Shown here: piece by piece, positions 1 to 27,883 of the stretch
How the letters are laid out: each line of letters opens with the position of its first letter
Numbering within the stretch: position 1 is the first letter of the stretch
IMG/VR virus record: IMGVR_UViG_3300005253_000126
Origin: an uncultured virus (IMG/VR IMGVR_UViG_3300005253_000126)
Taxonomy: Duplodnaviria > Heunggongvirae > Uroviricota > Caudoviricetes
Reading direction: 5' to 3' (one strand)
DNA: 27,883 nt
Program-made: the position numbers and the translations under genes
The notes under the pieces: model-generated
What the model saw: only the letters and a program-made list of their open reading frames with translations
What the model was told of the DNA's origin: nothing
Database searches by the model: none

Positions 1-20
1 TTACAAAGTTAGGGCATCAT

Positions 21-48
21 GGCCCGGGGCTTGTATCCACCCCGGGCC
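21..48 (-). terminator. GC-rich hairpin downstream of the major capsid gene (possible terminator or mRNA-stabilising stem)
   Basis: GGCCCGGGG (21-29) pairs with CCCCGGGCC (40-48) around a 10-nt loop, about 35 nt past the capsid stop. There is no clean U-tract on the minus strand. Confidence 0.45.
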
Positions 49-81
49 TAATGCTACCAGTCCCACCCCTCAACGGCCTGT

Positions 82-1053
82 TTAGCCGATGTTGGTGTAC
101 TTGACGACGGCCTCGTCCTCCTCGATCTCGACAGCCACCCTGGCCGTGAGAACGATGATGAACTCCCGCGTGCGGATGTCCTTGTCGACCTCCATCGTCA
201 CCCGACGCTGGATACCCCAGATCAGGTTCAGAGGGTTGGTCAACATGCCGCTCGCGTTCGGGAGCTGCAGTGCCGCGTTGACCGGGACACCGAAGCCGAA
301 GACCGGACCCGTGCCCTGCAACTGCGCATCGCCCAGAGCCGTCTCGCGAGTCGCGAACGTGTCACGATACTCGATGAGCTGGTCCATGGAGACGTAGTGG
401 CGGAGAGCCGCCAGATTGCGCAGGTACTGGTCAGGCATGGTCTTGAGACCGGCCTTGAACAGGTCCTTGCTGACCGTCGCGAATCCGTTGTCCACGAAGT
501 TCACGACACCCGAGAGCTTCAACCACCCGTCCTGGAGAGCCAGGTAGGGGTCGCCGGAGCCGGTATCGCCCAGGAGAGCAAGCTCTTCCAGGTCGATGGC
601 CGCACGCTCGGCGATCAAGGTCATGATCGTGTCCTTGATGCCATCCCGGCTGATACCGCTGCCAGCCGCTGGGCCAGACGCGATGTTGTCGTCGATGGTG
701 CCGCGCTCGATGTTGTCCTCGATCACGTCGTAAGGCAGCCGAACCTCAGCGATCACCTCGCTGGTCGTCAGCGTCACCTGCTCGGTCGTGGGACGAGAAC
801 GCAGACCGGCACCCAGCGCCGTGCCAGACGACGGAGCCGCCGCCATGATACGGGTATTGAAGCCGATCTTGTTGATCTTGCGCACGGGCGCATTCATCCG
901 GACGACGCGTGCATCCCGCAGAATCGTGGGCTGCACATGAACCAGCTTCCGGATAAACTCATCCGTCTGCTCAGGGTTCAGCAATCCGCCTTCTGAGGTC
1001 AGGTCACCTACCGTCCAGTCCGCCTTCTGGATAAGTTTCTTGTTGTCGGTCAT
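82..1053 (-). CDS. Major capsid protein (HK97 fold, PBSX XkdG-like)
   Basis: 323 aa. N-terminal GGLLNPEQTDEFI..., SEVIAEVRLPYDVIEDNIE, AAIDLEELALLGDT, DGWLK and C-terminal NLIWGIQR...E-E-AVV are typical of XkdG-like capsid proteins. GGAGG RBS; follows protease and scaffold. Confidence 0.9.
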   Translation of the reverse strand: MTDNKKLIQKADWTVGDLTSEGGLLNPEQTDEFIRKLVHVQPTILRDARVVRMNAPVRKINKIGFNTRIMAAAPSSGTALGAGLRSRPTTEQVTLTTSEVIAEVRLPYDVIEDNIERGTIDDNIASGPAAGSGISRDGIKDTIMTLIAERAAIDLEELALLGDTGSGDPYLALQDGWLKLSGVVNFVDNGFATVSKDLFKAGLKTMPDQYLRNLAALRHYVSMDQLIEYRDTFATRETALGDAQLQGTGPVFGFGVPVNAALQLPNASGMLTNPLNLIWGIQRRVTMEVDKDIRTREFIIVLTARVAVEIEEDEAVVKYTNIG

Positions 1054-1112
1054 CGTAGATCCTCCAGTTCCTAGTGTTATTTTTCAGCGTGGTATTTAGG
1101 CCCTATCGCCGC

Positions 1113-2513
1113 CTATTCCTTCAGGTCAGCGGTGAAGTCAGCGTTGAACATCTTCTCCATCTGGGTGTTTCCCCAGAAGCCTTTCTTCACCTGCGCTTCA
1201 TCCTTGCGCGTCCGGTCGGCACGCATCCCATCCAAGTCTTCCGGCTGGGTAATGGTGCCCACCAGGGCCGTGCCCTCCACAGCTTTAGTCGCTGCTTTCG
1301 CGGCTTCCTCCACGCTGTTCAGGCGGTCCTGAGATTTGCCCGAGTCCGTTTCGAGCTTGTCGACCTTCGTCGTCAGGCCAGTGATTGCGTTCGTAACGGC
1401 CTGCATCGTCTCCGTGACCTTAGTCAGAGCCTTGAGCATCTCGCCCGTCTCGGCCCCTTGCTGCCCGGCACCCGTACCTACGGGCGGAGGCGGCTGGTTC
1501 GTTGCGCCAGTCTCCATCGGGACACAGTTCCCGTCGACCAGATGCTGACCGGCCGGGCAATCAGCCCGAGGACTCAGGTTGGCGTTGTTCTCGTCCGGGT
1601 TGCCAGGGCTCTTCGTCGCGCCGATAGCCGCGCCATCGTCGCCAGTCGTCGCCTCGGCCCCTGCACCGGCCCCAATAATACCGTGGCCCTGTTCCTCGGC
1701 CGCGCTCTCGACGCAGTTGCCCTTGTCGTCGCGCTGCGTGCCAGGCGGGCAGCCTTGGAAGTCCGTGCCCTCACCAGCGGCGCGATCATGACTCGTCTCA
1801 TGCTCGGCCTTGGCTTTGCCACATTCGGTGCAGGCACCCTTGTTCATGATCTCGAAGCCGTCCAGGTCCTCCAGCTTGAAAGCCACCATCGGCAGCTTCT
1901 TAGTCAGACTCATGACGAACGACTTGTGAGCATCCAGCGCGCTCTCGATCAAGCCGCCTGCGTCCTGGCGCTTCTCGGAGTTGCGCATGATCCCGGAGAC
2001 CGTGCTCATCAGAGCCTCCATGGACATTGCCAGCCCAGGGAAAAAGCCCTTCGTGCTCACGTTCTCGTCGAAGTCCATGCTGTCGGAAAACGGATCGAAA
2101 AACTTCTTGGCGTTACCCCCCAAGATGATCCCGACATCGTCATTCAGCCTCATCGAGACCATCTGACTCTCGTCGTCCGTCCAGTTTTCCTGCTTGAGAA
2201 TGATGACGTTGTCATCCTCCTCTTTGTCCTCGACCTTCAGACCGAGTTCTTTGACCTTCGCGATCAGCTTGTCGGTGTACTTCTCATCCTTACGGATGAC
2301 AACCGCTGCGATGGTCAGCTCGTCAGTTGCGGGGGTGGCACGCTGGCCGTCCCTTTTGCGAAAGAGCATGGCTCCCAGATCAATTCCCATTGCTTTTTCC
2401 TCCTCAGCCTTTAGGATTTTAATGGGTAGCCTATTGGCTCCCCGCTTTACAAGAGAAATCCACCGGACATCTCCGTCAAACAATTCGGTGACCTTAATCT
2501 TCACTATTGCCAT
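1113..2513 (-). CDS. Putative head scaffolding protein
   Basis: 466 aa between protease and capsid. The N-terminal DVRWISLVKRGANR resembles the ISLV..AN segment associated with XkdF-type prohead proteins. Acidic, low-complexity middle with CxxC..H...H and two CPxG..GNCV motifs; C-terminal coiled coil. Confidence 0.65.
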   Translation of the reverse strand: MAIVKIKVTELFDGDVRWISLVKRGANRLPIKILKAEEEKAMGIDLGAMLFRKRDGQRATPATDELTIAAVVIRKDEKYTDKLIAKVKELGLKVEDKEEDDNVIILKQENWTDDESQMVSMRLNDDVGIILGGNAKKFFDPFSDSMDFDENVSTKGFFPGLAMSMEALMSTVSGIMRNSEKRQDAGGLIESALDAHKSFVMSLTKKLPMVAFKLEDLDGFEIMNKGACTECGKAKAEHETSHDRAAGEGTDFQGCPPGTQRDDKGNCVESAAEEQGHGIIGAGAGAEATTGDDGAAIGATKSPGNPDENNANLSPRADCPAGQHLVDGNCVPMETGATNQPPPPVGTGAGQQGAETGEMLKALTKVTETMQAVTNAITGLTTKVDKLETDSGKSQDRLNSVEEAAKAATKAVEGTALVGTITQPEDLDGMRADRTRKDEAQVKKGFWGNTQMEKMFNADFTADLKE

Positions 2514-3105
2514 TTAAGGCCTCCAAGAATGAGAACCGGTGTGCAGGTTCCCCGTTAGGTCCGTCCTCGGTCAGCGTCGGCCGCACTATCTTGTGCGTAT
2601 GGTTCGCGTCCCCCTTCCCTGCCAGCGCCTCTCCTAATACGTCGCCTTCCTTGCTAAAGGTGACCACGAACTTGTGATCATGAGGCTTCGCCTCATTCGC
2701 CACCTTCGTGATCCCCTCGATCTGATCCGGCAGCTCGATCTCAAGTACAGCGCCCCTGGCATGCACAAACCCCTCAAACGAGAGGCCATTGATCTCGCCA
2801 TCCTTGACAGCCTGCCACTCCACGTCGCCTAGTTGTATCCCTACAACCCACGCCCCGAAGATGAAGTCCGGATCGCCGTCCCTTGCGATGAAGGACTCGA
2901 CGAGATCTGCGCCGACCCTTCGGTTATCGTGCTGGCGATCAATCTGCCGCCCTCTACCCGCTACCAGGAAGCCGTGAGCGATCTTCCTGATCTCCTCGGT
3001 CTTCATGAAGTCCCCCTGGCTATCAGGGAGATCCGGCGCGTAGACTTCCGCGTAGATTATCTGAAGCTCTTCATCGACCTTCTTGATCTTCAAAAAGTGC
3101 TCCAT
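2494..3105 (-). CDS. Prohead serine protease, XkdF-like (Peptidase_S78_2 type)
   Basis: QIIYAEVYAPD.PDSQGDFM..EEI...AH.F, IDRQHD, VESFIA, GAWVVG, W..VK.GEINGLSFEG. His-rich C-terminal tail (HDHKF, HTHKI, HRF). Confidence 0.85.
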   Translation of the reverse strand: MEHFLKIKKVDEELQIIYAEVYAPDLPDSQGDFMKTEEIRKIAHGFLVAGRGRQIDRQHDNRRVGADLVESFIARDGDPDFIFGAWVVGIQLGDVEWQAVKDGEINGLSFEGFVHARGAVLEIELPDQIEGITKVANEAKPHDHKFVVTFSKEGDVLGEALAGKGDANHTHKIVRPTLTEDGPNGEPAHRFSFLEALNGNSED

Positions 3106-3135
3106 GTCAGGTCACCCTAGAACTAATTAGCCTAC

Positions 3136-3155
3136 CTGTCCACACGTGTGGACAG
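3136..3155. promoter_or_regulatory. 20-bp perfect palindrome CTGTCCACACGTGTGGACAG (copy 1 of a recurrent motif)
   Basis: Read directly from the sequence; intergenic, 30 nt upstream of the protease start. Confidence 0.75.
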
Positions 3156-3162
3156 AATTAAA

Positions 3163-3702
3163 TCATCGCCTTCTCTTGGGAACGCATCGCCCAGTGACAG
3201 GTTCCCTCACCTTGCCCGGTGGGCACTTCTCGGGGCCTTGCTGGGGACTAAGTAACCCGCCCTCAGTGGCTAGGTCATCCACAGTCAAATCATTCGGGCC
3301 CTGCTTGGGCTTCCGTACCTGCACACACCTGCCGCCCCTCATCCTCATGCCAGGCGGGCATTGCCGCCTCCCTTGTCCAGGGAGATGGACTGCCTTCAGG
3401 CTCTCCAAGAGCATGTCCCTGACTCTCTCTGTCACGCTCTTCTTGCCTTTATCAGACCGTCCCTGACGCCCCCCCAGGCCCTCGCGCGCGCGCCTGCACG
3501 CGGCTGCACGCGAGACACCGATCAGCCTCCGGTGCTTATCGTTCCGGCACGCCCGTCTCATATCCTCCAGGAAGTTCTCGCAGGCCACCTGCTGGCTTAC
3601 GCCGCGCTCGCGGGCAGCCGCGGCGCTTCTACAGGCCGCTGCAAATAGCAGGAATTGACGACGGCTCGTAGATGGCTTGGCCACCCACGTCCGCTCAAAC
3701 AT
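3163..3702 (-). CDS. Basic Arg/Cys-rich head-module protein with a capsid N-terminus-like peptide (start uncertain)
   Basis: Open frame 3163-3747; ATG at 3702 chosen because the upstream start lies inside the palindrome. C-terminus CPPG..GRCV - LTVDDLATEGGLLSPQQ - CPPG..GRCV. Synonymous divergence from the matching capsid segment supports coding status. Confidence 0.7.
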   Translation of the reverse strand: MFERTWVAKPSTSRRQFLLFAAACRSAAAARERGVSQQVACENFLEDMRRACRNDKHRRLIGVSRAAACRRAREGLGGRQGRSDKGKKSVTERVRDMLLESLKAVHLPGQGRRQCPPGMRMRGGRCVQVRKPKQGPNDLTVDDLATEGGLLSPQQGPEKCPPGKVREPVTGRCVPKRRR

Positions 3703-3742
3703 ATTCTTACAAAGGGAGATTGTCACGCATGCGCTCCGGCCA

Positions 3743-3759
3743 TCCACACGTGTGGACAG
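3743..3759. promoter_or_regulatory. Palindrome copy 2, TCCACACGTGTGGACAG
   Basis: 14-bp palindromic core at 3743-3756; 17-bp identity to 3139-3155. Confidence 0.75.
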
Positions 3760-3793
3760 TAGACTGCATGGTGATACTAACTAGCCCGCGTGT

Positions 3794-4531
3794 CTATATC
3801 GTGGTGCGTTTAGGTTGGGGTAGCCTTTCCTGTGTCCTGGGATCAAAGGACTTAGGGTAGTTGGGGTCGCCTTGCCAATCGTAGGTATACCAGGTGCCCT
3901 CAAGTCGGCTGTCCATACACGCCTGACCGCGAGCGAACCAGACCTGGGTATCATTGAACCCATCACCAGAATAAGCCTCGTCCGTTTGCTCTAGTGCCCT
4001 GACTATCTCCACCTTATCCCCGCCCAAGGCAAGGGACTCAGCCAGCCACTTTCTGACCATACCTATTGGAATCCCCGCGTGCCTGCGCTTCAGTATAGTG
4101 CTGTACGCCGATGACATCGTGGCGCAATACTCGCGCACATCTTCACCCGGGAACGGATCATCGGGCCCCGCGAACACCTCCCTGAATCGCCCGATGAACG
4201 GGATAGGGCTATCAAAGGGGGCCTCTCCGATCACTGGAGCGTCATGCTCACGGCCATATACGTCAACCGCCCACACGGCCACCTGCGCGACCACGCCCAG
4301 AGACACGCACAGCAACATGGTCAGAAAATGCCTGGTCACTGAGCCTCCCTCACGGACCTGATCAAGTCGATCACCGTGTCCCAGTTTCCGGATCGTAGCG
4401 TCAATCTCTTCCTGGGGAATAGCACGCGCCTCTTCAAGGCCACGTTTTGTCACCTCGTCATCCAGTTCCTCGAAGGTGACTAGCCTGTCCTTGAATCTGA
4501 TCTCGTCTTTGCCGTCAGCTCTCATGACCAT
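3794..4531 (-). CDS. Hypothetical protein downstream of MuF-toxin (possibly two products; candidate immunity protein plus exported protein)
   Basis: ATG 4531 with AGAGGTG RBS. In-frame GTG at 4339 with GGGAGG RBS, followed by a signal-peptide-like segment (TRHFLTMLLCVSLGVVAQVAVWA). Confidence 0.6.
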   Translation of the reverse strand: MVMRADGKDEIRFKDRLVTFEELDDEVTKRGLEEARAIPQEEIDATIRKLGHGDRLDQVREGGSVTRHFLTMLLCVSLGVVAQVAVWAVDVYGREHDAPVIGEAPFDSPIPFIGRFREVFAGPDDPFPGEDVREYCATMSSAYSTILKRRHAGIPIGMVRKWLAESLALGGDKVEIVRALEQTDEAYSGDGFNDTQVWFARGQACMDSRLEGTWYTYDWQGDPNYPKSFDPRTQERLPQPKRTTI

Positions 4532-4554
4532 AGAATATGCACCTCTACATTTAG

Positions 4555-4563
4555 AGCATAACA
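4555..4563 (-). promoter_or_regulatory. Possible extended -10 promoter TGTTATGCT
   Basis: TGnTAnnnT match in the short gap between the MuF-toxin stop and the next RBS. Confidence 0.35.
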
Positions 4564-4567
4564 CGGA

Positions 4568-6334
4568 TCAAGGGAACGCCACCCCTTTACCCCCAACAAA
4601 GAGAGGGGATCTCCCTTTGGGGACCTGGTTATCCCAGATCGACCAGCGCCCAAAAAACGACTTCAATGCCTGGAAGTTGGCATCGTTGTCGATGTTATTC
4701 AGGACCACGTCCACCGGCACATATCTGCCACGTTTTCTCGGCCCGCTTGCCAGGAACCGGGTCACAGCCCTCAGAGCGGCGTCCTGCCTAGGCAAGAACA
4801 TATAATGGCCCTCGATGCTATACCCCGACTTCTTGAAGTCCTTCAACAGCCCCTGCACCTTGGCCAGGTCGCGCATCGTGGCATCACTGACCACGTTCAG
4901 TCTCAGGTCCCGCGCGATTCTATGGGCCTCGGCGAATATGAATGAGGACTCCTGATGCACCTGGGCAGCATTCCAGCCCCTGAATTCTGGCAGCCCCGCC
5001 TTGATCTTGTCCGGGTCCAGGACGATGTTGGTCTTCGGATCGAATACCCTGCCCTCCAGGGCCCCCTTACCCGATCCACCACGGCCCCCGAGCATAGTGA
5101 ATCTGGGAGCCACCCCTGCCTCTGGCGTGGCCGCGGCCACCGCGTCGGTCGTGAATATGTCACCAAGAATGCTATCGTGCACAGCCAGCCTTTCCGTAGT
5201 CCATGCCCCGTCCACCTTGTGAACGGTATCGGTAGCCCGCAGCCTCCTCAGGTTAATGTCATTCTCGATCACCTCTCTCCTGACGGATGGTGACAGATCA
5301 TCCAGGATCGCGCCCGCCGTGATATTCGGATCGTCGAATTGCTTGGCATACTGATCCAGAGGCAGAGCTGAACGCCCAGGCCTGACACGAGGAGCCACAC
5401 CCGGCTCCAAGGCCCCCGGGGCCCCTACGGTCGGGCCCTTCCTGCTCTTCCTCAATACCCCTCGACAGAATGGGTGATATGGCGGCGTGTCCCAGCCAGC
5501 TCCCGAGAGCTGCTCGGTGTTCATCGCCTTGAGGTTCCGTATCCCGGCCCTGCTCTGGCTGGGCCATGTGGCGATAGTCTTCATGTCGTTCGGGTTGTCC
5601 ACAGACAGCCAGCGATTCAGCTTATCCGCGGCCCCGGCGACTGAGAATACCTTGCCGTTCATCTCCCGACAAACGGGGCAAGTCCGGATGTCTAACTGCT
5701 CCGACACCCGGTAGAATTGGACGTTTCGCGCCGTAGCCTCCTGAGTGAATCCCCAGCTCCCTAACCTGGAGGCATGCAGGCTGCTCGCTAGCAAGATATT
5801 CTGGCCGCCAGCGCCAATGGCCCTCTGCCCTAGATCCACGGCGAACGAACCCACCAGCTTCTGCATAGGGACCCGGCCTTCCTTCTCGTCCAGCTTCTGC
5901 TGTAGGAATATCCGAGCCTCTCTCCTAACCACCTCATTCGTGTCTATCAGCGTCATCTGGAAGATCTCGACCGCCCTGTCAACCACCTCCGGCACCTGTT
6001 CCTTCGCGAATCGGGTGTTCCTGGCCCGCGCGAAGTCGGTAGCCCCAAAGATCACAGCCATCTCCCCCGTGAACCGGGCCCTGCGCTCTTGCCTGCGAGC
6101 CACAGGCCCCAGGTCCAGCTCCTCGACGGCCGCGAATGCCCCGTTGATGTCCCCGGCCTGAAACCGGTCAGCAATCTTCTGGACCACAGAGGAAGCCTCT
6201 CGCTTCCAGGAGTTGAATGTGGGGATGGCCAGGGAGTCCTCGATGGCCAGAAAGGCCTCGCGGCGTACTGTCGTGGCCTGGGGGGCTCTGGACTCCGTTG
6301 TCGCTCTAGTCGGGGCAGCCGCTATATCAACCAT
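4568..6334 (-). CDS. Head morphogenesis protein (MuF/SPP1 gp7 family) with C-terminal zeta-toxin-like P-loop kinase domain
   Basis: MuF motifs LDIRTCPVCREMNGKVF and PPYHPFCRG. C-terminal GGRGGSGKG Walker A (5063-5089), LDPDKIK..LPEF, VHQESS, NVVSDAT, RA..RF....RGRYVP and W..WDN as in zeta-toxin domains. Immediately downstream of the portal; start placed at the ATG overlapping the portal stop (frame open to 6412). Confidence 0.85.
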   Translation of the reverse strand: MVDIAAAPTRATTESRAPQATTVRREAFLAIEDSLAIPTFNSWKREASSVVQKIADRFQAGDINGAFAAVEELDLGPVARRQERRARFTGEMAVIFGATDFARARNTRFAKEQVPEVVDRAVEIFQMTLIDTNEVVRREARIFLQQKLDEKEGRVPMQKLVGSFAVDLGQRAIGAGGQNILLASSLHASRLGSWGFTQEATARNVQFYRVSEQLDIRTCPVCREMNGKVFSVAGAADKLNRWLSVDNPNDMKTIATWPSQSRAGIRNLKAMNTEQLSGAGWDTPPYHPFCRGVLRKSRKGPTVGAPGALEPGVAPRVRPGRSALPLDQYAKQFDDPNITAGAILDDLSPSVRREVIENDINLRRLRATDTVHKVDGAWTTERLAVHDSILGDIFTTDAVAAATPEAGVAPRFTMLGGRGGSGKGALEGRVFDPKTNIVLDPDKIKAGLPEFRGWNAAQVHQESSFIFAEAHRIARDLRLNVVSDATMRDLAKVQGLLKDFKKSGYSIEGHYMFLPRQDAALRAVTRFLASGPRKRGRYVPVDVVLNNIDNDANFQALKSFFGRWSIWDNQVPKGRSPLFVGGKGVAFP

Positions 6335-8279
6335 CGCCGTGGTCATGATCCTGGTGGATGGCCAAGGCTGCAATCTCACTGAGTTGATCGGCCCCCGCGG
6401 GATCGTGGCCATACCCAGCCATCATATTGATAGCCGCCAGGTGATGGAACATCGCCTTGTATTGCTCCGGCAGGTTCTTCACGATCCTGACCATGGTCTT
6501 CCTGGCGTCTGGGCTCGGCTCTTTTTCGCCGACGGTCATCACCGCCCACTCCTGAGCCAGGTGGATCACCTCCTCCATGCCCATCTTCATAGCCCGCTGC
6601 AGGGATTCGCCCCCCTCCCCATTAGGAACCCCCTCGGGAATACCCCCTGGGGGCATCGGTGGGGCAGGCGGCTTGATCATCTCAACCTCTTCAGGGACCT
6701 CAAAGGTCAAATCGACGATCTCGTTCAGGGTCTCCACCACATCCTTGTTAGTTATGGCCCCGGCCTTGATCGCAAGCTCAACGCCCTTGATCTGGCTGTC
6801 CACGTCGCGCAGGGTGATGGCCAGGGAGTGAAATATAAAATCTGGGGCGATCTCCCTCATGATCGTCTTGTTCATCACCTCGTCGAACTCCTCGCGCTCG
6901 GGCTTGAACACCTGGGCCTCTGCGATCATGTACGAGGTCTTGGCCGTCGCGAAGTTCATGTCCTCACTTTTGCCCACGAACAGCGGCGGCAAACGGAAAC
7001 TGGACCGCACGCGTTTCTCGTTGTTCGTGTTGTAGACCTCGAACATGCTGTCCTTCAAGCGCTCAGATCCGAATCTCTCGACTAGCACCTTGACGTTGCC
7101 CGGCTTGTCCATGTCCCCACCGGCCGCGTGTACCTCGATGACCATCGCCCGGTTCTTGCTCGCCCCCTTGCCGCTCAGGTAGGTCTGGATCTGCTGCCTG
7201 ACCACCTCGGTCAGGACACCGCCCTGGATAATGATCATCGCCGGGGGTAGCCCGCCACTGTTGAAAAAGTCCAGATTCAGCTCCTCGGCCTTACGTGAGC
7301 CCAGGATACTGGGGGTCTGATTGATCCACCGCGGCACACCATACGGGGTCCCCGGCATCTTGTTCACCGTGAACATAATCAGCTCGCTGGCCCGGTCGGG
7401 CATCGCGACTGGCTTATCCGCAGTCTCCCAGGCACCGGTCATTTTATTCAGTTCACGGCTGGCCTTATATTCCTTAAAAAAGACCATTCCCTTGCCCCTC
7501 TCGATCTTCGGGGTGCCCGCCACATTCTCCGCCCGCACACTACCGGTGCGCTGCATGTATCTCCTCTCCCTGGTCAGGAGCTTCACATTCATCTCCCGGC
7601 CCCTACGCATGAGCGTGATGTCCTTGACCACAGCCATGTCAAGCCTCACCAGCCTGATGGTCGTCGGGTCAACGTTGTTCACCAACATGATCTCGCCCTT
7701 GGGGTTACGAATCACCTCCAGATACGCAACGCCAGTGACCTCAAGCCCCCGTCTCAACTCGCGCCTCATGGTCATGAACGATGTGTTAGGCCAGGGCTCG
7801 CTGAAAAAATCCTCGGCCACCTGTTGCTTCCTCTTCTGCTCAGCCTCGGCGGCGATCTCCTCGGGGGTGGGGGCCACGGGCACCGGTTCCTCGCCCTCAG
7901 GCGGCTGCTTATCGTCTGCCTCATCCTCGGACGTGCCTAGATCCTTAGGTACAATCTCGTGCCCTGTGCCGTCTATGTTGACCTCCATCGCCGCGATGTT
8001 CTGCATCAGGGCGTTATTATGGGCACACAGATGGACCAGGAGCCTCAGATGAAACGGTGGGTTGATGATCTGCCTGCGGTCGTCCTCGTGCAGGGTCGAG
8101 AACTCGTCATCGGCCGTGAACGCATTGGACTCTAAGACAGCCTGATCCTGCTTGCTCAGTTTCCTGCGCTTAATCAGGGTCACGTCGGTGTTGAGCCCCA
8201 TGGCCTTGAGCGCTTCGGACTGCTCAAGCTCTTCCGGGGTCATGGATGGCTCTTGATTCTTGTCCTTCTTTTTGGGCAC
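6327..8279 (-). CDS. Portal protein, PBSX family
   Basis: 650 aa. LEVTGVAYLEVIRN..GE, YGVPRW, AEELN.DFFNSGGLP, D.MFE.Y....VRSSFRLPPLFVG.SED.NFATA, VF.PER. GTG start with GGAGG RBS. Confidence 0.9.
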   Translation of the reverse strand: MPKKKDKNQEPSMTPEELEQSEALKAMGLNTDVTLIKRRKLSKQDQAVLESNAFTADDEFSTLHEDDRRQIINPPFHLRLLVHLCAHNNALMQNIAAMEVNIDGTGHEIVPKDLGTSEDEADDKQPPEGEEPVPVAPTPEEIAAEAEQKRKQQVAEDFFSEPWPNTSFMTMRRELRRGLEVTGVAYLEVIRNPKGEIMLVNNVDPTTIRLVRLDMAVVKDITLMRRGREMNVKLLTRERRYMQRTGSVRAENVAGTPKIERGKGMVFFKEYKASRELNKMTGAWETADKPVAMPDRASELIMFTVNKMPGTPYGVPRWINQTPSILGSRKAEELNLDFFNSGGLPPAMIIIQGGVLTEVVRQQIQTYLSGKGASKNRAMVIEVHAAGGDMDKPGNVKVLVERFGSERLKDSMFEVYNTNNEKRVRSSFRLPPLFVGKSEDMNFATAKTSYMIAEAQVFKPEREEFDEVMNKTIMREIAPDFIFHSLAITLRDVDSQIKGVELAIKAGAITNKDVVETLNEIVDLTFEVPEEVEMIKPPAPPMPPGGIPEGVPNGEGGESLQRAMKMGMEEVIHLAQEWAVMTVGEKEPSPDARKTMVRIVKNLPEQYKAMFHHLAAINMMAGYGHDPAGADQLSEIAALAIHQDHDHGDG

Positions 8280-8367
8280 GGTAGACTCCTCCAGGTATGC
8301 GAGAAGTCTACACTCACTGAATCAGAAAATCGAGAAAAGGGTACGTTTTGATTCGAAAGAGGGTATT

Positions 8368-8390
8368 AAGGGGATAAATATCCCCTTTTT
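8368..8390. terminator. Intrinsic-terminator-like hairpin AAGGGGATA-AA-TATCCCCTT
   Basis: Inverted repeat 8368-8387, extendable through GGTAT/ATACC, directly after the stop of 8403-9254. The T-run is on the plus side, so it may act in both directions. Confidence 0.6.
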
Positions 8391-8402
8391 ATACCGTTTC
8401 TA

Positions 8403-9254
8403 TTAAGCGGCCTCCGCCGTGAACTCGGCCTTCGCCGGGCGCTTGGCGAACGCGAAGCTCTCATCCTTGTCACTGCGCGTGAGGGTGGCCGTGAACTTCA
8501 CGCGGCGGCCCTTCACCTCACCTTCGAGGGAACTGGGCACGGTGCTCCAGACGCGGAACCCGTCACACTTCACGAGCATCTTGAAGGTGTCACCGTACTG
8601 ACTCTCCTGGAGCTTGACGTGGACGATCTCACCCTCGATCTCGACACGCCCCTCAGGAGCTGGATTCTTGGGCTCGGCCTCCTGCTTGGCCTTCTCGGTG
8701 TCCCACTTAGCCTGCCTCTCGGCGGCCTTCGGGATGCACTCAAGCTGGCGCTCACTGAGAGTGCCTCTGGCCATGAGCTGGTCACGAAGGGACCCCAAGA
8801 AGCTGTTGTCTCTGTGCTTGCTAAGGAGACGCACGGCCTCGCGGTTCTCTTTCGCGAAGGTGCGGAGCTTGGCGAAGCGACCACGACGATGACGGATCTG
8901 CTTCATCACCTTCTCCATGCGCTTGCGCTGCCAGGCCAGGTTGCTGATCTCGAAGCGCTCCTCAGCACATATCCAGCCGACAGTGATCAATTCCTTCGTG
9001 GGACGGTGCTCAAGAACAACACCGTGATGGTAATGGGCACCGCAATGGTCGCAGCTAGACCAGCCGCCGTGGATCATCGCACCACGCTCGCGGAGCATCT
9101 TCTGGATGCGCTCCATGTCAGCGCGGAACTCTTTCATGATCGCAGCGAAGCCCTCACCTGAACCCATAAACGGCGGGGCATTCGTGTAGATGTACTCAAT
9201 AACCTCGTAATTCTCAGGCTTGAGTGACTTCTCGGAGTGTACGTCAGTTCGCAT
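8403..9254 (-). CDS. Hypothetical phage protein with CDHCG..C metal motif and OB-fold-like C-terminus
   Basis: 283 aa, GAGGTG RBS, strongly C/G-ending codons. FLGSLRDQL...GTLSERQ segment and a beta-rich tail (APEGRVEIEGEIV...RVWSTVP...VKFTATL...FAFAKRP). Confidence 0.75.
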   Translation of the reverse strand: MRTDVHSEKSLKPENYEVIEYIYTNAPPFMGSGEGFAAIMKEFRADMERIQKMLRERGAMIHGGWSSCDHCGAHYHHGVVLEHRPTKELITVGWICAEERFEISNLAWQRKRMEKVMKQIRHRRGRFAKLRTFAKENREAVRLLSKHRDNSFLGSLRDQLMARGTLSERQLECIPKAAERQAKWDTEKAKQEAEPKNPAPEGRVEIEGEIVHVKLQESQYGDTFKMLVKCDGFRVWSTVPSSLEGEVKGRRVKFTATLTRSDKDESFAFAKRPAKAEFTAEAA

Positions 9255-9274
9255 TGATCATCACCTCTCCCCTA

Positions 9275-9320
9275 AATATACGCTATATTCAGGCGTTTGC
9301 AAGGGCAATCGACGAACGGT
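9275..9320 (-). promoter_or_regulatory. sigma70-like promoter TTGCAA-N16-TATATT with upstream ACCGTTCGTCG box
   Basis: -35 at 9297-9302, -10 at 9275-9280, box at 9310-9320; same architecture as 25056-25115. Confidence 0.65.
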
Positions 9321-9343
9321 ATTCTGGCGGCTAAATCAATGAC

Positions 9344-11746
9344 TTACGCAGCTAATTTCATCACCTTCAGCTCTGCCAGGTTGGGGCCTACCTCCAGGCC
9401 TACCGTGAACTTGAGCCTAGGCTGCCAGTTGAATAGCTTCTTGGTAGGCAGATTCTCCATGACCTCCACGATCCGCGCGGCGTCTCGCTCCACGTGCTCC
9501 TCGGGCACGTAGAACTTCAGGTTGTCGTGGGTGTTATCGCAAGGCACCATCTCATACCTATCGTGCAAGACCACGATGCTGAGCTGGGTCAGGTCTGAGA
9601 GCCCGCCCTGCACCGGGCTGTTGATCGCGCGCCTCTCCTGCTTACTCGATACCCAGAAGTCAACGGCGTTGATTAGCGGCAGGTGCCTGACACGGCCCAG
9701 GGGGTTGCGCACATAGCCGTGGGTCTTGGCATACGCGATCTGGCGATCATGCCACGGTCGCAGTCCTGGGTACATGGCAAAGAACTTCTCGATGGCCTCC
9801 TCAGCCTCTTGCAAGGTGAACACCACGCCGAACACGTCCAGGGCATACCTCACGAAGCCCTTCGCCATCATGCCGTAGATCAATCCAAAATTGAAGCATT
9901 TTGCCTTCTGCCTCAATGACTTACGTTCGTTTTTCGATAACGCTGTGAACTGCTCCATCGTGTTGCCACTGATCATGGCACCAGTATAGCTGTGAAGGTC
10001 AGCCTCTCGCCCTCCCTCCAGGTAGAACCTCAGCATGGCGGGCTCGTCAGCGATCTCCGCGGTCATCTTCAGCTCACCCTGGTCATAGTCCGCGGACAGA
10101 ATCACATGCCCAGGCGGCGCGATGAACGCTCGCCTCAGCCTCGGGGTCCAGATAGGGTTATGTTTGGGGGTAGTCTGAACAGCCGGATCTCGCGCCGACG
10201 TGCGTCCAGTATTAGTTCCGGCCTCTTCTCCCTCCCACTCTTCCTTCCCCAAAAAATACGTCGGGTGGAATCGACCGTCGGCCCTCAGGTGCTTCAGGAA
10301 CCCGATGATGTAGTTATCATTGATCTTGCCCGCCCTGCGCCAATCCATCAGCCCCATAACCCACGGCAGGTCCTTCTCGAACATCTTCAGGTGATCTTTA
10401 CCCGTGGCCGGTTCGGCCTCCGCCTCCGTGATCTTCCTCTGTTTGAGTAGCTGCTCGCTCTTCGGCGTGAACCGCTTCGGCTTCAGCCCCATGAAGCGCT
10501 TGTTGAACATAAAGTCCTTGACTATCGCGGGCCTGGTCAGGGACAGGTCATCCATGTACTTGTACCGCAGCTTCACAGGCAACGCCTTCACGAGCTGTCT
10601 GTGCTTCGCCCGTAGATAGCGCTCTGCCATCACCCCCAGCTTCCGGTAGTAGACCTCGTCGATATACAACCCCTGGCGCTCGATCTTCTCGTATACCCGG
10701 GACACCGGGTGCACCAGTCGCAGGTACAGGTTGGCCAGCGCCGGGTCCAGCTTCAACATAGGCGTCAGTCGACGGTCGATCCGGTACTCCGCGTCACTGT
10801 CGCCGCCTGCATAAGTGATCAGCCTAGGCCTGGGCACCAGGTCCATCTGGCTCTTGTCGAATTCTGCGTTGAACGCGTCATCGTAGCCCCCCATCTCCGT
10901 GAAGATCTTGGCATGGACGTTGACGCTGTTCGCCCGGTTCTCGTCCAGCAGGCTACCGATCAGGATCGTGTCCCGCTTGAAGTTTGTGCACCCCATCCCC
11001 CACTTCTCGGCCATCCAGCCCATATCGAACTTGAAGTTCGCGCCGACGGTCGATACCTTCGGGCTATTCAGCAGCCAGTGGATCTGCTCCCACAGTCCGT
11101 CTGCCCCCGGCTCCATCGGCTCATCAAGGCCCTTCGGGAAGTACCTTACCCAGCTCTCGCCCGGCCTGAACGTGAAGGTGATCGCCACGATCCAGCGCTC
11201 GGGGTTGTATGGGTCCAGGCCCACGGTCTCGGTGTCGCACGCCACGGGGATCGGCCGCTTGTACTTGGTGTTGGCCCTCACAATCAGCTCAATCAGCGTG
11301 CTGAAGTCCTCCACATCCCTGTACCGGGTGCCTTCAGCCCCAGGCACCTCCAGACTGCCTGTCTTCTCCAGGCGCATGGCCAGGGCCACATCCCACTGGA
11401 TCTCCCACAGGCGCGCGTAGCCCGTGGCCTTCTTGTTGGTGGGGTCTTCTTTCCAGATGATACCAGGGTCCCAGGTCAGCATGATCCTGGCCCCGTTGTG
11501 TTCGATGATCTTCCCCCGCATCGAGGTTAGAGATCTGCCCTTGGGGGCCATGCCACGGTCTTGCAAGAACTGCAGGACCTTGCTGCCAAAGCCCAGGATC
11601 ACGGGGTTCGTGCCCTCGGGCACAGGGATATACGCCTGCCCCTCCCGGAACGGCAAGACCTTCGCCGAATGCCCAGCCAGCACCGGCTTCACTACCTTCA
11701 CAAGATTATCGCCAGACGCTCTGGCAGGAACCCATAATCCTAGCAT
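9344..11746 (-). CDS. polA: DNA polymerase, family A, with 3'-5' exonuclease
   Basis: Exo I CDTETVGL, Exo II GANFKFD, Exo III YAGGDSDA; TGRTSARDPAVQ; motif A SADYDQGEL; motif B RQKAKCFNFGLIYG; RRAINSPVQG; motif C THDNL. Confidence 0.93.
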   Translation of the reverse strand: MLGLWVPARASGDNLVKVVKPVLAGHSAKVLPFREGQAYIPVPEGTNPVILGFGSKVLQFLQDRGMAPKGRSLTSMRGKIIEHNGARIMLTWDPGIIWKEDPTNKKATGYARLWEIQWDVALAMRLEKTGSLEVPGAEGTRYRDVEDFSTLIELIVRANTKYKRPIPVACDTETVGLDPYNPERWIVAITFTFRPGESWVRYFPKGLDEPMEPGADGLWEQIHWLLNSPKVSTVGANFKFDMGWMAEKWGMGCTNFKRDTILIGSLLDENRANSVNVHAKIFTEMGGYDDAFNAEFDKSQMDLVPRPRLITYAGGDSDAEYRIDRRLTPMLKLDPALANLYLRLVHPVSRVYEKIERQGLYIDEVYYRKLGVMAERYLRAKHRQLVKALPVKLRYKYMDDLSLTRPAIVKDFMFNKRFMGLKPKRFTPKSEQLLKQRKITEAEAEPATGKDHLKMFEKDLPWVMGLMDWRRAGKINDNYIIGFLKHLRADGRFHPTYFLGKEEWEGEEAGTNTGRTSARDPAVQTTPKHNPIWTPRLRRAFIAPPGHVILSADYDQGELKMTAEIADEPAMLRFYLEGGREADLHSYTGAMISGNTMEQFTALSKNERKSLRQKAKCFNFGLIYGMMAKGFVRYALDVFGVVFTLQEAEEAIEKFFAMYPGLRPWHDRQIAYAKTHGYVRNPLGRVRHLPLINAVDFWVSSKQERRAINSPVQGGLSDLTQLSIVVLHDRYEMVPCDNTHDNLKFYVPEEHVERDAARIVEVMENLPTKKLFNWQPRLKFTVGLEVGPNLAELKVMKLAA

Positions 11747-11778
11747 CGGCCCTCCTCGACCAGCCAGTTATCCCACAG

Positions 11779-12120
11779 TCAGTGTTTTAGTGGTATAGCA
11801 CAATCAGGACACGGAATGAAGGCCGGGTCCCCCTTTTGAGCCTGAGGAACCTTGACCTTGCGAGTACCCCCACAGGTATCACAGCCCTCTGCTTTGCCCT
11901 TCTTCTTCTGGCCCAGCTTGATCACCCGCGTGACCGTGTTGTCCTGCAACATCAGCCCCACGTCGCCATACCGCCTATTCACGCGCCCGTGTGTGAACGG
12001 TGCTGAGTTGGCAGCCATCTCCGCGATCTTACGCTGAGCCCCTCTGAAATGATTGGGGGCCAGCTCCAGGAGGATGGCCTGCCTGATGGCAGACTTGTTG
12101 ACGAATATATGCTGGCTCAC
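11779..12120 (-). CDS. Hypothetical protein with C-terminal Zn finger (CDTCGG...CPDC)
   Basis: 113 aa; GTGA overlap with the upstream gene. Confidence 0.65.
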   Translation of the reverse strand: MSQHIFVNKSAIRQAILLELAPNHFRGAQRKIAEMAANSAPFTHGRVNRRYGDVGLMLQDNTVTRVIKLGQKKKGKAEGCDTCGGTRKVKVPQAQKGDPAFIPCPDCAIPLKH

Positions 12121-12404
12121 TTGTCCTTCAATAACGAGCCCCGGACGATCTGGACATTCGCTGGGGCCATGATCGTCACCTTGGCCATGTCCTGCCTGCC
12201 TATACCGGCGCTGACCCGCACGTTCTTGTGGATCTCTTCACTGTGCCGGTCGTCGATCTTGAACAGGTGATTGAATCCCTTCTCCACTAGCAGCCTGAAC
12301 TTCACGGGCCCGTCGATACGGTCGACAGATACCCTGATCTTCTCGCCTGCGTTGATGATGTAGAAATCCTGCCCCTTTTTCAGGTTGAGTACCAATGCTC
12401 CCAT
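12117..12404 (-). CDS. CsrA/RsmA-like protein, apparently a tandem duplication
   Basis: ALVLNLKKGQDFYI..IRVSV and VRVSA...KVTIMAPANVQIVRGSL align by eye with the CsrA pattern (MLxLxRxxGE.I.IG.....V.V.....V.IGIxAP..V.I.R.E). GAGGAGG RBS. Confidence 0.55.
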   Translation of the reverse strand: MGALVLNLKKGQDFYIINAGEKIRVSVDRIDGPVKFRLLVEKGFNHLFKIDDRHSEEIHKNVRVSAGIGRQDMAKVTIMAPANVQIVRGSLLKDK

Positions 12405-12414
12405 GTGCCCCTCC

Positions 12415-12831
12415 TCATCTCTTGAGATTAAGTAATTCCACGGCCTTCATCGTCAATCCCCATTGGCTGCCTCCGGCCCGGCCTCGCTTGTTATTGACCA
12501 GGTCAACCAGGCCACGCTGCCTGAGGAGTATCAAGTGCGTCGATGCGTTGATAGTGCTAAACCCCGTGAGTCTCGCCATCTCCCCGGTCGACAAGAGCCG
12601 AGGGTAATAGCTGGCCAGTATGCCCAGACACTTAGAAATCTTCGTGTCCTTCTTTGGCAACACCACCAGCTTCGGATTCGGCAGATGGACAATGGTCTGA
12701 TCCCCCTGCTGAGTGCGCACGATCTTACGCAGACCGCACATACAGCGCTGAATCACATCGGCATCGTCATCCTCGAACCACGAACGCTCCCCACACTTCG
12801 GGCAGGGTCCTGCGTTACGGTCGCCCCACAT
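12415..12831 (-). CDS. Zn-ribbon plus winged-HTH DNA-binding protein
   Basis: CPKCG...CMCG, then LSTGEMARLTGFSTINASTHLILLRQRGLV...GGSQWGLT (wHTH pattern). GGAGG RBS. Confidence 0.7.
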   Translation of the reverse strand: MWGDRNAGPCPKCGERSWFEDDDADVIQRCMCGLRKIVRTQQGDQTIVHLPNPKLVVLPKKDTKISKCLGILASYYPRLLSTGEMARLTGFSTINASTHLILLRQRGLVDLVNNKRGRAGGSQWGLTMKAVELLNLKR

Positions 12832-12873
12832 GCCCCCTCCGTCCTCTTATTATGCGCGGAGGGTAACACTACC

Positions 12874-13107
12874 TTAATCCTCGTGCCAGTCCTCGATCTT
12901 CCCGCCATATAGCATGGTCAGCTCGCCCTCTAATCCTATCTCGGAATCCATCTCCATCGCGCCCAGCAGGTCTTCCTTACCGACCGTAACCTGAAGCTCG
13001 TCACGGTTCCCGGTGCACGTGGTATCACCATCCTCCAGGAACTCTAAAAATTCCACATAATCCGTATCGCTATTGAACTCAATCAGCATGACTACGAAGG
13101 ACTCCAT
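12874..13107 (-). CDS. Small acidic hypothetical protein
   Basis: 77 aa, very D/E-rich, fills the gap between kinase and regulator. Confidence 0.55.
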   Translation of the reverse strand: MESFVVMLIEFNSDTDYVEFLEFLEDGDTTCTGNRDELQVTVGKEDLLGAMEMDSEIGLEGELTMLYGGKIEDWHED

Positions 13108-13672
13108 TCCCCTGCAACACCTTCCTCATCTGGCGCTCTGTGCGCGCGAATAGGTCGGGGATAGTCGCGTTATTCAGGATCTCAACATCAGCCTCGAATT
13201 CCCAGGTCTCACTGGCGTGCCCTTTGATCCCCACGTCCCCATCAGCCTCTGGGCGTAAAACCTTCCACCCGAATCCGCCCTGAGACTTGATCCAGTCAAG
13301 CTCGTGTTGGAACCGCATGTCCGAGAGGACCATGCCCTGAAAATTCTCTGACCCCTGGACGATCATCCACTCGTGGGCAATGTGCCTGACCCATAGGCTG
13401 GGCCCTGGGGACATGTGTCTGTCATATAGCTGCCATCCCGCCTCAGTGCCCTCAAGCTGCAGCATCTTCCGGAAACTTATACCCCAGCGCTCGATCACCT
13501 TGCTGTAATTCTTCTTGCTGCACTCCTCGTCGAGGAGCCCGAACTTTACCTGGGTCACCTGCTTCAGACGCCTGGCGAATGAGGCATGGTATAGCCCGTG
13601 CTCACTCACTAAATACCGGGCCACCGTGTCCTTGCCAGCCCGGGCCTTACCCCCGATCCCGATCAATATCAT
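13079..13672 (-). CDS. Deoxynucleoside monophosphate kinase (T4 gp1-like)
   Basis: IGIGGKARAGKDTVA, SFA..LK, R.MLQ..GTE, LWV, SDMRF..E...I...GG, HASE. Confidence 0.88.
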   Translation of the reverse strand: MILIGIGGKARAGKDTVARYLVSEHGLYHASFARRLKQVTQVKFGLLDEECSKKNYSKVIERWGISFRKMLQLEGTEAGWQLYDRHMSPGPSLWVRHIAHEWMIVQGSENFQGMVLSDMRFQHELDWIKSQGGFGWKVLRPEADGDVGIKGHASETWEFEADVEILNNATIPDLFARTERQMRKVLQGNGVLRSHAD

Positions 13673-14466
13673 CAGATGCGCACCTTTTTCTTGATTTGAA
13701 CTGCCTTCTTGATCACACGCTCAGCGTAGCCATTAAACCCCAGCCCCCTGCGCGTCCTTGAGCGATACGCTGACTCACCGTACTGGTACATCAGCAGGGC
13801 CACCTTCAACGGGTGCTCCCCCTTGACCATCGGGCGATCCAGGTAATACCGCAGAACCGCGGCCCCCGCCCGGATGTTCACATGCAAGTCATAGCGTAGC
13901 TCATCAGCATCAGCGACAAAATCCAGCGCCTCGGCCCAGAACGGCATCACCTGCATACAGCCCACGGCTCCCACCGGGCTCTCCATGTACCCCGTACAGA
14001 TGTCGTCACGATACCGGCTCTCACCCCAGGCCACGGCCAGGACCACCTCAAACGGTAGTTTGAATTCCTTCGAGGACTCATAGACGGCCTTCGCGATCTC
14101 GTATACTTGCCCGCCACTCCTGTCTCTGTACCTGTCCTGTGTCAGGAGATGGATGGCTTCGACGATTTTGCTTATATCCCATGCCCTGTCGGTCGTGGCC
14201 TTTGCCTTCTCATATTCAGCCAGGACCACCCACTCCTCGACAGTAGTCACGTCCACCTCGCCGTTATAGTAGAAGTCCTGCAACACGTCACGCTGCGCTG
14301 TGGTCCACAGCAAGGTCTGAGACTTCAACTCCAGGCTTTTCTCCAGCTCCCCCATTTTTTTGTCCATGTCCATGACCAGGATTAGCGAATGCACCAAGAC
14401 CAGTGACAGCGCAAGGTGCATAAAGTCCAGGGTCCAGTTACTCCACAGCTTGACGATCATCTTCAT
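13672..14466 (-). CDS. Lytic transglycosylase (SLT domain) with N-terminal hydrophobic anchor
   Basis: LAVAWGESRY (catalytic E), SPVGAVGCMQVMP, NIRAGAAVLRYY, ALLMYQYG; N-terminal hydrophobic helix followed by a coiled coil. Confidence 0.85.
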   Translation of the reverse strand: MKMIVKLWSNWTLDFMHLALSLVLVHSLILVMDMDKKMGELEKSLELKSQTLLWTTAQRDVLQDFYYNGEVDVTTVEEWVVLAEYEKAKATTDRAWDISKIVEAIHLLTQDRYRDRSGGQVYEIAKAVYESSKEFKLPFEVVLAVAWGESRYRDDICTGYMESPVGAVGCMQVMPFWAEALDFVADADELRYDLHVNIRAGAAVLRYYLDRPMVKGEHPLKVALLMYQYGESAYRSRTRRGLGFNGYAERVIKKAVQIKKKVRI

Positions 14467-15104
14467 GAGATTCTCCTCTTTGCCTCTTGCCAGATTCTAC
14501 TGACAATTTTAGCCTGTAAAATCGCGTCGTCAATCGCCACGTGCTTCCTGAACCCCTCGTCGTTGAAATCAGCCCGCATCTCTGCCTTGTTCATTCCCAG
14601 CAGCTTAGCCCCCAGCATCACCCAGGTGCGCATATCACGCCACTGCCTGAAGTGGGCGATGAAGTGCAGGTCACAGAGCTTGAACGCTTGCTCCAGGATG
14701 ACGTTGTCGAAGTTGCTGCCATTGCCCCATAGGCACGGATGCTTCTTGTGCTCGGTGATAAAGTCGATCAACTCCATCAGCGCCACCTCCAGCCGCACAG
14801 GGTCCTGCTTCAAGATCTCGAAGGCCACCTGGGTATCAGACTGGTTCCAGAAGTCCACGCACCCCTGGTCGATGGTCATCCCGCGCTCCACCGAGCTGTC
14901 CAGGGCGATGTTACGCTCGAACGTCGGCCCGATCTCCCCGGTCCTGATGTCAAAGTAGCACAGACCTATGCTGATGATGGCCCCGCGCGGAGGCAACCCC
15001 ATGGTCTCCAGATCCAGCATTACATGATGATACGGGAACGTCCCCTGGATGTAGGGGTGCTCGTCAGCCGCTATCAGTGCTCGCTCGAATACGCTTTCTG
15101 TCAC
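14463..15104 (-). CDS. DEDDh 3'-5' exonuclease (Rv2179c/RNase AS-like phage family)
   Basis: HVMLDLETMG, AIISIG, LWGNGSNFDNVIL, RDMRT, HVAIDDA..QA. Confidence 0.85.
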   Translation of the reverse strand: MTESVFERALIAADEHPYIQGTFPYHHVMLDLETMGLPPRGAIISIGLCYFDIRTGEIGPTFERNIALDSSVERGMTIDQGCVDFWNQSDTQVAFEILKQDPVRLEVALMELIDFITEHKKHPCLWGNGSNFDNVILEQAFKLCDLHFIAHFRQWRDMRTWVMLGAKLLGMNKAEMRADFNDEGFRKHVAIDDAILQAKIVSRIWQEAKRRIS

Positions 15105-15357
15105 GTGACCTCCTCGTCAAACTCATTTTTCCGGCCTTGTACGCCGCCTTCAGTCGCCTGTACGCCGCCTTGCTACACTCCGGGTGCAGGATGATCCGCT
15201 TGATCTCCACCTGTATCGTCTGCCCGTACTGCGGGTGGGCCTTGTTCGTGATCTTCCGGATACACTTATCCCCCTTCGCCGCATACCCAACCCAAGGCTT
15301 ACCCACAGTCGCATCCAGGGCCAGGGACCTCAATGCCTTGGCCTTAGTCCCCCGCAT
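15064..15357 (-). CDS. Basic hypothetical protein
   Basis: MRGTKAKALR... with GGAGA RBS; internal KAAY duplication. Confidence 0.6.
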   Translation of the reverse strand: MRGTKAKALRSLALDATVGKPWVGYAAKGDKCIRKITNKAHPQYGQTIQVEIKRIILHPECSKAAYRRLKAAYKAGKMSLTRRSRDRKRIRASTDSG

Positions 15358-15595
15358 TGTTCTCTCCGTTGCCTTTGTCGGCCTCCGGCGTCGTAGCGTG
15401 CACAAAGTACACAGCCGCGTTATCGGGCTTGGCAAACACCCCACCCCCACAGTTCACAATCTCCATCTCCAAGGCCCCCTTCAAGGCTTGGACCTCATTA
15501 CCAGCCTCCACCTCGGCCGAATAAACGATCTGCTTCGGCTTCCCCTCATCAAGTTCAGCGATGATCGGAAAGAACATTGTCACGGTATACAACAT
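15344..15595 (-). CDS. Hypothetical protein
   Basis: 83-aa ORF in the continuous gene string. Confidence 0.55.
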   Translation of the reverse strand: MLYTVTMFFPIIAELDEGKPKQIVYSAEVEAGNEVQALKGALEMEIVNCGGGVFAKPDNAAVYFVHATTPEADKGNGENNAGD

Positions 15596-15614
15596 AGCAT
15601 TCTATATTCCAGAA

Positions 15615-15851
15615 TCAAGAATACGCCCAAGCCAGAGCCTTGAGTGCCTCTGGCAGCTCACCCAACAGGGCCCAGCCCCACATAGCGAACCCCACCAGGA
15701 TCAAGGCTGTGCCCGCCTGAGCGGACCCAGGATAGTCTTTCTCTTTCGTATGCAGCCACCCGGCCAGTCCCATGCTCATGAAGCCCACAAAACCCCACAG
15801 GCCCACGTCAGCCATCTCGGCCCAGGCCACTATCATCGGTAGCTTTTCCAT
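15615..15851 (-). CDS. Small membrane protein (2 predicted TM helices)
   Basis: Two hydrophobic segments; GAGGAGG RBS. Confidence 0.65.
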   Translation of the reverse strand: MEKLPMIVAWAEMADVGLWGFVGFMSMGLAGWLHTKEKDYPGSAQAGTALILVGFAMWGWALLGELPEALKALAWAYS

Positions 15852-15866
15852 CGTCGCCTCCTCGCG

Positions 15867-16028
15867 TTATGCAGCCCCAGGCCCCCTAGGCTTAGGCTGG
15901 TCGATTGTCGCCCCCCGCTTGTCACGTTTCACAGGAGGGTAATATAACCGATCCGTCCTCTGCGCCCGTGTCTCACTGGCGCGCTGTCGACGTACCAGCT
16001 TCCTGAAATTCTTGCTATTCCTGCTCAA
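15867..16028 (-). CDS. Small basic hypothetical protein (53 aa, not in ORF track)
   Basis: TTG start overlapping the upstream TGA; reads MSRNSKNFRKLVRRQRASE...GPGAA* and fills the gap. Confidence 0.4.
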   Translation of the reverse strand: MSRNSKNFRKLVRRQRASETRAQRTDRLYYPPVKRDKRGATIDQPKPRGPGAA

Positions 16029-16501
16029 GGGAGGAGTATCACCTTGGTCGCTGCAATACCCTCGACCAGGGTCGCGAACCTCATGGCCCTGGTCACCTCG
16101 TTGAACATGCCGTGTTCATGTGGGTTGCTCCCATCTCGCTCCATGATCAACACGATAGGCTTGCGATACGCCCAGCCCCACGCGGCCTCCATGACCGTGC
16201 CGATGCTGACCTTCGTGGCCCCCAGCATGTTTATGAAGATCAGATCCCTGGTCTTGCAATCCCAGTGATCGCGCATCGTAATGGCCTGAACCGTCGACAA
16301 GTGCCCCGTATCCGGTTCACCCATCGGGCTGAACTTCTTGACATCGTTCAGGGACTCTCTCCCCCGCATCGGAGAATAGGTCTCAATACCTACGAGCTTG
16401 AGGGATATTCTGACATGCTCACGCCAGTCAATTACCCCATCGTAGTCGAGGCCGGTAATGGGCCCCGCAAGGTACACGGAAGGTTTATTGCTCTTGCTCA
16501 T
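16025..16501 (-). CDS. Nucleoside 2-deoxyribosyltransferase / N-glycosidase-like protein
   Basis: VYLAGPI, WR, YSPMR, RD......D.I, SIGTVME...A, KPIV motifs of the NDT fold; GGAGG RBS. Confidence 0.8.
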   Translation of the reverse strand: MSKSNKPSVYLAGPITGLDYDGVIDWREHVRISLKLVGIETYSPMRGRESLNDVKKFSPMGEPDTGHLSTVQAITMRDHWDCKTRDLIFINMLGATKVSIGTVMEAAWGWAYRKPIVLIMERDGSNPHEHGMFNEVTRAMRFATLVEGIAATKVILLP

Positions 16502-16527
16502 CTCTCCTCCACTCTTACTCCGACAGG

Positions 16528-16737
16528 CTACGGAGTATAACTCCTCCGGCCGCGTCGACGCCAGCCTATGACACGAATCTCGGTAACCTCGCCGACGATC
16601 CCACAGCCAGTGGCCAGCAACAGCCTCAGGGCAGCTATGCCCGCTGTTATGTAAGAAGACGACACCACCTCCTCGCGGAACTGCTTGATGCCGTCCACCT
16701 TACAATAGAACGATACCGCTGTATGGGTGTTATCCAC
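16528..16737 (-). CDS. Hypothetical protein
   Basis: GTG start coupled to the upstream stop; MDNTHTAVSFYCKVDG... Confidence 0.45.
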   Translation of the reverse strand: MDNTHTAVSFYCKVDGIKQFREEVVSSSYITAGIAALRLLLATGCGIVGEVTEIRVIGWRRRGRRSYTP

Positions 16738-16864
16738 CGCCCAGCATCCCGCCGACGGCGGATAGCACACTGCCGAGAAGGTCGCCCACGCTGTAGAAAT
16801 ACGAGGCAACATATCCCGAGGTGAAAGTCCCCAGGTATTTCAATATCATCTTCGCCTTGTTCAT
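16730..16864 (-). CDS. Small hydrophobic protein (44 aa, not in ORF track)
   Basis: ATGA overlap and GGAGG RBS; MNKAKMILKYLGTFTSGYVASYFYSVGDLLGSVLSAVGGMLGGG*. Confidence 0.55.
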   Translation of the reverse strand: MNKAKMILKYLGTFTSGYVASYFYSVGDLLGSVLSAVGGMLGGG

Positions 16865-17514
16865 GATCCTGTTCCTCCATCCATTTTTTTGTCGAAGTAG
16901 TTGGCTAACTCCCAGAACACCTCCGCTTCCTCAGAATCTTCCTCTCGCATCAGCCGCGAGTACGCACGCATAGCAACACGCGCCGCCAGACCTCTCTGGC
17001 CCTCGACGTTCGGCTTCATGGCTGCGAGGCCCATCACCTCTACTTCGCCCTTGAGCTTTTCAAGATTTGTGCCCTCTGGAGTGAGACTGTTAAATTGCAC
17101 CTTAGGGGCCCCCTTCCTAGCGTCTTGTATTTTCTTTATCCACGGATTCAGATAGAGCTGCACATGCTGACCGGTCCCGACCACGTCCATGGTCAAATCA
17201 TTCATACCGGCATCTGCCGGGGCCCTCATCGTGATCACCAGCTCGTTTTTCGAGTAATCATAGAACACGGATTCAAGTTTGCCACCTATCTTCTGCTCTT
17301 TCGCCATGTCAGCCTCCATCGCTGTCTCTTGGCTCACACCCCCGCGAGGGTCTCGCCATGGATGAACGTGTCTCGGCTCCACCCTATCGAACTTGTCCAT
17401 CATATCAGCCTCCATCGCTGCCTCGTGCATTAAACGCCTACCACTCTCTTCAGCTACGACCACAACCCGATCTGCAGCCTCGATAATCTTCAGATCCAGT
17501 ACCCTCTTCCCCAT
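16861..17514 (-). CDS. Hypothetical protein with duplicated AMEADM segment
   Basis: ATG 17514 with AGGAG RBS; two internal GGAGG-N5-ATG sites. Confidence 0.65.
   Translation of the reverse strand: MGKRVLDLKIIEAADRVVVVAEESGRRLMHEAAMEADMMDKFDRVEPRHVHPWRDPRGGVSQETAMEADMAKEQKIGGKLESVFYDYSKNELVITMRAPADAGMNDLTMDVVGTGQHVQLYLNPWIKKIQDARKGAPKVQFNSLTPEGTNLEKLKGEVEVMGLAAMKPNVEGQRGLAARVAMRAYSRLMREEDSEEAEVFWELANYFDKKMDGGTGS
17305..17420. repeat. 20-bp direct repeat CAT(G/A)TCAGCCTCCATCGCTG, two copies
   Basis: 17305-17324 and 17401-17420, one mismatch, 96-bp period. Confidence 0.8.
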
Positions 17515-17534
17515 TGTGACTCCTGAAAGTCTCT

Positions 17535-17552
17535 CTGTCCACACGTGTGGAC
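17535..17552. promoter_or_regulatory. Palindrome copy 3, CTGTCCACACGTGTGGAC
   Basis: 16-bp perfect palindrome at 17537-17552; intergenic, about 22 nt upstream of ATG 17514. Confidence 0.75.
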
Positions 17553-17576
17553 TAGGAGGCCAAACCCCCCATCCGG

Positions 17577-18104
17577 TTACTTACTAGCACCGCCGCCCTG
17601 ACCAGGACCGCCGTCGCCATCGGGACCGCCGCCTCCGCCAGGACCACCAGGGCCACCGTCGCCGTCGCTGTTACCGGGACCCCCATCGGGACCACCGCCA
17701 CCGCCGCCGCCAGGGCCTCCACCACCGGGACCGCCGCCAGGACCTCCGCCTCCGGCACCACCGCCGCCAGGACCGCCACCGCCGCCCTCACTGCCTTGCC
17801 CGAGGCCAGGACTGCTAAAAGCCCCAGGTCCACCGGTCCTCACATCCCAGCACTCGTCGTAAGTCTTTCCGCTTTTCAGTAGGGCTTCGCACTCAGGGGT
17901 GAATGCCCACGGCCACTGCTTAACAAGACCGTGATCAGTGCCGCCTGTGGCTTCGTAGCCGAACTGTGCGCACATATCAGGCGTGTCATAGAAGGCATCC
18001 CCCCTACACAAGTCATCCAGCCCCGCGTGCAAGTGGTTGTTATCCCCCGCCGACGCCATCCCCACACTGAACATCAGCACAAACGCCAATAAAAACCTAT
18101 TCAT
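17577..18104 (-). CDS. Exported protein with Cys-containing core and Gly/Pro-rich tail
   Basis: Signal peptide MNRFLLAFVLMFSVGMASA, four Cys, and a long GGGGP-type repeat tail. Confidence 0.75.
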   Translation of the reverse strand: MNRFLLAFVLMFSVGMASAGDNNHLHAGLDDLCRGDAFYDTPDMCAQFGYEATGGTDHGLVKQWPWAFTPECEALLKSGKTYDECWDVRTGGPGAFSSPGLGQGSEGGGGGPGGGGAGGGGPGGGPGGGGPGGGGGGGPDGGPGNSDGDGGPGGPGGGGGPDGDGGPGQGGGASK

Positions 18105-18141
18105 ACACCTTGCCTCTCAAGTCTTCTGTCGTTGAAAAAAT

Positions 18142-18216
18142 TGGTCCCAGGAGAAGGATTTGAACCTCCGACCTATCGGTTATCGACCGATTGCTCTACG
18201 GCTGAGCTACCCCGGG
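18142..18216 (-). tRNA. tRNA-Ile(GAT), non-canonical
   Basis: CCCGGGG-TA-GCTC-AGCCGTA-GAGC-A-ATCGG-TCGATAA-CCGAT-AGGTC-GGAGG-TTCAAAT-CCTTC-TCCTGGG-A-CCA: full cloverleaf with encoded CCA. Confidence 0.85.
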
Positions 18217-18501
18217 CTATCTCCTGGGGACAGCGCCGACGGGAATCGCAATGGCCCCCGTAAGAGCGGACACCGGCATGAAGATCATCTCCTTGGCCAG
18301 CATTATCTCCCCACGAGGAGAGAAAAATACTTTCACATCGCTCATGGGCTTCCACGCTTTATTCAGCAGATCTGTGATCTCCTGCTCGAACGGTGTCTTG
18401 GCATCACCGGTCACCAGCTTGTACTGGTACGCCTCCTGCTTAACCTGTGGCGGGCCCCCGGTCAACCCCTTTACCTTCTCGTGCTCTTCATCCCCGTTCA
18501 T
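18217..18501 (-). CDS. Hypothetical protein
   Basis: 94 aa, GAGGG RBS; its stop codon abuts the tRNA 5' end. Confidence 0.65.
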   Translation of the reverse strand: MNGDEEHEKVKGLTGGPPQVKQEAYQYKLVTGDAKTPFEQEITDLLNKAWKPMSDVKVFFSPRGEIMLAKEMIFMPVSALTGAIAIPVGAVPRR

Positions 18502-18508
18502 GTCGCCC

Positions 18509-19063
18509 TCAAAAAAATGAATGACCCACGGCCCCCAGGGCCATGTTGTTGAGTAAACGCCTCAGCTCCGTCACCACCTTGGTCGCTGGGATATTCCCCA
18601 GCTCCCCGTTCTTCAGCCTGGTCTCGTAGTCTTCCACCGCATTCTGGGCCGCGAACAGCCCCTTCTGCTTGGACTGGGCCAGGGCCCTGACAAAGCCGTC
18701 GACCACGGTGGGCGGGAGGTGCTTGGCCTCGACCGCCTTTATCATCGCTTCCATCAGAGAATGAAAGGCGGGATCTACATCGCCCCGGCCCTGGATCTTA
18801 CTCTCCCCAGCCTTGACGACTGCCCCGAATTTTCTAATCGGCTTGTGATACCCTCTCGGCGCGCTTGCTGTCATGTCTTCTCCTACCACCACCACCTTGC
18901 CCACCTGGGCTGAACACCTGACGCATCTGGCCTCAGTCACCGGAGGCATCTCTCCATGCTCACAAAACGGACAGGCCATGGAGTCAACTATCTCCCCAGG
19001 CTCAGTCTCGTGTACCAGAACTTGTCGCAGGTTGGCCCCGCGGCTTACGTCAACCCTTATCAT
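18509..19063 (-). CDS. Hypothetical protein with Zn-ribbon (CPFC...CVRC)
   Basis: Start moved to ATG 19063 to avoid a long overlap with the upstream ORF. Confidence 0.6.
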   Translation of the reverse strand: MIRVDVSRGANLRQVLVHETEPGEIVDSMACPFCEHGEMPPVTEARCVRCSAQVGKVVVVGEDMTASAPRGYHKPIRKFGAVVKAGESKIQGRGDVDPAFHSLMEAMIKAVEAKHLPPTVVDGFVRALAQSKQKGLFAAQNAVEDYETRLKNGELGNIPATKVVTELRRLLNNMALGAVGHSFF

Positions 19064-19253
19064 CTTGCTTGAGTGTAGTCTGGACCCAGCCAAGTGCAAG
19101 GCCCACGCCCTGGCGTAGACGCGCCAAAGGATCACAGCAGTGCGGCGTTCGGCCGTTAGCCGCCAGGAAATTGCCTAGCACCTGATCTCCGGCCAGAGCC
19201 GCCTTCAAGGCGGCCTGGATACGCAGCATCTCAATCCTCTCCCCCTCAGTCAT
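19050..19253 (-). CDS. Hypothetical protein
   Basis: MTEGERIEML...; fits the gene string. Confidence 0.5.
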   Translation of the reverse strand: MTEGERIEMLRIQAALKAALAGDQVLGNFLAANGRTPHCCDPLARLRQGVGLALGWVQTTLKQDDKG

Positions 19254-19254
19254 C

Positions 19255-19464
19255 CTACCCACTCATGAACTTGAAATCGTCTTCCATCCAGGACTTCGCA
19301 TCCTCGGAGGTCTTAAAATGAGCACCAATGAAGGCCATATACTTGTTGCTGTCCGGAGACTCTTGAAACATCGCTTTTAGGTTGTCCATATCGAAAGGCT
19401 CCAGGACCACCATAACCGGGATGTCCTTGCTATCGTAATATGTGTCTCCTATTTTCACTTTCAT
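19255..19464 (-). CDS. Hypothetical protein
   Basis: 69 aa, ATGA overlap. Confidence 0.65.
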   Translation of the reverse strand: MKVKIGDTYYDSKDIPVMVVLEPFDMDNLKAMFQESPDSNKYMAFIGAHFKTSEDAKSWMEDDFKFMSG

Positions 19465-19847
19465 GGTCTACCGCAGCCCTCGTCATTCCTTTTGAATTCC
19501 TGGGATCGAACCTCGAACATAGGCTTCATGTCCACGATCTTCACAGGCCGACTTTGCTCGCGCTTGATCGAGATTAAAATCTCAGCCGACTCCATCTGGT
19601 GACTCGTCTTGATCGGACCATCGGTCCTGAACTCAACGTTCCTCACCACGGGTCTCGGCTTCTCCTCATCAGTGACCGTCTCATACGTCATCACGTACAT
19701 ATACGGCAATGGTTTATTGTTCTTTTTCATCCCCCTGACCTCTGGGTATGCGAACTCAACGTGGTCCGTCTCAGTCAGTATAGCGTCCCTCAGAGGGATG
19801 TGACAGCGCTTGACTAGGTCAACGACCAGGATCAACAAGTTAGCCAA
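19461..19847 (-). CDS. Hypothetical protein
   Basis: 128 aa, TTG start, coupled to neighbours. Confidence 0.55.
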   Translation of the reverse strand: MANLLILVVDLVKRCHIPLRDAILTETDHVEFAYPEVRGMKKNNKPLPYMYVMTYETVTDEEKPRPVVRNVEFRTDGPIKTSHQMESAEILISIKREQSRPVKIVDMKPMFEVRSQEFKRNDEGCGRP

Positions 19848-20070
19848 TATGCTTGACTACCTGAATGCGCTGACCATAGATATGGATCAAGCCACTATCC
19901 ACGGAAAAGGCTACCCCTTCCTGCTGGGTATCGAACATCTTGGCCTTCTCAAGGTTAGGCGACCAGGAGAACTGCGCAGGGCCCGCCTGGGCAAAATCAG
20001 AGCCCTTGAAGTAGGTGTCCTGTTTGTTAAAGTCGTCAATCTTGATCTGTCGTCTTATCACCCACGCCAT
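19840..20070 (-). CDS. Hypothetical protein
   Basis: 76 aa with WSPNLEKAKMF segment. Confidence 0.6.
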   Translation of the reverse strand: MAWVIRRQIKIDDFNKQDTYFKGSDFAQAGPAQFSWSPNLEKAKMFDTQQEGVAFSVDSGLIHIYGQRIQVVKHIG

Positions 20071-20371
20071 TGTCAGGTCCCTTATCCACTGTTTCTAGGC
20101 CCTTCTCCCGAGCCCGGATCTCTAGCCCCTGCAAAAACTTAACCACGCCGCGGCCCTGGTCCTGAGTCTGGGCCACGTCCACCAGCGCTGAAAAATAGAC
20201 CACATTCAGACGCCAATAGGCCGGGTCACCCCGCTTCTCGCATTCAACCACGCGAGCTGTAGCCACCTGTTGCAGGTAGCCCCAGGTATACTCACGCATG
20301 GCCAGCGCCATCACCCGCATAGCCCGAGCCATGCTCTCTGCCGTCTTTCTTCCGCTATCACCTTCACTCAT
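20036..20371 (-). CDS. Hypothetical protein
   Basis: ATG 20371 after GAGGG; overlaps the upstream TAA. Confidence 0.55.
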   Translation of the reverse strand: MSEGDSGRKTAESMARAMRVMALAMREYTWGYLQQVATARVVECEKRGDPAYWRLNVVYFSALVDVAQTQDQGRGVVKFLQGLEIRAREKGLETVDKGPDNGVGDKTTDQD

Positions 20372-20568
20372 TACGCTACCCTCACGCATTTGAACCCCAG
20401 TTGCCCTGGCCGACCCAAGTCCACACTGTAGCCAACCAGACGCCGTCCCGCGTAGTAGCTCACGCGCTTACCTTCCGCGCGCGTGCGCGTAGCCTTGTTG
20501 GATACGGTCCTGACGAACTCCGACAGCGATACGATCTCTTCATCGCGAGGAGTGAAATGCCTGGCCAT
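20371..20568 (-). CDS. Hypothetical protein
   Basis: MARHFTPRDEE...; starts just after the MazG stop. Confidence 0.5.
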   Translation of the reverse strand: MARHFTPRDEEIVSLSEFVRTVSNKATRTRAEGKRVSYYAGRRLVGYSVDLGRPGQLGFKCVRVA

Positions 20569-20569
20569 G

Positions 20570-21013
20570 TCAGAATCTCTTGCCGTGCTTATGGGGTCGG
20601 CCCGCATTGAACTCCATTTTCAACAAGGTTGCAAGCCCCAGACGCAGGCCGTATGCCTGGCAGAAGTCCATCAGCCGGATCAGGAGATCCGCACACTCCT
20701 CCTCCATGGCCGTGATGCCAGGCACCTTCTCACATTGCTTGGTGGGCTCTCTCATAGCCTCCAGCATCTCACTCACCTCGGAGTGTATTAGAGCGATCTT
20801 CTGCGCCTGCACCGCGTCACGCAACCCGTCGGCCTTAGGCGGCGACATGATGCACTCTTCCTCCATGCTGTCGATGTACTCCAGGATGTCCCAGAACCCG
20901 TGATCCTTGGAGTTCCTGTGTGCTCTCTTCTGGATGTACTTGAACAGGGGCAGGAAGTCCTTGGTGAACTGCTCGCTCATCAATCGGTCCAAGACCGGTC
21001 CAGAGCCCGTCAT
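20570..21013 (-). CDS. MazG-like nucleotide pyrophosphohydrolase
   Basis: AH.NS.DHGFW, KIALIHSEVSEMLEA.R, EEECADLLIRLMD, KMEFNAGRPHKHGKRF. Confidence 0.85.
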   Translation of the reverse strand: MTGSGPVLDRLMSEQFTKDFLPLFKYIQKRAHRNSKDHGFWDILEYIDSMEEECIMSPPKADGLRDAVQAQKIALIHSEVSEMLEAMREPTKQCEKVPGITAMEEECADLLIRLMDFCQAYGLRLGLATLLKMEFNAGRPHKHGKRF

Positions 21014-21237
21014 GCGACCTTCTTCAGCACATGCAGGCGATGGCTCAGCGCCCGTTGCATGCGCTCGATGTCGCGGATCATCTTCGACGACACCTCCATG
21101 CCAGTGTCCAGCTCATTGAAAAACTTCAGATACCGGGCCGCCTTCTTCAACGACTTCATGGCGTACTCGGCGTGCTGTACTTGATCCAAGTCCTCGACCC
21201 GGATCTTCCTCATGTCGATAGTTTGCTCACTCATCAC
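21010..21237 (-). CDS. Hypothetical helical protein
   Basis: 75 aa, 4-nt overlaps at both ends. Confidence 0.6.
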   Translation of the reverse strand: MMSEQTIDMRKIRVEDLDQVQHAEYAMKSLKKAARYLKFFNELDTGMEVSSKMIRDIERMQRALSHRLHVLKKVA

Positions 21238-21473
21238 TTTACTCCCTTCTCAAAACATGGGCCCTTGGGTAAGGGCACCTTCTCGTTCAACTGCTCCATC
21301 TGCAGACCACAGCCCTGGCACTCATAGAGCCTGTGATCGTGCGATAGCCATCTGTGGTTCGGCGCGTGTAGCGCGCACCAGGCCATATATACCTTAGTCT
21401 CTGACCTGTGGGGCATCGAGTAGAGATACTGATGCAAGCTCTCCCGGCCGCACCGATACTCGCTGCACTTCAT
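21234..21473 (-). CDS. Cys/His-rich hypothetical protein
   Basis: C..YRC, C..H, HDH, CQGC motifs. Confidence 0.6.
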   Translation of the reverse strand: MKCSEYRCGRESLHQYLYSMPHRSETKVYMAWCALHAPNHRWLSHDHRLYECQGCGLQMEQLNEKVPLPKGPCFEKGVK

Positions 21474-21682
21474 TGCAGTTCAGCAACCACGTTCGCGATG
21501 TCGCCCTTGCCGCATTTGAAGGTCATAATCCATCGCTCTGGTGAGCCTGGGCTGCGCGTAGATGTAGCATAGCAGCTCAGCCACACCTCGCCACTTCTAG
21601 CAGCCACTGTGGCAAAGGATACGGCCAAAATAAAGCCTAGAGCCGTGCCCATCGTAAGGTGCATCCACCATTTCAACATCAC
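21470..21682 (-). CDS. Small exported/membrane protein
   Basis: N-terminal hydrophobic helix. Confidence 0.6.
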   Translation of the reverse strand: MMLKWWMHLTMGTALGFILAVSFATVAARSGEVWLSCYATSTRSPGSPERWIMTFKCGKGDIANVVAELQ

Positions 21683-21981
21683 GTTTCTCCATCGCCGCCC
21701 ACAACAAGCGGCACCATTAGCTGTGGGGCTGGTACGTGGACCGCAGGCAGCGCGTGTACGCCGTTCTCGACCTCAGTGACATGCCAGTCCCGATTAAAGT
21801 ATCCGACCCCCTCAGCGGCGTCTAAGCCGTCCTCGACCCGCTTCCTGCATGACTCTGCCAGTTCAGCGGGTGTCCGCTCATCCATAACCGGGTCCCCAGC
21901 CCAGTCCACCCCGACCAGCCATTCCAGCTTGAACCGGTTCCCGGCCTTGTTACTCGCGTATAGGGTCACTTTGTACAGCAT
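21679..21981 (-). CDS. Hypothetical protein
   Basis: MLYKVTLYAS...; TGATG coupling. Confidence 0.55.
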   Translation of the reverse strand: MLYKVTLYASNKAGNRFKLEWLVGVDWAGDPVMDERTPAELAESCRKRVEDGLDAAEGVGYFNRDWHVTEVENGVHALPAVHVPAPQLMVPLVVGGDGET

Positions 21982-22190
21982 CAGATCATCCCCTTTTTCA
22001 TAGCCAGCCACTCGGGTATCGTGATCGCCGCCAGGCGCTCATTGCCCGGCCTGTGGTCATACTCCAGTCGCTCGATAACCGACCTGGGTATCCAGATCTC
22101 TTTGTTCCCCTCGTGGAGCACCAGGATAGCCAGCTTGGCCGGGTCATCCATCAGCACTTCTACCACGAATTGATACTCGCCGTCACTCAT
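21981..22190 (-). CDS. Small phage protein (AIL...WIPRS...IPEWLA.KKG pattern)
   Basis: Motif pattern I recognise from small phage hypothetical proteins; function unknown. Confidence 0.7.
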   Translation of the reverse strand: MSDGEYQFVVEVLMDDPAKLAILVLHEGNKEIWIPRSVIERLEYDHRPGNERLAAITIPEWLAMKKGMI

Positions 22191-22419
22191 CCTCTGCCTC
22201 TGGCAGCTTCTCTAACGTGCCCCCGTTCATTAGCTTATTCCCGGCCAATGTGGAGCCGATCACGTGCAGGTCATGCACCACGTATCTCTTCCCAACCTCG
22301 TACACCCCTGCATCCTTCTCAAATATCTTCAGATTGATGTCCGTCACGTCGTTCCTCAGGACATACATCACACTGCCGTTCGCCTGAAAATGCGCTATAT
22401 TACACGTGACTATCATCAT
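22183..22419 (-). CDS. Hypothetical protein
   Basis: ATGA overlap with the upstream stop. Confidence 0.55.
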   Translation of the reverse strand: MMIVTCNIAHFQANGSVMYVLRNDVTDINLKIFEKDAGVYEVGKRYVVHDLHVIGSTLAGNKLMNGGTLEKLPEAEDE

Positions 22420-22622
22420 CGCCCCCAGTTCGTGCACTTGCAATCCATAGCCAGCCCCACATAGGGGTGGCCGCAGATATTGCAAAGACCCGCGGCTGTG
22501 CGCTGGGCATCCCTGAGAATAGCCGATCCCAGGCTCATCCTGTAAGCCTTATCCATGGCTATCGTGTGAAGCTCACGCGCGCGTCGGCGATTGTACAGCC
22601 ACTGTCTGATACGCTCAATCAC
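22416..22622 (-). CDS. Hypothetical protein with C-terminal CNICG...CKC
   Basis: GTGA overlap with the upstream stop. Confidence 0.55.
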   Translation of the reverse strand: MIERIRQWLYNRRRARELHTIAMDKAYRMSLGSAILRDAQRTAAGLCNICGHPYVGLAMDCKCTNWGR

Positions 22623-22795
22623 GGGATGTACCACACTGGGCCGCCCGCGGAACCATCAAACTCGTTCACATCAGCCGGGTCCTTCAGCAGATGCTGGATC
22701 TGTTTGATCGCGTTCTTCGCTGCCTTCTTGTCCATGCCTTGCTTGAACACCAGAAGGGCACCCACCATCGTATTGCCATTGGTTCTCATCGTCAT
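22619..22795 (-). CDS. Hypothetical protein (58 aa, not in ORF track)
   Basis: GAGGTG RBS; MTMRTNGNTMVGALLVFKQG...GGPVWYIP*. Confidence 0.6.
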   Translation of the reverse strand: MTMRTNGNTMVGALLVFKQGMDKKAAKNAIKQIQHLLKDPADVNEFDGSAGGPVWYIP

Positions 22796-22816
22796 CACCT
22801 CTCTCTGCTCAGTTTC

Positions 22817-22912
22817 CTATGCCCAGATCACCCAGGCCACCACCAGAAATATAGCGATCCATGTTGCCCACGCGCCTATTGTCACTGGCGCAATCCTCTT
22901 CCTGGCGTTCAT
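22817..22912 (-). CDS. 31-aa single-TM peptide
   Basis: ATGA overlap, GGAG RBS; MNARKRIAPVTIGAWATWIAIFLVVAWVIWA*. Confidence 0.5.
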   Translation of the reverse strand: MNARKRIAPVTIGAWATWIAIFLVVAWVIWA

Positions 22913-23025
22913 TTTCGTCTCCAGATCTGCTCACCACGTCGACGTGCGATGGCCGCACACACTACCGCGACCAACACGCCCAGGTGGGTGGCTATCCCCA
23001 GAATCACAAAGATGTCATTCCACAT
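22909..23025 (-). CDS. 38-aa single-TM peptide
   Basis: MWNDIFVILGIATHLGVLVAVVCAAIARRRGEQIWRRK*, AGGGGG RBS. Confidence 0.5.
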   Translation of the reverse strand: MWNDIFVILGIATHLGVLVAVVCAAIARRRGEQIWRRK

Positions 23026-23027
23026 CA

Positions 23028-23180
23028 CTACCCCCTTATGTACCAGACGATCACTGCCGACACTAAGCCGATGACGAGACCAACCCAGAACCCGGTGAAT
23101 AGACCCATCTTGTAGTACCACTTCTCCTGCCAGGTCATGATGCCCAAGTCCGCCATGTCAATGTTGTCGTGGATGCTCAT
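23028..23180 (-). CDS. 50-aa single-TM peptide
   Basis: GGAGG RBS; TM segment GLFTGFWVGLVIGLVSAVIVWYI. Confidence 0.55.
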   Translation of the reverse strand: MSIHDNIDMADLGIMTWQEKWYYKMGLFTGFWVGLVIGLVSAVIVWYIRG

Positions 23181-23437
23181 CACGTCACCTCCGTCGCTCT
23201 GAGCGGACACCAGCCTGGTATCCCCTCCATCTTGATCTCTACGGTGCGCGATCCGTCGCCTTTCTCTGTGGTGATTTTAGTGAACGGGAGCACCCTGGCC
23301 TTCCAGTCACACCCGCGCTTCCTGACCGTAGTCGGATGCCCACAGATCTGCTGGGCCCCGCCCGGCGTGAACGCCCCGCTGTGGTCACTGTGGTGACACT
23401 CCAGGCAGGTCCGGATCTCTGTCGTGTATTTCATCAC
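23180..23437 (-). CDS. Cys/His-rich hypothetical protein
   Basis: CLECHH...C.H...C...IPGWCPL; GGAGG RBS. Confidence 0.7.
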   Translation of the reverse strand: MMKYTTEIRTCLECHHSDHSGAFTPGGAQQICGHPTTVRKRGCDWKARVLPFTKITTEKGDGSRTVEIKMEGIPGWCPLRATEVT

Positions 23438-23649
23438 GTCCCCTCCGTCGCCATCTCATTGGCTCGCGCGAGTAGCGTCAACTCCAGATAACCACTGGTC
23501 GTGTGCCCCACTATCATGGAGTCCATGTCTTCAGCGATCTCTAGCTTCGCCTTATGGCCTAACCCATTGAGTTCAAGCAGGGCATGCCCAGCTTCGCCCA
23601 GGCGTCTCTTGATGTCGTCTATATGTTCGTGTCTGGTCATTTTGATCAC
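23434..23649 (-). CDS. Hypothetical protein
   Basis: 71 aa, GTGA overlaps. Confidence 0.6.
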   Translation of the reverse strand: MIKMTRHEHIDDIKRRLGEAGHALLELNGLGHKAKLEIAEDMDSMIVGHTTSGYLELTLLARANEMATEGT

Positions 23650-23966
23650 CCCTTCAGTAACCGGCGAGCCTCACGGGTCCCGCCGAATGTTTTGAATGCT
23701 GCTCTAAACCTTTTCTTAGCACGCGCCACCGGATAGTCAAGCTGCGTGATGTATCGGTCATCACTGTTCGGGATCTTGTGTACCTTGATACCCGAGCTGT
23801 CCATCAGGATGATGTGAATCAGGGACCGGCCGCGCTTCACGACCAGGCCTATACGCTCCCCGGAGCCCACGTCGGCCACGGAGTTGGCTAGGTGCCCCTT
23901 CTTGCCGAGCTGCTTGGCATGCCCGAGCCTGGGCGCGTTGTAGAATCTCACAACCTCACACATCAC
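23646..23966 (-). CDS. Basic hypothetical protein
   Basis: 106 aa, GTGA overlaps, GAGG RBS. Confidence 0.65.
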   Translation of the reverse strand: MMCEVVRFYNAPRLGHAKQLGKKGHLANSVADVGSGERIGLVVKRGRSLIHIILMDSSGIKVHKIPNSDDRYITQLDYPVARAKKRFRAAFKTFGGTREARRLLKG

Positions 23967-24166
23967 TTTATCCTCGCCTGCTCATCGAGCCAGGCCTCAG
24001 AGACCCACCGGCTGCGCTTGTCATCATCAGTCACGTAATATCGTGGACCCTTAATGTCTCCGCGCCCGCCTATCTTCAACACCCTGAGAAAGTCCCGCGG
24101 GTCAGGATCAACGAACCGATCCCCTACCTGGTACTTGCAGAGCTTGTCAAAGTGGGCACTCATCAC
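23963..24166 (-). CDS. Hypothetical protein, possible SH3/KOW-like barrel
   Basis: KYQVGDRF...V..IG......YYV...RWVSEAWL pattern. Confidence 0.55.
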   Translation of the reverse strand: MMSAHFDKLCKYQVGDRFVDPDPRDFLRVLKIGGRGDIKGPRYYVTDDDKRSRWVSEAWLDEQARIK

Positions 24167-24387
24167 TGCGCCAACCTATCACGCTCAAGGTCGCGCTCGG
24201 ATACCGCAAACTGTGCCATCAAATCAAATAGATTCTTTGCAGTAATACCCCCTGCTTCAAAATCGGCTATAGACGAAACCACAAAAAATGCTTCAGCCCT
24301 TTCCGTTATGTCAGTCACGTTAAGAGCACGTAAACGCTCATTCTCACGACGCATATCCCGATGTTGTTTGTCAGTCATATCAGTCAC
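24163..24387 (-). CDS. Hypothetical protein
   Basis: 74 aa; visibly more AT-rich than neighbours. Confidence 0.55.
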   Translation of the reverse strand: MTDMTDKQHRDMRRENERLRALNVTDITERAEAFFVVSSIADFEAGGITAKNLFDLMAQFAVSERDLERDRLAQ

Positions 24388-24388
24388 C

Positions 24389-24802
24389 TCAGTAGTTTGC
24401 CAGATCGAGCACTGCTTGCTGGTCGCCAGCCTTAGCCTTGCGCAACAGCTCGCGATGCCTCACCTGCTCAGCCACGTTCGTGGCGATGGCCGCCGCAACC
24501 AGCTTCTCGAAGTAGGCCTTGGCCGCCTTGTACGTCTTGAAGAGACGCACCTTGTGAAGGCCGTTGTTGTTTGTCCAGGTCGCGCCTTTCTTCATGCGTC
24601 CCCGCACTACGTCACTGATCGCGTCAGCGATGTAGACCTGGGGGCCGACCGCGAACTTCAACCCGCGTGCCAAGCCGAGCCGCCCGTAACTGGCGAGCGC
24701 ATTCGACTTGAGGATGGCCGGGGCCATGCCTGTGTTGGAGCACCCGTAGAAATCGGGGCCGACAAGGTATCGACCCGTGGTCATTCTGCTCGGCATGTTC
24801 AT
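24389..24802 (-). CDS. Hypothetical protein
   Basis: 137 aa, GAGG RBS, C/G-ending codons. Confidence 0.7.
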   Translation of the reverse strand: MNMPSRMTTGRYLVGPDFYGCSNTGMAPAILKSNALASYGRLGLARGLKFAVGPQVYIADAISDVVRGRMKKGATWTNNNGLHKVRLFKTYKAAKAYFEKLVAAAIATNVAEQVRHRELLRKAKAGDQQAVLDLANY

Positions 24803-25026
24803 ACGCGCGCCTCGACGAACTTCCTGGCCGCGGCCAAGGCTTCATCGGTGCTATCGCGAACGTGCGACCAGTCCCAGTCTAGGCCATTGGCCTTCAGCTC
24901 CGAGACCGTGAAGGTCCCGTAACCGTCACACAATGCGAACGCCCGGTCATGATCGGCGGCCGACAGCACGTGCCGGTTAGGGCTGGTGTGGTAAAGAAAA
25001 TTGTGAAGGTATTTCAGGTCGGTCAT
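24799..25026 (-). CDS. Hypothetical protein, first gene after a promoter
   Basis: 75 aa, GAGGA RBS. Confidence 0.7.
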   Translation of the reverse strand: MTDLKYLHNFLYHTSPNRHVLSAADHDRAFALCDGYGTFTVSELKANGLDWDWSHVRDSTDEALAAARKFVEARV

Positions 25027-25055
25027 CGTAAGATCCTCTGTCTGTCTCTATCCCA

Positions 25056-25115
25056 AGAATAGACCAGATTCAGAAGATCGCAAGGACTACCCGACGAACG
25101 GTCTGACGAACGGTC
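25056..25115 (-). promoter_or_regulatory. sigma70-like promoter TTGCGA-N16-TATTCT with tandem GACCGTTCGTC boxes
   Basis: -10 at 25056-25061, -35 at 25078-25083, boxes at 25093-25103 and 25105-25115. Confidence 0.65.
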
Positions 25116-25124
25116 ATATCGCCG

Positions 25125-25138
25125 TCCACACGTGTGGA
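25125..25138. promoter_or_regulatory. Palindrome copy 4, TCCACACGTGTGGA
   Basis: Perfect 14-bp core; a 2-mismatch copy TCTACACGTATGGA lies at 25207-25220. Confidence 0.75.
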
Positions 25139-25319
25139 TGACCCCGTGGAGACCAACTTCCCCAGCCCTCGGTCGAGGGCTCTGATTCTGACCGTCCACG
25201 AGATCATCTACACGTATGGATAAGGTTCCCGGCCAGTAGAGCAGAGGTGATGATCCCGTCGCGCCTCATGTCAAAGCGCTCCACCGCTGGCCGGGGCCCA
25301 GTGGTGACGGGTGACCAAT

Positions 25320-25508
25320 TCAGTCTTTATTCAGCTCCTCACAGATCTCCTGTGCGTGTTCCTTCGTCAGTCCTGTATCCAGCACCATGCGCTTGCTTGG
25401 CAAATAGGTCCCATAGGTGCCCCTGGGATATGGAAACTCACACCTGCGAACCTCCCACAGGTTCCCGCGCCACCTCTTCCAGAGTCGCTTGAAAAATCGC
25501 TTGATCAC
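25320..25508 (-). CDS. Hypothetical protein
   Basis: GTGA overlap, GGAG RBS; MIKRFFKRLW...AQEICEELN. Confidence 0.6.
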   Translation of the reverse strand: MIKRFFKRLWKRWRGNLWEVRRCEFPYPRGTYGTYLPSKRMVLDTGLTKEHAQEICEELNKD

Positions 25509-26398
25509 AGTTGACTCTCCGGGATCGACGGGTTGAGCATTATAAACCCCACCACATTCCTGCCCCGCACCATGTAATCGTAGAGAACCCAGTCTATGAT
25601 CGTCGTGTTCTTGCGCAGGTGCTTGTTCAACAAGACCTCCACCTGAAGGCATTGACCCGCCGTCAGCTTGGGGTGAGACATACGCACAGGATGACGCGCA
25701 TCTTCCGCGGCGTTGCCCGGCTCTACCTCCTGGGTGGAATCCAAGGCCTCCTGAATATCGTTCTCTATGCCCTTCGCCATTGCCTTCTCGATCCCCTTTC
25801 GAAGGTCGACATCTACCCCCTTCCCCGTTTTGACGATCAGGTCCTTGTCCTTGAACGTCTCGCGCGCGGGCGCGCGGTCGGGCGCGCGGGTAGGCGCGGG
25901 CGCGGATACATCCTCGACCCCCTTGTACACGTGGTCGGGGTTACCGAATACATAACGCACAGGCGCACCGAACGCATCCTGCAATGCCCTCGCCTTCATC
26001 GCAGCCTCAGGCCAGTGCCCAGACTTGCGCTTCATCCACGGAAGACCTTCATCGGCGGCCATCGCCCTGATGATCGCGCCGCCCAGGGCCACCTGGAGAC
26101 CTCGGGCTCGGTTGGGTGTGTCACCGTTGCGTGGTGATGCCTTCCAGATCCCGTGCACCTTGCCGGTCCCGATGCTGATCACCTCGACCACGGTCATGAA
26201 CGTCGCCCGACGGCGCTCGTTCTTCGTGCTGTTGCCTGCATGGAGGTGCCTGATGCGAACATACAGATGCTCGGGGATCACCAGGTGACTCACCGGAACC
26301 CCCAGGACCGTGCCTACGCCCTTCGGCGGCTTGTACCTGGGGAGTTTGTTCGTGTAGCCTTCCTCTATCGTGTACCCTGTATGTTCTTCGGTCATCAC
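25505..26398 (-). CDS. Hypothetical protein
   Basis: 297 aa with an Ala/Pro linker; GTGA overlaps. Confidence 0.7.
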   Translation of the reverse strand: MMTEEHTGYTIEEGYTNKLPRYKPPKGVGTVLGVPVSHLVIPEHLYVRIRHLHAGNSTKNERRRATFMTVVEVISIGTGKVHGIWKASPRNGDTPNRARGLQVALGGAIIRAMAADEGLPWMKRKSGHWPEAAMKARALQDAFGAPVRYVFGNPDHVYKGVEDVSAPAPTRAPDRAPARETFKDKDLIVKTGKGVDVDLRKGIEKAMAKGIENDIQEALDSTQEVEPGNAAEDARHPVRMSHPKLTAGQCLQVEVLLNKHLRKNTTIIDWVLYDYMVRGRNVVGFIMLNPSIPESQL

Positions 26399-26640
26399 AG
26401 CCCTCTCTCAAAGTCTCGTGCAAACGGATACCGGTCGTCATCCCCCATGCGGATCATCCGACGGACGATGTGCTTTGTCCAGATCTCAAGGTTCATCGAC
26501 TTGATGCTTCCCGCGTGATGGTCTCGAATGTAGCCCACGGCCTGCACCATCGGCATGTACGTGGCATTACCCGCTACCAGCTCGGCCAGGGCATCCTCCA
26601 GGTCATTGAGACGGGGGAATGCTATCACGTCAGCGGTCAT
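26395..26640 (-). CDS. Hypothetical protein
   Basis: MTADVIAFPR...; ATGA overlap. Confidence 0.6.
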   Translation of the reverse strand: MTADVIAFPRLNDLEDALAELVAGNATYMPMVQAVGYIRDHHAGSIKSMNLEIWTKHIVRRMIRMGDDDRYPFARDFERGL

Positions 26641-26810
26641 GCCAAGAACCCCCAAATGAGCCCAGCCCCGATAACGAATACCCCCAGCCCCCTCAGATAG
26701 TTGCGGGTGAAGATGCGGTCGCGCTCAGCCTTGAGGCAAGAGCACAATTTATCATCCTTCAAACAGTGCAAGGGCTTAGTGCCCCAGATCTTGCAATCAC
26801 GGGCGGTCAT
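26637..26810 (-). CDS. 57-aa Cys-rich protein with C-terminal TM (not in ORF track)
   Basis: GAGGGG RBS; MTARDCKIWG...GLGVFVIGAGLIWGFLA*. Confidence 0.55.
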   Translation of the reverse strand: MTARDCKIWGTKPLHCLKDDKLCSCLKAERDRIFTRNYLRGLGVFVIGAGLIWGFLA

Positions 26811-27033
26811 AAGGCCCCCTCTCGTCTTCGCCGCCGATCTCCATGTCGTAGACCATGCCCACGTTGAACTGTGAAGCCTTGACCCCAGTCACACGATTTA
26901 TGGTCAAGGTGACCACGTCATGCTCACTGGAGAATTCCACGGTCCAGAATGTAGGCACAGTCTCTCCTGGCGTATGAATCCCGCGAAGGGGAGTAGTGTG
27001 CGTCTTCGAGATACATCTCATCTTGGTCTTCAC
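26797..27033 (-). CDS. Hypothetical protein
   Basis: 78 aa, GGAGG RBS, GTGA overlap. Confidence 0.65.
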   Translation of the reverse strand: MKTKMRCISKTHTTPLRGIHTPGETVPTFWTVEFSSEHDVVTLTINRVTGVKASQFNVGMVYDMEIGGEDERGPYDRP

Positions 27034-27260
27034 TCTGTCACCTCCTCTTTCTTCGCGCAGATATTCACGATCATGCCCTTGTCGAGCACCATCATGAACT
27101 GATCCATGGGCTTCGCCCAGTCCGGGCCCGTTCTCGGCACCGGCTTATACGTCGACACCTTGACGACGCAAGGCGGCTGTACGGGTTCGATCTTGCACGC
27201 TGGCTTCCCTAGGCATAGCTGGAAAATCAGCGCGAGGGCTGTGAAATCGGTAGTCATCAT
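27030..27260 (-). CDS. Hypothetical Cys-containing protein, possibly exported (start uncertain)
   Basis: MMTTDFTALALIFQLC...; GAGGTG upstream. Confidence 0.5.
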   Translation of the reverse strand: MMTTDFTALALIFQLCLGKPACKIEPVQPPCVVKVSTYKPVPRTGPDWAKPMDQFMMVLDKGMIVNICAKKEEVTE

Positions 27261-27494
27261 CACCTCTTCTGCTAAAGATAGCCCACTGCTCTGGGCTGTC
27301 AAGATCCTCTCTGAGGAAGATGACCTGAGCTGGCCCGTTCATTAGCTCTGTCCGCCCGTGAGCGAGCCAAAGCCTCTGTCCACTCAGATCACCTTCCTCG
27401 GAGCCCTGGACTTACGTCCGTCTAGGTGCCGTCGCACCGCCGACCAGGGTCATGTTGTTATGCGTCCCTCTCGTTCTCCTCCGTCCAGGTGTTA

Positions 27495-27648
27495 GATGAT
27501 GCTTACTGCATCCCACTGCTTTCGATTCAGTGCCTGGCTGGATCAGAGCCTGGTGAGCCTGCCGGTAGTGGAGGTCCGGGCCTCCGTTTTATGCCGTTCA
27601 ACTACCGCCCTGGTGGGCTGCTCATTTCAAGATGCAGTAAGCATCATC
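27495..27648. ncRNA. Candidate structured ncRNA closed by an 18-bp perfect inverted repeat
   Basis: GATGATGCTTACTGCATC (27495-27512) / GATGCAGTAAGCATCATC (27631-27648) with several nested internal stems; no minus-strand ORF. Confidence 0.6.
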
Positions 27649-27759
27649 CCTAAAAATCTGAAGGGCTTCAGTTTCGCGATTTACGTGACCGCCCTCCTCG
27701 CCACACCGTACCTGGTCTCGCTGTGCACGCTCCACCAGGCCAATAGGCACCGTTTAAGA

Positions 27760-27861
27760 TGGTCCCCAGGGAGGGGGACTCGAACCCCCTTCGGCTGACT
27801 CAGACCGTGCATGGTCCTCAAACATCAGCTTGCCACCCCGCATGCACACAAAGGCCCTGGC
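27760..27861 (-). ncRNA. tRNA-like element (T-arm, partial acceptor stem, CCA end; no canonical D/anticodon arms)
   Basis: 3' end reads GGGGG-TTCGAGT-CCCCC-TCCCTGGGG-ACCA; upstream CCAGGG can pair with CCCTGG. Confidence 0.5.
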
Positions 27862-27883
27862 ATGAAATCGTGCCTCCCTGCCG

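What the first reader, a model, noticed from the sequence alone, without database searches (positions are those of the whole stretch)
3163..3702. Head-module gene carrying a protein-level copy of the capsid N-terminal peptide (possible capsid mimic)
Seen: this small basic ORF contains LTVDDLATEGGLLSPQQ (3238-3288), matching the major capsid N-terminus WTVGDLTSEGGLLNPEQ (967-1017) at 11 of 17 residues. Nine of those 11 identical residues use different synonymous codons (for example GAG GGC GGG TTA CTT versus GAA GGC GGA TTG CTG). The match is therefore held at the amino-acid level and is not a recent DNA duplication. The peptide sits between two CPPG..GRCV motifs that also occur in the scaffold, and the whole gene is bracketed by a 17-bp direct repeat (the palindrome). 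Established: N-terminal arms of HK97-fold capsid proteins take part in scaffold/protease interactions and subunit contacts. Inference: the protein uses a capsid-arm mimic to dock into the procapsid. It could be an internal basic cargo, a size or assembly modulator, a protease decoy, or an inhibitor of competing or satellite capsids. I know of no described protein with this arrangement.
Basis: partly seen in the sequence, partly recalled or inferred. Interest (0 to 1): 0.85.

Follow-up and report, generated by a model that had tools for sequence, protein, structure and literature searches.

The report
Capsid-arm address tag on head proteins
A small, very basic phage head gene carries a conserved protein-level copy of the coat protein's N-terminal arm next to a viral two-cysteine hairpin, and because related phages fuse the same unit to their head protease and a minor head protein, it is most likely an address label for the assembling capsid, though nothing has been tested at the bench.

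Summary
ORF 3163-3702 (minus strand; the true start is probably GTG 3726) is a real gene under purifying selection. It carries a 19-residue copy of the major capsid protein's N-arm. The match is far above chance and uses different codons.

The peptide is nearly invariant in 8 of 8 orthologues, and it keeps the same residues that are conserved across the capsid family.

The flanking CPxG..GxCV motifs resemble the viral 2-cysteine adaptor (Pfam 2C_adapt). In this window they occur only in this gene and in the putative scaffold.

The peptide plus hairpin is a portable unit. Elsewhere it sits at the N-terminus of XkdF head proteases (2 clusters) and of a MuF-like minor head protein. It also occurs in an unrelated small protein at the same genome position in another phage.

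A procapsid address tag is therefore the best reading. A shared protease recognition element is the main rival.

- Co-variation with the phage's own capsid is mixed: 1 of 3 independent cases.
- The "bracketing" palindrome is a repeated intergenic site (4 exact copies), not specific to this gene.
- The complex prediction gave no answer.

The parts
3163..3726 (-). ORF-X: small basic head-module protein. It is 179 aa from ATG 3702 (pI 11.3) and probably starts 8 codons earlier, at GTG 3726.
   Evidence: Eight family members were found. dN/dS is 0.06 against L001.
3472..3678 (-). Helical N-terminal domain (residues 9-77) with four Cys that are invariant in the ORF-X family.
   Evidence: The AF2 model has helices 14-77 at pLDDT 85-94. 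Stand-alone homologues of 49-83 aa exist: P0010, P0089, P0100, P0105, P0114. P0010 and P0100 match phrog_16759 and the N-termini of two 'virion structural protein' PHROGs.
3322..3360 (-). First CPxG..GxCV hairpin (2-cysteine-adaptor-like). It is optional: absent from 3 of the 8 orthologues.
3235..3291 (-). Copy of the capsid N-arm (residues 138-156).
3181..3225 (-). Second CPxG..GxCV hairpin, present in all 8 orthologues, 3-4 residues after the peptide.
964..1020 (-). N-arm segment (residues 12-30) of the major capsid protein, the original of the copied peptide.
   Evidence: The capsid model has the HK97 fold.
82..1053 (-). Major capsid protein (phrog_1623, HK97 fold).
1113..2513 (-). Putative scaffold, assigned by position and composition only. 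It has two CPxG..GNCV hairpins at 1710-1751 and 1521-1559.
2494..3105 (-). XkdF-type head maturation protease, immediately downstream of ORF-X.
   Evidence: PF14550 at E = 2.6e-24; phrog_15223.
3139..3155 (.). Palindromic repeat between ORF-X and the protease gene.
3743..3759 (.). The same palindromic repeat upstream of ORF-X. It is also present upstream of the orthologues in L001 and L004.

Best explanation
ORF-X is a genuine, highly basic protein of the head-assembly module, built from portable pieces.

Its N-terminal half is a small helical domain. That domain also exists as a free mini-protein and as the N-terminus of proteins annotated as virion structural proteins.

Its C-terminal half is an address unit. 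It consists of a copy of residues 12-29 of the coat protein's N-terminal arm, followed after 3-4 residues by a two-cysteine hairpin of the viral 2-cysteine-adaptor type. The putative scaffold of the same phage carries the same kind of hairpin.

Inferred mechanism: during prohead assembly the copied arm makes the contact that the real coat arm makes. In solved phages that partner is the scaffolding protein. The carrier is thereby built into the prohead interior. ORF-X itself would then be an internal, DNA-facing head protein.

Shown here: the anatomy, the conservation, the portability of the unit and the genomic context. Inferred only: binding, packaging and any processing.
For: 1. The match is real, held at protein level and well above chance.

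2. Conservation. Of the 19 peptide positions, 11 are invariant in all 8 ORF-X sequences. Seven capsid positions within residues 12-29 are at least 90% conserved in 42 capsid proteins: D12, D17, L18, G23, L25, E28 and Q29. Six of these seven are among the invariant positions of the copy, using the register.

3. Portability.
- The unit opens two clusters of XkdF proteases, P0009 and P0135. They are 60% identical over the extension, and PF14550 scores E = 2.8e-26 in P0009.
- It opens the MuF-like protein P0042. BLASTP of P0042 against the window's MuF protein gives E = 9e-09.
- In L009 it lies in an otherwise unrelated 185-aa protein at the same position, between the MuF and protease genes.
- In P0009, P0135 and P0042 the peptide starts at about residue 10-14, as it does in the coat protein.

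4. The L009 copy matches its own capsid arm at 14 of 18 residues, with only 4 shared codons.

5. Census of 84 loci of this capsid family, 61 of them with at least 3 kb upstream. A strong second copy (z = 8.2-15.1) occurs only in the window, L001, L002 and L009. All other loci score z of 4.5 or less. All four of those phages also have the hairpin in the scaffold. The hairpin was found in only 5 of the 73 other scaffolds examined (L001, L002, L009, L022, L037), plus the window's own.

6. The other domains of the carriers point to heads.
- The ORF-X N-domain, through P0010 and P0100, matches the N-termini of phrog_25121 and phrog_22033, both 'virion structural protein'.
- The N-domain of the L009 carrier also heads a DUF2213-like head maturation protease in L090.

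7. In the SPP1 procapsid the scaffold binds the coat protein's N-terminal helix (PMC6813328, passages read). The AF2 model of this capsid predicts a helix at 4-19, a turn, then a helix at 27-39, at pLDDT 61-70.

8. Ascovirus P64 is a basic, DNA-condensing virion protein that carries four 2-cysteine adaptor motifs (PMC6163548, passages read).
Against: - No binding, packaging or expression data exist. All relatives come from metagenomes or uncultured viral contigs, and no cultured phage in the 50,697-record collection has the gene.
- In ORF-X the peptide is internal (residues 138-156), not N-terminal.
- Tracking of the own capsid is not general. The peptides of the window, L001 and L002 score higher against an arm from L025 than against their own capsid; the window's own arm ranks 4th of 26 distinct arms. 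Only L009 ranks its own first. That test used only the 39 gap-free arms.
- One scaffold with the hairpin (L037) has 9 kb of upstream sequence and no carrier.
- P0001 itself does not reach Pfam 2C_adapt at E <= 0.1.
- The AF2 model gives the peptide a pLDDT below 50.
- The scaffold is named from its position and composition only (phrog_27672 is 'unknown function').
Confidence: 0.45

Rival explanations
1. Shared protease recognition element. The XkdF protease recognises and trims the coat protein's N-terminus, and the same element marks its other substrates: itself, MuF and ORF-X. In the protease fusions it could also act as a pseudo-substrate propeptide, which in this window would be encoded as a separate gene just upstream. 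This reading can coexist with targeting, as in the T4 targeting sequence (recalled).
For: - The unit sits directly on, or directly upstream of, the protease.
- K10 and A11, just before the arm, are invariant in 42 capsid proteins.
- By my reading, 7 of the 10 carriers compared have a K-x-D at the same place.
- Head proteases commonly cut coat, minor head and internal proteins (recalled; T4 and SPN3US papers seen only as search listings).
Against: - The putative scaffold, a usual substrate, has no copy. The own-arm scans hit only the carriers.
- A conserved stretch of about 19 residues, predicted to be partly helical, is long for a cleavage site.
- The cleavage specificity of XkdF proteases is not known to me. 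A search for XkdF together with scaffold and capsid found 0 papers.
Confidence: 0.25
2. Assembly modulator or competitor. The arm copy competes with coat protein for its partner in order to tune nucleation, capsid size or timing, or to block foreign or satellite capsids.
For: - Mimicry of an assembly interface redirects capsid size in SaPI1 CpmB / 80alpha (PMC5644958, abstract seen).
- The peptide resembles the family consensus more than the phage's own arm, which would suit a broadly acting competitor.
Against: - The same unit sits on the phage's own essential protease and on a MuF protein. This argues for recruitment rather than inhibition.
- No satellite or competing element was seen in the window.
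Confidence: 0.1
3. DNA-binding regulator. The basic helical N-domain binds the palindrome that precedes ORF-X and the protease gene, and the arm copy is a secondary feature.
For: - Palindrome copies lie upstream of ORF-X and of the protease gene, and in two or three other intergenic spots. The copy upstream of ORF-X is kept in L001 and L004.
- ORF-X has pI 11.3.
- Weak Foldseek rows include helix-turn-helix regulators, but at E of 2 or more.
Against: - There is no significant fold or family match to DNA-binding domains. The best VIA Z is 4.0, to generic helical proteins.
- The 12-bp core of the palindrome has no exact match in L002, which keeps the gene.
- Relatives of the N-domain head virion structural proteins.
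- This reading does not explain the conserved arm copy or its fusions.
Confidence: 0.07

Closest known systems
Phage T4 capsid targeting sequence on internal proteins IPI-III and Alt (recalled; T4 head reviews PMC3012670 and PMC9958956 seen only as search listings)
   Same: A short peptide shared by unrelated proteins that sends them into the prohead interior. It acts together with the scaffold core and the head protease.
   Different: The T4 tag is a short N-terminal leader that is cut off, and it is not described as a copy of the coat protein's arm. Here the tag copies the coat arm, is paired with a two-cysteine hairpin, and is internal in ORF-X. Cleavage is unknown.
SaPI1 CpmB mimicry of the 80alpha scaffold C-terminus (PMC5644958, abstract only)
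   Same: Protein-level imitation of one side of the coat-scaffold interface by another protein.
   Different: There a satellite copies the scaffold's tail to change capsid size. Here the phage's own proteins copy the coat side of the presumed interface.
Virus-specific 2-cysteine adaptor domain (Pfam PF08793), e.g. ascovirus P64 (PMC6163548, passages read)
   Same: A CPxG..GxC hairpin of the same pattern. The ORF-X profile retrieves 2C_adapt proteins, including kinase and OTU fusions. P64 is a basic, DNA-binding virion protein.
   Different: The domain is described for eukaryotic large DNA viruses. P0001 does not reach the Pfam model. No coat-arm copy is reported there.
N-arms of the accessory proteins Dec and PVP woven into the coat lattice of phage P74-26 (PMC12407722, passages read)
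   Same: Accessory proteins use an N-terminal arm that joins beta-sheets of the coat protein alongside the coat's own N-arm.
   Different: Those are external cement and portal-vertex proteins. The passages I read report no sequence copy of the coat arm.
Encapsulin cargo-loading peptides and the nested protease/scaffold genes of lambda-like phages (both recalled)
   Same: A shared short element gives several cargo proteins access to the inside of an HK97-fold shell.
   Different: Those elements are C-terminal and do not copy the shell protein itself.

Membership tests
Pfam PF08793 2C_adapt (2-cysteine adaptor domain) | Match to the Pfam model at its gathering score. | tested here: not met
   P0001 has no PF08793 hit at E <= 0.1.
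Pfam PF08793 2C_adapt (2-cysteine adaptor domain) | A roughly 35-residue unit with two conserved Cys in the pattern CPxGK..NP.TGRCV, often repeated and fused to kinases or OTU peptidases. | tested here: inconclusive
   The A1 profile found 117 proteins, mostly through profile positions of about 145-172. Of the 111 scanned, 35 match PF08793 at E <= 0.01, 23 match Pkinase and 3 match OTU. The pattern is shared; homology is not proven.
T4-type capsid targeting sequence | The tag lies at the extreme N-terminus of the cargo. | tested here: not met
   The tag is internal in ORF-X (residues 138-156) and in the L009 carrier (from about residue 56). It is N-terminal in P0009, P0135 and P0042.
T4-type capsid targeting sequence | The tag is removed by the head protease after loading, and loading depends on the scaffold core. 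| not testable with these tools
   This needs prohead or virion proteomics and N-terminal sequencing.
HK97-fold major capsid protein N-arm (the original of the copy) | The copied segment lies in the N-terminal arm of an HK97-fold coat protein. | tested here: met
   The capsid model (pLDDT 78) matches the T5/DT57C, P4-procapsid and HK97 coat proteins at E of about 1e-14 to 1e-12. The copied residues 12-30 precede the first strands, in the helix-turn-helix at 4-39. PF05065 aligns from residue 22, but weakly, at E = 0.027.
phrog_16759 mini-protein / N-terminal domain of phrog_25121 and phrog_22033 'virion structural proteins' | Significant match of the N-terminal domain to these profiles. | tested here: inconclusive
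   P0001 matches phrog_16759 only at E = 0.015. The link runs through P0010, which the A1 profile hits at E = 1.1e-15. P0010 matches phrog_16759 at 1.4e-10 and phrog_25121 at 2.1e-06.

The most novel reading that the evidence does not exclude
The coat-arm copy plus two-cysteine hairpin is a natural, transferable loading tag for HK97-fold phage capsids. It imitates the coat protein's scaffold-binding arm and so brings protease, MuF and small basic cargo into the prohead. If so, the 2-cysteine adaptor, so far without a function, would be a capsid-interior adaptor shared by phages and giant eukaryotic viruses. Earlier unchecked notes of this scan report coat-arm copies on other proteins in other genomes, so self-mimicry of the coat arm could be a general, undescribed addressing principle.
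Probability: 0.3. Interest if true: 0.8.

Novelty: new variant of a known kind. Interest (0 to 1): 0.6.

Why it matters
How head proteases, minor head proteins and internal proteins are counted into proheads is known for only a few model phages. A tag that copies the coat protein's own arm would be a new solution to that problem.

It would also give a bench-testable handle for loading foreign proteins into phage capsids. And it would suggest a first function for the 2-cysteine adaptor motif of large DNA viruses.

The fusions to protease and MuF make the idea directly testable with a three- or four-gene co-expression experiment.

Tried and rejected
Complex prediction. I submitted capsid, scaffold residues 230-466 and ORF-X residues 107-179 together. 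The verdict was 'no answer': score 0.00, controls not run. This is no evidence either way.

Fold of ORF-X.
- Foldseek against the PDB gave no match at E <= 0.001.
- VIA wide gave a best Z of 4.0, to generic helical proteins.
- The ESM Atlas gave no usable hit.

Sequence search of the capsid protein against PDB chains: 0 hits at E <= 1.

Fetching the contigs of the fusion proteins.
- P0009 and P0042 in viral contigs: none found.
- P0135 in viral contigs: 5 loci, all matching only from about residue 81-115 of the query, so none shares the N-terminal extension.
- P0135 and A1 in genome contigs: none.
- As a result, the capsid arms that go with P0005, P0009, P0135 and P0042 are unknown.

Search for longer fused forms, using residues 131-179 of P0001: none among 12 candidates. 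This is weak evidence.

My recollection that the N-domain is 'DUF3008' found no support. Pfam gave no family for P0010, P0100 or P0114, so I dropped it.

The palindrome as a terminator: no terminator-like site in 3000-3900. The single promoter-like match lies across the start of the gene and is probably chance.

Reading the CPxG hits as chitin-binding CBM_14 (90 of 111 proteins): rejected as a partial match to a Cys hairpin.

Technical failures: the first census script timed out and a second one crashed. An interim census found the capsid arm in only 51 of 86 loci and was replaced.

Literature: searches for 'N-arm' + mimic + bacteriophage + major capsid protein (10 papers held the terms, 9 listed), for capsid targeting sequence terms and for N-arm/scaffold/HK97 terms showed no described coat-arm copy used as a tag. 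I read titles and abstracts of the listings, and passages of four papers only.

Full report
**Setting.** All genes at the left end of the window run on the minus strand. In transcription order they are:
- portal, 6327-8279;
- a MuF-like minor head protein fused to a zeta-toxin/AAA_33-type domain, 4568-6412;
- an unassigned 256-aa protein, 3794-4564;
- the gene in question, 3163-3702;
- an XkdF-type protease, 2494-3105 (PF14550, E = 2.6e-24);
- a 466-aa protein in the scaffold position, 1113-2513 (phrog_27672, unknown function);
- the major capsid protein, 82-1053 (phrog_1623, E = 1e-94).

A family-A DNA polymerase lies upstream of the portal, the same order as in Rhodobacter phage RcZahn. The capsid protein has relatives in 226 phage records, all below 60% identity. 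Its AF2 model (pLDDT 78.1) matches HK97-fold coat proteins at E of about 1e-14.

**The observation.**
- They share 11 of 17 residues, and 9 of those 11 use different codons.
- BLASTP extends the match to 13 of 21 residues, E = 1e-05 for the pair.
- I scanned the capsid's own 19-mer over every other open frame of at least 50 aa in the window. It scores 61 at this gene. The maximum over 200 shuffled peptides was 46 (z = 8.2).
- The CPxG..GxC motifs occur twice in the gene and twice in the putative scaffold. The only other six-frame match lies on the plus strand at 10107.
- The 17-bp repeat is real. Its palindromic core occurs four times exactly, plus one degenerate copy, where 0.08 are expected. 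The copies I inspected all lie between genes.

It is therefore a repeated intergenic site and not a bracket of this gene.

**Is it a gene?** Yes.
- Eight proteins form the family, 47-99% identical to the window's.
- Against the 96%-identical copy in L001 there are 34.5 synonymous and 7.5 non-synonymous differences (dN/dS 0.06). Against L002 dN/dS is 0.19, with dS saturated.
- The likely start is GTG 3726, preceded by GGAG.
- The protein has pI 11.3, with 41 Arg+Lys in 179 residues.

**Anatomy.**
- The AF2 model (mean pLDDT 65.8) gives a confident helical N-domain: helices 14-77 at pLDDT 85-94.
- It gives two short beta-hairpins at the CPxG..GxCV motifs and no confident structure for the peptide.
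- In the family alignment the peptide has 11 invariant positions.
- The second hairpin is present in all 8 sequences. The first is missing in 3 of 8.

**What the pieces are.**
- A profile of the family, run against 1.84 billion representatives, found 117 proteins.
- Five are free mini-proteins of 49-83 aa that match only the N-domain.
- Two of these, P0010 and P0100, match phrog_16759 and the first 42-47 positions of two PHROGs annotated 'virion structural protein'.
- Almost all other hits match only the hairpin, often several times.
- Of the 111 scanned, 35 carry Pfam 2C_adapt at E <= 0.01, 23 carry a protein kinase domain and 3 carry OTU. [quoted passage not shown]
- The window's protein itself does not reach the Pfam model.

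I therefore call the hairpin 2-cysteine-adaptor-like, and not a member.

**Portability, the key result.** The peptide followed by the hairpin turns up on other head proteins.
- P0009, and P0135 (60% identical over the extension), are XkdF proteases that begin with the peptide and two hairpins. One of those hairpins, with its HLPGQG lead-in, closely matches the first hairpin of ORF-X.
- P0042 begins with the peptide and one hairpin, and ends in a MuF-type domain. BLASTP against the window's MuF protein gives E = 9e-09. Pfam Phage_Mu_F scores E = 3e-04, below its cut-off.
- In locus L009 a 185-aa protein sits at the same place, between the MuF and protease genes. It has a different N-domain, the peptide, one hairpin and a different C-domain.
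- That N-domain occurs free (about 53 aa) in several viral contigs. It also opens a DUF2213-like head maturation protease in L090.

Four architectures thus share the unit, and each partner domain points to the prohead.

**Census.** I scanned 84 loci of this capsid family, each with its own capsid arm. L003 and L087, copies of the window's contig, were left out. L004 and L008 had no capsid N-terminus.
- A strong second copy occurs only in the window, L001, L002 and L009 (z = 8.2-15.1).
- Two further loci, L079 and L083, barely exceed their shuffles (z = 4.1 and 4.5). The hit is a 113-aa frame downstream of the capsid gene.
- 61 loci had at least 3 kb upstream, and 4 of them were positive.
- L001 is nearly the same phage as the window, so there are three independent cases.
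- All four positives have the hairpin in the scaffold. A regex over 73 other scaffolds found it in 5: L001, L002, L009, L022 and L037.
- L037 has it without a carrier. L022 lacks enough upstream sequence to tell.

**Does the copy track its own capsid?** Only partly.
- Seven capsid positions within residues 12-29 are at least 90% conserved in 42 capsid proteins. Six of them are invariant in the copy.
- When each copy is ranked against 26 distinct capsid arms (from the 39 gap-free ones), the L009 copy prefers its own capsid clearly: score 80 against 66. It shares the unusual DLEA and GGKL.
- The window, L001 and L002 copies score best against a consensus-like arm from L025. The window's own arm ranks fourth.
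- The L009 pair also differs in codons. Of 14 identical residues, 4 share a codon.

The copy is therefore constrained like the capsid arm, but strict co-variation is shown in one of three independent cases.

**Mechanism.**
- In the SPP1 procapsid every coat subunit is held by the scaffold through its N-terminal helix. That helix later unfolds into the N-arm and pairs with arms of neighbouring capsomers (PMC6813328, passages).
- The capsid model here predicts a helix (4-19), a GG turn and a second helix (27-39). The copied stretch covers the end of the first helix, the turn and the cap of the second.
- My best reading is that the copy occupies the coat arm's partner, probably the scaffold, and so carries its protein into the prohead.
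- The co-occurring hairpins in scaffold and carriers may form part of the same interface.
- ORF-X, being very basic, would end up as an internal, DNA-facing protein. This parallels ascovirus P64, a basic DNA-condensing virion protein with four 2-cysteine adaptor motifs (PMC6163548, passages).

None of this is shown. The one complex prediction gave no answer.

**Rivals.**
- The main rival is that the element is what the XkdF protease recognises on its substrates. It could also act as a pseudo-substrate propeptide, encoded separately in this window. K10 and A11 before the arm are invariant in capsids, and most carriers have K-x-D there. Against this, the scaffold has no copy, and the element is long for a cleavage site. 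The two readings can both be true.
- A competitor or size-modulator role has no support, and neither does a regulator that binds the palindrome.

**Comparison with what is known.** My searches turned up no described case of a coat-arm copy used as a tag. I read only listings and passages of four papers. Earlier notes of this scan, which are AI notes I did not test, report coat-arm copies on other proteins in other genomes. This instance may therefore belong to a wider pattern. What it adds is the fusion evidence and the pairing with the two-cysteine hairpin.

**Verdict.** This is a new variant of the known idea of capsid-addressing peptides, with moderate to high interest. The fusions make it directly testable.

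Noticed in passing
window 3139-3152, 3743-3756, 17538-17551, 25125-25138; degenerate copy at 25207-25220: A perfect palindrome with core TCCACACGTGTGGA occurs 4 times exactly, where 0.08 are expected. The copies inspected lie between genes: those at 3139, 3743 and 17538 are a few tens of bases upstream of minus-strand starts. It is also kept upstream of the ORF-X orthologues in L001 and L004. It is a candidate operator or promoter-associated site of this phage.
   Followed up: partly
window 4568-6412 (-): The MuF-like minor head protein carries a C-terminal zeta-toxin / AAA_33-type kinase domain (PF06414, E = 3.8e-19). MuF proteins with toxin-like C-terminal cargo are known from temperate phages (recalled).
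   Followed up: no
window 3794-4564 (-); L002 2347-2844: An unassigned protein lies between the MuF gene and ORF-X, with no Pfam or PHROG family. It has a hydrophobic segment, and its C-terminal WYTY..DP.YPK stretch is shared with the L002 counterpart. A membrane-like protein inside a head module is unusual.
   Followed up: no
L079-L084, 113-aa frame just downstream of the capsid gene (e.g. L080 9950-10288): This frame shows weak resemblance to the phage's own capsid arm (z = 3.3-4.5). It exceeds the shuffles in 2 of the 5 loci that have it. It may be a second, more diverged kind of arm copy, or chance.
   Followed up: no
L009 397-3573: The family-A DNA polymerase is 1058 aa and looks interrupted by an intein-like insert (a Cys after the motif at the start of the insert and an HN at its end). 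A separate 151-aa frame lies inside it (2174-2629).
   Followed up: no
L002 3371-3790: An extra 139-aa gene lies between the ORF-X orthologue and the protease. It matches only the N-terminal part of a long 'head maturation protease' family (phrog_34096, E = 1.7e-08).
   Followed up: no
L089-L102 (e.g. L091 4501-4659; L090 448-2307): A roughly 50-aa basic domain with a WGSQKKYYY core occurs as a free mini-protein in several viral contigs. It also forms the N-terminus of 520-620-aa proteins, one of which is a DUF2213-like head protease. It is another portable head-module piece without a name.
   Followed up: partly

What the first reader, a model, noticed from the sequence alone, without database searches (positions are those of the whole stretch)
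27495..27648. 154-nt multi-branched RNA candidate closed by an 18-bp perfect helix
Seen: terminal inverted repeat 27495-27512/27631-27648. Inside: CACTG/CAGTG (27514-27532; minus-strand loop contains C-GAAA-G), GGCT/AGCC (27536-27550), and TGAGC/GCTCA (27554-27558/27620-27624). The last encloses CGGTAGT/ACTACCG (27563-27569/27601-27607), GGAGG/CCTCC (27570-27585) and GCCC/GGGC (27607-27618). All stems nest. The element lies in the only long non-coding tract of the window, next to a tRNA-like RNA. It matches no RNA family I can recognise. End-pairing around internal hairpins recalls retron msr-msd a1/a2 arms and Y-RNA-like layouts, but no reverse transcriptase or Ro protein is in the window. 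Inference: an undescribed phage ncRNA, for example a decoy or anti-defence RNA, or an RNase III-processed RNA.
Basis: partly seen in the sequence, partly recalled or inferred. Interest (0 to 1): 0.72.

Follow-up and report, generated by a model that had tools for sequence, protein, structure and literature searches.

The report
Optional phage four-way-junction RNA
A marine-sediment bacterial virus carries, among its tRNA-type genes, a small folded RNA gene that matched no family we could search and that sister strains gain or lose as a unit; it may help the virus handle its host, but neither its expression nor its job has been shown.

Summary
The sequence observation holds. The 18-bp inverted repeat is perfect and is the only one of 12 bp or more in the window. 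The inner stems exist, but the inner 116 nt alone fold no better than shuffles. The RNA strand is most likely minus (27649→27494). There the closing helix extends to 20 bp, the loops are A-rich, and a promoter, tRNA-Tyr and a tRNA-like RNA lie upstream.

The element is an optional 163-nt module. It is cleanly absent, with no target-site duplication, from sister phages, and 90-95% conserved in others whose upstream neighbour differs.

A distant phage of the same family (G021) has a probable homologue that starts at a σ70-type promoter. It has the same four-way junction and the same UGAAA linker. Of 14 junction-proximal pairs 11 are identical; of 26 distal pairs 22 are changed on both sides. This alignment is hand-made, has two members, and its model scores are weak (homology about 70%).

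No Rfam match was found. It fails the retron, Y RNA and MITE tests. Best reading: a new family of stable accessory phage RNAs whose junction binds a host protein. Expression and function are untested.

The parts
27494..27649 (-). Predicted RNA, 156 nt, four-way junction (P1, P2 domain, P6, P7)
   Evidence: fold; strand; homologue
27492..27654 (.). 163-nt optional module: the RNA plus short AU-rich linkers; absent in sister phages
   Evidence: L224 alignment; joint in X5 and loose end in X12
27630..27649 (-). P1 5' arm (perfect part 27631-27648, G·U pair at each end)
27494..27513 (-). P1 3' arm (perfect part 27495-27512)
27625..27629 (-). UGAAA linker between P1 and P2, identical in the G021 homologue
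27554..27624 (-). P2 domain: P2 (27620-27624/27554-27558), P3 hairpin 27607-27618 (absent in G021), P4 (27601-27606/27564-27569), 15-nt A-rich bulge 27586-27600, P5 hairpin 27570-27585
27533..27553 (-). P6 hairpin; CUCACC at its base and CUGAU near its tip shared with G021
27514..27532 (-). P7 hairpin abutting P1; CAYUG/YAGUG stem shared with G021
27760..27883 (-). Upstream neighbour: tRNA-like RNA with T arm and 3' CCA
27659..27752 (-). Two upstream hairpins (27698-27752, 27659-27697)
27399..27491 (-). Downstream neighbour: invariant multi-hairpin block, present with or without the element
   Evidence: 0 of 93 changes in L224; 0 changes over 27390-27486 in X8
27309..27400 (-). Long hairpin closing the tract (z -6.1 on minus)
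27275..27302 (-). σ70-type promoter match (10 of 12) for the downstream small-gene cluster

Best explanation
A free-standing, stable phage small RNA of about 140-156 nt that is accessory cargo of a tRNA/ncRNA operon. (1) Shown in sequence: it lies on the minus strand in a ~900-nt non-coding tract that begins with a σ70-type promoter match and tRNA-Tyr. (2) Inferred: host RNA polymerase transcribes the tract early, and host nucleases cut the AU-rich linkers to release the RNA. (3) Inferred from two members: the ~20-bp closing helix is a clamp of conserved length but free sequence that protects both ends, while the four-way junction with its UGAAA linker is the working surface. (4) Inferred, weakest step: that surface binds a host protein as a decoy or ligand, most plausibly a defence or RNA-regulatory protein found in only some hosts. 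That would explain why sister strains gain or lose it whole.
For: Context: promoter match TTGCAA-16-TATACT at L220 227-254, tRNA-Tyr at L220 337-422. Strand: the closing run reaches 22 pairs with G·U on minus against 18 on plus; unpaired A:U is 23:6, p=0.002. Unit behaviour: a clean 163-nt absence in L224, a joint across it in X5 and an L224-like junction in X12, while other contigs in X6 and X12 hold it with 13 changes in 261 nt and 9 in 91 nt and both stop matching at 27649. Homologue: G021 60797-60942 (L337 98-243) was the best non-self hit of model R1 among 8 loci. A model built from it alone picked this element, minus strand, as its best non-self hit among 9 sources that included the whole window (15.7 bits). 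It folds with the same junction and starts 5-8 nt after a TTGACA-16-TATTAT promoter match. Of 14 junction-proximal pairs 11 are identical, 3 are wobble changes and 0 are broken; of 26 distal pairs 22 change on both sides. Inner-sequence alignment z 2.7-3.1 against shuffles. Precedent for defence-evasion cargo in such regions: T5 tRNA-Tyr (PMC11555353, passages).
Against: No expression data: no RNA run holds it. The inner fold alone is not more stable than shuffles. The model scores are not significant by themselves: R1 gave unrelated inverted repeats up to 22 bits, more than the 12.6 bits of G021. G021 ranks 9th, not 1st, of 3631 helix-closed control segments by inner alignment score. The pair counts come from a hand alignment of two separately predicted folds, so they lean toward the structure. 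No third member was found in 33 family records or by consensus patterns in IMG/VR and GTDB genomes. The individual changes in the X6 and X12 copies were among 77 rows not shown, so close-range covariation is untested. No partner protein is identified.
Confidence: 0.5

Rival explanations
1. A cis-acting domain of the precursor transcript, not a free RNA: a 5' stabiliser, a processing signal (for example an RNase III site) or an antitermination element.
For: In G021 the homologue begins at the predicted transcription start. A perfect 18-20 bp duplex is about the size of an RNase III substrate (recalled).
Against: In the window it sits mid-tract, about 510 nt after the promoter, and sister strains lack it while keeping both neighbours. 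The sequence-conserved part is the junction, not the helix.
Confidence: 0.2
2. A new self-cleaving ribozyme that processes the phage tRNA/ncRNA precursor, in the way theta ribozymes are described to do.
For: Compact conserved junction with GAAA and CUGA words; tRNA-cluster setting (theta ribozymes, PMC10879173, search listing and abstract start only).
Against: No ribozyme family in Rfam matches. The CUGAnGA hammerhead core is absent on both strands. It lies 110 nt from the nearest CCA end and is dispensable.
Confidence: 0.1
3. A DNA-level mobile or recombination element (MITE-like) whose terminal inverted repeats fold only incidentally.
For: Perfect terminal repeat, sharp ends, a real empty site; inner fold not significant alone; each arm is itself a GATGC-N5-GCATC palindrome.
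Against: No target-site duplication. One copy in the window. No match in the phage or plasmid collections. 30 GTDB loci with the arm pattern share no inner similarity. Strand asymmetry. The G021 homologue keeps the interior and replaces the arms, the reverse of what a MITE does.
Confidence: 0.1
4. A ligand of the phage's own tandem CsrA-domain protein or a sponge for host CsrA.
For: Window 12117-12404 scores above the Pfam CsrA cut-off, and 10 of 35 family records have a CsrA-like match. The G021 P7 loop reads CAGGAAG, like a CsrA site (motif recalled).
Against: Only 4 GGA in 156 nt, one in a loop. The P7 loop here has no GGA. G021 has no CsrA match at E<=0.001.
Confidence: 0.06
5. An orphan retron-like or Y-RNA-like decoy for host reverse transcriptase or Ro60.
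For: End-pairing around internal hairpins, as in msr-msd (PMC7736814, passages).
Against: No 10-50 bp msd hairpin (longest inner stem 6 bp on minus, 8 bp on plus). No GNCGAAN0-1G motif. No RVT_1 or TROVE match in 35 family records.
Confidence: 0.04

Closest known systems
GOLLD and ROOL RNAs
   Same: Phage RNAs of unknown function near tRNA islands (PMC12286853, passages). A family member, G018, carries a GOLLD match of 127.7 bits (below the gathering score of 150) in its own tRNA tract.
   Different: About 150 nt against several hundred; no Rfam match to either; a single four-way junction.
T5 tRNA-rich region cargo (tRNA-Tyr against retron-Eco7)
   Same: Dispensable region, strong phage promoter, tRNA-Tyr (PMC11555353, passages); the tract here also begins with a promoter match and tRNA-Tyr.
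   Different: The known active RNA there is a tRNA; this one has no tRNA fold or CCA end.
T4 species 1 and 2 stable RNAs (recalled; one library search, did not retrieve them)
   Same: Stable 120-140 nt non-tRNA products of a phage tRNA operon with paired ends, function unknown.
   Different: Sequence homology was not tested; no sequence was available from the tools.
Retron msr-msd RNA
   Same: Paired ends enclosing hairpins.
   Different: No adjacent reverse transcriptase, no long msd hairpin.
Bacterial Y RNA (YrlA)
   Same: Long terminal stem with a structured interior; found in phages (PMC4201824, passages).
   Different: No Ro-binding motif, no T/D-arm module, no Ro60 gene.
MITEs and rRNA intervening sequences (recalled)
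   Same: Optional insert closed by a long terminal helix.
   Different: No target duplication, single copy, interior more conserved than the arms.

Membership tests
Retron msr-msd | Complementary 5' and 3' ends (a1/a2) | tested here: met
   18-20 bp helix
Retron msr-msd | Contiguous reverse transcriptase gene | tested here: not met
   None among 52 of 153 window ORFs scanned against Pfam; none in six frames of G001, which is 99.7% identical over 1-26642; the next gene upstream is DUF7239; 0 of 35 family records. The rest of this phage's genome is not held.
Retron msr-msd | msd hairpin of 10-50 bp | tested here: not met
   Longest inner stem 6 bp (-) or 8 bp (+); feature from PMC7736814
Retron msr-msd | Branching G beside the terminal stem | tested here: inconclusive
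   On minus, UG follows P1; on plus there is no G there
Y RNA (YrlA) | GNCGAAN0-1G motif near the 5' end | tested here: not met
   motif from PMC4201824
Y RNA (YrlA) | tRNA-like T/D domain (Rfam YrlA) | tested here: not met
Y RNA (YrlA) | Ro60/TROVE gene nearby | tested here: not met
   0 of 35 records, controls rang in 2 of 14
MITE | Terminal inverted repeats and an empty site | tested here: met
MITE | Target-site duplication | tested here: not met
   Flanks compared with L224
MITE | Multiple dispersed copies | tested here: not met
   the host genome is unknown and was not searched
Hammerhead ribozyme | CUGAnGA core plus GAAA (motif recalled) | tested here: not met
   Rfam
Any self-cleaving ribozyme | Self-cleavage in vitro | not testable with these tools
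   needs a bench assay
GOLLD / ROOL | Rfam model match and size above 400 nt | tested here: not met
GOLLD / ROOL | Phage location near tRNA genes | tested here: met
CsrB/RsmZ sponge | Many GGA motifs in hairpin loops (recalled) | tested here: not met
   4 GGA in 156 nt

The most novel reading that the evidence does not exclude
This is the founding member of a family of RNA-only counter-defence factors. Phages of this family would keep a swappable cassette of small structured RNAs behind an early promoter, and this four-way-junction RNA would neutralise one specific host immune or RNA-control protein, being gained and lost like an anti-defence gene.
Probability: 0.25. Interest if true: 0.85.

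Novelty: new variant of a known kind. Interest (0 to 1): 0.55.

Why it matters
Phage tRNA islands are known to carry defence-evasion cargo and large RNAs of unknown function, but few small RNA classes from them have a defined fold. This one comes with natural with-and-without alleles and a probable second member that marks a conserved core. That makes a direct test possible: express it alone, mutate the UGAAA junction, pull down its partner. The tract also holds several other uncatalogued structured RNAs, one of them more conserved than this one.

Tried and rejected
Exact-pattern scans with the arm, with the downstream block and with inner motifs gave only chance hits or nothing. Protein-anchored scans for neighbouring genes gave no usable locus in IMG/VR or GTDB (six short spurious matches). 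Filtered model searches found nothing with R1 in 56 records, and with R2 only G021 and its sister G058 in 46 records. One search also missed G021, so these filtered blanks are weak. Consensus patterns from the two members gave 8 IMG/VR hits (2 are the G021 element, 6 are chance) and 63 GTDB hits, none with a closing helix above 13 of 16 pairs. No RNA holder was listed, which is no evidence on expression. The plus-strand reading (T-loop-like UUCGAUU, lower MFE) was rejected on G·U, loop composition and homologue orientation. An invertible segment was rejected: no strand-changing joint and no promoter match inside. A distributed operator was rejected: the arm palindrome occurs only twice. An integron cassette was considered from the GTTAGAT at the left junction and rejected by inspection (no attC layout; motif recalled). 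The two plus-strand ORFs across the element match no family. (MAFFT of the two members) misaligned and was not used. One search had a wrong anchor for the top of P6, corrected. Alignment A5 mixed in reverse-strand and unrelated hits and was not used. The scan's own earlier findings returned nothing.

Full report
Setting. The window is part of a tailed phage: major capsid protein, portal, protease, family A DNA polymerase and many small genes, all the recognisable genes on the minus strand. Its best holders among sequencing runs are marine sediment metagenomes. No whole genome is held. The nearest record, G001, is 99.7% identical over 1-26642 but lacks the tract. The last 580 nt (27303-27883) are non-coding.

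Observation. The 18-bp repeat is the only perfect one of 12 bp or more in the window, and none as long occurs in 13 related records. The strong folding score is due to this helix: the inner 116 nt alone score z -0.5 on minus and -1.4 on plus. Inside the closed helix the minus-strand stems are well defined, with pair probabilities mostly above 0.9. Rfam has no match over the element.

Strand. The tRNAs and genes are on minus. The closing run extends to 22 pairs with G·U on minus against 18 on plus. Unpaired positions of the minus fold hold 23 A and 6 U (p=0.002); A-rich loops are typical of structured RNA (recalled). Changes in neighbouring hairpins of L224 fit minus-strand pairing by inspection, for example U·G to C-G at 27749 and 27388. 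On minus the fold is a four-way junction: P1 (20 bp), a UGAAA linker, a P2 domain, P6 and P7.

Relatives. One metagenome scan gave 8 loci, of which 2 are true relatives. L220 is identical over 26640-27883, so it adds no covariation. It extends 535 nt past the window end and shows a promoter match, further structured sequence and tRNA-Tyr, so the tract is about 900 nt. L224 lacks exactly 27492-27654 while keeping both flanks, with no duplicated target. Of 4 runs laid (4 of 21 listed), X5 holds both an identical filled contig and a contig that skips 27491-27700. X12 holds an L224-like empty junction and a separate copy of 27559-27649 with 9 changes. X6 holds 27389-27649 with 13 changes. X8 diverges after 27486. 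The X6 and X12 copies both stop matching at 27649, and the loose end shown for X6 is unrelated upstream sequence. The element is therefore a sharply bounded optional module that travels apart from its upstream neighbour. The individual substitutions were not displayed.

A probable distant homologue. Model R1, built from this sequence alone, found nothing in filtered searches. Run unfiltered on 8 loci (14.4 kb), six of them candidate non-coding tracts I had picked from related phages, its best hit was L337 101-239 in G021 (12.6 bits, E 0.04). G021's capsid protein is 57% identical to the window's. The segment begins just after a TTGACA-16-TATTAT promoter match with extended -10 and folds independently into the same junction. 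The reciprocal model R2 picked the window's element on minus as its best non-self hit in 39.6 kb (15.7 bits, E 0.02). In a hand alignment both have a U·G pair then UGAAA. Of 14 junction-proximal pairs 11 are identical and 3 differ by a wobble; of 26 distal pairs 22 differ on both sides, 3 are the same and 1 is broken. Inner sequences align at z 2.7-3.1 against 1000 shuffles, while six other long-helix elements did not reach that in either orientation (best z 2.2).

Against the homology. R1 gives up to 22 bits to unrelated inverted repeats. G021 ranks 9th of 3631 control segments. The registers were chosen by hand. No third member appeared among 256 descriptor candidates in 33 records or in the pattern scans. 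G021's tract is also not syntenic: it lies on the strand opposite its capsid gene. I put homology at about 70%.

Family context. Long closing helices (17 or more pairs) around folded interiors occur 14 times in 16 family records, 6 of them outside ORFs of 100 aa or more, against 0 in 400 kb of block-shuffled control. Two of the 14 (G009, G014) are pairs of a repeated palindrome, not RNA candidates. G018 has a GOLLD-like RNA in its tRNA tract. G021's tract has several more folded modules without Rfam matches. No reverse transcriptase or Ro60 was found in 35 records. A CsrA-like gene is common (10 of 35).

Mechanism. Shown: sequence, fold prediction, context, presence/absence. Inferred: early transcription by host polymerase, release at AU-rich linkers, end protection by P1, protein binding by the junction. 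The pattern of a sequence-free long helix and a conserved junction argues for an RNA whose interior matters, and against a MITE. Dispensability and position in a tRNA-Tyr tract suggest accessory host-interaction cargo, by analogy with the T5 tRNA-rich region (PMC11555353). That last step has no direct evidence.

Literature. Eight searches listed no paper whose title or abstract start describes this RNA; I saw listings and abstract starts only. I read passages of PMC12286853, PMC11555353, PMC7736814 and PMC4201824. For PMC10690425 I saw the listing and searched 7 supplementary files for short words of the element, of its G021 homologue and of the downstream block, with no hit. Files 1 and 2 were too large to read and could list it among that paper's ten thousand candidates. 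T4 species 1/2 RNAs, RNase III substrate size, and the hammerhead, CsrA-site and attC motifs are recalled.

Verdict. A real structured element, most likely a minus-strand phage ncRNA (about 85%), with no match to any family searched, probably with a second member. It is a new fold within a known kind, the phage tRNA-island RNAs of unknown function. Interest 0.55.

Noticed in passing
window 27399-27491 (-): Multi-hairpin block invariant in L224 (0 of 93) and X8 while the adjacent gene differs at 24 of 273 positions in L224. More conserved than the finding itself; no Rfam match; no homologue in 33 family records by nhmmer.
   Followed up: partly
window 27760-27883 (-): tRNA-like RNA with a T arm and CCA end but an enlarged middle. 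In X5 the middle 70 nt are replaced by 69 others while both ends are kept.
   Followed up: partly
window 12117-12404 (-): 95-aa protein with two CsrA-domain stretches, above the Pfam cut-off; CsrA-like matches in 10 of 35 family records.
   Followed up: partly
window 3140, 3744, 17539, 25126: Perfect palindrome TCCACACGTGTGGA four times, three of them between genes; a likely phage operator. G014 has 47 matches to its own palindrome pattern and G009 has 7.
   Followed up: partly
window 4568-6412 (-): Head morphogenesis (Mu F-like) protein fused to a Zeta-toxin/kinase-like domain.
   Followed up: no
window 26642: G001, X5 and X8 all stop matching at this same position, suggesting a recombination boundary for the early-gene cassette.
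   Followed up: no
L340 247-696 (G018): GOLLD-like RNA (127.7 bits, E 2.5e-34) with an embedded tRNA.
   Followed up: no
L337 440-585, 583-746, 891-955 (G021): Three more long-helix folded modules in the same tract; the first has a T-loop hairpin and five arms; no Rfam match.
   Followed up: partly
L338 250-368 and 731-912 (G017): Two intergenic elements closed by 17- and 25-pair helices with GNRA loops; no significant Rfam match.
   Followed up: partly
L220 424-545: Further structured segment between tRNA-Tyr and the tRNA-like RNA, with a GAAA-capped hairpin and a long G·U-rich hairpin.
   Followed up: no
window 18142-18216 (-): Isolated tRNA-Ile(GAT).
   Followed up: no
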